A stretch of DNA of 64,000 nt from Macrostomum hystrix. Lineage: Eukaryota; Animalia; Platyhelminthes. The DNA is taken from positions 3,348,001-3,412,000 of the forward strand of contig CATNEN010000005.1 of NCBI GenBank assembly GCA_950097015.1. Direction: 5' to 3'. The notes below the pieces were generated by a model. That model worked only from the letters and a program-made list of their open reading frames with translations, was not told the origin of the DNA and made no database searches. The position numbers and the translations under genes are program-made. Below, piece by piece: positions 1-64,000 of the stretch (position 1 is the first letter of the stretch; every line of letters begins with the position of its first letter).

Positions 1-273
1 TCTAACTCTGAAAATTAGCTCCTGCTAAAATCGTGAAGCTACATTACGTTAGATTGTCATTAAATGTTTTGTAAAGGCGCAAACCAAATCGGCACTTAAA
101 TGCATAGTAAAACTGACTATTTTATTTTTAAAAATTTCAAAAAATATAAAAACTTGTTTTGCCTTTCATTGAAAAATAATATGACATATTCTATTTTTTT
201 AACGCAAAGACATATTTAATGTTGTTATACTGCACCTTAACAGAATAGCTTAAAGCAAGATTTTCAAAAAGCG

Positions 274-283
274 CTCTCCTTTT
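274..283 (+). promoter_or_regulatory. Candidate TCT/5'TOP pyrimidine start of eEF2 transcript
   Basis: CTCTCCTTTT about 75 nt upstream of the ATG exon. eEF2 is a known TOP mRNA; the TSS position is inferred. Confidence 0.5.
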
Positions 284-353
284 ACTGTTAACTCCGAGTG
301 TGTGATAAAGGTGTTGTTAGTATTCTGTAGTGCACGAGGAAGAGGGATTAAAA

Positions 354-3300
354 ATGGTAAGTCGTGTACCTTGACAATATACGTATGTATTTGTTCTTTG
401 AATTAGTGATTTGTGCATAATGGTCTTTGTTTCTGAAACCATTTTATGATTTAGTTAATGACTTAATCCAGACTTATACATAATCAGTTAAAAAATCGTT
501 TTTTACTAAGTTTAGTAAATTATGGTATGTAATATTAGATTGGGATCTAATGGGATAGGTCATGGCTATGTGCATCATTGCACTTCACTCAATTTGCTTC
601 TTTCCTACTATTAGCTCTTGTGTTTTTAAATATTCAAAGTAGTAACTAGTATATGCATATGCTTTACCAGCTTTGTTTTTGCCCTAGGCCTAGCTTATGC
701 TATGTAGACTATGCTTTATTGCACTATCCATACTAAAGAATAATAGCCGTGCCTACAGCTTTGGAATTATGGAACTCTAGCCTTAGATATTGTTTGATGA
801 ATTCTATTTATTATTTAACAGTTTAATACTGTCTACTATTTTTTACTTTTTTAAGTGCACATATGCTATAAGTAATGGCAAACTATATCTTCAGTTAAGT
901 AATTTAATAGTTTTGTCAATTATTTTGCTATCCACTATTATTAATATTAGCATCGAAATAAATCAAGAATGGATTTTATTTAGTAGGCCTAATAAACATT
1001 TTTTGCTTAAATAAGTTTTACATGTTTGTTTTCAGTGCACACATCTTTTGGATTTGATTAATATCATAACCAACAGAATTTTTAGACTAAACTATAGGTA
1101 AATTTAATTGGCTGGAATCAGTAGAGTAGCCAGTTACTATGTAAGCTAGTGATTAGGCTAGAGACTAAAGTCAGTTGCCACATAAACTAGGCCTATAGTG
1201 TAAAGTCTATAAGTTAGCCTAACCTATAATACTTAGTGCCCAAAATAACTTGTCATAGAACTTATAGGGCTAGTTATTTATCCAATAGTCTAGTCAAAAA
1301 AAGTTTATATTTTGTAGCAGCAGCAGTTCTAGTTTCAAGCGTTATTAAGCTTCAGCACGGTTAACTTACATACTTGTTACTTAGACTTTAGAGCAAAGCC
1401 CCTAATATAGAGCGCATATAATATCCTCTTGTCTATGGTTAATACTGACACATAAATACAGTCACTCAAGCCACCAATTTGTAGCCGTCTTAAAGGCTAC
1501 AACTAAGAAAGGTAGATGTTTGCAGTGGAATGTAAGATAGGACGTTATGCCTTAGTGGTCTCGCCCGGCTAAGACTTCTGGGCTTGAGTGACTGTATTTA
1601 TGTGTCAGTATTAACCATAGACAAGAGGATATTATATGCGCTCTATATTAGGGGCTTTGCTCTAAAGTCTAAGTAACAAGTATGTAAGTTAACGGTGCTG
1701 AAGCTTAATAACGCTTGAAACTAGAACTGCTGCTGCTACAATTTAAAGCAAAGTTATTATATAATAACTTTAAACAACCTAAGTTTGTTAGTTATAATAT
1801 TATTTATTGCTTTTGTGCCTTTTTGTATTGTGTTTTAAAAATTACAATGAAATTCAATGTTTGATAAAGTTATATATATATTTGGCAAATAAATTGTAAG
1901 TTAAATGACACATAATTTAACATAAGATAAGATGTTTAAGAAAGAAAATAGATTCTAAAAATTTTTTCAGTTCTTAATTATGGTTTTAAAGTACTTAATG
2001 CCTTTTTGTGACACACAATAGTGAAGCAAAAAGAGATTATTGAGTTATTAAGATAGCTGTTCTTTTTTACTTTGTAAACATTTTTTTCATATTTGATTAA
2101 TGAGTTTGGTAATTTATATGATGATATTACTTTTGAATGCCCTAAAAATAATGTGGGCCTTTCAGCTACTAGATGGACTGATATATTTTACTCAGTTTTT
2201 ACATGTTAGGAAAGTAACTGTGCTATAGCTTTTTTCCTAATTTTACTCTTCCTTTTTTCACAAAAAACTTAGGTGAACTTCACAGTGACCCAGATTCGTG
2301 GCATGATGGACAACAAGCGGAACATCCGCAACATGTCCGTCATTGCCCACGTGGACCATGGCAAATCAACTCTAACTGACTCTCTGTTGTCTAAAGCTGG
2401 TATCATTGCGTCAGCCAGAGCTGGCGAAACTAGATTTACTGATACTCGCAAGGACGAACAGGAGCGCTGCATCACCATCAAGTCAACAGCCGTGAGCATG
2501 TACTACGAGCTAGTTGAGTCTGACGTGAAGTATGTCAAGTCCCTCCAGGAAGTTTCCACTCGCAGCGATGGCACTGACGAGTGCGGCTTCCTTATCAACC
2601 TTATTGACTCGCCTGGTCACGTCGACTTCAGCTCTGAAGTAAGTCAGTCATATTTAAGGTTAAACAAATGCCAACAAAGCAAAAAAGTGATGACCTTTAC
2701 TGCCCCAGTCTGAACGCGATATGCGTATGTGGATTCAGTTTGTCTGATTAATTTTAGTTAACAAAATGACTAAACTTTTTAGAATTAAAAATCAATGCTT
2801 CCAGCTACCTATGACCTGCCATTGTCATTCAAATCTAGGTTACCGCCGCTCTGCGCGTTACCGACGGCGCCCTGGTTGTGGTCGACTGCAACTCCGGCGT
2901 TTGCGTCCAGACTGAGACTGTGCTCCGTCAGGCCATCGCCGAGCGCATCAAGCCGGTGCTGTTCATGAACAAAATGGACTGCTCTCTGCTGACCCTCAAG
3001 AAAGGCAAAGAAGATCTGTACCAGCAGTTCCAGCGTGTTGTTGAGAACATCAACGTTATCATCGCCCAGTTCGGCGAGGAGGGCGGTCCTATGGGCAACA
3101 TCTTTGTGACTCCGGAGAAGGGCACCGTCGGCTTCGGCTCCGGCCTTCACGCCTGGGCCTTCACGCTGAAGCAGTTCGCCGAGATGTACGCCTCCAAGTT
3201 CAAGATCGAGCCCCAGAAGCTCATGAAGCGCCTGTGGGGCGACAATTTCTACAACTCCGAGACTAAGAAGTGGGTCAAGACCGCCGAGAATGATAAGTGC

Positions 3301-5940
3301 GTTCGCGGCTTTATCCAGTTTGTGCTCAACCCCATCTACCAGGTGAGCAATTTGTTTAACAATTAGCTTAAAAAAACTGCGCTTTGCTTGTAAGGATGAC
3401 CTTATACTGCCCCAGGCTAATGCAGCGAAATAGCTGCAATTGACGATTCAGTTTATCTGATGCGGAGCGCATATTGTTATTTTGTACTTTACTAATATTT
3501 TTTCCTTATTGTGATGACCTTATACTGCCCCAGGCTAATGCAGCGAAATAGCTGTAATTGATGATTCAGTCTGTCTGAAATTAAATTTATACAATGCTTG
3601 TTTTGTTCTATACAAAAAATAATGTCCTAATTGTGATGACCTTATACTGCCCCAGGCTAATGCAGCGAAATAGCTGCAATTGATGATTCAGTCTGTCTGA
3701 AATTAAGTTTATACAATGCTTGTTTTGTTCTATACAAAAAATAATGTCCTAATTGTGATGACCTTATACTGCCCCAGGCTAATGCTGCGAATTAGCTGCA
3801 ATTGATGATTCAGTCTGTCTGACAACTAGTTACTTGTCTCTTTAGCCAAATAATTTCAAAGTTATTAGTTTTGTAAGTTCAAAACTAGTTTATGCTATTC
3901 ATATTTTTACACCCCAGGTATTCGAAGTGGTGATGGAGAAGCCGGCCGAGGAGGGCCTGAAGCTGGCCGAGAAGATGAACATCAAGCTGGACGCTGAGGA
4001 GCGCGAGCTGCGGGACAAGCCTCTGCTGAAGGTGATGATGCGCAAGTGGCTGCCGGCCGGCGACACCCTGCTGCAGATGATTGCTATCCACCTGCCATCG
4101 CCAGTGACCTCCCAGCGCTACCGCATGGAGCTGCTGTACGAGGGACCGCACGACGACGAAGCCGCCGTCGGCATCAAGACCTGCGACCCGAAGGCGCCGC
4201 TGATGATGTACATCTCCAAGATGGTGCCCACCTCCGATAAGGGCCGCTTCTACGCCTTCGGCCGTGTGTTCTCCGGTGTTGTCAGCGCCAACAAGGTGCG
4301 CATCATGGGCCCCAACTACACGCCCGGCAAGAAGGACGACCTGTTTGAGAAGAGCATCCAGCGCACCATCCTCATGATGGGCCGTTACACCGAGCCGATC
4401 GAGGACGTGCCCTGCGGCAACATCTGCGGATTGGTTGGCGTCGATCAGTTCCTGGTCAAAACCGGCACCATCACGACATTCGCCGCTGCGCACAACATGC
4501 GCGTCATGAAGTTCAGCGTGTCGCCCGTCGTTCGCGTCGCCGTGGACTGCAAGAACCCGTCCGATCTGCCCAAGCTGGTTGAGGGCCTGAAGCGACTGGC
4601 CAAGTCCGACCCCATGGTGCAGATCTACAACGAGGAGTCCGGTGAGCACATCATCGCCGGAGCTGGCGAGCTGCATCTCGAGATCTGCCTGAAGGATCTA
4701 GAGGAGGATCACGCTCAGATCCCAATCAAGACTGGCGATCCTGTGGTGTCCTACCGCGAGACTGTCACCAATGAGAGCAACCAGGTTTGGCTTTGAGTCT
4801 TTCATCTTCGTAGTATGATGTTCTATTTACCTTTTTGAGACCCTTTTTTTATTTCCTATCCTTCTCCCCAAGGTGGTGCTGTCCAAATCGCCGAACAAGC
4901 ACAACCGCCTGTACATGAAGGCCCGTCCGCTAGACGAGGACCTCAGCAAAGACATCGACGATGGCAAGATTGCGCCGCGTCAGGACGTCAAGGACCGCGG
5001 CCGCATCCTGGCCGACACCTACAACTGGGACGTCACCGAGGCCCGCAAGATCTGGTGCTTCGGCCCGGACACCAACGGCCCCAACCTGGTTGTTGACGTC
5101 ACCAAGGGTGTGCAGTACCTGGCTGAGATCAAGGACAGCGTCGTTGCCGCCTTCCAGTGGGCCACCAAGGAGGGCGTCCTCTGCGACGAGAACATGCGCG
5201 GCTGCCGCTTCGACATCGCTGACGTAACGCTCCACACTGACGCCATTCACCGCGGCGGCGGTCAGATCATCCCGACCGCCAGGCGCTGCTTCTACGCCGC
5301 CGTTCTGACCGCTGAGCCAGCCCTGCTTGAACCAGTCTACCTGTGCGAGATCCAGTGCCCGGAGAATGCCGTCGGAGGCATCTACGGTGTCCTCAATCGT
5401 CGTCGCGGTGTTGTGTTCTCCGAGGAGCAGGTGAGTTTTGTCTTTGAATTGATCATTCAGTTAAATTGTTCATTATTATGGTTATGATGACTTTATACTG
5501 CCCCAGGCTGATGCGCTTCTACTTGACCGCAGTTGCTGATTCAGTTTGTCTGATAAGCCCCCAAATAAATGTGGCCTCGCCGCGGAATCGAGCTCACGTG
5601 CCAGAGGCTAGCGACCATTTAACTAACCATAAATAATCCAGCAAAAGCTTATAATTATATTTATTCCACCCATCATTGAACATCTCAGGTGACCGGCACT
5701 CCGATGTTCATCGTCAAGGCCCACCTGCCTGTTAACGAGAGCTTCGGCTTCACCTCCGACCTGCGTCAGGCCACGGGTGGCCAGGCCTTCCCGCAGTGCG
5801 TCTTCGACCACTGGCAGGTGATGCCAGGCGATCCCCTGACTAGCGGCACCAAACCCTACCAGATTGTGTTGGACACTCGCAAGCGCAAGGGCCTGCAGGA
5901 GGGTGTGCCGCCGCTTGATCGTTTCCTGGACAAGCTCTAA
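354..5940 (+). CDS. EEF2: Eukaryotic translation elongation factor 2 (6 exons, ~849 aa)
   Basis: Exons 354-356 (ATG|gtaagt), 2273-2638, 2839-3342, 3918-4784, 4873-5430, 5689-5940; all GT-AG, phase 0, frame continuous. Motifs: [10 protein letters not shown]-terminus, G1 [29 protein letters not shown], diphthamide loop [14 protein letters not shown]-terminus RKRKGL...FLDKL. Confidence 0.98.
1312..1741. mobile_element. Foldback/MITE-like element with 161-bp inverted arms in eEF2 intron 1
   Basis: 1312-1472 is the reverse complement of 1581-1741 with one mismatch seen; 108-nt spacer; no clear TSD. Confidence 0.85.
2118..2181 (+). ncRNA. Box C/D snoRNA, 28S rRNA guide (eEF2 intron 1)
   Basis: C box ATGATGA 2118-2124, D box CTGA 2178-2181. 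The 14-nt guide CAGCTACTAGATGG is the perfect complement of conserved 28S CCATCTAGTAGCTG. Lies 91 nt upstream of the 3' splice site. Confidence 0.85.
2687..2747 (+). ncRNA. SNORD31: Box C/D snoRNA U31/snR67-type, copy 1 (intron 2)
   Basis: GTGATGA, then guide TACTGCCCCAGT before D' CTGA, complementary to the 28S P-loop ACTGGGGCGGTA (one G-U). The D'+5 rule gives the G equivalent to E. coli G2251/yeast Gm2619. Terminal CTGA 2744-2747. Confidence 0.9.
3393..3460 (+). ncRNA. SNORD31: U31-type snoRNA copy 2 (intron 3)
   Basis: Variant C box AGGATGA, guide ATACTGCCCCAG, D' CTAA, GCAGC/GCTGC hairpin, C' TGACGA, D CTGA. Confidence 0.8.
3511..3578 (+). ncRNA. SNORD31: U31-type snoRNA copy 3 (intron 3)
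   Basis: GTGATGA, same guide, D' CTAA, C' TGATGA, D CTGA. Confidence 0.85.
3633..3700 (+). ncRNA. SNORD31: U31-type snoRNA copy 4 (intron 3)
   Basis: 122-bp tandem duplicate of copy 3; boxes intact. Confidence 0.85.
3755..3822 (+). ncRNA. SNORD31: U31-type snoRNA copy 5 (intron 3)
   Basis: Third 122-bp unit; boxes intact; 95 nt upstream of the acceptor. Confidence 0.85.
5484..5553 (+). ncRNA. SNORD31: U31-type snoRNA copy 6 (intron 5)
   Basis: ATGATGA, guide ATACTGCCCCAG, D' CTGA, TGCG/CGCA hairpin, C' TGCTGA, D CTGA. Confidence 0.88.
5559..5620 (-). mobile_element. SINE family A head fragment
   Basis: Minus strand GAGCTCGATTCCGCGGCGAGGCCACATTTATTTGGGG matches the B-box region of the full copy at 59065. 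Confidence 0.75.
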
Positions 5941-8203
5941 ATAACTGACAATCGGATTTGACACTTCCATCAGTGCGTTGATTCCGAATCGAATGATAAG
6001 CTGGGAGAGAAAATCTAGGCAAAAATTTTAATCCAGATACTTATTCCAATCAAATGGGATCAAAATTACTGGGCTGGAATTTTTAAACTTCTCCAGCCAT
6101 GGCCGACTTCTGAGTAGAGAGAGAGACTTAAGAGACACCTGAATGAAATATTTAAACAAGAACGAGAAACTAATTTAATCAATTCTTCTGCTTTCTTGTG
6201 TTGGCACGCTTGTTCGACAGTCCCGTTAATTTGATTTCGGTTAACGACAAACAAATCGGGCCTGTTCAAATTCATTGGAAAGATGATGACCGAAATAATA
6301 AAAGAAATAATTTGGAAGAAATCTATTGACTGTTTGTCTTAATACTATTTTTTAAAGTCTTTCTTCTTTTCTTGAAAGAATCCTACACAGTAATCAGTTT
6401 ATTTTCTGCTGCCAGCCATTGTACTTGTGTAATCTGCTAGATTTGGTTGGAAAAAATATCGATCGATCAAACTTTAGACTGAGCTACAACTTCACAATTG
6501 TGCGTGTTTGGGAAGTCGTGTAAGGAAAGAATTGACTGAGAGTTCTTCCTCTTTACCCTATGGTTAATATGTACAGCTACTGCAAATGCACTCAGTATTT
6601 AGCTATATTCTCTCTTACCCATAATCTATTCGACTTCTATTCTCGTATAGAAGACACGGCTTGCTCCAAGCATTGCTTGTCAACCTTTTGGGAGTAACGC
6701 AAGCTGACACCCTAAAAAGCGATAGTAATATACAGATCAAAATATACGCTGTACATAAAGCATAAAAATACTATACTTAATCTTAATAACTTTTGTGAGT
6801 AAATTATAAGCAGTGTAACGAGTCGAAAGAAATAAAGCTAAGTTTTTGTTTACTTCACGTCAAGGCTCTAACAAAGAAGTTATTTCGAACAAAACGATGC
6901 TGATTTAAGCGACTTCATCGCATGTGTTTTTTTTCACGTACCTAAATTTGACAGCTGAATAAAAAAGTACGTGTCTACTAATAACACGTATACAGCGAGA
7001 AATAATTCATTCGCTTGATTTTGAGTCTATTGTTAGACTAGAGCACATGTTACATGCAGCCTCGATAAGCACAATAATAATTAACAGAAGGACAAAATCT
7101 GTTTATTGCTTGATGTACGGGTATCGAGTGCATATATTTTGATACTAGACGTGGTATTAGCAATAGCATTGGGAATAGCTTTTCTGGATTCAAGCTCACG
7201 GCTTGTTTAGTTTCCGTTCACGGCTTTTCATAAGAAAAACATTAATCTGTGTAAGGATGCATAGTTTAAAGCAGTTTTATTATTGCAAGTACATATTTAG
7301 CGCTAGTTCCTAGCTTATTATTCTATACTAAGAAATTTTTTGTTAGTTCAAGCTAGTTGTTATGGTCACAATCGAGTCAATGTAAAGTATTTATTTTGCC
7401 GTAAATTCGAAGTCGTGTGAAATAACTGTTTTAACTTTTTAAGTCAGTTAAAGTTGTCTAAAAATGAACATTGTTTGCTTTAATTGTCGAAAAAAAGAAC
7501 TTTAAATACAGAAAAAACTAAAATTTCATTATTTAAAATTGCAAGCGCATTTTTTATATGGATAATAATATTTAGTGCTGCACACTTGACACTTGTTAGC
7601 TACTTAGTTATAGTTTGAATGATTTTCTTCACTCTAAGACATAAATATCATAAGTACTTCTAATATGTTTTCATGTCAGTTTTCTTTCAACTAATAAAAA
7701 CTGCGAAAAAACACCCTTTTTTGCCCGAGCATTATTTTTTTATGCATATAGCCCATTTGAATTTTTACGAAAACTTTAATATAATAGGCTCCTTGCTATA
7801 TATATTATGACTGTAGTTTCTATGGTATAATAATTGTGCTTTTAAATAAATTTCATAATAATTCATATTAGTGCTGTAGGAAGTAAAACAAGAAAACTTT
7901 GTTGGCCTTTTAGTTGAATAAAATAAATTAAATGAGATATTTTAAACCCGATGAAGTTTTCTGTTTCTATTATTCTTTTAGTTCTTTTTTACTAAATGAT
8001 TTTTCAAATTGTAATACCAGGTATAAAATGTACAATTATATATAGCATTCTTTCTGTCGTTTTGTATTTCTCCTAATTTATTAATTTTCGGACTCGACTC
8101 TATCTAAAATATCTTTCCATAACCCCTATTGAATAACTACAACTGATTTGTAGCTTGCTGATTCCCATTGATATTTTGCAGCTTGAAAGCAAAAACATCA
8201 ATC

Positions 8204-10618
8204 ATGGGTCACGTGATGCTCTCTTACCAGTGGGACAAGCAGCCTCTAGTCAAGAGGGTTTACGAGGTCCTACAATCGCAGGGCATCGCTGTGTGGATGG
8301 ACATTCAAGGTGGCATGAGCAGAAACATTAACGACAGGTGAGAGACAGTTTTATCTATTAAAACACTGTTGAAATGACATGGAAAAATTGATCATTTTGT
8401 ATTGTTGCTGTTTCAAAATTCTGTTAGCATGGCCGAAGGCGTTGACAACGCAGCCGTCGTCTGTCCATTCCTCACCGCCAAGTACCAGGAGTCGAAGAAC
8501 TGCAAGAAGGAGCTGAATTACGCTGACGCACGCGACGTTCCAATCGTGCCAGCCATGGCCGAACTGAAGTTCAAAGCTACTGGCTGGCTTGGCGTCATCA
8601 CCGCCGGCCTGCTGTGGATGGATTTTCGTCGCGACGAAGCGTTCGACAACAGCATCGTGTCACTGACCAAGGAGATAATCCACGCGGCCGGAGATAAGCT
8701 GAAGATTACCCAGCCGAGTCCAGCTCAGGCGCCGGCAATGAAAATCGATCTGGTGCAGAAGCCAGGCAGAGCTTTCAAGCACAGCCAGATGGGAAAATAT
8801 CTGGCCGAGTCTGGTGAGAACTACTCAAAGGACCTTCTTCTATTGCTGTGTCAGTTGTTAGACAAAGAGTTCGTCAAAGTGTTAGACAGCTAGGTATCAA
8901 GTGTTAGACAGGTGTCAAGTGTTAGACAGCTAGGTATCAAGTGTTAGACAGGTGTCAAGTGTTAGACAGGTGTCAAGTGTTAGACAGGTATCAAGTGTTA
9001 GACAGGTATCAAGTGTTAGACAGGTATCAAGTGTTAGACAGGTGTCAAGTGTTAGGCAGGTGTCAAGTGTTAGATAGGTATCAAGTGTTAGACAGGTATC
9101 AAGTGTTAGACAGATGTCAAGTGTTAGATAGGTGTCAAGTGTTAGACAGGTGTCAAGTGTTAGACAGGTGTCAAGTGTTCAATAGTTTCACCGCTAAACA
9201 CCGCAAAGCTGACACCCAACTGCAGGTGAAGTCAAGTATCACCAGGCTAGCGGCAGTCGCAGTACTTTGGTGCTGCGAGACACACCGGAGGACACGAGCT
9301 ACTGGGAGGAGACTAAAGCGGAGTCTAAGTCTGAGATTCACTTTTTCCGCAATTATCACACCAAGCAGTATCTGGGTGAGTTTGAACTTTAACAGATGTC
9401 TGCGATATTTCAAATTAAATTTGAGTGTTACTCCTCAGTTCTCAAAACATGACATTCCAAAACCTGACATTCCTAAAACCTGGCATTCTCAAAACCTGAC
9501 ATTCTCAAAGCCTGAATTCAAAAACCCGACATTCTCTCTCAAAGCCTGACATTCCAAAACCTGACATTCTCAAAGCCTGACATTCTCAAAGCCTGACATT
9601 CCTAAAACCTGGCATTCTCAAAACCTGACATTCTTAAAGCCTGAATTCGAAAACCTGACATTCTCTCTCAAAGCCTGACATTCCAAAACCTGACATTCTC
9701 AAAGCCTGACATTCCAAAACCAGACATTCCCAAAACATGACATTCCCAGAACCTAACAATCCAAAACCTGATATTCCAAAACCTGACATTCCCAAAACCT
9801 AACATTCCAAAACCTGACATTCCCAAAACCTAACATTCCAGAACCTGACATTCCCAGAACCTGACATTCCAAAACCTGACATTCCCAGAACCTGACATTC
9901 CAAAACCTGACATTCCCAGAACCAGACATTCCCAGAACCTGACATTCCCAGAACCAGACATTCCCAGAACCAGACATTCCCAGAACCTGACATTCCCAGA
10001 ACCAAACATTCCAAAACCTGACATTCCCAAAACCTAACATTCCAAAACCTGACATTCCCAAAACCTAACATTCCCAGAAACTGACATTCCAAAACCTAAC
10101 ATTCCCAGAACCTAACATTCCCAGAACCAGACATTCCTAGAACCTGACATTCCCAGAACCTAACATTCCAAAACCTGAAATTCCCAGAACCTGACATTCC
10201 CAGAACCTGACATTCCCAGAACCTAACATTCTCAAAGCCTGACATTCTAAAATCTAAAATTCTTAAAGACATTTCCAAAACCCGACATTCAAAAAAACCT
10301 TTTACTTTCTGACAAACCTAGCATTCTCAAATCTCGACGTCTTCAGAATCCTGTCAGTCAACCTGCAATGCTTAAATCACTCAATCGCTTAATATTGAAT
10401 TCGCTATAGGCTACGATCCGAACGGGGACTACATCTACACCAAGGGTCAGCACTACGGCGCCGAAGAGTGGCTACTGATCTCGGACGAAGAGTCCACGGA
10501 CGGTCGCAGGGCGGTTGTGATTTTCGCCAAATACGGCCAACGCTATTTGGCAATTCGCAATGGCCAACTGACCGGAGTTACAAGCAAGGGACCGGATTGT
10601 GTCTGGTATCTGGAGTAG
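8204..10618 (+). CDS. TIR (TIR_2-like) domain plus C-terminal beta-trefoil protein, 292 aa
   Basis: Exons 8204-8337, 8428-8813, 9226-9375, 10410-10618 (879 nt, phases consistent). HVMLSYQWD...VWMDIQGGM...YQESKNCKKELNYA is a typical TIR_2 signature. The C-terminus has three ~40-aa repeats (GKYLA / KQYLG / QRYLA, each followed by W). Confidence 0.88.
8878..9178. repeat. 18-bp minisatellite (GTGTTAGACAGGTRTCAA) in TIR-gene intron 2
   Basis: Direct tandem periodicity. Confidence 0.95.
9446..10290. repeat. 15-16-bp minisatellite (AACCTGACATTCCCAG) in TIR-gene intron 3
   Basis: Direct tandem periodicity with indel variants. Confidence 0.95.
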
Positions 10619-11169
10619 TTGCCTGAATTCGTCAATTATCTGACACAGCTGATCTAGAAGCTATCGATAAATCAATCCATTTTGTCGAGAAACATGAAAA
10701 ACATTTGTTTAAGTGGACAGACTTTTCAGAACGCACTTGAAAAACAAATCAAAATTCTAACTTCGCTATTTAACCATATTTTCACAATTTTCAATGCACC
10801 AGAAAAAAAAATTTTTTCTCTCAGTGTTTTGGTCGATTGTCTACATTTTTCTATAAATTAGTTAATAAATAGATCTTATTGCCTTCTGCGTGATAGATTC
10901 TTAAAAGCACCATGACCTTGTAATTTATTCAACCATTTTTTTATTTCTTTTGCTTCATTCTAGAAATCAAGCAGTTTCTAGTCAGGTCATAGACAATTAA
11001 CTAATTGCTAAATTTCATTATTGCCACATTACCAACAAAATAAATGCTATCGATTCACACACTTTTTATATCGTCTTATCAAACAATTAACTTATTAGCA
11101 CAGCTCATAAAAGGGCAAATTGCTAATATAGAATTGCATTTCTATCAGATTTTGATATAAACGTTGTCA

Positions 11170-13135
11170 AGAGGAGTGGAGAAAGAATGTTCACTGATGT
11201 TTGACTTGGTGATAAGGAGAAAGAATGTTCACTGATGTTTGACTTGGTGATGAGGAGAAAGAATGTACATTGATGGTTGACTTGGTGATGAGGAGAAAGA
11301 ATGTACATTGATGGTTGACTTGGTGATGAGGAGAAAGAATGTACATTGATGTTTGGCTATGTGATGAGGAGAAAGAATGTACATTGATGTTTGACTTGGT
11401 GATGAGGAGAAAGAATGTACATTGATGTTTGACTTGGTGATGAGGAGAAAGAATGTACACTGATGTTTGGCTTGGTGATGAGGAGAAAGAATGTACATTG
11501 ATGTTTGGCTATGTGATGAGGAGAAATAATGTACATTGATGTTTGACTTGGTGATGAGGAGAAAGAATGTACATTGATGTTTGACTTGGTGATGAGGAGA
11601 AAGAATGTACACTGATGTTTGGCTTGGTGATGAGGAGAAAGAATGTACATTGATGTTTGGCTATGTGATGAGGAGAAAGAATGTACATTGATGTTTGACT
11701 TGGTGATGAGGAGAAAGAATGTACATTGATGTTTGACTTGGTGATGAGGAGAAAGAATGTACATTGATGTTTGGCTTGGTGATGAGGAGAAAGAATGTAC
11801 ATTGATGTTTGCTTTGGTGATGAGGAGAAAGAATGTACACTGATGTTTGGCTTGGTGATGAGGAGAAAGAATGTACACTGATGTTTGGCTTGGTGATGAG
11901 GAGAAAGAATGTACACTGATGTTTGGCTTGGTGATAAAGAGAAAGAATGTACATTGATGTTTGACTAGGTGATGAGGAGTAAGAATGTACATTGGTGTTT
12001 GGCTTGGTGATGAGGAGAAAGAATGTACATTGGTGTTTGGCTTGGTGATGAGGAGAAAGAATGTACATTGATGTTTGGCTTGGTGATGAGGAGAAAGAAT
12101 GTACATTGATGTTTGGCTTGGTGATGAGGAGAAAGAATGTACATTGATGTTTGGCTTGGTGATGAGGAGAAAGAATGTACACTGATGTTTGGCTTGGTGA
12201 TAAAGAGAAAGAATGTACATTGATGTTTGACTAGGTGATGAGGAGTAAGAATGTACATTGGTGTTTGGCTTGGTGATGAGGAGAAAGAATGTTCACTGAT
12301 GTTTGGCTTGGTGATGAGGAGAAAGAATGTACATTGATGTTTGGCTTGGTGATGAGGAGAAAGAATGTACATTGATGTTTGGCTTGGTGATGAGGAGAAA
12401 GAATGTACACTGATGTTTGGCTTGGTGATGAGGAGAAAGAATGTTCACTGATGTTTGGCTTGGTGATAAGGAGAAAGAATGTACACTGATGTTTGGCTTG
12501 GTGATGAGGAGAAAGAATGTACACTGATGTTTGGCTTGGTGATGAGGAGAAAGAATGTACACTGATGTTTGGCTTGGTGATGAGGAGAAAGAATGTACAT
12601 TGATGTTTGGCTTGGTGATGAGGAGTAAGAATGTACATTGGTGTTTGGCTTGGTGATGAGGAGAAAGAATGTTCACTGATGTTTGGCTTGGTGATGAGGA
12701 GAAAGAATGTACATTGATGTTTGGCTTGGTGATGAGGAGAAAGAATGTTCACTGATGTTTGGCTTGGTGATGAGGAGAAAGAATGTACATTGATGTTTGG
12801 CTTGGTGAAGAGGAGAAAGAATGTACATTGATGTTTGGCTTGGTGAAGAGGAGAAAGAATGTACATTGATGTTTGGCTATGTGATGAGGAGAAAGAATGT
12901 ACATTGATGTTTGGCTTGGTGAAGAGGAGAAAGAATGTACACTGATGTTTGGCTTGGTGAAGAGGAGAAAGAATGTACATTGATGTTTGGCTATGTGATG
13001 AGGAGAAAGAATGTACATTGATGTTTGGCTTGGTGATGAGGAGAAAGAATGTACACTGATGTTTGGCTTGGTGAAGAGGAGAAAGAATGTACACTGATGT
13101 TTGGCTTGGTGAAGAGGAGAAAGAATGTACATTGA
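11170..13135. repeat. 38-bp minisatellite (GATGTTTGGCTTGGTGATGAGGAGAAAGAATGTACATT), ~50 units
   Basis: Direct tandem periodicity; explains the repetitive ORFs. Confidence 0.97.
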
Positions 13136-13714
13136 GCAATAAAAAAGACAAACTTCAAACTTATTTAAAATTACTTGGTTATATAAACACTTAGCGACAA
13201 ATATATATGCGCAGCAGTGATAATTTTTTTCCAAAAGTGGCATTCAGTCCGCTTATTTAACTGAAATCAAACTTATAATTTCTGAATTTAACAGAATCAT
13301 CGCATTTTGGATTTGATTTAGTCCGAGCTATGAGCGCATACAAAGTGCATTCGTTTTAAAAACAGTGTCGGCAAAGTCGATAATATTGTGTTGTAAAAAA
13401 TCACTGCACTAGCAAAGAGCATGCAATTTTGTGAATCATATTAACGTGTCAACAGAGAGCTAAAGTTAATTAATACTTTAAGTAAACAAAAAATAGTAAA
13501 GCATTTTATTGATCATATAATCTCAACTACTTTACTGAAAAAAAGTACTTCGAAAAAACTATATTTCTGTTCGAAGTTTACGTTTGTTGAGTGAATTTTT
13601 TAAAAGTCAGGAGTATAATATGTACACATAACTGACTATGCCTCAAGCTGTTTAAGCTTTGCATTTGGCTAACGCAGCGCCTTAAAAATAAGATACTGAG
13701 CTCAGGGACTGTCC

Positions 13715-14235
13715 GAGTGGCTCCGGGGGTTGGCGGAGGGGAGAAATAATGGGCATTGCGGTCTGGTAGTTAGCCGAGTACAAAAAGAATGTACATTGGA
13801 GTCACGGAGTTGCGCACGGGAGAACAAATGTACATTGGGGTCTAGGGTTGGTGGAAGGGAGAAAGAATGTACATTGGGGTCTAGGGTTGGTGGAGGGGAG
13901 AAAGAATGTACACTGGGGTCTAGGGTTGGTGGAGGGGAGGAAGAATGTATGTTGGGGTCTGGCTGTTGGCAGAGGGAAGAAAGAATGTACATCGGGTCGG
14001 AGGAGCTGGCGAAGTGGAGAAAGAATGTACATTGTGGTCTGGGGTTTGTTGGAGGGGAGAAAGAATTGTACATTGGGGTCTAGGGGTTGGCGGAGGGGAG
14101 AAAGAATGTACATTGGGGTCTAGGGGTTGGTGGAGGGGAGAAAGAATTGTACATCGGGGTCTGGGGTTGGCGGAGGGGAGAAAGAATGTACATTGGGGTC
14201 TAGGGGTTGGTGGAGGGAAGAAAGAATGTACATTC
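13715..14235. repeat. ~39-40-bp G-rich minisatellite (GGGGTCTAGGGTTGGTGGAGGGGAGAAAGAATGTACATT)
   Basis: Tandem units sharing the GGAGAAAGAATGTACATTG core with the 38-bp array. Confidence 0.93.
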
Positions 14236-15214
14236 AGATTGGGGTCGGTTGCATTTGAATGTTCATTCCCCTGCTAACCAAGAATAAACAAATAAGTGCT
14301 TTAATATGTGCTTATGTGCCTACTCGCAGATAAACAAGTTAACTAGTGCAAACAGAGTACTAATCGTTTTAGTATATTCCGAACAAAAACGCTAAGCTGC
14401 TCCTACTAGATTAACAAATTATTTCAGATACGAAAGCATACGAGCGAATCAATAATCAATAATCAATTAGCACTGCAATATGACACGATTAGACAATAAC
14501 TTAACAAATACAAATTAATAATACAAATACAAATAATAATAACTTAACAAATATCTGTCTATGGCTCAAACCACAAATATCTCCACCTTACCAAAACGTT
14601 GACCCATCGTGCGCTAGGGTGGAAACTTTTCAATGTTGCTGAGTGTATGTATTTGATGTCTTACACGCGAATAGATTAAAAAAAGCAGAAATAACAAACG
14701 GGAACAAAGCAATAAAAACAGCGTGGCAACTAAATTTATTAGTGCGAATGGAAGCAGGCAGACATCAAAATATTGAACAGGACCAGAACACGCGAGGGTC
14801 AATTATATAATGTAGATAATAGAGAAAGCTGTAGTAGAAAAGCAAATTTATTTCCCATTTCCGTCAGTAAAAATCATCCGCTAGTATATAAGCGGTAATT
14901 AAAAAACTACAAAAAGGATTAGAATTCCTCTTTTCTTAAAAATTTACAGCTTGGCTTCAATTCGTGTATTTTCTTCTTTACTCAAACTACTACAATGACA
15001 CCACTAATTCAATGTATAAAACTATGAAATAAATATAAGCTTCAAAACTTCCGCTCCGTAACTAAACAGAAACTTTCGAATCATTCTAATTAAAATACTA
15101 AGAAAACAAAAAATATCATTAAAAGTGCCCGACAGTGTACACGTTACTGTTGAGTACGCGTTAAAGTTTACACAAAAGTGTGCCTAACAGTGCTCTTAAG
15201 ATGGTAATTAGGAG

Positions 15215-16515
15215 TGTTCTCAAGATAGTACTCAAGAGTGTACTCAAGAGTGTACTCAAGGTTGTACTTAAGAGTGTACTAAAGAGAATGCTTAAGATTT
15301 TACTTAAGGGTGTAATAATAATAATAATTGATTACACCTGCCCCAATAGGGCCAGATGTGCAGCCGACAGCACAGCCGCAGCTATTGCGCGGCGCATTTG
15401 AAGGCTGCGTACAGCTGTTCAGTCCATGGACTGGGGGGACGCCACACCCACCTTCAATTATCCCAGCTGATGCTGGTACCCATTTAACAGCTGGGTGAAC
15501 TGAAGCAATGCAGAGTTAAGTGTCTTGCTAAAGGACACAAATTGTTTCAGTGGAGTCGGGAATCGAACCCCCGACCTTCAAGTCGTTAGTCCGACGCCCT
15601 AACCACTAGGCTACAACCTCTCTTAATACTTAAGGGTGTACTTAGGGGTGTACTCAAGAGTGTACTCAAGGGTATACTTAAGAGTATGCTGAATATTTTA
15701 CCCATGAGTGTATTTAAGAGTGTACTCAAGAGTGTACTTAAGAGTGTACTTAAGAGAATGCTTACGATTTTACTCAAGGGTGTACTTAAGAGTGTACTCA
15801 AGGGTGTACTCAAGAGTGTACTCAAGAGTGTACTCAAGGGTGTACTTAAGGGTGTTCTTAAGGATGTACTTAAGAGAATGCTTACGATTTTACTCAAGGG
15901 TGTACTTGAGAGTGTACTCAAGGGTGTACTCAAGAGTGTACTCAAGAGTGTACTCAAGGGTGTACTTAAGGGTGTTCTTAAGGGTGTACTTAAGAGAATG
16001 CTTACGATTTTACTCAAGGGTGTACTTGAGAGTGTACTCAAGGGTGTACTCAAGAGTGTACTCAAGAGTGTACTCAAGGGTGTACTTAAGGGTGTTCTTA
16101 AGGGTGTACTTAAGAGAATGCTTACGATTTTACTCAAGGGTGTACTTAAGAGTGTACTCAAGGGTGTACTCAAGAGTGTACTCAAGAGTGTACTCAAGGG
16201 TGTACTCAAGAGTGTACTCAAGAGTGTACTCAAGGGTGTACTTAAGGGTGTTCTTAAGGGTGTACTTAAGAGAATGCTTACGATTTTACTCAAGGGTGTA
16301 CTTAAGAGTGTACTCAAGGGTGTACTTAAGAGTGTACTCAAGGGTGTACTCAAGGGTGTACTCAAGAGTGTACTCAAGAGTGTACTGAAGGGTGTTCTTA
16401 AGAGTGCATTCGGCAGTGTAATTGAGAGTGTACTCAAGAGAATATTGAAAAGTCTACTTAAGAGTAAGCTGAAGATTTTACTTAAGGGTGTACTCAAGAG
16501 TATACTCAAGTGTAC
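15215..16515. repeat. 12-bp satellite (GTGTACTYAAGR) with ~120-bp higher-order unit, interrupted by a SINE
   Basis: Variant block AAGAGAATGCTTACGATTTT recurs about every 120 bp (15750-16130). Confidence 0.95.
15315..15622 (-). mobile_element. tRNA-derived CORE-type SINE (family B)
   Basis: Minus strand: A box TAGCCTAGTGG, B box GGTTCGATTCC, then TTGTGTCCTTTAGCAAGACACTTAACTCTG...CAGTT...CTGTTAAATGGG resembling the MIR/CORE domain, (ATT)n tail. Flanked by direct TACTTAAGGGTGTA, which is ambiguous as a TSD inside a satellite. Confidence 0.85.
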
Positions 16516-16527
16516 TGAAGTGTTAGC

Positions 16528-19500
16528 TTAGTCATTGTTACCAGCGAACAGAGGATTATTAACCATAGTCGTGGGCTCCTTATAAACAGGATTCACGCCG
16601 GCACCCCATTTGGAGTTTTCGGCCTGCATTTTGACAAATTTGGCGTACTCTCGCTTATCAGAGATGGTGATGAGAAGCTTCCAGATCAATAGGATGATAA
16701 CGCCAATAACTACGACAGCTGCGACAACGATTAGGACTAGGATTAATGGCGAGACCTTGTCTCGGCACTGCTTCTCGCCCTGTATATATAGGGTCATGTT
16801 GCGCACCGAACCATTGCCAATGCTGCTGTCGCCAATGACGTAGCCGTATAGTAGGCTGCACTCGTTGGCCATGTTTAGTACGCATGTACTTTTATCGTTG
16901 ATGACTTCTCGCTGAGAGGTCAGCTGGATTCTGGAACAATTTGAAGTTTGCTTGATATACAATTATTAATATACAAGCTAACATTTCAAAAGAGTATTTT
17001 TTCATTGATATGTAGTAGCATAAATTGATTTTTACCTTATAACGACTTATTTTAATCGTCAAGGTCACCCGGGAGTGATTTAGAGGACTCAAGAATGATT
17101 CAGGTCACGATACGATTCGATTTATGTGACACATATAATACAATCAACAAATGTATGAATAAGGTAACTCAGATATGATTCAGTCAATCAGATTCAGTTA
17201 CCTCAGACATGTGATTCGGGTCACTCAGATTTAGTTCAGGTAAATAAAATATGATTCAGGTGCCCTATATATGATTTAGGTGACTCAGGTATGATTCAGG
17301 TGATCAAGAAGTGATTCAGGTGACCTAGAAATGACACAGATAAGCCTGAAATAACTCAGGTGACCCTGAAATAACTCAGGTGACCCTGAAATAACTCAGG
17401 TGACCCTGAAATAACTCAGGTGACCCTGAAATAACTCAGGTGACCCTGAAATAACTCATGTGACCCAGAAAATACTCATGTGACCCAGAAAATACTCAGG
17501 TGACGCTGAAATAACTCAGGTGACGCTGAAATAACTCAGGTGACCCTGAAATAACTCAGGTGACCCTGAAATAACTCAGGTGACCCTGAAATAACTCAGG
17601 TGACCCTGAAATAACTCAGGTGACCCTGAAATAACTCAGGTGACCCTGAAATAACTCAAGTGACCCTGAAATAACTTATGTGACCCAGAAAATACTCAGG
17701 TGACCCTGAAATAACTCATGTGACCCAGAAAATACTCAGGTGACCCAGAAATAACTCAAGTGACCCAGAAATAACTCATGTGACCTACAAATGATTCAGG
17801 TGACCCAGAAATAACTCAGGTGACCCACAAATGATTCAGGTGACCCACAAATGATTCAGGTGACCCACAAATGATAACGGTCATTCAGTTATGATTTAGG
17901 TGATTCAGATATCGGAATATTAGATTTATCCGGAATACCAGTACAGAACAGACCTGTTGACGTCGATCCAAACGCCCTCCTCAACCAGGCTGCAGTTGCA
18001 TTTAGCTTGCCTATCCTCAGGCGCCAATAGTCTATTATCAAAGACGCATTCAACGCAATGACGCAAGCCCTCATCATTGCACAGGCTGCCAGTAGAGCCA
18101 GCCTTCGTGTCGCAGTGCGGATCGGACGACCACAGGGCCTCGCAGACGCAGCGGCCGCAGATGCAGGTGCCGTGATTTGAGCACTGCATATTCTTGTATT
18201 GCTCTTTCTTAGAATGACAATCCGGATTCTTTTTATTCTGATCCGAGCATGAGCAGTCCTTCTCGGAGAAGCCTGGATTACATAGGCAGGTACGCTTGCC
18301 GTCGCATTTTCCGCGATTAGGACCGCCGCACGGCTCCTTCGTGTCCCAGGAGTCCGGGCAGGACATGTCGTCCAGTTCGCACAGTTTGCCATAATAATTA
18401 TCTTTGTAGCAGACGCATTTATTGCACACACAGCGTCCGTTCTTGCTGCAGATATTTGAGGTGTCGCCAGAGTGGCACTGATCAATCTGCAAGCCAGTCT
18501 GGGCGTCGCATTGGCACGAGTCGCCGCTGTAGTTGCCATGGCAACTGCAGACACCGCACTCCAAGTGGCTGAAATAAAAGAAAATTAGGCGACCCAGCTG
18601 TGACTTAAGTGACTCAGGTATTTTAGTGTTTTAGTTTAATGACCAAGTTGTGACTCGGTTGACCCAGCTGTGACTCAGATGGACCAGTTGTGACTCGGTT
18701 GACCTAGTTGTGACTCAGATGGACCAGTTTGACTCAAATGACCCAGTTGTGACTCAAATGACCCAGATGTGACTTAGTTGACCCAGTTGTGACTCAGATG
18801 GACTAGTTGTGACTCAGATGGACTAGTTGTGACTCAGATGGACTAGTTGTCACTCAGATGGACCAGTTTGACTCAGATGGACCAGTTTGACTCAGATGGA
18901 CCAGTTTGACTCAAATGACCCAGTTGTGACTTAGATGACCCAGTTGTGACTTAAATGACCCAGTTGTGACTCAAATGACCCAGATGTGACTTAGTTGACC
19001 CAGTTGTGACTCAGATGGACTAGTTGTCACTCAGATGGACCAGTTTGACTCAGATGGACCAGTTTGACTCAGATGGACCAGTTTGACTCAAATGACCCAG
19101 TTGTGACTTAGATGACCCAGTTGTGACTTAGATGACCCAGTTGTGTGACTTAAATGACCCAGTTGTGACTCAAATGACCCAGATGTGACTAAAATGACCT
19201 AGCTGTGACTCACTTGACCTAGTTGTGACTCAGATGGACCACTTGTGACTCAGTTGACCCAGTTGTGACTCAAATGAGCCAGACGTGACTCATGTGAACC
19301 ACCCAAAATGTGATGAAAGTGACGCTAATCGAGCACACTCACCCGCTATTCTGGCACTTCTGCTCCTTCTTCAATGGATTAGCCTTGGCCTCACAGTCTG
19401 GGCAATTGCACAGGGATTTGATTCGAACCTCCATGCGATCGTCTGATGTAGTTGAAGCGAAATGAATGATTTCCTCAGGTCTGGTGAGGCATTTTGTAAG

Positions 19501-22500
19501 CGTCACCGTGGCCCTATAAGCGACTGTAGCGCCCAAAGGTACTTTGTGGCAGCGATTGCCAACTTTGAAGTTGGTCTCGCCCGGGCATCGAACCTCGGAC
19601 GTGATATTCAACCAGAAGCCCGGATCGTTGGGCTTAATTTCGACGGTTTCGGCGATGGAACGATAATTATTTTTGATGAGTTCCAGGACATTGTCATTAG
19701 TAACTAAGTCGACTTCAGTTACAACAGGCAGGGTGTTTTTCAGTTGAGTATAGAGATCCCGGTACTTCATAGTCTTCAGGGCAAAGATGACGGATACTTT
19801 AGCGTCCGACAGAACTTTGGCTACCTGGCCAATAGAGGGATAGTCAAATCTGAAAGGTGTCAGGTTTTAAGGAAACATTAATGGGGTATCGAAGTAAGAC
19901 TCAATGACTGCAAATGGGGTATCGAAGTTAGACTCAAGGACTGCAAATGGGGTATCGAAGTAAGACTCAAGGACTGCAAATGGGGTATCGAAGTAAGACT
20001 CAAGGACTGTAAATGGGGTATCGAAGTTAGACTCAAAGACTGTAAATGGGGTATCGAAGTAAGACTCAATATCAATGACTGTAAATAGGGTATCGAAGTA
20101 AGACTCAAGGACTGTAATTAGGGTATCGAAGTAAGACTCAAGGACTGTAAATGGGGTATCGAAGTAAGACTCAAGGACTGTAAATGGGGTATCGAAGTTA
20201 GACTCAAGGACTGTAAATGGGGTATCGAAGTAAGACTCAAGGACTGTAAATGGGGTATCGAAGTTAGACTCAAGGACTGTAAATGGGGTATCGGAGTAAG
20301 ACTCAATGACTGTAAATGGGGTATCGGAGTAAGACTCAATGACTGTAAATGGGTATCGAAGTTAGACTCAAGGACTGTAAATGGGGTATCAAAGTTAGAC
20401 TCAAGGACTGCAAATGGGGTATCGAAGTAAGACTCAAGGACTGTAAATGGGGTATCGAAGTAAGACTCAAGGACTGCAAATGGGGTATCAAAGTAAGACT
20501 CAATGACTGCAAATGGGGTATCGAAGTAAGACTCAAGGACTGTAAATGGGGTATCGAAGTTAGACTCAAGGACTGTAAATGGGTATCGAAGTTAGACTCA
20601 ATGACTGTAAATGGGGTATCGAAGTAAGACTCAAGGACTGTAATTAGGGTATCGAAGTAAGACTCAATGACTGCAAATGGGGTATCGAAGTAAGACTCAA
20701 GGACTGTAAATGGGGTATCGAAGTTAGACTCAATGACTGCAAATGGGGTATCGAAGTTAGACTCAAGGACTGTAAATGGGGTATCGAAGTTAGACTCAAT
20801 GACTGTAAATGGGGTATCGAAGTAAGACTCAATGACTGCAAATGGGGTATCGAAGTAAGACTCAAGGACTGTAAATGGGGTATCGAAGTTAGACTCAAGG
20901 ACTGTAAATGGGGTATCGAAGTTAGACTCAAGGACTGTAAATAGGGTATCGGAGTAAGACTCAATATCAATGACTGTAAATAGGGTATCGAAGTAAGACT
21001 CAAGGACTGTAATTAGGGTATCGAAGTAAGACTCAATGACTGCAAATGGGGTATCAAAGTAAGACTCAAGGACTGTAAATGGGGTATCGAAGTTAGACTC
21101 AATGACTGCAAATGGGGTATCGAAGTTAGACTCAAGGACTGTAAATGGGGTATCGAAGTTAGACTCAATGACTGTAAATGGGGTATCGAAGTAAGACTCA
21201 ATGACTGCAAATGGGGTATCGAAGTTAGACTCAAGGACTGTAAATGGGGTATCGAAGTAAGACTCAATGACTGCAAATGGGGTATCGAAGTAAGACTCAA
21301 GGACTGTAAATGGGGTATCGAAGTTAGACTCAAGGACTGTAAATGGGGTATCGAAGTAAGACTCAATGACTGCAAATGGGGTATCGAAGTTAGACTCAAG
21401 GACTGTAAATAGGGTATCGGAGTAAGACTCAATATCAATGACTGTAAATAGGGTATCGAAGTAATACTCAAGGACTGTAATTAGGGTATCGAAGTAAGAC
21501 TCAAGGACTGTAAATGGGGTATCGAAGTTAGACTCAAGGACTGTAAATGGGGTATCGAAGTAAGACTCAATGACTGTAAATGGGGTATCGAAGTAAGACT
21601 CAAGGACTGTAAATGGGGTATCGAAGTTAGACTCAAGGACTGTAAATGGGGTATCGAAGTAAGACTCAATGACTGTAAATGGGGTATCGAAGTAAGACTC
21701 AATGACTGTAAATGGGTATCGAAGTTAGACTCAAGGACTGTAAATGGGGTATCGAAGTAAGACTCAATGACTGCAAATGGGGTATCGAAGTTAGACTCAA
21801 GGACTGTAAATGGGGTATCGAAGTAAGACTCAATGACTGCAAATGGGGTATCGAAGTTAGACTTAAGGACTGTAAATGGGGTATCGAAGTAAGACTCAAT
21901 ATCAATGACTGTAAATAGGGTATCGAAGTAATACTCAAGGACTGTAATTAGGGTATCGAAGTAAGACTCAAGGACTGTAAATGGGGTATCGAAGTTAGAC
22001 TCAAGGACTGTAAATGGGGTAACGAAGTAAGACTCAAGGACTGTAAATGGGGTATCGAAGCAAGACTCAAGGACTGTATATATAAGGTATGGAAGCAAGA
22101 CTAAAAGATTGTTGAAAGGGTATGGAAGCAATTCACTAAAGGACTGTTTATGGGGTATCGAAGCAAGTCTGAAGGATCGTTAATGTGGTATCGACGTTAG
22201 CTTCAAGGATCATAAACTGGGATCATAAACATAATCATCAAATCAACGCTGAAGGACTGGTATTAGGGTATCGAAGTAAGCTTGAAAAATATTTAATGGG
22301 TATCGAAGGAAGTATAAAGTAACGTTAATGTATCAAAGCCGTTCTGAATAATCCTTGACTCAAAAACTGGATGAGTAAATATAGCGTTAAAAATCATTAA
22401 CTTGGGTATCGAAACAAGCTTGAAGGTTTTCTAGTGGGGTAGAGACACAAATTAAAAGGACAATTAATAAGGTATCGAAGCAAGACTAACAAAACAGTAG

Positions 22501-25045
22501 ATTCACAAACCTAGTAGCGTTGACATACTCCAGACTGCCTGTGGCATTCAGCTTATTCCTGCCAACCTCCAGATGGCACTGCGACTCAGGGAATGGATCG
22601 ATAATGCCGCCGAATCTGCCATCGCCGGCCATGTGAAATGCGCCGTCAACGGCTAGCAGGACAACTTTGCGAGAGTTTGAACGCCAGCCAATTTGCTGCC
22701 GACAGATGACAGCCTGCAGCAGGGCATCTAGTAAGCCTTCGGGTGCGTCAAGATTGGCCGAGATCGTCTTGGCCGCTGTCACCTGGGGGGTTGGATTCGA
22801 GTGAAGGATATCATAATGACTAACGAATAGGAGAATGGGATAAAAAAATAAGGACCAAGAGAAAATTTTAAGGATAAAGGAGAAGAAACGTGTGAGAATA
22901 GGAAAAAACAGTGAAGGAAAGAATCGAGAAGCACGAAACAAGAAATGAGAAATAGAAAGAAAGTAGAATGGGATAATAAATACTATGCGAAGAAGATAGG
23001 GGATAAAGTGAAAGAAACGGGTGTGAATGGGATAATTATAATCATGAGAATATAATAAAGGATAAAGGGGAAGAAACAGCTTAGATAATGGGATAAAAAT
23101 AATCGTGCGAAGGGGATTAGGGATAAAGAGGAAAAAAGCTTAGAGAATGGGATAATAAGAATAACGTGAAGTGGATTAGGGATAAAGAGGAAAAAACCTT
23201 AGAGAATGGGATAATAAGAATAACGTGAAGTGGATTAGGGATAAAGAGGAAAAAACCTTAGAGAATGGGATAATAAGAATAACGTGAAGTGGATCAGGGA
23301 TAAAGAGGAAAAACCTTAGAGAATGGGGTAATAAGAATAACGTGAAGTGGATTAGGGATAAAGAGGAAAAAAACTTAGAGAATGGAATAATAAGAATAAC
23401 GTGAAGTGGATTAAGGATAAAGAGGAAAAAAGCAAAGAGAATGGGATAATAAGAAGGGGATCATGCGAAGGGGATTAGGGATAAAGAGGAAAAAACCTTA
23501 GAGAATGGGATAATAAGAATAACGTGAAGTGGATTAGGGATAAAGAGGAAAAAACCTTAGAGAAGGGGATAATAAGAATAACGTGAAGTGGATTAGGGAT
23601 AAAGAGGAAAAAACCTTAGAGAATGGGATAATAAGAATAACGTGAAGTGGATTAGGGATAAAGAGGAAAAAAACCTTAGAGAAGGGGATAATAAGAATAA
23701 CGTGAAGTGGATTAGGGATAAAGAGGAAAAAAACTTAGAGAATGGAATAATAAGAATAACGTGAAGTGGATTAAGGATAAAGAGGAAAAAAGCTAAGAGA
23801 ATGGGATAATAAGAATCATGTGAAGATGATTAGGGATAAATGGGAATAAAATGTTGAGAACGGGATCCAGGACCCGTTGAAATTTGATAAAGAAATCATT
23901 ATCATATCACGCAATGAAAAGCAGACAAACCTCTTTAAGTTGGGTAGCATTCTTGCTCAAATTCATAGCGTGAATATAGCTGAAAGTATCGATGCATCGC
24001 TCGCCAAATCCCAACGAGTCGCAAGGCGTTGCGGATGGATTAGGCTGCACGTAGGGGAACACCGGCTTGTCAACAAAGAAGCCCACACCGATGCGCCAGT
24101 TTTTAGTCAGCTCGCCAAGGGTCTGTTGAATCTTCTCGGACATGTTGGCTACTGAGTGTAAGAAATCGCGCATACTGTGACTCTTGTCAGATAGAATGTA
24201 CATGTCAACGGGATAGTTCTCGGCCTGTTTAAACTCGAATTGCAACTGAATCGGGTGATGAGTCCTGGCCCAAACGCTAATATTCTGCGGCTTGATCTGG
24301 TTGCTATCGCTTAGAGGCTTATCCAGCATGATCTGCGAATAAATAAGAATGTCGATTACAAAATTGCTTTACAGGATAGGACAGATTTTGTAGGGTATAA
24401 CGTATTTGTCAAGAGGATGTTTTACGCTTCATTGATGATTTTTTTATTTTCCGTTTCCCGGGTTTTCGTGATTTGCTTTGCGTTTCGAAATTTTCCGGGT
24501 TTTCGTGATTTCTTGAGGGTTTGGTGATTTTCCGGGTTTTCGTGATTTTATCCAGATTTTTTTGCCTTTGCGTTTCCTTGCTCTGTCATTTCCGTCAGGT
24601 TCTCGTGATTTTTCTAAATTATCGGGTTTGTTTCGTGTTTTATTTCCGAGTCGTCGTATTTTTTCCTGGGATTTTGTGATTTATTATGCAATTTTTGTAA
24701 TTTTTCGCAACTACTATTAAATAGTAGTAAATCAAGCTTGATATCACGGTACCATTTTCCATTCAAAAGTAATAAATGGAAAATTACCTCCGCCCGGCTA
24801 ACAGGCGACTCCATAGAAACGCAGCCGCGTCTTTTTAGCTCAACATCTGTGCCGCACCTGTACTGAGGACCTTTGCGCGAATCGTCAAATGTTTCATCGG
24901 TGCACCAACGACACGAGCTGTGTAGTTTGATGCAAGCCGAACAGCTCGTCAGAGGAATGTCGACGGAACAAGGAGAAACTGATGAGGCGCCGACTAAAGC
25001 AGCTGAGCATACGCATAGTAGGCTCAAAAATAGAATTCTATTCAT
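16528..25045 (-). CDS. Integrin beta subunit, 6 exons, 818 aa
   Basis: Exons 25045-24788, 24332-23931, 22782-22511, 19849-19343, 18568-17954, 16930-16528 (2457 nt, phases consistent). Signal peptide, PSI domain, MIDAS DKSHS, ISANLDAPEG...IGWR...FHMAGDG, FDYPS, Cys-rich I-EGF repeats, TM, tail WKLLITISDKREYAKF with NPVY and NPLF. Confidence 0.97.
17190..17873. repeat. 20-bp minisatellite (CAGGTGACCCTGAAATAACT) in integrin intron 5
   Basis: Tandem periodicity; degenerate at the low-coordinate edge. Confidence 0.95.
18590..19295. repeat. ~20-bp minisatellite (GTGACTCAGATGACCCAGTT) in integrin intron 4
   Basis: Tandem periodicity. Confidence 0.95.
19880..22130. repeat. 33-bp minisatellite (GGGGTATCGAAGTAAGACTCAAGGACTGTAAAT) in integrin intron 3
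   Basis: About 65 units; the degenerate GTATCGAAG motif persists to ~22480. Confidence 0.97.
23100..23830. repeat. 59-bp purine-rich minisatellite in integrin intron 2
   Basis: Unit GGGATAAAGAGGAAAAAACCTTAGAGAATGGGATAATAAGAATAACGTGAAGTGGATTA. Confidence 0.93.
24450..24620. repeat. Short degenerate repeat (TTTTCCGGGTTTTCGTGAT) in integrin intron 1
   Basis: Several imperfect copies. Confidence 0.7.
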
Positions 25046-27249
25046 GATTTCTTTAATGGTTAATACTTCTGTGCTCTAGTTTGTATTAACTGGAATGCAA
25101 AAAATTAACAGATATAATCTTAGTAACTACTGGTTTCAAACTGTGTTAAATAGTAAGCATAAATAAATAAAATTGATCAGAACCCATGAATAGAATAGGA
25201 TATGATTGCCTGATGTTTTGTATCAGTTGCTCACATTGCTTATTATCTGCATACTATACAGCAGATGTTGAAGCTGTTTTGCAATTTTCAGTAATGCTAA
25301 TAAATTATAAGATTCCTTTTAAAGCACCTGTTTTAACCCATTTATCAAAGTTATAAAGCACTATTACAAAGTTGCATGCTAATAACGTTGATTTGTTAAC
25401 ATATGTACACATATGAGTCATTCAAGTGTCCCATTATGAGCACAAGAATGGGTCTAGCTGTTTGTACTACAAAATGATATTGGCTAGTACTTTTTATTTT
25501 GAAATGTGTGTTCTCTTTGAAATGTGAAAGAGAAACAAAGATGTTTGGTAAGGCCAATGCTGATAATTGGTATTCTTTGTGAATTGTGCATGTCTAAAGT
25601 AGCCACATCAACATTTAGTGACTAGACTGTCAATAATTTAAATTAAGTCTGATATGGACATTAAAATTAATGAAACATTGACTAAGAAATATATATTGAA
25701 TAAACTTATTTTACTTTAGCTCAACTCACATTTCACTGTGATTAATCATTTCACATTTGGTCACACAAACTGGGTTTGTGTATATTCCAGAGCAAAATTC
25801 AAACTATCTGTTGTAAAAAAATCAAATCTACAGAGGCCATTGTGGAGTTTCTTGTGCAACCAATGCAGTTGCAGCAGAAAATTAGCAGTCATAATAAGAA
25901 CATGCTCATGCTACAAACAAAACTAAACTGGACACTGCCTGCAGTTGAAACAGCATCTAGCAAGCTGCTGCTGGACCAAGCTGCCCATTATACCCACTGT
26001 ACTTGGGAGTTATATTGCCCATTTTTGGTCCCCATGCTTTTAAGTCCAATTGAACTCCATAAAATAGTGTGCCTTTTTACTTATGCATAGTAGCTTTGTG
26101 GCAACTTTAAATTTATTTTATGTGCTTAAATACTTGAGTTTTATTTGTTGAACTTAGGGTGCTACTTATGCTTATGTTAGGGTTACAATGTGAATGTAGA
26201 ATATAGAACACAAGAACACAGCAGGTGCACATAATACATAGACAGTGGCATACACCATGCAATCAGGAAATAGGACATCAGAATTTTGGCATGCACAGAT
26301 CCCCTTGCCCAGATTTTATTCTAACACATTCTAGCGCCAACATTCCATGTTTTGTACATTATAATTAGATCTTCATATAGCTTTCTTTACTAAATTGCCT
26401 ATCAAAAGTTTGAAATGTAATAACCTACAGACTAGTAAACTTATCTTGACGTTACACTTGTGTGTTCCTCTTGCAATTAGGATTTAATTAATGAACATAT
26501 TAATTAGTATTAGCTTTTTCTCCCCAGCTTAATTAAAAAGCAGTGCGATTTTATTTCATTTTCAACATATTACCATTTGAATTAAAAAATCTAGTATTTC
26601 ACAAGACCTACAAGCTTCATTTAGCTAAATAATAAGAGTTCATTATGCTAGTAAACTAACTACAAAGTTCTGAAAAGTCTAAATTTTGGCTCATAGATAA
26701 TTAATACCTAAAAATAACTCTAAAAACATTGTCTGTGAATTGGATCATAGACATTGACTATAAGAAAAATGTATGAAGATCATATTGTAATATACAAACT
26801 TTATAAAATTTGGTAGAGCAACATGTTAGGCAAGTAAAATCAAAAGAACAGCTCTTCATATTTGATTCCAGTCAAAAGCTGTCACTATTTGAAATGTGTG
26901 TTCTCAGATTACGAGAAATTAAAACTTAGGCCTACCTATACCTGTAGTGTATTTTTGGCCTTACATTTTTTCTAAGAAACCTGGTTTCCCACCCTAATCC
27001 TAATGGTCATTTTATCAACCAGGTTTGTAAATTTCTAGTTAAACTCTGCTTTACTGATATAGTTGTAAAAGTGATTTTAACAAATTCAAGTGAAGGCCTA
27101 TGAAAGTAATCATGACAATGGCACTGGCAGCCTGGCCCATTGATTGAAGCATCTATAATTCAAGCACCAAAGCAAAACGTATAGAAGCAAGAGAACTAGA
27201 AAGAGCTTAGCTTTGTCAGAAAGCTGCAAAAAGGGGTTCATTCGGTTGA

Positions 27250-28367
27250 CGGTCATTTCGTCTGCCGCCTTTTCGTCTGCCGCCTTTTCGTCTGCCAATA
27301 TACGATATAGTCGTTTCGTCTGCCAATATATATAATATATAAATCGGAATAACTAATTATGTCATCAAGCTTCGCATAGAAGTGTAATGTGAATGTCTTA
27401 TTAATTATAATTTATTATAATGCTAGGATTTTTCTGAAAGTTCCGGAGCTAATATGTTGCATATAAATACACAAAGCCAGAAGCAAATATCTCGAACCGT
27501 TTAGTTTCCTTCCAACTTTCTTTTTTCCATTATGTAAACTCATATGCCATAGTCCGGATCATGCTGGACTTACGCCGGAGGAAAAATCCAACATTTTTTG
27601 GCACTTACGCCAGACTTACGCCAACCAAAAAAGGTCCCTCTGACTTACGCCACCCAAAAAAAGGTCCTTCACAAATCATGTTAATCGGTGATTAATTAAA
27701 TTCAGAAGTTGCAACTGTTTAAAAATCTCACAAGTTGCAAATTCTTAATCAAGTATCAAAGTAAGCATCTTAAAGCTAAAAAAACTTTTGCTATCCTACA
27801 ATAGATATTCTGCTATCTCATTTATACGAACTGCAATATTTTAATGAACTTTGTTTTAATGCTGCTCCAAATTAACGCAAACATCATAATTAACGCAAAT
27901 GTGTTATGTTCTATAGTGATACATTTGATCGTGAATGATCTCATTTGTGCTAACATTTACGCCACTTGATTTATGCCATGTACTTACGCCAAGCACTTAC
28001 GCCAAGGCACATTTTGGCCTATACTTACGCCAAGCACTTACGCCAGCCTCCGATCCCAAACCAGATTTACGCCGGAGATCTCCGGCGTAAACGACATGAT
28101 CCGGACTATGGCTCATATGCAATTTATTCACGAATACAAGTAGCTTAAATGCACAAAGTGTAAAATATAAGGAGCAATCAAAATCAACATATGTATCAAT
28201 GTATCAATATAAATAAGAAAAAATACCTAAAACTTGCTTATACTAATTTATTTTAATTCCCTACATAAAAAATACTAAATAAGTTAACCAAAATAAACAT
28301 AAATAAAAAAGTCGTTTCGTCTGCTAAAATTCTTTGGCAGACAAATAGGCGGCAGACGAAATGACCG
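27250..28367. mobile_element. MITE with 21-bp TIRs (outer element)
   Basis: CGGTCATTTCGTCTGCCGCCT at 27250 and its reverse complement ending 28367; subterminal TTCGTCTGCC repeats; possible flanking TTCATTC duplication (27237, 28375). Confidence 0.75.
27547..28111. mobile_element. Non-autonomous DNA transposon (hAT- or P-like MITE) nested in the outer MITE
   Basis: Perfect TIR CCATAGTCCGGATCATG / CATGATCCGGACTATGG, 8-bp TSD CTCATATG on both sides, many internal CTTACGCC motifs. Confidence 0.9.
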
Positions 28368-29877
28368 CAGACCATTCATTCTCCTTAACAATAGCATAGG
28401 CCTATAAACAACATCTATTGAGTTCAGTCACCAGTTTGACCAATGCTAAGTGATTATGCCTATGCAACAGTACCACATTTTTTGTGCCATGGCTTGGGCT
28501 ATAAGGTAGGCCTATAAAATATACAGATAAAATACAATATAATAATGAAAATATAGAGCTTAAAACTCAAAACTGTAGGCCCCCACTTATTTTACTGAGA
28601 TAATGCAACTGAGCTAATGCACAAGGGAAATAAAAAGGGCACTGGCTGCACAAATTTTAAATAAAGAATAAAAATTCTTATTCATAAGCCTCTTTATATA
28701 GCAGTTATAGCATTGCCATTTTGCTATAGGCATAGGGGGGATGGATAGGGGTAGGGGGCTAGTAGCCTGCCTACGTAGGTTATATATATATACATAGATA
28801 TAGCTTTTTAGGCGTACTGAACATGTTAATAGAAAAGCAAAAATGTTTGGTATGTCCTAAATAGTTTCAATTGTGAGTTTTGTATGTTTGAAGCAGCAAT
28901 GTGTAGGTATCAAGCCAATCAACAGACAACAGCGACCGCTTTAGATTGATTAGCACCGAAACGATCAAAACGCTTACTAAGAAAACCCGCAAAACGAGTT
29001 TCCTAATATGGACAGCACTTTAAAACAAAAAAGTTTAAATTAATAGCAAAATAAAATTTACTCAACACTTTTTCATTGCTTTTAGCAACAAATATACACG
29101 AATAACAGGTTAAGGTCTAAATTTTGTATAAAATCAATATACATCTATCGCCTAGTCTTAAATATTTAACAATTGCAAAACTAAATTAATTCTAAACTGT
29201 TGCATTTGGTCAAACTAAGCTTGAGTCGGCAAGCTTGCATTAGCTTTTTCTATTCCATTCCGTATCCTTAATAAACTGAAACAGGTTTGTTGCTTATTTA
29301 TATATTTTTACTATTAAAGAACATAGGAACCTCTGTAAAAAACATGAATTTGAAAAACTTTCACACCTTTAATTTTTATGTAATGTATATTTGTCATTAG
29401 AAACTAAAATTTATACCCATGGTAAACAGGTTGCAATTTACCTAATGTGATTTAAAAATTAAGTATTTTACATTGCTGCTTATATTAAAGTTATTTGACA
29501 TTGCTGTATTGTTGCATCAACATAATTGAGAAGTGAGAACAATGTAAACATTAATTTTTAATCTATAAATTGCATTGTTATCTTATAAGCTGTAACGTTC
29601 ATGAAATCATGGGTAAAAATTGTCTTTTTGTACATTTTTGTCATTAGGTAGATAATTAAATAAACATTTTTAGGATGTTTAGTTATTAGTTAAATTAATT
29701 ATGGTCAAAAACATGATTTATTGTATTCACTTATTCCTATGTATTATAATAATTTCTCTGCTGCAATTGAAATTTAAGCTAAATACGATTTTCTTTATTT
29801 TTTCAGACTCAACACACTAAGAGATAGTCAGCTGGAAAGCGTGTAAATATTATTCGCAACGGACACAACCGTGCGCT

Positions 29878-32800
29878 ATGGCTGTCCTTCTGCCAGTGAC
29901 ATTTGAGCCGCAATCGTCCATGAGCCTAAGTAGCCTGGTGACATCCATTGAGTACAAAACTGGAGCTCTCTACGATGGTGACGTCAGCGATCAAGCGAAA
30001 CAAGGCACTGGAGTTTTTACCTGGCCAAATGGCGATACTTACTCTGGCGAGTTTTCTAATGACAAAAGGAATGGCAAAGGTATTGATTAATCTTGTTCAT
30101 GATTATGTCGCCCATTGAAGACAGTTATAAACTTTAAGCGAATTTTTTTTCTAGGCGAACAAGTTTGGTACGATGGAGACCGTTACAATGGCGAGTATCT
30201 TGATGACCTACGACACGGCTTTGGCGAGTATCACTGGAGCAATGGAGAGGTGATTTAATTAAGTTTTATTCGCTTTTAAAAGTATCCGAGAGAGTAAAAA
30301 CGAGCAATGCAAAAATGTTACATACAAATTATTTTCTTTTTAAAAACACTTTCCTAGCGATACGTCGGCCAATTCTACAAAGACCATCGGCATGGGCCAG
30401 GCAAGTACACATGGGCGGATGGCAGCAGTTTTGTTGGCACCTACTACATGGACCGCAAAGAAGGCTACGGCACGTTTTGCTATGCCAACGGCGATAAATT
30501 CGACGGCCTGTATCGGGCCGATGAGCGCGAAGGACCCGGTGTTATGACTTACGCCGACGGCAGTCAGGATGTCGGCCTGTGGCACCGCGAGCGCCTGGCT
30601 CGCCTACTGACGGAGGTGTCGAACACTTTCAGTCTAGCCGACCACCCGGAGTTGGCCTACGACCCAAGCCGCGGCCGGCTGCGCCTACAAGCCGAGGGTC
30701 GACCAGACGCTCAGCTTGACGCATTCTTGGAGGCGATCGTCAACCCGCCGCCAGAGTGGTCGTACGATCCGGCGGCGGCCGACCGAGTTCGGTCGCGCCT
30801 CGACGGCGAAGTCCTCACGGCCGGCCGGCCAGACAGTGCCGCATTCAACCGGAAGGAATCCGATGCCAACTTCAGACGCTCCACCGGCCTACCAGAAGAG
30901 GCCGGGAATGAGCTCGTTGATGAAGACGCTGCCGCGGAGGCTGAGACACCGGCAGTGGAAGCTGAACACCACGAAGGATCTTCGTCAGCGAATCACTCGC
31001 CTTCACACCAGCATCATCATCACCAGAAGGCGTCGCCAAAGAAGGCTGGCGCGAGTAGCAGTCCTAGCAGGTAGGGTTTGGTCGTTTAAGCTAAAATTTT
31101 GCTTGCTGTTACAAGATAATTTTTAGTTTAGCTAGAATATCAATTAACTTACATCCTAACAGTAGTACTACCAAGCCATTTTGCCGCCCTTTTTATACAA
31201 AGGAGAGGGAATTCCCCCCTGTAAATTTTTTTGGCAGCGCCTGAATGCTAACAGCGTTGGGTGGTGACTGATTGGTTGACTTACTAGACGATGGTGTCCT
31301 GTGGTTGAGCTGCGTCTAACATTTAGGCTTGATCAGTGAAATCGGAGAAATTCGCGTCAGGGTGTCCATAGTGGCCTATTTCCACCAGTTGTAGCCCTTG
31401 AAGGTCCAGCAAATCCGTTTAGATAAAGGTAGGTGATCACCGAAAATGTAGATGATGCAGGCACATTCAGGTGACATGCAGATAAATTTTGAAGGCCTGG
31501 CAAGGCCGCACTGAGGCGCCGTGCTAATTCGTGTATAGGGGTGTATGAAATACACTAGCGCTTATGTTAAAAATCAGACCTTTGGCCAGAACCTTTGAAT
31601 ATCTCGTCTTGATTCTTATTTCAGTAGATGCAGCACAAAAATTGTCAGGGGTAGTTCTACTAAGTAATTGGCAGTTCTTCGCCTAAACAATTTCAAGGAG
31701 TCCAAAACGTGGTTCTCCAAGCCGGCGCCACCAGCCATCGAATAAGTCAGTGAAACGCGGCGGTCGATCCACAGTCGACACCCCCGACGACAAGTCATCG
31801 ACCGGTCCGTTAGCGGTGACAGACGACCCGACAAAGAAGTCGACGGTGGAGGCTTGGAACCCGACGCCATCTAGTGTGGAGATGCAGCTGCACGCTATTC
31901 GATTTAGTCGGCTTCAGTCGCGAGCCGGTTTTGACGTCGATGCCGTTCTGCGATCCGATAGGAGCGGCTTCTGCCAGCCGGTGAGACATTTATCCTCTTT
32001 TATGAGCTTTATTGCGCAATGTTCGCGTACTAGATGGCAACTATTCCATTATGATTTCCAATGGCGGGGGCTGTTAGACTGATTAGAGGACTAGCGAAGG
32101 GGGATTTTCCAGCAAATCATCAGCCCTCGTTCTCAGGGGATGCAGCAACGCACCAAGGACCCTGAGCTCGAGGCCATATTCATTTGGGTCGCAGCCGCGG
32201 AGAGGAGGCATGTTGGGAGGCTTGTCGTGCAATTTACGCCCTAGAGAGCCAACCACCGTTTGGGCAGATGTGCAAACCTGTGTGAGCGTGTGCCTGTGTA
32301 CGGTATCTGTGTACGTGTGTGCTCAGGACTCAGCGAAAAGGGCAGAAGTGCCGCCACGCTGTCTGCGGGTCTTGTGTCGCTAGATGATGTGTCCGCAGCC
32401 CTCATGCAAATAAAAAAATAAAACAAATGAACTCAAAATACCGGTGGTACAAAGCTTCGCTATCGGAGCTATTCAAAGTCTTGTTGGACGCTCATTGCAA
32501 CAGACTTACTTTCTTTTCGTTTTTTTACTAAAAAACTTTCTCGTTCAATAAAATAATAAAGGGTCCGCTCGAACACCGCTCGTTGGAGCTTATCCAAGCG
32601 GCCAAGGCGGGTGACCTAGTCGCTGTTCGCTGCCTCCTAGCGGCTGGCGACATCGACCCGAACGTGTCGGACCGACTGGGCAAAACGCCGCTACTTTGCG
32701 CCAGCGTTAACTGGCATCGCCAGGTAGTCGACTGCCTGCTAGACGCCGGGGCTGATGTGAATCGACTCAGCGACGAGGGCGTGTCCTGCCTGGTGGCCTG

Positions 32801-35800
32801 CTTTGTGCACTTCTATCCTAGCGACAAGTTTCAGAAGAACATCGCTGAGAGTCCAGTGAGTATTTCGTAATAACTGCGAGTAAAAAACTAACAAGCTCTT
32901 GTAAATCAGCTAACATATGGACAAAATGTACCTAAACTAATAATAATAATATTTACTGGAGGGCTGCGGGCAATGGCACATAATATGGCGTCACTTGACC
33001 CGCAGCCAGCGAGGAGGCCATTCTGCACACACGCACACAAATACTGTACGCAGGCAAACGCTCACACAGGGTGTGTTCTTCTGCCCTGACTTCCTCATCG
33101 TCAGGCAGTGTACACTTTCACTGTGACTAGGAGGTCGACAAACCCCCAAGCCTTCTCTCCGCGGCTGCATCCAAAATAAATGTCGCGCGAGAGGCAAACG
33201 CGTTAACGCCATGCTACTCACCCATTGCCTAAACTATAAAACTCCCTTCCAAATCGGATTCATCAAGAAGTGACAATAACGAAGCTTTCTCCGAATCCAG
33301 GTGAAGCGACTCACAGAAGAGGAGCAGAAGGTGTCGGCGCCGCGAAAACCGGGTGCTCTGCCACCGGTCGTCGAAGGCAAAGGCAAACCTGACGAGATCT
33401 CCAACGGGCTTCACCAGCCTGGAGCTTCCATTGACCGTCTAGTTGACCCGGTTGTGGGAGGCGGTGGCGGAGGTCGGTTCGCCGGCACTTTGACCGGGGC
33501 CAGGCGTCCAGATTTCGGCGCTCCGGCTCGGCCGGGTCGTCAGCAGCGCAGCTGGTCCGTCAGCGACGATGAGGACAATGACTATGACGACGAATTTGAT
33601 GATCCTGACGACAAGAATGGCCAACGCGGTGCTCGCGGCGGTCGACCAAAGCCGGACGACGCTGCCGAATTGGCCAGCGCTGTAAGCGTTGACTCCGCTT
33701 CGCCGCGTCCCTCGGAAGATTTCGAGAGCACCGACTCGCTGGCTAATTACAAGATCACGGTGCCCGAGGAGCTGGTTCGACGGGCTGCCACAGTGTTGAG
33801 CAGCAATCAGCTCGTTGCCAGCCGAGTGGCCTCCTCGATGGTGACGCGCAGTACGCCGCAGACCGCTGCTGCTGGCAACAGTCTGACGGCGGAGTCCAGC
33901 GGACAGGAGGGCCGGACTCGGGAGATGGCTGCTCAGATGGCTAAGTAAGCGTTCGCATGCTATTGATGCTGGTGAAATCTATGATTTTTTCAACAGATTG
34001 TGCTCAAAGCGAGTGTCAAACAACTCACTCCCAAACCAGGCACAAGCTGATGTCAGACACTGTACACCTGCTGCTGGAACGCGGAGCCGATCCCAACGCA
34101 TCCCTAGTCCCATTCCCGGCTTTATTCTTTGCTGTCAAATCTGGCGACGTCGACATGACCCGCCAGCTGTTGCTACGCGGCGCCGACGTCCGTGCTCGTC
34201 TCGATGCGTCGCGGGCCGGCCTGACGGCATTGCACATTGCTGTCGCTCTGCCCGGCGAGCCGAGTGTGGCCATCACGGAGTTGCTGCTGCACAGCCTGGC
34301 CTACCCGGATGCGAGAGCCGTTCCGGACGATTCGTTTCTCGATCGCACCCTGGAGGAGGACTGGTCGCGAGACGAGATCACGGACGAGCAGCGAATGCTG
34401 CTAGGCGGAAGGACGCCGCTGCAGATCGCTGCGTCTAGAGAGGACGACCACAGGGTTCGTTGATCCAGCTGCGAAATTTGCTGTAAAATTTGCATGAGAA
34501 GTCTTTGAGAAGTTCATAGTGCTCATGGGACGGGAGGTTGTGCTATAAGAGGATCAAATTTTAGTGCGGGTTGTGTAGAGGTTGTGAGTTCGAATCTATT
34601 TCCCTCCCTGGGGAAAGGACCGCTAGAAAACGAAGAAGGACGAGACACTTATTTTCTTGGAAAATCTATTAAAAGCAGATTTTCACACGGAAAATACACT
34701 AGTTAGATTGGAACATTTCACGTTTTTCTCATTAAAATGGTAAGAGCTTAAAAAAGAATTTAAAATTATCTGAATCTTAAATAACTTTTAAAATAATTCT
34801 AAAAGTCGTTGAAGTAGCCTTAAAAGCTGAAAATATGAAGACGTGAAAATGTCCTATCTCGCTAGTTCATTTTTCCCGTTAAAATCCGTCTTTTATACGT
34901 ACATTTTCCAAGAAACAGAAATTTTCAAATATTTTTTTCCAGAGCTTTCAAAAAAACAAATGTTTTGCCAGTTGCAGCCATAAATAATTCATTGAACATC
35001 AAGCATATTTGTATTTAGTATGCAACTTTTTGTCAGTTCCATTTATAATAATTACGCAGTTATAAAATGATTTTTCATTTGCTCGAGGATCAAGCTGTAC
35101 ATTAGTTCTACAATCCAAAGTAAGTAGAAATCAGGAAAATGTCTTGACCTTAGTGTCGTGAAGTATTTATCCAGAAGATATTATATGATCACATCACTGG
35201 TATGGTCGAGTCTTTATTATAAATTAACGAGATGCACTGATTTAAAAATAACATATTCTACACAGGCTTTCACAAATTTATTTACGCCTCACAGCATCAC
35301 GCATATGTTGCTAAAAAATTAAGTCATGCTACACACTTACACTAAAATGTAATATCGTGATTCTCTTTCATTTTTTCCAGCGCACCCATCTGATTGTGCG
35401 TCTCCTACTCCAGCACAATGCCAACCCGAACCTGCTATGCAATGGGAACAATGCACTGACACTTGCTGTTCAGAGTGGCAACGACTTTGTAAGTCATAAT
35501 TTTATTTGTTTTCTTTGATTTTGATTTTGATTTTCGTCTTGAAACCAGATATGGATCTACATTTTTTAGCCTTCACGATGAACTAACTTTCAATGCCATC
35601 AGAGTCATAGATAATGTGTGCATTTGAAGTACCCTGTAGTCTTTCTACTTTTATTGAAGCCATGATGAAACTGGTAAATCTATATACATTTATGTACTAG
35701 CACATCAAGGCAAAGGCGGTAATAATGATGCTTCAAGGCCACGTTAATAATTTACATTGACGGTTTGAGTTCTGCAACTCTACTTGTTTTACGTAGAAAC

Positions 35801-38800
35801 TTGGTCCATCAATAATAAATTAAACTGCTTGTGTGTCTAGGTAGTAAAAATTTTGTCCAACACGAATCGGACTACATGGTAATTAAGTTATGTACTTTAT
35901 AAGGTTACTTTAATTGATCTCTGTACAAGTAAATGAGATAATCAAGCCTTAAAGGAAAATAAATCATTAAAAAATGGAAATTCATCGCATAAACAACCGT
36001 CAGCAAGGAGGTCAACGTAAAAGGCGTGGCGTCAGTACAATTCGCGAACTGCTAGATTTCAACAGACGCCTGGCAATGCTGGATCCTCCTATGCTGATGC
36101 TCGCTTCATCCCTTAAAGGCATCGAGCAGCGGCAGGTTTTGGACATAGACAACAAGCGTGCCGCATTGCTAACTGATCCTGCTGATCTGATAGCAAATTT
36201 TCTCGACAAAATGGACACCCCGGAGATGGATAGTGTCCGTTATTCTACTTCGCTAATATCATGCATACCAAACTTCACCAAGTAACAGATTAATCAGCAC
36301 ATCCATCACAGATAATAGTCTTTGTTGTCAAGAACTTTGAAATTTTAAGTCACATTCGAGTCACTATGGAAACGTTGTTAAACTATGTATATTTATCTGC
36401 GTTAAATCTTTATGCATATATTGCTATTCAGATCCAAGTTGTTTAAAATCGCTTGCTAAATAATAAGTATTGTTGGAGGGCTGCGGGCAATGGCACATCA
36501 TTTGGTGACACTAGACCAGCAGCCAGCGTGGAGGCAATTCTGCCCATTTCGCTGACTCCTGAGCACACACTCACACACACACACACACAGGTGTGTGTAC
36601 ATCTGCCCTGACTTTGCCAACGTCAGGCAGTGTACACTCTCACTTGTGCCTTGGAGATTGGCCCTCAAGGGAGTAAATTTCATAAGAAGTCCCTAAGCCT
36701 TCTCCCCGCGGCTGCATCCCAAACGAATGTGGCCTCGCAGCGGAATCGAGCTCAGGGACCTTGGTGCGAGAGGCAATCGCGTAAGACCGCTCTGACTCAA
36801 CCCCCAAATCACTTGCTTAGTCGCGTTTTGCACAAAAATAGATTAATTTACATCGGCATCAAGAAAATTGAAAAAAATTCTAACTTTTTTTTCAACATCA
36901 GGCAATAGACGAGCTGCTGGCCCACAATGCCAATGTCAACCTGGCCCTGTCTCACGGTGTTGGCAGCGCACTGTGCGCCACCTCCAACATTGCCTACGAG
37001 GATAAGCGCCAGCTGAAGGGTCGGCTTGATTTGGTGAGTTTCGATTGGCTGACCGATTAAGCTGGGTTTAATGATCGAGCAGTTCGTGTGCGTACATTTC
37101 CCTGATTCCCTACCGCGTCTACTACGCTCGTAAAACACCCAACCCCAGGCCCTAGTGTCCTATTTATAGAACTGAGCGCTGATTGGTTGAATTATCTATT
37201 CATTGATTTCCTACCCCCTGTGTAAGGCCCCCACCTCACGCCATTTTTTTATTCAATAACAATTAAAATATTCTGATCAAAACAGATTGATAAGCTCATG
37301 GACGCAGGCGCTGACATACTTCAACCGGTGGCTATTGGTGTCAAACGTCAGCTAGGCACGGCGGTTGATTACGGCTGGCAGTCTTACTACCTGGACAAGC
37401 GAGTCGCTTACACCCCGTACCACGCTTTAAATCCTGTTGAGAGGCAGGCCTTCCAGGATCGGAACGTCGTGTTGAAGCACCTGAGCAATCGACTGCGCGA
37501 GAAGGCGGTTGAGAGGGAACGAAAGAGACTGGAGGATGAGGAAGCCGACGGGCTTGTCAGTGAGTTTAAGAAAAATAGTGTATGCTGGGCTTTATACAGC
37601 TGAAGTTTTGTCTGACATAATATTTGACTCTGGATTTATATCCAGCTTGCCAGAGACCAAATCTTTGATCGAACCTATGCTACTAAAAATGATTCCTTCC
37701 AGATCGAAGCGACATGAAAGGTGATTCTTCACTTTTAGGCGCATTTTTCGTTGAGTTTATTCTCTTCAAACTGATTTATCCGAGCTTTATAAATCAAAAT
37801 TTATAATTTTATTCTTGAATCGTTTCTTAAAAGCAAAAATTGAATTTTGTTTTGTTTAAATTGTTTATTTTTCTTACTTTCATTTTCCAAGCTTTTTTGT
37901 TGGCTTAAATACGAGTAAAATCATAAGAACTGTATTCCTACAATAGACATCTAGTTCTCAGCTGTCTATCGTTCGTTATCTTTTGCCTTTCCGAATCTAA
38001 TTCGACATCTAATAAGTAAAAAAATCTGTGATTTGATATTCTTCTCCGACATTGCTCAGGTCGCGGACCTAGTGAGAACTTTGTGTACACCGGCGCAGGC
38101 GCTCCGCTACCCGGCACTCGCGACTCCGGCGACGAATTTCTGCGACAACAGGAAGTCATTGTTAGGTAAGGCGCAAATTGCTCTACTGAAAGTAGCAAGC
38201 GTTGAATCCTTTTAGGCAAACATTTCAAAAGTAAAAACTGCGAAAAAAAACTACGAATTTATTCTCTACACAAAATCAGCAACAAAAATTCATGGAAACT
38301 GACTTTCTTGCAGATTTAAAAATAGAAAAGAAAGGTTGGTTATTTCGCGCTAAAACTAATAAATAAGCTTCTCTGTACGAGTGTTATATTCTATATAGTT
38401 TCGGAGTTTTAAATGTAGTTTTAGTGTTAGTAAAACACTGTGTTGAACACATTAAATTGTTTATTTTCAATTTAATTTCGCATCCGGCTTTCATTTTCTT
38501 ACTCAGACATTTCTCTACAAGGAAATTTATGCTATATTCTGTCGTTACAAAGCAAACAAATTTTTAGTTTTAGCCAAGTTTGTATAATAATTTCTTTATC
38601 TCCCAGTTACGAACTCATTTCATACTGTGAATTTTAGTTCTTTCAAATAATACTTTCTAGCGCAACTTCAGTTCAAGGAACTTATGTATGACTAAAATGT
38701 ATTTACGACTATCCATTCTTAAAACTGTTTTCATTTGCTGACAGATCCTCAGGACCTTCATCCCCTCCCCCTGATCTCCAGATCCCCAGGACCTTCATCC

Positions 38801-41800
38801 CCTCCCCCTGATCTCCAGATCCCCAGGACCTTCATCCCCTCCCCCTGATCTCCAGATCCCCAGGACCTTCATCCCCTCCCCCTGATCTCCAGATCCCCAG
38901 GACCTTCATCCCCTTCCGCTTGATCTCCAGATCCTCAGGACCTTCATCCCCATTCCTGATCTCCAGATCCTCAGGACATTCATCCCCTTCCCCCTGATCT
39001 CCAGATCCTCAGGACCTTCATCCCCATTCCTGATCTCCAGATCCTCAGGACCTTCATCCCCATTCCTGATGTCCAGATCCTCAGGACATTCATCCCCTTC
39101 CCCCTGATCTCCAAATCCTCAGGACCTTCATTCCTCCCCCTGATCTCCAGATCCCCAGAACCTTCATCCCCTCCCCCTGATCTCCAGATCCTCGACCTTC
39201 ATCCCCATTCCTGATCTCCAGATCCCCAGGACCTTCATCCCCTCCCCCTGATCTCCAGATCCTCTAGACCTTCATCCCCTTCCCCATTTACTTTGACCGG
39301 ATTGTACTAGCAATATAGTTTGCCAATTCTATTTTTCGGGATCAAGGCGTGTAAAAAATATTCTTTCACGCAACGATTAGATTCTTATTATTCCCAATGC
39401 TCCAGACGGCCCATCTTTAAGTACTGCTACGACTGCGGCCGTTCCGTTGGCGTCCGTCTTACGCCGTGCACCCGCTGCAAGGAGGTGTACTTCTGCAGCA
39501 AGGCCTGCAAGGTTCGAGCCTGGAACGACAGGCACAAGGACGAATGCCAGCGCGTAGGCGGCGGCGCCGGAGCCGCCAGTCGAAAAGCCGACGCCGGACG
39601 CATCGACAGTCCAACACCGGCGACGGACGCTGATCGAGGCCTGAGCAAGCCGAGAGTGCGCGACCTGAGCAAACACCTGGCTGAGCTGAGGCTGCGCAAT
39701 CCGATGAAGGGTCGGAGCAGGAGCGCTGTTGGTGCTGGCGCTGGAGGTGTGCGAGGATCTTAACTTTTCACGTGTCAATGTTTCAAATGGCTGATAGAGG
39801 TTTGGCTGAAAATCACCAAGCAAATGCTCAGTGAGAGTGTAATTCTGTTTGAAAACGAAAACGTCGGGAGTAGATGTACACACCTGTATGCGCTCAGGAT
39901 TCAGTGGATTGAGCAGAATTGCCTTCATGATGGCTGCCTTAGTTGATTAGTGATGCATTAGTTGATTAGTGATGCATTAGTTGATTAGTGATGCCTTAGT
40001 TGATTAGTGATGCCTTAGTTGATTAGTGATGCCTTAGTTGATTAGTGATGCTTTAGTTGATTAGTGATGCATTAGTTGATTAGTGATGCATTAGTTGATT
40101 AGTGATGCATTAGTTGATTAGTGATGCATTAGTTGATTAGTGATGCATTAGTTGATTAGTGATGCATTAGTTAATTAGTGATGCACTAGTTGATTAGTGA
40201 TGCATTAGTTGATTAGTGATGCATTAGTTGATTAGTGATGCATTAGTTGATTAGTGATGCATTAGTTGATTAGTGGTGCATTAGTTGATTAGTGATGCAT
40301 TAGTTGATTAGTGATGCATTAGTTGATTAGTGATGCATTAGTTGATTAGTGATGCATTAGTTGATTAGTGATGCATTAGTTGATTAGTGATGCATTAGTT
40401 GATTAGTGGTGCATTAGTTGATTAGTGATGCATTAGTTGATTAGTGATGCATTAGTTGATTAGTGATGCATTAGTTGATTAGTGATGCATTAGTTGATTA
40501 GTGATGCATTAGTTGATTAGTGATGCATTAGTTAATTAGTGATGCACTAGTTGATTAGTGATGCATTAGTTGATTAGTGATGCATTAGTTGATTAGTGAT
40601 GCATTAGTTGATTAGTGATGCATTAGTTGATTAGTGATGCATTAGTTGATTAGTGATGCATTAGTTGATTAGTGATGCATTAGTTAATTAGTGATGCACT
40701 AGTTGATTAGTGATGCACTAGTTGATTAGTGATGCATTAGTTGATTAGTGGTGCATTAGTTGATTAGTGGTGCATTAGTTGATTAGTGATGCATTAGTTG
40801 ATTAGTGATGCATTAGTTGATTAGTGATGCATTAGTTGATTAGTGATGCATTAGTTGATTAGTGATGCATTAGTTGATTAGTGGTGCATTAGTTGATTAG
40901 TGATGCATTAGTTGATTAGTGATGCATTAGTTGATTAGTGATGCATTAGTTGATTAGTGATGCATTAGTTGATTAGTGATGCATTAGTTGATTAGTGATG
41001 CATTAGTTGATTAGTGATGCCTTAGTTGATTAGTGATGCCTTAGTTGATTAGTGATGCATTAGTTGATTAGTGATGCATTAGTTGATTAGTGATGCATTA
41101 GTTGATTAGTGATGCATTAGTTGATTAGTGATGCATTAGTTGATTAGTGATGCATTAGTTAATTCGTGATGCATTAGTTGATTAGTGATGCACTAGTTGA
41201 TTAGTGATGCATTAGTTAATTAGTGATGCACTAGTTAATTAGTGATGCACTAGTTGATTAGTGATGCACTAGTTGATTAGTGATGCATTAGTTGATTAGT
41301 GATGCACTAGTTGATTAGTGATGCATTAGTTGATTAGTGATGCATTAGTTGATTAGTGATGCATTAGTTGATTAGTGATGCATTAGTTGATTAGTGATGC
41401 ATTAGTTGATTAGTGATGCATTAGTTAATTAGTGATGCATTAGTTGATTAGTGATGCATTAGTTGATTAGTGATGCATTAGTTAATTAGTGATGCATTAG
41501 TTGATTAGTGATGCATTAGTTGATTAGTGATGCATTAGTTGATTAGTGATGCATTAGTTGATTAGTGATGCATTAGTTGATTAGTGATGCATTAGTTGAT
41601 TAGTGATGCATTAGTTGATTAGTGGTGCATTAGTTGATTAGTGGTGCATTAGTTGATTAGTGGTGCATTAGTTGATTAGTGGTGCATTAGTTGATTAGTG
41701 GTGCATTAGTTGATTAGTGATGCATTAGTTGATTAGTGGTGCATTAGTTGATTAGTGATGCATTAGTTGATTAGTGATGCACTAGTTGATTAGTGATGCA

Positions 41801-43308
41801 TTAGTTGATTAGTGGTGCATTAGTTGATTAGTGATGCATTAGTTGATTAGTGATGCATTAGTTGATTAGTGATGCACTAGTTGATTAGTGATGCAATAGT
41901 TGATTAGTGATGCACTAGTTGATTAGTGATGCATTAGTTGATTAGTGATGCATTAGTTGATTAGTGATGCATTAGTTGATTAGTGATGCATTAGTTGATT
42001 AGTGATGCATTAGTTGATTAGTGATGCATTAGTTGATTAGTGATGCATTAGTTAATTAGTGATGCACTAGTTGATTAGTGATGCACTAGTTGATTAGTGA
42101 TGCACTAGTTGATTAGTGATGCATTAGTTGATTAGTGATGCACTAGTTGATTAGTGATGCATTAGTTGATTAGTGGTGCATTAGTTGATTAGTGATGCAT
42201 TAGTTGATTAGTGATGCATTAGTTGATTAGTGATGCACTAGTTGATTAGTGATGCATTAGTTGATTAGTGATGCACTAGTTGATTAGTGATGCATTAGTT
42301 GATTAGTGATGCATTAGTTGATTAGTGATGCATTAGTTGATTAGTGATGCATTAGTTGATTAGTGATGCATTAGTTGATTAGTGATGCATTAGTTGATTA
42401 GTGATGCATTAGTTAATTAGTGATGCACTAGTTAATTAGTGATGCACTAGTTGATTAGTGATGCACTAGTTGATTAGTGATGCATTAGTTGATTAGTGAT
42501 GCACTAGTTGATTAGTGATGCATTAGTTGATTAGTGATGCATTAGTTGATTAGTGATGCATTAGTTGATTAGTGGTGCATTAGTTGTATAGTGGTGCATT
42601 AGTTGATTAGTGATGCACTAGTTGATTAGTGATGCACTAGTTGATTAGTGATGCACTAGTTGATTAGTGGTGCATTAGTTGTATAGTGATGCACTAGTTG
42701 ATTAGTGATGCATTAGTTGATTAGTGATGCACTAGTTGATTAGTGATGCACTAGTTGATTAGTGATGCATTAGTTGATTAGTGATGCATTAGTTGATTAG
42801 TGATGCATTAGTTGATTAGTGGTGCATTAGTTGTATAGTGGTGCATTAGTTGTATAGTGATGCACTAGTTGATTAGTGATGCATTAGTTGATTAGTGATG
42901 CACTAGTTGATTAGTGATGCACTAGTTGATTAGTGATGCATTAGTTGATTAGTGATGCATTAGTTGATTAGTGATGCATTAGTTGATTAGTGGTGCATTA
43001 GTTGTATAGTGGTGCATTAGTTGATTAGTGATGCATTAGTTGATTAGTGGTGCATTAGTTGTATAGTGGTGCATTAGTTGATTAGTGGTGCATTAGTTGA
43101 TTAGTGGTGCATTAGTTGATTAGTGGTGCATTAGTTGATTAGTGGTGCATTAGTTGATTAGTGATGCATTAGTTGATTAGTGATGCATTAGTTGATTAGT
43201 GATGCATTAGTTGATTAGAAAAATATGTTAACACGCTCACATTGAATTACAGGCGGCACGGATTCGAGTCCAAACTACGCCAACGGCAAACTGCCACCAA
43301 TTAAAGGT

Positions 43309-43349
<41 letters not shown>

Positions 43350-43566
43350 TCGAGCACTGTTCAACCGCAAACTGATGCAGGTAGGAAAGGCAAACGGTGG
43401 CGCCAACGCCTCCCTGCCGGAGGGCGTGTCCTACCAACTGTGCAACGGTCGCTACATTCTGGTTGACGCACTCGGCCGACCACTACGCGGGCCGCACTAT
43501 CAGCAGCTGCTGCTAATGGGTGTTGGCGGCGAAGCCGGACCTATTGAGAACTATAGCTTCGAGTGA
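29878..43566 (+). CDS. ANKMY1: Ankyrin repeat and MYND domain-containing protein 1 (MORN repeats, ankyrins, MYND finger), 13 exons, ~1306 aa
   Basis: Exons 29878-30079, 30155-30249, 30358-31070, 31698-31980, 32562-32855, 33301-33944, 34040-34454, 35381-35488, 36902-37033, 37286-37559, 38060-38165, 39406-39746, 43253-43566 (3921 nt, phases consistent). MORN repeats (YxGxW..G.G), ankyrins, [38 protein letters not shown]-terminal ENYSFE. Confidence 0.92.
32150..32420 (+). mobile_element. SINE family A copy (degraded)
   Basis: Matches the body and tail (GATGTG...CCGCAGCCCTC) of the 59065 copy. Confidence 0.85.
32955..33228 (-). mobile_element. SINE family A copy with internal deletions
   Basis: GGAGGGCTGCGGGCAATGGCAC tail through GAGGCAAACGCG head. 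Confidence 0.85.
34654..34914. mobile_element. Old MITE with ~70-bp imperfect inverted ends
   Basis: TTCTTGGAAAAT...CATTTCACGT versus ACGTGAAAATG...ATTTTCCAAGAA. Confidence 0.6.
36474..36812 (-). mobile_element. SINE family A, near full length
   Basis: Same family as 59065 and 60660; B box retained. Confidence 0.9.
38743..39285. repeat. 37-bp minisatellite (CAGATCCCCAGGACCTTCATCCCCTCCCCCTGATCTC) in ANKMY1 intron 11
   Basis: Tandem periodicity. Confidence 0.95.
39945..43218. repeat. 19-bp satellite (GCATTAGTTGATTAGTGAT), ~170 units, in ANKMY1 last intron
   Basis: Highly homogeneous tandem array. Confidence 0.98.
43309..43347 (+). repeat. (CAG)13 encoding polyQ in ANKMY1 last exon
   Basis: In frame within exon 43253-43566. 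Confidence 0.9.
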
Positions 43567-44344
43567 CAGATTTGAGGTTTCCTATATTTTTACTCAGACA
43601 GTAAATTTATTTAATATCCGTGTCTTATTGGTGTCTGTCATTTTTATTGTGCGATAGACGTTTCTGTCGAAGCTTTACTTCATGCGCGAATTGTAAAGTA
43701 GTAGGGACGGGAGGGTTAAGCCCACACTTTTGACCATAGAGTAAGTAACACAGAATTAGGAAAATGATTGTCAAAGGCTTTTCTGCTACTTAAACATTCC
43801 TAGAAGCGAGCCCAAAAGTTGTCTATGGCATTAAAGATCGTATTTTTTCCGGTCGAGTATGTCGATTTTTTCTTTATTCTGTAACTTTCAGATTTAAATT
43901 TCGTTAAAACTACATTTTTGTGGATTAAAAACCGTTTCAAATGCTGTTTTCAAGTTGATTTGTTATCTATTTGTTTCCTTCTCTGTGTACACTAATTTTG
44001 AATTTGATGCTATTAGCAATTCTAACTAGACTGCTGATTTCTATAGAAGTCCTTAACTTTCAATTTTTTTTCGTTGCTATTTGTCACCTTGTGGCGTACT
44101 GCTGTGAATGAGCACTGCTGAGATTTTTCCACTTTTTGTCGATTTTTTTATATTTTATGTTGCTTTCATAGAGGCTGATCTTTATTTTCGAATTGAAACT
44201 TTTTTGTTTGTCTGATTGAATGTTTTGATAACTTCGATAAGTACAACGTTTTTAATGCTGGATTTTTACTTGACTCAAACATGCTTGCTAAAATGCAAAT
44301 AAATAATATTAGGGACAAAAGTAGACAATTAGTACGCGGAGAGT

Positions 44345-45270
44345 GATCCTCAGGACCCTTCCTCACCTTCTCTGAGAGATCCTCAGGACCCTTCATCCCC
44401 TTTTCTGAGAGATCCTCAGGACCCTTCCTCACCTTCTCTGAGAGATCCTCAGGACCCTTCATCCCCTTTTCTGAGAGATCCTCAGGACCCTTCCTCACCT
44501 TCTCTGAGAGATCCTCAGGACCCTTCCTCACCTTCTCTGAGAGATACTCAGGACCCTTCCTCACCTTCTCTGAGAGATCCTCAGGACCCTTCCTCACCTT
44601 CTCTGAGAGATACTCAGGACCCTTCATCACCTTTTCTGAGAGTTACTTTGGACCTTACATCCCCTTTTCTGAGAGATCCTCAGGACCCTTCCTCACCTTC
44701 TTTGAGAGATTCTCAGGACCCTTCCTCACCTTCTCTGAGAGATCCTCAGGACCCTTCCTCACCTTCTCTGAGAGATAGACCCTTCCTCACCTTCTCTGAG
44801 AGATCCTCAGGACCCTTCCTCACCTTCTCTGAGAGATACTCAGGACCCTTCCTCACCTTCTTTGAGAGATTCTCAGGACCCTTCCTCACCTTCTCTGAGA
44901 GATCCTCAGGACCCTTCCTCACCTTCTCTGAGAGATCCTCAGGACCCTTCCTCACCTTCTCTGAGAGATAGACCCTTCCTCACCTTCTCTGAGAGATCCT
45001 CAGGACCCTTCCTCACCGTCTCTGAGAGATAGACCCTTCCTCACCTTCTCTGAGAGATCCTCAGGACCCTTCCTCACCTTCTCTGAGAGATCCTCAGGAC
45101 CCTTCCTCACCTTCTCTGAGAGATCCTCAGGACCCTTCCTCACCTTCTCTGAGAGATCCTCAGGACCCTTCCTCACCTTCTCTGAGAGATCCTCAGGACC
45201 CTTCCTCACCTTCTCTGAGAGATCCTCAGGACCCTTCCTCACCTTCTCTGAGAGATACTTTGGACCTTAC
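44345..45270. repeat. 33-bp minisatellite (GAGAGATCCTCAGGACCCTTCCTCACCTTCTCT)
   Basis: Tandem periodicity. Confidence 0.95.
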
Positions 45271-46197
45271 ATCACCTTCCTTAACTCTCGATTTTTTTAA
45301 CGCTCATCCTCTTTCTTCATCCCCTTTCTCTCTATCTAACTAATACCCGTCAAATTCTTAAAAATAATGAATCACATGCTCCCGATGGCACGTTTGAATC
45401 AATGATAACGAAATGCTTGATTTCGTCAGAAGCGTGGACCCGCTAACAATGTTTCTTGATTATTAGTCTTTTCGCGACCTAACCGCTTTAATTACATAAA
45501 ATTCCGTTACTATTATTATTTGTTTCTAAACAATTATTATGTCAGCTTATGTGCGAATGTACTTAAATATAGGTACTTTTCTACCTAGAATTCGCTTCTC
45601 AGTAAAGCAAAATATAAACTCGATATTCAAACACTGTTCTGCTTTTGCTTCGACAAATATTAACAAAGAATCTATATCCTAGTGCTTAAGGGTCTCTGAG
45701 CAGAACATTTTGTTGAATTATTTTCGACTTTCACCAGAGAAATTTCGGCAGTCACATTGTGGCTAGCAACTGGTTGGTTGTGTTTCATAATCAGCTTGCT
45801 TTCGTCATAGGTAGTCTCCTAGTCAGACCAGCCTGAGCTGATTGTATCATAAAGTGGCCTAACTCGACTTTATCTGTGCGTTCAACACTTTTTATGGTGC
45901 CTATCAAATCGACAGTCGCACAGTCCGCTAAAGGTTCCAACGCCAAAGGAAATGACAGCAAAAAATATTTAGCTGAATGAAAGTGTCTGCAGCATGGAGC
46001 TGAATCATGATAAGCTAAGGCTTATCAATTTTTGCGCGCTGTCGAGAAAAAATGTTGGATAAAAATCTGCTTAAACTGTAGCCAAGAAAGAGAAAATCGT
46101 GAGACAGGTAGAAAAATCGGCGCACAATCGAGCTCGGACTGCCTTCTTTTATAATTTTCTGTCAGAAAACTCGGATCAAAGCGACTAAGCCTCTCAT

Positions 46198-49100
46198 ATG
46201 ACAACAGAGGCGTCGAAATTCTTTGTGCCAGTTCTGCTGGTCGTAGCACTGCTCAGTCCGCTTGTACTAGCTCAGCAAAACTGTCCGTCATCGGAGTGGA
46301 TCGAGAACGGCGACTTCTGCTACCTCCTGGTCAAGGGAGCGAACGGAAGGACCTTCGACCAGGCGAGGACAGACTGTCAGAGTCGGGGAAGCGGCTCTGA
46401 CCTGCTGTGGATCTCGAGTGAAGGTGAGCTAAGCTGGTTCCAGGACTACAGCGCCAGGCAGTGGAACATCAAGCGAGACTGGAGTCAGTGCTCGGACTGC
46501 GTGAAGAACATCGAGGCCGCCTGGATCGGCGCCTACAGAAGCGACACGGGAATTTTCAAATGGACTATAGACGACAAGGCAGTTGAAGTCAAATTGTAAG
46601 TTCCGCAGATTCGTGACTGCATTTCTAATTTCAGGCTAATAACAAAATGTGATACTTGAATCTAGTTTCAAATTTCATACTCCGAACGTGCGTGTGTTAT
46701 CTTCAAAGCTTTGAAAAAAAACTTCAGAAATTGGTGGCTGTCACAGCCAAAAGAATGGCCGGCAGACTATGTGCTCGCATACGACTCTGGCTCTCAAATG
46801 AGGTACCGCACGGAGACCAAGGGCGCGGACAGGAAGTTCTGGCACTTCTGCAAGGTGCAGCACAGAGAGCCCACGACGTCCACTCCGATGTCGACTACCA
46901 CGCTGCCTCCGTACCTGGGCCCGTGTCCAGCGAGGGACTGGACGGAGCAGGGCGACTCCTGCTACCTGCTGGTAAGAGGCGACACCGGACGAGGCGTTGA
47001 CGAGGCGGCTAGAGACTGCTCAAGCCGGCATCCGCAAGCCGGTCTGTTGTGGATCGAGTCAGCCGAGGAAGCGGCTTGGGTGACGGACAACTCGAAGGCG
47101 GCCTGGAACCTGAAGAGGGACTGGGCTCAGTGCAGGGACTGCCAGTCGGACTCGGCTGCGTGGACGTCGCTGAGGCGGAGCGGCGGAGTCTGGGGCTGGG
47201 GAGACAAGACCGGCATCGACCAGTCCTCCATGTGAGTGTCTGCCGCTGTCGGTCTTGGTGTAATTTTCTGCCCATGCAATTTTAGCCTTCTCAACTTTTG
47301 ACTCTCCCCATTTTCGCATTCAGCAACTGGTTCGTCGGCCACCCGAGAGACCCCCCGAACGACTTCGGCTCCCTGTACGACAGCGGCACCAGCCAGCAGC
47401 TGAGAGTGAGAAGTGAGAATGCTACATCGAAGATGTGGCACATCTGCAAGTTCAGGTTCAGGGCCAACACTGCAACAACCGTTCTAACAACATCAACTGA
47501 GCCATCGACAGTCACCAGTGTGTCCACGTCGGCACCCACGACCACTGCGTACGACGGAGCTTGTCCGTCATCGGAGTGGATCGAGAACGGCGACTTCTGC
47601 TACCTCCTGGTCAAGGGAGCGAACGGAAGGACCTTCGACCAGGCGAGGACAGACTGTCAGAGTCGGGGAAGCGGCTCTGACCTGCTGTGGATCTCGAGTG
47701 AAGGTGAGCTGAGCTGGTTCCAGGACTACAGCGCCAGGCAGTGGAGCATCAAGCGGGACTGGAGTCAGTGCTCAGACTGCGTGAAGAACATCGAGGCCGC
47801 CTGGATCGGCGCCTACCGAGACGTGGCTTTGGATCAGTTCAAGTGGCTGCAGAATGGGCTGGCTCTGGGAGTTACCTTGTGAGTTAATTACCGGTGCCCT
47901 GAGTCTGACGCAAAAATATTTTATTGTTTTCACGAAAGCTTTTATAATTGGACATGGACTTCTAAGAGCTAGATCATGGAATGAATGGTTCTAGTGGTCC
48001 TTTAGGTTTAAACTATAGGTAATGCCGAACACTATTATATCATTTGTACTCCCCGGAGACGAGTGGCAGAGCGTTCAAGACGTTTCCTGACCCTTTTTCC
48101 GCGTTGAGTTCACATTTATTGGGGCCCTGCCGGGATAGAAGGCTTGGTGGCTTGTCGTACAGTAGACCCGCAATCAGCAGAGGCAATTTTTCCGAATTAG
48201 CTGACCCCTGAGCACACGAGAACTGTATCGGATCACACACTTACACAAGCATGTACAACTGCCCTGACTTTCCTTTGGCCAGGCAGTGTATACTTTTACT
48301 GCGCCTTGAAGATTAGTCGTCAAGGGCGTTGTGTCACTAAATGTTGTGTTATTGTCCACAGCTTGCCAAAATATTTATATTGCTGGATATCCAGGTATGT
48401 TTTGGTCTTTTTAAATGTTGGGCACATTAGTATTGCAGCTTTACAGGCAGGAAAGAATATATAAAACTGTATTTCGCTGCATTGTTTGCAGGACAAAAGA
48501 AACAAAAATATCAGAATACCTAAGTCGTGCACAAAAAGTTGATAAAAACATTTATATATTTTTTAATTGAAACGGTGAAACAGAATTTCACGACGTGTCA
48601 GATGGACCACATAAGCTGAATTTAAATTTTATACAAATAGCTTCTAATTTTTCAAACGTTTTTTAGCTTTTGTAGAAGAAGGTGTGCCTGAATGCTCTGA
48701 AAGAATTCGTGATGAAGATTAATACAAACAAAGCAATAAAAAACCAATTTCCTATTCAAGAGACTGGTGGCTCGGTCACCCGAGAGGAACACCTGCTGAT
48801 TTTGTCATCGCTGACGACACGGGCTCTCAAATGAGGTACCGCTCGGAGACCAAGGACGCGGACAGGAAGTTCTGGCACTTCTGCAAGGTGCAGCACAGAG
48901 AGCCCACGACGTCCACTCCGATGTCGACTACCACGCTGCCTCCGTACCTGGGCCCGTGTCCAGCGAGGGACTGGACGGAGCAGGGCGACTCCTGCTACCT
49001 GCTGGTAAGAGGCGACACCGGACGAGGCGTTGACGAGGCGGCTAGAGACTGCTCAAGCCGGCACCCGCAAGCCGGTCTGTTGTGGATCGAGTCAGCCGAG

Positions 49101-52100
49101 GAAGCGGCTTGGGTGACGGACAACTCGAAGGCGGCCTGGAACCTGAAGAGGGACTGGGCTCAGTGCAGGGACTGCCAGTCGGACTCGGCTGCGTGGACGT
49201 CGCTGAGGCGGAGCGGCGGAGTCTGGGGCTGGGGAGACAAGACCGGCATCGACCAGTCCTCCATGTGAGTGTCTGCCGCTGTCGGTCTTGGTGTAATTTT
49301 CTGCCCATGCAATTTTAGCCTTCTCAACTTTTGACTCTCCCCATTTTCGCATTCAGCAACTGGTTCGTCGGCCACCCGAGAGACCCCCCGAACGACTTCG
49401 GCTCCCTGTACGACAGCGGCACCAGCCAGCGGCTGAGAGTGAGAAGTGAGAATGCTACATCGAAGATGTGGCACATCTGCAAGTTCAGGTTCAGGGCCAA
49501 CACTGCTACTACGAACACCCCAACGACTCCGACGCCACACATGGGGGTGTGCCCCGGCCCAGAATGGCAGGAGTTCTCCGCCTGGTGCTACTTGCTTGTG
49601 AAGGGCGCTAACGGTCGAACATTTGAGCAGGCCAAAGCAGACTGCCGTTCTAGAGGTAAAGATGTCGACCTGCTGTGGATCGAGGCGGACGTCGAGCACG
49701 AGTGGTGGGTGGATCACTCGGAGCGCTCGTGGAACATCAAGCGAGACTGGGCCCAGTGCACGGACTGCTACGGCGCTGCCGGTGCTTGGATCGGCCTGTC
49801 CAGGGACTCGTCCGGCTTCTTCCGGTGGATTCGAAACAATCAAGTTTTGGATCGGAATCTGTAAGCGAATACCTTTAACCTATGTTTAGTAATAGTTAAA
49901 TGCGTTTTAAATTTTTGCCACTTTTTTTTGGGTGTACTGGTGCAGGTCGGCTTTTCAGGTAGTAGGATTTGTATAGTGAACCCATATTTTCTTGCACCAA
50001 ACCAGCAACTGGTTTCTAGGCGGCATCAAGGATCCACCAGCCGACTATGTCTACCTATTTGACACGGATACGCAGCTGCGATTTAGAACTGAGCTCGGCT
50101 CAGTGCGGCTGTGGCACTTCTGCAAGACGAATCACTCCGAGTACACCGGACCAACCAACTCGCCGAGGCCATCCTCCAGTACCCCGCAGTCAACAACTAC
50201 ATCTGTGACTACCACGACTAGGGCGACAACCACTAAGTATGTGGGCAACTGTCCTTCCAGCGAGTGGCTAGAGTTCGAGCATTCTTGTTACCTGCTAGTC
50301 AAGGGCACTAATGGCAGGGCCTATTCTGAAGCTCGCGCTGACTGCCAGAGTCGAAACGCCGACCTACTGTGGGTGAGGAGCGACAGGGAGATGGCCTGGA
50401 TCAGAGACTATGCTGGCCGCACCTGGGGCATCAAGCGTGACTGGAGACAATGCACCAACTGCGACAACATCGAGGCAGCCTGGTTTGGGCTTTACCGAGA
50501 TCTGCAGGACAGAAAAATAAAATGGGCGCACGATCAAACAGTGGTCGATATTGAACTGTGAGTAGATTCTAATCAGAGTTTTCTGAGGCTGATTTCAATG
50601 CGAAGAAATGCGAGAATGTAGCCCAATGTCAATTCGTTGCTTTTACAGGAGCTGGTGGATCACCGATCCACTTCCATCGCCCAACGATTACGGCGTCCTT
50701 TTTGACTCGGGAAGTCAGCTGCGACTGCGCTTGCTGCAACTCGACAGGGTGCTCTGGCACTTCTGCAAAATCGACTACGAAGAGAGCACGGCGACGACAC
50801 CGCGGCCCACAACTGGGACGCCACGGCCGACGAGGTACCCACCTGGTCCATGTATCAACACTGACTGGACAGCATACGGTGACAGCTGCTACACTCTCGT
50901 AAAGAATTCATACGGCATAAACTGGTCCGGAGCATTGACCGCGTGCAAGGCTCTGGATTATCGAGCTGAGCTTCTGTGGCTGAGCAGCCGAGATGAGCTA
51001 AGATGGCTTCTAGATTTCAACGCTCGAAATTGGCGATTGAGTGCCGACTATAGGCAGTGCCTCAACTGCACCAGCTTGGAAGGCGCTTGGGTTGGACTTT
51101 TCCGCGACTCTTCTGGAAATTTCCGCTGGAAAAACGACTTGACGAACAACACTATCGATCTGTGAGACGCAATTATGAAAAGCTTCTCGTACACTCGTAC
51201 ATTATAAAGCACTCTCATACTAACTTTTTTTCTAATAAAACATTTTAGATCAACTTCATGGTTTTTTGGCCACCCAAAAGGTCCACCCAACAACTTTGTA
51301 ATGATCTACGATAGATTATCAACTTTGTACCTGCGAACCGAGGTCCATGACGATAGATATTGGTACTTCTGCAAGTACAACTATCGCTATAGCACTCCGC
51401 CATTGACCCAGCCCACGGTGAGTACATCTAGTGGTCCAACAAGCGGAACCGTTGCTCCAATCGGACCCTGTCCCGAAGTCGGCGAGCCCTGGATTGAGTA
51501 CAACGGGAATTGCTACTCGGTACGCAAGCCGAGACAAGGACTGACTTGGTCGGAGGCTCGAGACGCTTGCCGCTCAGTTTCAGAGACCAGCGATCTGGCA
51601 TGGCTAGAGTCGGAGTCTGAGTTGGCTTGGCTAATTGACTACTCCGTGCGAAGTTGGAACATCAAAGCTGATTGGCGCTCGTGTGCCAACTGCAACAACG
51701 TCGAGGGCGCATGGATCGGCCTATTCCGCGATGAAGAACACGATGGACTGTTGAAGTGGGCTTTCAACGGTAGAACTATCAGCATCGCGCCGTGAGTTAT
51801 TCAGTCATTCTTTTTTTAATCATACGAGTATTCCCCTCGGATAGAGCGGAAAATGCTTGTCTTTGTTCTGGATTTACTGAATTGGTTGAATGTTTTGGTT
51901 GAATACAGAAAAAGAATGTGGATTGTGGACATTTGAAATTCCTCGTGGTCTATCTACTGTCAGAAGCTTTTTGTTTTTGCATAGCGAAAGCACTGAAAGT
52001 CCCAGAATGCGAGTACAGAAAACAAGTTTACAAAAATTACAGCAACTGGTGGCCCGAGCATCCGAAGCAAAGCCCGAACAACTACGGCCTGCTGTTCGAC

Positions 52101-52493
52101 ACTAGCACATCCCTGCGAATGCGAACCGAAGTTGGCAGCGGCAGGTACTGGTACTTCTGCAAAGCGGTTGGCAAGTACCCGGCAACTCAGCCAACTCAGC
52201 AGGCCACATTTTGGACGAGCGGAGCGGTTCACATCCTATGGGTGATACCGCTGCTGCTAGTGCTAGCCGGGCTGGCCTTCTACATGATTCGGGCGCACCG
52301 CAGACGCAGCGCGCCTTCAAACCTTGAGTCGGCCTCTCAGCCTGTCATGATGAGAGAGAATCCAGCCTTCAACTCCTACTCGGCATTGGGCAATGTCCAG
52401 TCGAATCAACCCAATGGTAAAACGGCCTCACTGGACGGAGACTCGGTGGCCGTGACGCTGAAGGACAGGCTGGAGGATGACGACGTGGCCTAA
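46198..52493 (+). CDS. Type-I membrane protein with 8 tandem C-type-lectin-like domains (mannose-receptor-like architecture), ~1507 aa
   Basis: Exons 46198-46595, 46728-47231, 47324-47878, 48761-49264, 49357-49860, 50006-50557, 50649-51161, 51249-51791, 52043-52493 (4524 nt, all introns phase 2). Signal peptide; repeated CP..W......CY...F..AR.DC...L+W....E..W...AWIG; Thr-rich linkers; TM; tail with ENPAF. Confidence 0.92.
48055..48355 (+). mobile_element. SINE family A copy with inverted central segment
   Basis: Head and tail are on +; ~48160-48330 is the reverse complement of the family body. Confidence 0.75.
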
Positions 52494-53761
52494 TTCGGGC
52501 TTTGTACTTTAAAACTTATTTGCCTGAATATCTATTACTTGTACATGACTGTGATTATCCTAATTTGCCCAGGAGTTAAGGCTAAGAAAAGTGACACTGT
52601 GTCGAGTTCGCAAATGTACAGAAATTAGGAAAGTTATCTCGCAGACGGTATTGAGTTCACATTTAGGAATAGCCATTTCAGGGAAAATGACTCATTCGAT
52701 TTAATTCTGTTCTCAAATGGCTACGATGCAAAAACGGCCGTGAGCATAACTTTAAATTGCCATTTCTGTCATCCAGTAATATCATGAAAATATAATAACT
52801 AGCAGAAGGCTTCTCTTATTTTAAGATTATTTTTTATAACGACCGTTTTTGTAACTCGCATTTGTCTTATCGTTTTGATTCGATATCCTTCGGTTGTGTT
52901 TTGCTAGAAAATAGGTTTAAAAACAAACCAATTTTTTCGAAACTTGGCTCCGAAATTTTGACAAAATTTTCGAAGTCTAGCAAAAAGTTTCTTCTATTCT
53001 TTATCAATTGCCTAAATAATTGAGTCCGAATACATTAAAACCTATAGTCTATAGGACACAGGCAGAAAAAGTAAGGCTGTAACAGTAGAGAGATAAGAAT
53101 TAGTGTGAGTCTGGTCTGAATTACATGCTATTAAGGCTGTGTACCCAAACTTTGCAGTGGCTGGTACAGGCCTGACTGGTACAGGCCAGAGCCACAGCAG
53201 TGTCAACACAGTGCAGCTGAGTCATTCGGATCACGCCACTTCTCGATTACCGGGCCAAATAAAAAAAACGTACGATTTAACTTTTGAAGTCCAGCTTATT
53301 CGACCTTATCAATTTGAAATTTGGTTTTGCTCTGACAAGTGAAAGTTAATTAATTAATTTCTGATTATTTTCATGATAAAAGTACAGAAAACCTACATGA
53401 AAAAAGTTATTTTAAAGCAATTATGGACAATCTATTACGTGTAAGCGTTTTTACATGTAAGCGCTTGTATTTAAATATCGACGAAAGTTAACTATATACT
53501 CTGGCTGATAAAATATATCATTTTAAGAGTTATGATTGACAGCAGCAGCTAATTTCGACTTAAATATAGTTATCTATGGTAACAATTCTAATCTAACAAC
53601 TAATAAAGCACATTTTCTGTATTGTAATTGAGCTGCATAAAATCAGATGCAGTTTACTACAGCAGCATTTAAGTAAATATTAGATCTATATCTTTTAAAA
53701 TAATACTGCGAACACGGGGACTTTAAGGTAAGGTATCTCCACTTTTGTTTGCTACGGAGTG

Positions 53762-54600
53762 GTGGTGCTTAGGGGTGGTGGGTGCTTAGGGGTGGTGGGT
53801 GCTTAGGGGTGGTGGGTGCTTAGGGGTGGTGGGTGCTTAGGGGTGGTGGGTGCTTAGGGGTGGTGGTGCTTAGGGGTGGTGCATGCTTAGGGGTGGTGGG
53901 TGCTTAGGGGTGGTGGGTGCTTAGGAGTGGTAGTGCTTAGGGGTGGTGGGTGCTTAGGGGTGGTGGGTGCTTAGGAGTGGTAGTGCTTAGGGGTGGGTGC
54001 TTAGGGGTGGTGGGTGCTTAGGGGTGGTGGGTGCTTAGGGGTGGTGTGTGCTTAGGGGTGGTGGGTGCTTAGGAGTAGTAGTGCTTAGGGGTGGTGGGTG
54101 CTTAGGGGTGGTGGGTGCTTAGGGGTGGTGGGTGCTTAGGGGTGGTGGGTGCTTAGGGGTGGTGCATGCTTAGGGGTGGTGGGTGCTTAGGGGTGGTGGG
54201 TGCTTAGGAGTGGTAGTGCTAAGGGGTGGTGGGTGCTTAGGGGTGGTGGGTGCTTAGGAGTGGTAGTGCTTAGGGGTGGTGGGTGCTTAGGGGTGGTGGG
54301 TGCTTAGGAGTGGTAGTGCTTAGGGGTGGGTGCTTAGGGGTGGTGGGTGCTTAGGGGTGGTGGGTGCTTAGGGGTGGTGTGTGCTTAGGGGTGGTGGGTG
54401 CTTAGGAGTAGTAGTGCTTAGGGGTGGTGGGTGCTTAGGGGTGGTGGGTGCTTAGGGGTGGTGGGTGCTTAGGAGTGGTAGTGCTTAGGGGTGGTGGGTG
54501 CTTAGGAGTGGTAGTGCTTAGGGGTGGGTGCTTAGGGGTGGTGGGTGCTTAGGGGTGGTGGTGCTTAGGGGTGGTGGTGCTTAGGGGTGTTGGGTGCTTA
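53762..54600. repeat. 17-bp G-rich minisatellite (GGGTGCTTAGGGGTGGT)
   Basis: Tandem periodicity; contains TTAGGG in each unit. Confidence 0.96.
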
Positions 54601-54807
54601 TGGGAGTTGCATCTACAGGGTGTAGATGCTGGGTGCTTTGGGTGGTGAATACTACGGATTGGGTGGGTGCTACGCGGGTGTTGGGTGCTAATTGTTGTAA
54701 GGTTACCATGGGACATGTGTATTATTGGACTTTTTTATCCAATAATGCCTATTGTGCGTAAGTCTACTTGCAATCAATCACATTTTTTTTCTCATTTTGC
54801 TTAGAAA

Positions 54808-55044
54808 ATGCGTGAAAGAATTGTCGAACAACTAGAAAAAGAATTCTTCACTCTGGAAGTGGAAGCGGGCTTTGTAGGCTACCTGCAGGAGACCACTCTG
54901 CTGAACAACATGGTCGCTCTGCCGATTTCACTATTTTTCGCTTCTCTAATTGGCCTACTAATCACCTGGTTGTTCACACTCCGCGCTACCGATATTGGAA
55001 CTGCTGACGTCAAGGAAGCCGAAAAAGACCCCACCCTGTCATAG
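54808..55044 (+). CDS. Putative 78-aa single-pass membrane protein (or terminal exon of an unresolved gene)
   Basis: Good acceptor at 54804 (TTTTGCTTAG|AAAATG), coding-like composition, hydrophobic stretch MVALPISLFFASLIGLLITWLFTL; upstream donor AAG|GTAAGG at 53728. Confidence 0.5.
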   Translation: MRERIVEQLEKEFFTLEVEAGFVGYLQETTLLNNMVALPISLFFASLIGLLITWLFTLRATDIGTADVKEAEKDPTLS

Positions 55045-55330
55045 CTGTATTTTATATGGCTTTATGAACTTCTACCTCGAGTTTACTGTCGGCTCCTTAA
55101 AAGTTGTTTTGTATTTTTATTTACGTAGAAAATCACAGATGTCGCTATTATAATTAACTAGCTCTACGTTACTTGACTGTGCATAAATACGAAGTGAAGC
55201 CTTAATGACGTATTATTGCCGACTGAAATTGATATCTTGGTGAAAAAAATAAATAAAACAGCTATACTGGGTTGGCAAAGAACTATTAAAAAGTGCCTAT
55301 TCATGAACGCCACATACTCGACAAGGTTTA

Positions 55331-55475
55331 TGCCTAGTGGATATAAAAGTGTTGGACTCGCCGCTGAAGGTCGTGGGTTCGATTCTCGATTCCACGGAAG
55401 CAGTTTGTGTCCATTAGTAAGATACTTTACAATGGGTGCTAGCTAAGTAATGGCGGGGAGATACGTTGCAATGTT
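55331..55475 (+). mobile_element. Degraded, internally deleted SINE family B copy
   Basis: CCTAGTGG...GGGTTCGATTC...TTTGTGTCCATTAGTAAGATACTT...AATGGGTGC, similar to the 15315-15622 element. Confidence 0.7.
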
Positions 55476-55482
55476 ACACACA

Positions 55483-55523
<41 letters not shown>
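55476..55523. repeat. (CA)n microsatellite
   Basis: Direct. Confidence 0.95.
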
Positions 55524-55525
<2 letters not shown>

Positions 55526-55554
55526 TTATACTTATGCCCTGAATTTATAATTTA

Positions 55555-55612
55555 TATGCCTCGTCGCTGATTCGAGCTCGGGGACCTCAGGTGCGAGAGT
55601 CAAATGCGTTAC
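55555..55612 (-). mobile_element. SINE family A head fragment
   Basis: GCCTCGTCGCTGATTCGAGCTCGGGGACCTCAGGTGCGAGAG matches the family A head (reverse complement). Confidence 0.65.
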
Positions 55613-55820
55613 AATACGAAAAAAACAAGAAGACAATGCTAGAATAAAACCTCTTTATCAACAAATACTCAGAGAAAAATTTATTTATTGAGCATTGTTG
55701 CGCATTTAGACAATATTATCGAAAAAAGAAATTTCTTACCATTCTTCGAAACAATGCTTTCTAGTGAAAGAAAGCGTGCAGAATTAATATGCGACTCCAA
55801 AAATACCTGTGTATCCTCAC

Positions 55821-56157
55821 CAATAATTCTATAGACGCTTCTGGCCAGGGTTCTGGACAGCTGGACATTCTGGCCAGCTGGAACCGCAGGCTGTTGGCAG
55901 AATGGTGGCATCATTCCTATAGCTGTTGTCACAGTAGCAGCTTGACCCAGACTGCAGACCAAAGTAGGTTAACCTGGCATTCAGACAATTGATAAAGCAG
56001 TATTCTACAGTCATTTGATTTGATGTTGGTCCTGTTAGGTCGCGATTAAAAAGACTGTATCCATAGCAACCAAGGTACGAGTAAGTAAACTGGTTGCTAA
56101 CCGAAGCAGCGAAGCTGTTATGCAACAGGTGCGCGGTGAGGATTATTAGCGAAATCA
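55821..56157 (-). pseudogene. Divergent or frameshifted WSC-domain paralogue
   Basis: YLGCY...RDLTG...MTVEYC...C......YFGLQ.GSSCYCDNSY is present, but the last Cys pairs are scrambled and the conserved SVYRI(I)G lies in a different frame. No in-exon ATG (CAG|TG acceptor). Confidence 0.6.
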
Positions 56158-56779
56158 CTGCAGTGGATAACAGATCATATTATACTCGCTTTTTTAGCTG
56201 CAGATTGGACTAATTCAGCTTCACTGGCTGTCTGTTTGCTAAATCGACTGTCATCCAGCAGAAATCTATATGGCTCTTTCGGAAACTCTCGTTTGCGTAG
56301 TGCCAGTCCAACTGTAGTGTTTAACTTAGCAGAAAACATTGCATTTGAGTAAACATTGTATGATGTTTGGACGGAATGATAACTCTTTTTTATGTATCTA
56401 CATCAAACATGAAACATATTCATATTTCTCTCGATAGTTATATTTGTAATACAAATATACAAATATTCAACCCTAGAAAATCAGAAAATTTTCTGTAGAA
56501 ATGGCAGTGGAGCTTATATACCAGGAGTTAGTTTGAATTTACATGAAAACTTCCCACAATGTTATGACCAGAGAGGCAAGTTTAATTGCTTTTATATCGA
56601 CTTGGCCTTTCTGTTTGTTATCTTTTGCGTATAGGTATTATAAATATCAGAATAATTTTTCATGAATAACTAATTTGTTTTCATAGCGAGCCACACAAGC
56701 TTGCAAGGTTATAAAAACAGAACTCTTTGAGTTTGAGAATAGCTACTCAAAGCTATAGACGCGAACAGCAGCTGCAACA

Positions 56780-57190
56780 ATGAGTTGGCTCCTGACAATA
56801 GACGCCCCTCTAAAGCTTTTGGTTCTGCTTCAATGCAGCCAACTCATGGCCTCCCTGAGCAACTCAGTTAGCGACAATTTTACCAACATTGGTTGCTACG
56901 CTGATAACAAAGATTCTCGCGATATTTCCGGATTTAAAATCACACTGTACACCACCATGACAGTAGAATCGTGCTACAGAAGCTGTTCAGCAAACAGTTT
57001 CCTCTATTTTGGTCTACAATTTACTTACGAATGCTATTGCGGCAATAGCTACGGCAGGTACAGTTCATCATTGGACCAGTCTCAATGCACAATGGCCTGC
57101 ACTGGAGACTCAAATAGGTATTGCGGAGGCTTCTTAAAGAACAGCGTCTATAGGATTGGCAAGCGATCGTTTATTTATTTGTTTGTTTAA
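56780..57190 (+). CDS. Secreted single WSC-domain protein (paralogue 2)
   Basis: Signal-like N-terminus; IGCYAD...RD...MTVESCYRSC....YFGLQF.YECYCGNSY...C.M.C.GD....CGG..KNSVYRI. 3' end uncertain (possible GC donor at 57159). Confidence 0.85.
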   Translation: MSWLLTIDAPLKLLVLLQCSQLMASLSNSVSDNFTNIGCYADNKDSRDISGFKITLYTTMTVESCYRSCSANSFLYFGLQFTYECYCGNSYGRYSSSLDQSQCTMACTGDSNRYCGGFLKNSVYRIGKRSFIYLFV

Positions 57191-57546
57191 TTTTTTTCAA
57201 TTTTCTCGATTAAAGTAATTATTGATGGAGCATAATTGTAATGGTTGTAGTCGCCGTAAGTAATTTATTCGATTCTTCTTTTCAAAAGGGGTCGTAATTA
57301 AGAGTTTTTTGTAAATCGTAACACACATTTAGCAATATACTTAAATGATGCAATACTTGTCTAAAGCTTTGGACTATTTTTTGTAACACCTCGCCTAACA
57401 CGCGAACCTTGCCTCATGCAAATATACGTATCCGCAGACATCAAAAGCTAAAACGGCCCATTTTAGGGCCAAGAAACGCAAAAAAACACAGGCCAGTTAG
57501 GAAAGAAGCGTAGTATCTGCTTTTCTTTTTTTAAATCTTACAATTG

Positions 57547-58170
57547 AAATAGCAGTGGGGTCAATAATATGGCAGTGGGGTCTATAGGAATGGCAGTGGG
57601 GTCAATAATATGGCAGTGGGGTCTATAGGAATGGCAGTGGGGTCAATAATATGGCAGTGGGGTCTATAGGAATGGCAGTGGGCCTATAGGAATGACAGTG
57701 CGGTCTATAGAAATGGCAGTGGGGTCTATAGGAATGGCAGTGGGGTCTATAGGAATGGCAGTGGGGTCTATAGGAATGGCAGTGGGGTCTATAGGAATGG
57801 CAGTGGGGTCTATAGGAATGACAGTGGGGTCTATAGAAATGGCAGTGGGAGCATATAAAAATGGCAGTGGGTCTATAGGAATGGCAGTGGGGTCTATAGG
57901 AATGGCAGTGGGGTCTATAGGAATGACAGTGGGGTCTATAGGAATGACAGTGGGGTCTATAGAAATGGCAGTGGGAGCATATAAAAATGGCAGTGGGTCT
58001 ATAGGAATGGCAGTGGGGTCTATAGGAATGGCAGTGGGGTCTATAGGAATGGCAGTGGGGTCTATAGGAATGGCAGTGGGGTCTATAGGAATGGCAGTGG
58101 GGTCTATAGAAATGGCAGTGGGGTCTATAGGAATGGCAGTGGGGTCTATAGGAATGACAGTGGGGTCTGT
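57547..58170. repeat. 21-bp minisatellite (GGCAGTGGGGTCTATAGGAAT)
   Basis: Tandem periodicity. Confidence 0.96.
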
Positions 58171-58533
58171 AGTTATTGCTTTGGGAGTATATAATAATAA
58201 CAGTGTGGTTTATGTGGGATGGAAGAATGGCAGTTAAATATCTTGATCCCAAAAAGGATCAAAATTGGTGCGCTTACTGAACATGCTGCATGTCCCAGAA
58301 TTGCAGAAATCCCTATTCAATTATATATTCTTCTTTTTTCTTCCCTTTCGCAGGCGATGAGTTTTAGTTTGCCAAATGGTGTCAGTTCAGGCTTTAGTCA
58401 CGTATTATTTAACAAACATTTCCGCGTGTCTGTTGGGTCCATAAAACTTGTTTCTCTAACTTGCCACATAGCAGTTTTTCCCTATCAGATTTTGATTGTT
58501 CGTCAGTTTTCAAGTCCACAGTTGAATAAGAAC

Positions 58534-58923
58534 ATGCTGGCAATTTTCGTTTCAGTTTTTTTGTTAAAACTTTTCCTCGTTGAAGCATCATTGCTTGCAG
58601 TGGCAGAGAATGACAATTTTAACTATATCGGCTGCTTTCTGGATCAAATATCAAGCAGAGATTTGACAGGAAAGCAGTACATCTCTGCTAGATCTATGAC
58701 TGTTCAATACTGCTACAGCCGGTGTGTTGTCTCTGGGTTCAAGTACTTTGGTTTGCAGTTCAGCAGCGAGTGCTACTGCGGAGTCAGCTTCGGTCGTCAT
58801 GGAAACTCGAGGCCGCGAGCCGACTGCAACATGGGCTGTTCAGGCGAACCATCTGTAGCTTGCGGCGGCAGAAACAGGAATAGCATCTATGGAATTGTTG
58901 GTGAGCTTGAATCAAACACATAG
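58534..58923 (+). CDS. Secreted single WSC-domain protein (paralogue 3)
   Basis: ATG 58534 MLAIFVSVFLLKLFLVEA signal peptide; complete WSC cysteine pattern; GT donor at 58901 likely. Confidence 0.87.
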   Translation: MLAIFVSVFLLKLFLVEASLLAVAENDNFNYIGCFLDQISSRDLTGKQYISARSMTVQYCYSRCVVSGFKYFGLQFSSECYCGVSFGRHGNSRPRADCNMGCSGEPSVACGGRNRNSIYGIVGELESNT

Positions 58924-59064
58924 AGAGACTATAGAGATGAGACAGTGTGAGAGATGAGACAGGAGACATGAGATAAGATAGGGTAGAGATGGGACATGAT
59001 GAGACAGGGGAAAGTGGTAGATGTTGGATGATGTCAGGAAAATTGGTTAATTAGTAACTATGCG

Positions 59065-59432
59065 GACTGGGGGTCGGTGGCAGAGCGGTTATCGCGTTTG
59101 CCTCTCGCAACACGAACCATATGTTCGATTCCACGGCGAGGCCACATTCATTTGGGGCGCAGCCGCGGAGAGAAGGCTTGGGGGCTTGTCGTGTAATTTA
59201 TCCCCTTGAGGGCCAACCTCCAACGCACAGTGAAAGTGTACACTGCCTGACGATGAGACAGTCAGGGCAGATGTACACACCTGTGTGAGCGTGTGCCTGC
59301 GTACAGATCTGTGTGTGGGCTCAGGAGTCAGCGAAATGGGCAGAATTGCCTCCTCGCTGGCTGCGGGTCTAGTGTCACCAAATGATGTGCCATTTCCCGC
59401 AGCCCTCCTACTATTATTATTACTATTATAAT
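59065..59432 (+). mobile_element. SINE family A, full length
   Basis: A box TGGCAGAGCGG, B box GTTCGATTCC, ~280-nt body with internal hairpin CTGCCTGAC/GTCAGGGCAG, tail CTCC(TACTAT/TAT)n. Confidence 0.92.
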
Positions 59433-59796
59433 AACTGTGGGCTGTTTCCGCTGGCTAGCGGTTGACGATACCTATTTCGATTGGAAGCTACATGGAGGGT
59501 GGGTTCCGGATGCCGCTAGCTAAAATGCAGGTAAGAACGCAGGTAAAATAAACGTTGGTTAATATTTGTGTTTCGCGAGTTAATTATTCACAAAAGTTCT
59601 AAGAGTTTCATAGAAAAATCCTTTCTCGATGCATTCTCATTTGTTGCTCATGTGCACAAAATACTGCAGCTATGAAATACTGATGCTATATTTTGAAGTC
59701 CTTGCGTGAGCGAGCGTAAATTGCGCATCGGAGCTCTAGGACTTTAGGTATTTGTTTGTGTCATTATCATCAGATAATTTTCAGCTTTCGATAGAC

Positions 59797-60420
59797 ATTC
59801 ACCGCAAAGATAATAACGGTAAGACAGCACTGCACAACGCGTCTGCTATCGGATACAGTTTCATGTAGTGACACGGCTCCTTGCAAACGGCGTCAACGTT
59901 GACAAAAAGGATCACGAAGGCTGCACGCCTCACCACTTTGCAGCGATGAACGGACTCTATAATGTCGCGCGGACATTGGCTGACACAGGAGTCGATGTCA
60001 ATGAACAGAAAGATACTGGGGCTACGTCCCCAGTCCTAAGTCCCCAAACGGCAATTTAAAAATGGTTCCTGCAATGGAAGGCGGATTCCAATGCTCAACG
60101 GTACGACCCCACTATGCACGGCTGCTCACAATGGTCACTTAAAAGTTGTAGAGCTACAGTACAGTACTTTTAAGGTCAGTTGGACTTTTCTAGACAGTGC
60201 AAGTAGCAGCACGTCGATTATAAAAAAAATTTAAATCTTAAGAAATTCGCTCGCCTAATTGCCCTTGCATTTAGCTGCGAGTCGGTCGCGCGCATCTCCT
60301 GGATCGACCCATCGACCTGCGTTGGATAGAGTGACAGGAGGGCTCAAATGCTACCAGCGATTTGGACTGCACTGCCCCACCTGGAAAAAATGGCATGCAA
60401 TCACTGACAACATTACAGGG
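59797..60420 (+). pseudogene. Decayed ankyrin-repeat gene fragment
   Basis: KDNNGKTALHNA, LLANGVNVDKKDHEGCTPHHFAA, NGTTPLCTAAHNGHLKVVE and MPLHLAA occur in different frames with stops. Confidence 0.75.
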
Positions 60421-60659
60421 TCATCGATTTATTGCCCTGAAGCTTAATTATCAATCACTATGTCTTTCTACATGCCGCACTTTCTGTTGCGAGACGAAGT
60501 TCCATTCGAGTTGTCGATCTGTTTTGCATCGATGTCAACTACGCTCAAGCCGCTTTCGAAGTCCGGCTGACTGACGACCATTTTAGCACTTTAGAATTGA
60601 GCTATTTGGGTTTGAATGCAGATAGATAATAATCGACCCAGATAAAAGTGCAGACCAAA

Positions 60660-60998
60660 TAATAGTAGGAGGGCTGCGGGCAATGGCACATCATTTGGTG
60701 ACACTAGACCCGCAGCCAGCGAGGAGGCAATTCTGCCCATTTCGCTGACTCCTGAGCACACACGCACACAGATACTGTACGCAGGCACACGCTCACACAG
60801 GTGTGTACATCTGCCCTGACTTTCTCATCGTCAGGCAGTATCAACTTCACTGTGCCTAGGAGGTTGGCCCTCAAGGGCGTAAATTGCACGACAAGCCCCC
60901 AAGCCTTCTCTCCGCGGCTGCGCACCAAATTAATGTGGCCTCGCTGCGGAATCGAACTTAGGGACCTTGGTGCGAGAGGCAAGCTCGTTAACCGCTCT
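60660..60998 (-). mobile_element. SINE family A, full length
   Basis: Reverse complement of the 59065 family with intact A/B boxes. Confidence 0.92.
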
Positions 60999-61964
60999 TC
61001 TACCAACCCCCAAGTAGTAGTATATACTGTGTATATACCAGGCCAGGTCATATAGATGTAGCAGGTCTCGACCAATTTTTTTATTTTCAAAATATTCCGC
61101 TAACGAGTTTGTTTAAACGGTTAAAAAAAATTTTTTTTTCAAACTTACGCGATAAATACTTGAAAATATATTTAAATAATTAAATATCTGCTTGTTTTTT
61201 GTTTAAAAACGCGAGATATTTCTAATATGTACTAACGTAGTGATTGAGTTTAATTATTAACTGCTCTCTTGTGAACTTATTTGATTTGCTATAAATCCAG
61301 CAAAAACTATTCCAAGCCTTGGAATCATATTTGTCTACTTGCAGTGCAGCAACGCAGGGACATGAGGTTGCACTGGAGAACACTAAGTTATTTGAAAAAG
61401 GGCTTTAGAATATGTTTGAGCAGTCCGTAACAATTCACAAAATTAGACTTGCTAATGCTCATTTTTCCTAAATTTTAGCCTCTTAAAACGTCTTTACTCC
61501 GATGTGGCCATCGCGTTTTTTAATTTCCTTGTTAATTAACCAGCTGCATCGCCCTGCTACGAGTAATTGCGATGCAAGATGTAATAAACAAAAGAAAATA
61601 AAATTGGCTTAAAAACCTTGAAATAAAGCTTCAAATAAATTGTGAACTGCTGGTAATAGTGGGGCCTCTTTAATGAGTCCAAAACTCATCGCTATGTTTG
61701 GTAAAGCTGCATCGGCACTCACTGAAGAGGTGCTTTGAGCATCTAAATCCATGCTTGAGCTGACATTAAGAGGGTTGAAGGAAACAAGTCCAGACTTCCT
61801 CTCGTTGTACAGGTATGAAGGACTAGAAATATTCCGTCAAATTTCCCATTAATAATGCACTTGCTTTCTCTAATCAATTTATAGTAAGCCTATAAGTTTG
61901 TATAGCGAGACCAAAACTCCTTGATAGTCAGCCAAGAGAAAATTTGTAACACTTGCTTTCAACA

Positions 61965-62345
61965 ATGAGCTCATTGGCTATACTGCTCGCGCTGCTTCAT
62001 TGCAGTCGCCTGGCTGCGACTCTGAGCAACTCTGTCAGCAGCAACTTTGTCTATGTTGGTTGCTACATGGACAGCACAATCTCGAGAGATCTTTCAGGAC
62101 TAAAGACGACGAAAAACTCGATGACACCCGAGTACTGTTTCGGCGTCTGTTCCGCTAGCTATTTGTACTTTAGTCTTCAGTTCGGCACTGAATGCTTCTG
62201 TGGCAATAGTTACGGCAAACACGGAGCTAAGCCTGAGTCCGATTGTTCCATGTCCTGCGCTGGCGATGCATCGAAAGCCTGTGGCGCGGGCAACAGGAAT
62301 AGCGTCTACCGAATAGGCGAGTCTCCTATTGTGTTTCCGTTGTAA
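61965..62345 (+). CDS. Secreted single WSC-domain protein (paralogue 4)
   Basis: ATG 61965 MSSLAILLALLHCSRLAA; complete WSC pattern; possible GC donor at 62317. Confidence 0.87.
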   Translation: MSSLAILLALLHCSRLAATLSNSVSSNFVYVGCYMDSTISRDLSGLKTTKNSMTPEYCFGVCSASYLYFSLQFGTECFCGNSYGKHGAKPESDCSMSCAGDASKACGAGNRNSVYRIGESPIVFPL

Positions 62346-63008
62346 TAGAATTTTAACCCAGGATTTAATGCCACAGGCCATTGTTGAAAGGTAAAGAACC
62401 AGAAGGTAAGATTTAAAGCATTTTACTGATCTCAGCGAAAAAGCTAAAGTTATCTTTTAACAATTTCTTTAATTATGAGTACACGTGTATGGCGATGAAA
62501 TATAACAAAACAATGAAATAAAATTGAGCGTGCTGAATAATATTAAAATCACTGTTCGTTAGATAAGTGTAGCATGCGCTAATAGAGAATCAACAATCTA
62601 CTCTGAGCTTCAAACTTTTATAAAATATAAAAACGCGCTGCATTTGTTTAAAGAGTATTGAAATATAACACGCTATTTTCCCCCTGGGAAAATACGCACT
62701 GCCAACGAGCTACTTCACGACAGCTCCAAAACCGAATGACCGATTTTCGTGAAAGTCCGCCATGTTTTCTTTCGATTTCCAAGAAAACTTGAAAGCTCAT
62801 AAATAAATTTAACCGTCAATGGAGACGTCATTGTTCAGCGTTATGTACAATGCTCACGTGTATTTGCACTAATTTCATTGTGACAGTGAGTCATGAGACA
62901 TTCCTAGATTACTTTTATATATTTTAAGTGGGTCATTTTTTTGAAAATACCCAGCATTCCTCCTCATCTCACCCTGTTTATTATCTCACCATGTCTCTCA
63001 TGGCCGCC

Positions 63009-63180
63009 GGGCTTAAGGCACGGCTGGGCCCCGCGGGCCAGCCATGGAGGTCCCATCGAGACCGAGACCACGTATAGTGGTCAGTATCTCCGCCTGTCAC
63101 GTGGAAGGTCCGGGTTCGATTCCCGGTCGGGGAGCCATGGCTGGCCCGCGGGGCCCAGCGGCCAGCCGTGCCCAAAGCCC
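63009..63180. other. Palindromic element: inverted GC-rich arms ending in CA, each followed by a tRNA 3'-end complement
   Basis: Arm 63009-63044 versus the reverse complement of 63138-63180 (22-nt perfect core, 25 nt with the TGG); TGGAGGTCCCATCGAGA at 63045-63061 resembles the complement of the tRNA-Gln 3' end. Confidence 0.75.
63072..63137 (+). pseudogene. 5'-truncated tRNA-Asp(GTC) copy (positions 10-76, CCA encoded)
   Basis: D arm GTATAGTGGTCAGTATC, anticodon stem TCCGC/GTGGA with CTGTCAC loop, T arm CCGGG-TTCGATT-CCCGG, acceptor 3' strand TCGGGGA-G-CCA; positions 1-9 absent. Confidence 0.9.
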
Positions 63181-63289
63181 TAGGGTCAAATAGAACAGAG
63201 CGATAATATAAGGAGCCGCAACTCCCAACTGGCTCGACACAGTTGTGAATCAATTCTTGGCCAGCCTTCAGTCCTAAGTCATTACAGGA

Positions 63290-64000
63290 ACTAAAACTAG
63301 AATCGAAGCAGGAACTAAAACTAGAATCGAAGCAGGAACTAAAACTAGCATCGAAGCAGGAACTAGAGCTAGAATCGAAGCAGGAACTAGAGCTAGAATC
63401 GAAGCAGGAACTAGAGCTAGAATCGAAGCAGGAACTAAAACTAGAATCGAAGCAGGAACTAGAGCTAGAATCGAAGCAGGAACTAGAGCTAGAATCGAAG
63501 CAGGAACTAGAGCTAGAATCGAAGCAGGAACTGGAGCTAGAATCGAAGCAGGAACTAGAGCTAGAATCGAAGCAGGAACTAGAGCTAGAATCGAAGCAGG
63601 AACTAGAGCTAGAATCGAAGCAGGAACTGGAGCTAGAATCGAAGCAGGAACTAAAACTAGAATCGAAGCAGGAACTAGAGCTAGAATCGAAGCAGGAACT
63701 GGAGCTAGAATCGAAGCAGGAACTAGAGCTAGAATCGAAGCAGGAACTAGAGCTAGAATCGAAGCAGGAACTAGAGCTAGAATCGAAGCAGGAACTGGAG
63801 CTAGAATCGAAGCAGGAACTAAAACTAGAATCGAAGCAGGAACTAGAGCTAGAATCGAAGCAGGAACTAGAGCTAGAATCGAAGCAGGAACTGGAGCTAG
63901 AATCGAAGCAGGAACTAAAACTAGAATCGAAGCAGGAACTAGAGCTAGAATCGAAGCAGGAACTAGAGCTAGAATCGAAGCAGGAACTAGAGCTAGAATC
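63290..64000. repeat. 24-bp minisatellite (AGGAACTAGAGCTAGAATCGAAGC), runs off the window
   Basis: Tandem periodicity. Confidence 0.97.

What the first reader, a model, noticed from the sequence alone, without database searches (positions are those of the whole stretch)
63009..63180. Palindromic arm-CA-PBS element carrying two different mature-tRNA 3' ends (Gln and Asp): candidate fossil or non-autonomous unit of an undescribed tRNA-primed retroelement
Seen: two inverted GC-rich arms of 36 and 43 nt (GGGCTT..GGCACGGCTGGGCCCCGCGGGCCAGCCA), each an imperfect hairpin and each ending in CA immediately followed by TGG. On +, TGG continues as TGGAGGTCCCATCGAGA, 16/17 identical to the complement of the conserved tRNA-Gln 3' end UCUCGGUGGGACCUCCA (recalled from human/C. 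elegans). On -, TGG continues as the complement of tRNA-Asp including CCA, running 66 nt and stopping exactly at G10. The two halves are joined by a 10-nt linker containing a CGAGAC duplication. Established: LTRs end in CA followed by a TGG primer-binding site. RT copying of a tRNA primer normally stops at m1A58 (~18 nt). m1 purine at position 9 also blocks RT, and human tRNA-Asp carries m1A9 (TRMT10B). As I recall, yeast tRNA-Asp lacks m1A58. Inference: the two lengths (17 nt for Gln; through to position 10 for Asp) match what modification-limited reverse transcription of mature tRNAs would give. The locus may therefore be two strong-stop-like cDNAs fused tail to tail, or a tiny element whose arm uses several tRNA primers. 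If transcribed from the retained internal B box, it would fold into a tRNA body on a ~40-bp GC stem.
Basis: partly seen in the sequence, partly recalled or inferred. Interest (0 to 1): 0.85.

Follow-up and report, generated by a model that had tools for sequence, protein, structure and literature searches.

The report
Retrotransposon strong-stop cDNA fused to tRNAs
This is a one-off genomic scar in a flatworm, where the first DNA piece a gypsy-type jumping gene makes when copying itself ran on into two mature tRNAs and was pasted into the chromosome; it is a curiosity, not a new kind of mobile element.

Summary
Two inverted GC-rich arms each abut a CCA-bearing mature tRNA copy: tRNA-Asp positions 10-76, and the tRNA-Gln 3' end.

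The interpretation does not hold. The arm is not an LTR terminus. It is nt 160-195 inside the 303-bp LTR of an ordinary, recently active 4.6-kb Ty3/gypsy-type element with about 20 LTR copies and an intact 1333-aa PR-RT-RNaseH-IN ORF. In every other copy the arm continues into LTR sequence, not TGG.

In the window, the right arm continues through the rest of the LTR (nt 160-303, presumably R-U5) and stops at the terminal CA. Both tRNAs join the same LTR nucleotide, sense to sense.

I read this as minus-strand strong-stop cDNA that reached the element RNA's 5' end and template-switched onto tRNA 3' ends. It stopped before A58 in Gln (18 nt) and before A9 in Asp. Two such cDNAs met 3' end to 3' end and were captured without a target-site duplication.

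The junction is unique in the genome. No Pol III terminator follows. The transcription start at nt 160 is inferred, not shown. Only the left half is confirmed by independent contigs.

The scan also read this same stretch in another window (s1-332695).

The parts
63009..63044 (-). Left arm. An inverted copy of LTR nt 160-195, the first 36 nt of the presumed R region of the gypsy-type element.
   Evidence: 35/36 identical to about 20 LTR copies. Homology ends at 63009; the flank to the left is unique in the genome.
63045..63068 (-). tRNA-Gln positions 59-76 including the post-transcriptional CCA, with a 6-nt tandem duplication (TCTCGG/TCTCGA). The copy ends just before A58.
   Evidence: Comparison with 5 native tRNA-Gln genes, which end in GAGTCTCGGTGGGACCT without an encoded CCA. 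The exact 14-mer is unique to this locus.
63069..63071 (.). 3-nt filler (CAC on the + strand) where the two copied tRNA ends meet.
   Evidence: Matches neither tRNA-Gln positions 56-58 nor tRNA-Asp positions 7-9 of the native genes.
63072..63137 (+). Mature tRNA-Asp(GTC) positions 10-73 plus CCA (63135-63137). The 5' truncation lies just 3' of A9.
   Evidence: Rfam tRNA 35.7 bits. 98% identical to at least 8 native genes from G10 onward; native genes lack CCA. The native 3' end plus CCA (15-mer) is unique to this locus. ARAGORN calls no gene here.
63138..63286 (+). LTR nt 160-303 (presumed R-U5, the extent of minus-strand strong-stop DNA) of the gypsy-type element. It runs in sense orientation and ends at the LTR's terminal CA. 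The right arm is its first 43 nt and contains a 7-nt insertion.
   Evidence: 87-91% identical to the LTR copies over the whole stretch, starting at the same nucleotide as the left arm.
63285..64000 (.). 24-bp satellite that directly abuts the LTR end, overlapping it by the 2 nt CA. It forms the right flank of the insertion and is not part of the chimera.
   Evidence: TRF: period 24, at least 58 copies, 95% matches, running past the window end (sequence).

Best explanation
The locus is a fossil of aberrant reverse transcription by a Ty3/gypsy-type LTR retrotransposon of this Macrostomum-like flatworm.

Proposed steps:
1. Minus-strand strong-stop cDNA was made, copying U5 then R up to the 5' end of the element's RNA.
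2. It did not perform the normal first strand transfer. Instead the reverse transcriptase jumped end-to-end onto the 3' CCA end of a mature tRNA and kept copying until it met a blocking base.
3. One such cDNA copied tRNA-Asp back to G10, stopping before A9 (m1A9 in human tRNA-Asp).
4. A second copied tRNA-Gln for 18 nt, stopping before A58 (m1A58).
5. The 3' ends of the two products met, with 3 nt of filler. One strand was copied on the other, or the two were ligated, giving arm-Gln'-filler-Asp-arm.
6. The double-stranded product was captured in the chromosome by end joining rather than by normal integrase action. It has no target-site duplication, the left arm is cut off after 36 nt, and the right end lies at the LTR terminal CA with 2-nt microhomology to the satellite.

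Shown: the identity and orientation of all parts, the mature-tRNA origin, a shared junction nucleotide, and uniqueness of the junction.
Inferred: that LTR nt 160 is the RNA 5' end, that base modifications caused the stops, and the route of joining and capture.

The locus is most likely inert.
For: 1. The arm belongs to a bona fide LTR element.
- LTR pairs lie about 4.3 kb apart. The LTR is 303 bp, TG..CA, with a 5-bp TSD (GAGTA). A PPT-like AGAGGGGAGA precedes the 3' LTR.
- The 1333-aa ORF has PR, RT, RNase H and integrase in gypsy order.
- The 5' and 3' LTRs are 99.4% identical in L032.

2. Window 63138-63286 is collinear with LTR nt 160-303 in sense orientation and stops at the LTR terminus. 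This is the extent of strong-stop DNA if the RNA starts at nt 160.

3. Two different tRNAs are joined, sense to sense and CCA-first, to the very same LTR nucleotide, the T of TGGCTGG. This is the topology expected when a cDNA reaching a template's 5' end continues on the 3' end of another RNA. Priming by the tRNA would put the antisense of U5 after the CCA.

4. CCA is not genome-encoded in the native genes, so mature tRNAs were reverse transcribed.

5. The end points fit known RT blocks.
- Gln stops after G59, that is 18 nt. m1A58 is a known RT stop (PMC8599865).
- Asp stops after G10, and the native genes have A9. TRMT10B makes m1A9 specifically on tRNA-Asp in humans (PMC6800469).

6. The orthologous M. 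lignano LTR keeps a motif (ACGCGTGGCT) just upstream of the equivalent point, and CCTAGGGT plus AATAAA downstream. This fits a U3/R boundary there.

7. Capture of LTR-retrotransposon cDNA intermediates at chromosome breaks by end joining, with the LTR as a hotspot, is documented in yeast (PMC11372161).

8. The two arms differ by a 7-nt indel and two substitutions. An independent contig covers the left half without a difference.
Against: - No RNA data could be laid on the LTR, so the transcription start at nt 160 is an inference from the shared junction.
- An Inr-like TCAGTG lies about 35 nt upstream. No clear TATA box sits at -30.
- The possible 5' hairpin of R does not fold better than shuffled sequence.
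- tRNA modification in this flatworm is unknown. In most animals tRNAs carry m1A58, so read-through in Asp has to be assumed.
- True strong-stop DNA would carry 2 more nt (AA) beyond the LTR end. These are absent.
- The right junction lacks independent read support.
- It is a single event, so no statistics are possible.
Confidence: 0.6

Rival explanations
1. The arm is the CA-terminated end of an LTR-like repeat followed by TGG primer-binding sites for several tRNAs. The locus would then be a fossil or non-autonomous unit of an undescribed tRNA-primed retroelement, or plus-strand strong-stop products that read into their primers.
For: - CA-TGG follows both arms.
- Read on the minus strand, 63286-63138 begins with TG and ends with CA.
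- Other LTR families in this genome do carry 48-66-nt read-through copies of a tRNA-Asp-like primer next to their U5 end (L010-L012).
Against: - In all of the roughly 20 other copies the arm is internal to a 303-bp LTR and is followed by LTR sequence.
- No separate 144-nt unit exists elsewhere in the genome.
- The junction 17-mer is found only here.
- The family's PBS-like sequence, 2 nt after its real LTR end, is TGGCGACGAG..., matching neither tRNA.
Confidence: 0.03
2. DNA-level origin. A chromosomal or solo-LTR copy broke at LTR nt 159/160. The 3' ends were then extended on tRNA templates by a repair polymerase with reverse-transcriptase activity (Pol theta-type RNA-templated repair). A variant is that the two ends of a chromosomal break each primed on element RNA and then on tRNAs, followed by microhomology joining.
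For: - There is no TSD.
- There is 2-nt microhomology at the satellite junction.
- There is a 3-nt filler and small tandem duplications of 6 and 7 nt, typical of error-prone end joining.
- Short inverted templated insertions at breaks are known in yeast (PMC11724301, abstract only).
Against: - It requires two independent ends at exactly the same LTR nucleotide, which an RNA 5' end explains without extra assumptions.
- No U3 remnant lies on either side.
- There is no microhomology between the left flank and R nt 37 onward.
- The stops at 59 and 10 are the classic retroviral-RT stops.
Confidence: 0.17
3. Assembly or sequencing artefact, such as a foldback chimera in a long read.
For: - The structure is a palindrome.
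- No listed short-read contig covers 63150-63183.
Against: - The arms are not identical: they differ by a 7-nt indel and 2 substitutions, and different tRNAs sit on the two sides.
- The left flank through to the Asp part is reproduced without a difference in a 366-nt contig at about 60x word depth.
- Technical foldbacks mirror whole reads rather than 36 nt.
- The tool states that a hole in coverage proves nothing.
Confidence: 0.05
4. A functional small-RNA gene: a tRNA-like body on a long GC stem, transcribed from the internal B box. Alternatively, a nascent tRNA-derived SINE.
For: - The B box and most of the A box are retained.
- The stem is strong.
- There is a weak, sub-threshold resemblance to a Y-RNA model, 22.8 bits against a gathering score of 80.
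Against: - It is single copy.
- tRNA positions 1-9 are missing.
- There is no TTTT on the + strand for more than 860 nt downstream.
- No RNA run holds the stretch.
- ARAGORN finds no gene.
Confidence: 0.03

Closest known systems
Chimeric retrocopies made by reverse-transcriptase template switching, such as the U6-L1, 5S-L1 and tRNA-containing chimeras of mammals (Buzdin and colleagues; recalled from memory, not checked here)
   Same: A cDNA that reaches or leaves one RNA continues on the 3' end of a small abundant RNA. The result is a sense-to-sense fusion with the small RNA upstream.
   Different: Here the enzyme is that of an LTR element rather than a LINE. The donor end is the strong-stop point of the element's own RNA, two such products are joined head to head, and there is no poly(A) or TSD.
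Strong-stop-DNA model for the origin of tRNA-derived SINEs (Ohshima, Okada and colleagues, PNAS 1993; recalled from memory, and not in the searched library)
   Same: A CCA-bearing tRNA is joined to the R-U5 part of an LTR, both derived from strong-stop DNA.
   Different: In that model the tRNA is the primer, so CCA is followed by the antisense of U5 starting at the LTR end. Here CCA is followed by sense R starting at its first nucleotide, which means the tRNA was a template. This locus did not amplify.
Capture of Ty1 cDNA replication intermediates at double-strand breaks by NHEJ in yeast (PMC11372161 and the earlier work it cites)
   Same: LTR-proximal cDNA fragments carrying cDNA-only nucleotides are inserted without a TSD.
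   Different: tRNA-extended strong-stop products and an inverted pair are not mentioned in the passages of that paper that I read. The host here is a flatworm and the event is natural and fixed in the assembly.
Read-through of plus-strand strong-stop DNA into the primer tRNA beyond m1A58 (m1A58 as RT stop: PMC8599865)
   Same: The length of the tRNA copy is set by modified bases. The 18-nt Gln piece equals the canonical PBS length.
   Different: That process places the tRNA complement after the U5 end. This genome has such cases (L010-L012), but the window locus has the tRNAs at the R start instead.

Membership tests
Ty3/gypsy (Metaviridae-type) LTR retrotransposon: the source family | Direct LTRs with TG..CA ends and a short TSD | tested here: met
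   L032 has 303-bp LTRs that are 99.4% identical, TG..CA ends and a 5-bp GAGTA duplication.
Ty3/gypsy (Metaviridae-type) LTR retrotransposon: the source family | Pol domain order PR-RT-RNase H-IN | tested here: met
   Pfam on the 1333-aa ORF places PR at 302-396, RVT_1 at 494-651, RNase H at 714-847 and integrase at 950-1132.
Ty3/gypsy (Metaviridae-type) LTR retrotransposon: the source family | PBS complementary to a tRNA 3' end next to the 5' LTR | tested here: inconclusive
   TGGCGACGAG starts 2 nt after the LTR. It would fit a tRNA beginning GACGAG (Ser-like). Such 5' ends exist in the genome, but the genes could not be fetched.
Integrated LTR element or solo LTR: the window locus itself | Complete LTR (U3-R-U5) flanked by a TSD | tested here: not met
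   Only LTR nt 160-303 are present, plus an inverted copy of nt 160-195. There is no U3 and no TSD.
   The arm is internal to the LTR in all other copies and is followed by CCTCAACC.... The junction is unique.
Template-switch chimeric retrocopy | The acceptor RNA is copied from its mature 3' end | tested here: met
   Both tRNA pieces carry a CCA that is absent from the native genes.
Template-switch chimeric retrocopy | The junction lies at the 5' end of the donor RNA | not testable with these tools
   Both junctions are at LTR nt 160. No RNA run was available to map the transcript start.
tRNA-derived SINE | Multi-copy, intact Pol III A and B boxes, terminator or tail, TSD | tested here: not met
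   The locus is single copy. tRNA positions 1-9 are missing. There is no TTTT downstream and no TSD.
tRNA gene | Complete cloverleaf without an encoded CCA | tested here: not met
   ARAGORN finds nothing in the window. Rfam matches only model positions 10-63.

The most novel reading that the evidence does not exclude
The locus may be a natural snapshot of a route by which LTR-retrotransposon particles fuse packaged tRNAs to their own R-U5 leader.

Such fusions carry a Pol III B box next to sequences that the element's RT and integrase recognise. They could therefore be the raw material of tRNA-derived, LTR-dependent SINEs. This is a template-switch variant of the old strong-stop model.

The locus would also record in DNA that flatworm tRNA-Asp has an RT-blocking base at position 9 and an RT-passable A58.
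Probability: 0.12. Interest if true: 0.7.

Novelty: new variant of a known kind. Interest (0 to 1): 0.4.

Why it matters
If the reading is right, the locus preserves several things that are usually seen only in vitro or in engineered systems:
- a failed first strand transfer of an LTR retrotransposon;
- end-to-end template jumping onto tRNAs;
- modification-limited copying of two different tRNAs;
- capture of the product by the host's repair machinery.

It also gives a testable prediction for the family's transcription start, at LTR nt 160. It predicts the tRNA modification pattern of a flatworm: an m1A9-type block in tRNA-Asp, and an m1A58 block in tRNA-Gln but not in tRNA-Asp.

It does not reveal a new class of mobile element and is probably without function.

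Tried and rejected
- I first took the element for Ty1/copia because of its small size and single ORF. The Pfam domain order corrected this to Ty3/gypsy-type.
- tRNA as primer. Neither the sense nor the antisense LTR strand has complementarity to the Asp or Gln 3' ends next to nt 160, and the orientation is wrong.
- An internal PPT-like plus-strand start at nt 160. The preceding bases GGTTGAGG are purine-rich, which would give a discrete 5' end. It offers no polymerase route to a tRNA-CCA junction, so I rejected it as less parsimonious.
- A TAR-like hairpin at the R start as support for a boundary. The folds are no better than shuffles, with z from -0.5 to -0.9.
- The 10-nt perfect palindrome AGCCATGGCT at the Asp junction. 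I judged it probably chance, about 1 in 16 beyond CCA/TGG, and found no mechanism that needs it.
- A 12-nt similarity between the left flank (63001-63012) and the right arm. About 0.3-0.5 such matches are expected by chance, so I ignored it.
- A search for a paralogous empty site. The left flank is unique.
- Other fragments starting at LTR nt 160, or other CCA-bearing native tRNA-Asp copies. None were found.
- Exact-protein look-up of the element's ORF, to find transcripts. It is not on record. Its closest relatives (M. lignano at 83%, and a JGI contig at 62%) are genomic contigs and give no transcript ends.
- RNA evidence. No RNA run holds the stretch. Run X9, from another organism, only holds tRNA-Asp 3' fragments.
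- Literature searches for a described strong-stop-to-tRNA jump found nothing specific. One query was rejected for syntax.

Full report
**What is there**

The window is eukaryotic. It lies on contig C5 of a 220-Mb, 42-contig assembly. The best protein match of the element discussed below is to Macrostomum lignano at 83%. Earlier notes of this scan also call the genome Macrostomum-like.

- A 36-nt GC-rich arm lies at 63009-63044.
- TGG plus the complement of a tRNA-Gln 3' end follows.
- A short linker follows that.
- A sense copy of tRNA-Asp from G10 to CCA lies at 63072-63137.
- An inverted, 43-nt version of the arm ends the structure.

The repeat finder gives a 25-nt perfect inverted core plus a 19-nt outer segment at 89%. 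Rfam scores the Asp part at 35.7 bits over model positions 10-63. ARAGORN finds no complete tRNA in the window. As single-stranded DNA the region folds at -69 kcal/mol, z = -8.7 against shuffles.

**The tRNAs are copies of mature tRNAs of this genome**

At least eight native tRNA-Asp(GTC) genes match 63072-63134 with one difference, C>T at 63109. They start TCCTCGATA before G10, which the window does not match. They are followed by varied trailers, never by CCA. The native Asp 3' end plus CCA, as a 15-mer, occurs only at this locus.

Native tRNA-Gln genes end in GAGTCTCGGTGGGACCT. On the minus strand the window reads GTCTCGG-TCTCGA-TGGGACCTCCA. This is Gln positions 59-76 with CCA and a 6-nt tandem duplication. 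The exact window 14-mer exists nowhere else in the genome.

The Gln copy is thus the classical 18 nt that end before A58. The Asp copy ends before A9.

**What the arm is**

It occurs in pairs about 4.3 kb apart. In every other copy it is followed by the same LTR sequence (CCTCAACC...), not by TGG.

Self-comparison of L032 defines two repeats. After removing the 5-bp target duplication (GAGTA), these are 303-bp LTRs with TG..CA ends. Between them lies one 1333-aa ORF on the strand opposite to the one on which the arm was first read. Its domains are protease, RT, RNase H and integrase, in the Ty3/gypsy order.

In the element's sense orientation the arm is LTR nt 160-195. The LTR reads ...GTTGAGG then TGGCTGGCCCGCGG.... 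A PBS-like TGGCGACGAG begins 2 nt after the 5' LTR and overlaps the ORF start. It matches neither Asp nor Gln.

The family has about 20 LTR copies at 89-100% identity and looks recently active.

**How the window relates to the element**

Window 63138-63286 is collinear, in sense orientation, with LTR nt 160-303. Identity to the various copies is 87-91%; four to six substitutions, a 7-nt insertion and a small indel separate it from the closest ones. It stops at the LTR's terminal CA.

The left arm is the inverted first 36 nt of the same segment, 35/36 identical.

Both tRNA pieces are joined by their CCA ends to the same LTR nucleotide, sense to sense. No other fragment in the genome starts at nt 160, and the junction 17-mer is unique.

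To the right, a 24-bp satellite begins, overlapping the LTR's CA by 2 nt. To the left the flank is single copy. There is no target-site duplication.

**Mechanism**

The order tRNA...CCA followed by sense sequence starting at a fixed point is what a reverse transcriptase produces when it reaches the 5' end of one template and continues on the 3' end of another. If the tRNA had been the primer, CCA would be followed by the antisense of U5.

Two different tRNAs share the same junction nucleotide. The segment runs from that nucleotide to the U5 terminus. From these two facts I infer that nt 160 is the 5' end of the element's RNA, and that the segment is R-U5, the extent of minus-strand strong-stop DNA.

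On the window's minus strand the cDNA would read as follows.
1. Antisense U5-R.
2. The tRNA-Asp complement, positions 76 to 10.
3. 3 nt of filler.
4. Sense Gln 59-76.
5. Sense R 1-36.

The last two parts require a second cDNA (antisense R followed by the Gln complement) as template or ligation partner. Two extended strong-stop molecules therefore met 3' end to 3' end.

The stops fit known RT blocks. m1A58 is a retroviral RT stop (PMC8599865). m1A9 is made by TRMT10B specifically on tRNA-Asp in humans (PMC6800469). The native flatworm gene has A9. That these bases are modified in this species is an inference.

Several features point to capture by end joining, or at most one-ended integration:
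- the absence of a TSD;
- the truncated left arm;
- the filler;
- the small tandem duplications;
- the 2-nt microhomology at the satellite.

Capture of Ty1 cDNA intermediates at breaks, with LTR hotspots and cDNA-only nucleotides, is documented in yeast (PMC11372161).

**Support for a U3/R boundary near nt 160**

The orthologous M. lignano element (L080, 315-bp LTRs) has an LTR too diverged for blastn. By eye it shares ACGCGTGGCT shortly upstream of the equivalent point. Downstream it shares CCTAGGGT, followed by AATAAA in M. lignano and by AT-rich AATATAA in this genome. This is compatible with promoter, then start, then poly(A) signal.

It is weak evidence. An Inr-like TCAGTG lies about 35 nt upstream. 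The possible 5' hairpins do not beat shuffles.

**Is it real DNA?**

Run X1, possibly the assembly's own sample, yields a 366-nt contig without a difference over 62736-63101. No listed contig covers 63150-63183, and the tool warns that holes prove nothing.

The arms differ from one another and carry different tRNAs, which argues against a technical foldback. No RNA run holds the stretch.

**Is it functional or mobile?**

The locus is single copy. The tRNA lacks positions 1-9. No TTTT occurs on the + strand for more than 860 nt downstream. A Y-RNA-model hit is far below threshold, 22.8 bits against 80. I regard it as inert.

**Contrast within the same genome**

Read from the antisense strand, their U5 end abuts a tRNA-Asp-like PBS. 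Three copies (L010, L011, L012) extend 48-66 nt into the tRNA. Another family has an 18-nt tRNA-Gln PBS.

This shows that Asp- and Gln-type tRNAs are used by retroelements of this genome. It also makes the different topology of the window locus stand out.

**Verdict**

The 'new tRNA-primed retroelement' interpretation is not supported. Its core intuition, modification-limited reverse transcription of mature tRNAs by an LTR-element RT with two strong-stop-like cDNAs joined, is supported in modified form.

The locus is a new variant of known kinds of event: template-switch chimeras and cDNA capture. Interest is moderate.

Noticed in passing
window 63285-64000 and beyond (L001 1786-3191): A 24-bp satellite (consensus unit CAGGAACTAGAGCTAGAATCGAAG), at least 58 copies at 95% matches. 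It starts exactly at the end of the LTR fragment and runs past the window end. A 23-bp-period array 630 bp from a full-length element in L032 (8256-10000) did not match it by blastn.
   Followed up: partly
window 62710-62765: A very high-copy repeat of about 55 bp. Its summed word depth is about 10^5 in run X1, against about 60 for the flanks. Hundreds of contigs diverge on both sides. The repeat was not identified.
   Followed up: no
L010 1497-1566; L011 1505-1562 (-); L012 1505-1552 (-): Copies of two other LTR families (at least 38 and at least 40 matches) whose U5 end abuts a tRNA-Asp-like PBS (standard copies keep about 14 nt, as in L073/L074). These three copies continue for 48-66 nt into an antisense tRNA-Asp-like sequence that has its own variant bases (GACTCC, GGTCAGGGAACCA). 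They are likely plus-strand strong-stop read-through into the primer.
   Followed up: partly
L042, L045, L046, L053, L068 (around position 1500): The full 18-nt tRNA-Gln 3' end with CCA, flanked by unrelated repeated sequence and followed by AAAATTATGT-like sequence. It looks like the antisense view of an 18-nt tRNA-Gln primer-binding site of yet another LTR family.
   Followed up: no
window 60657-61011 vs L032 1513-1859: An 87%-identical repeat of about 350 bp shared between the window and the neighbourhood of a full-length element on another contig. It is unrelated to the LTR family and was not identified.
   Followed up: no
L080 1186-1500 and 5524-5838 (M. lignano NIVC01000860.1): An orthologous gypsy-type element in M. 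lignano: 83% protein identity, LTRs 99.7% identical to each other, and the same TGGCGACGAG PBS/ORF-start arrangement. The LTR is diverged apart from short motifs (ACGCGTGGCT, CCTAGGGT, ATATAAG).
   Followed up: partly
window 63081-63137, run X9 (organism B): An adapter-bearing small-RNA-like library of another organism holds abundant tRNA-Asp 3' fragments ending in CCA. One of them matches the window over 63081-63118, including the T at 63109 that differs from this genome's native genes.
   Followed up: no
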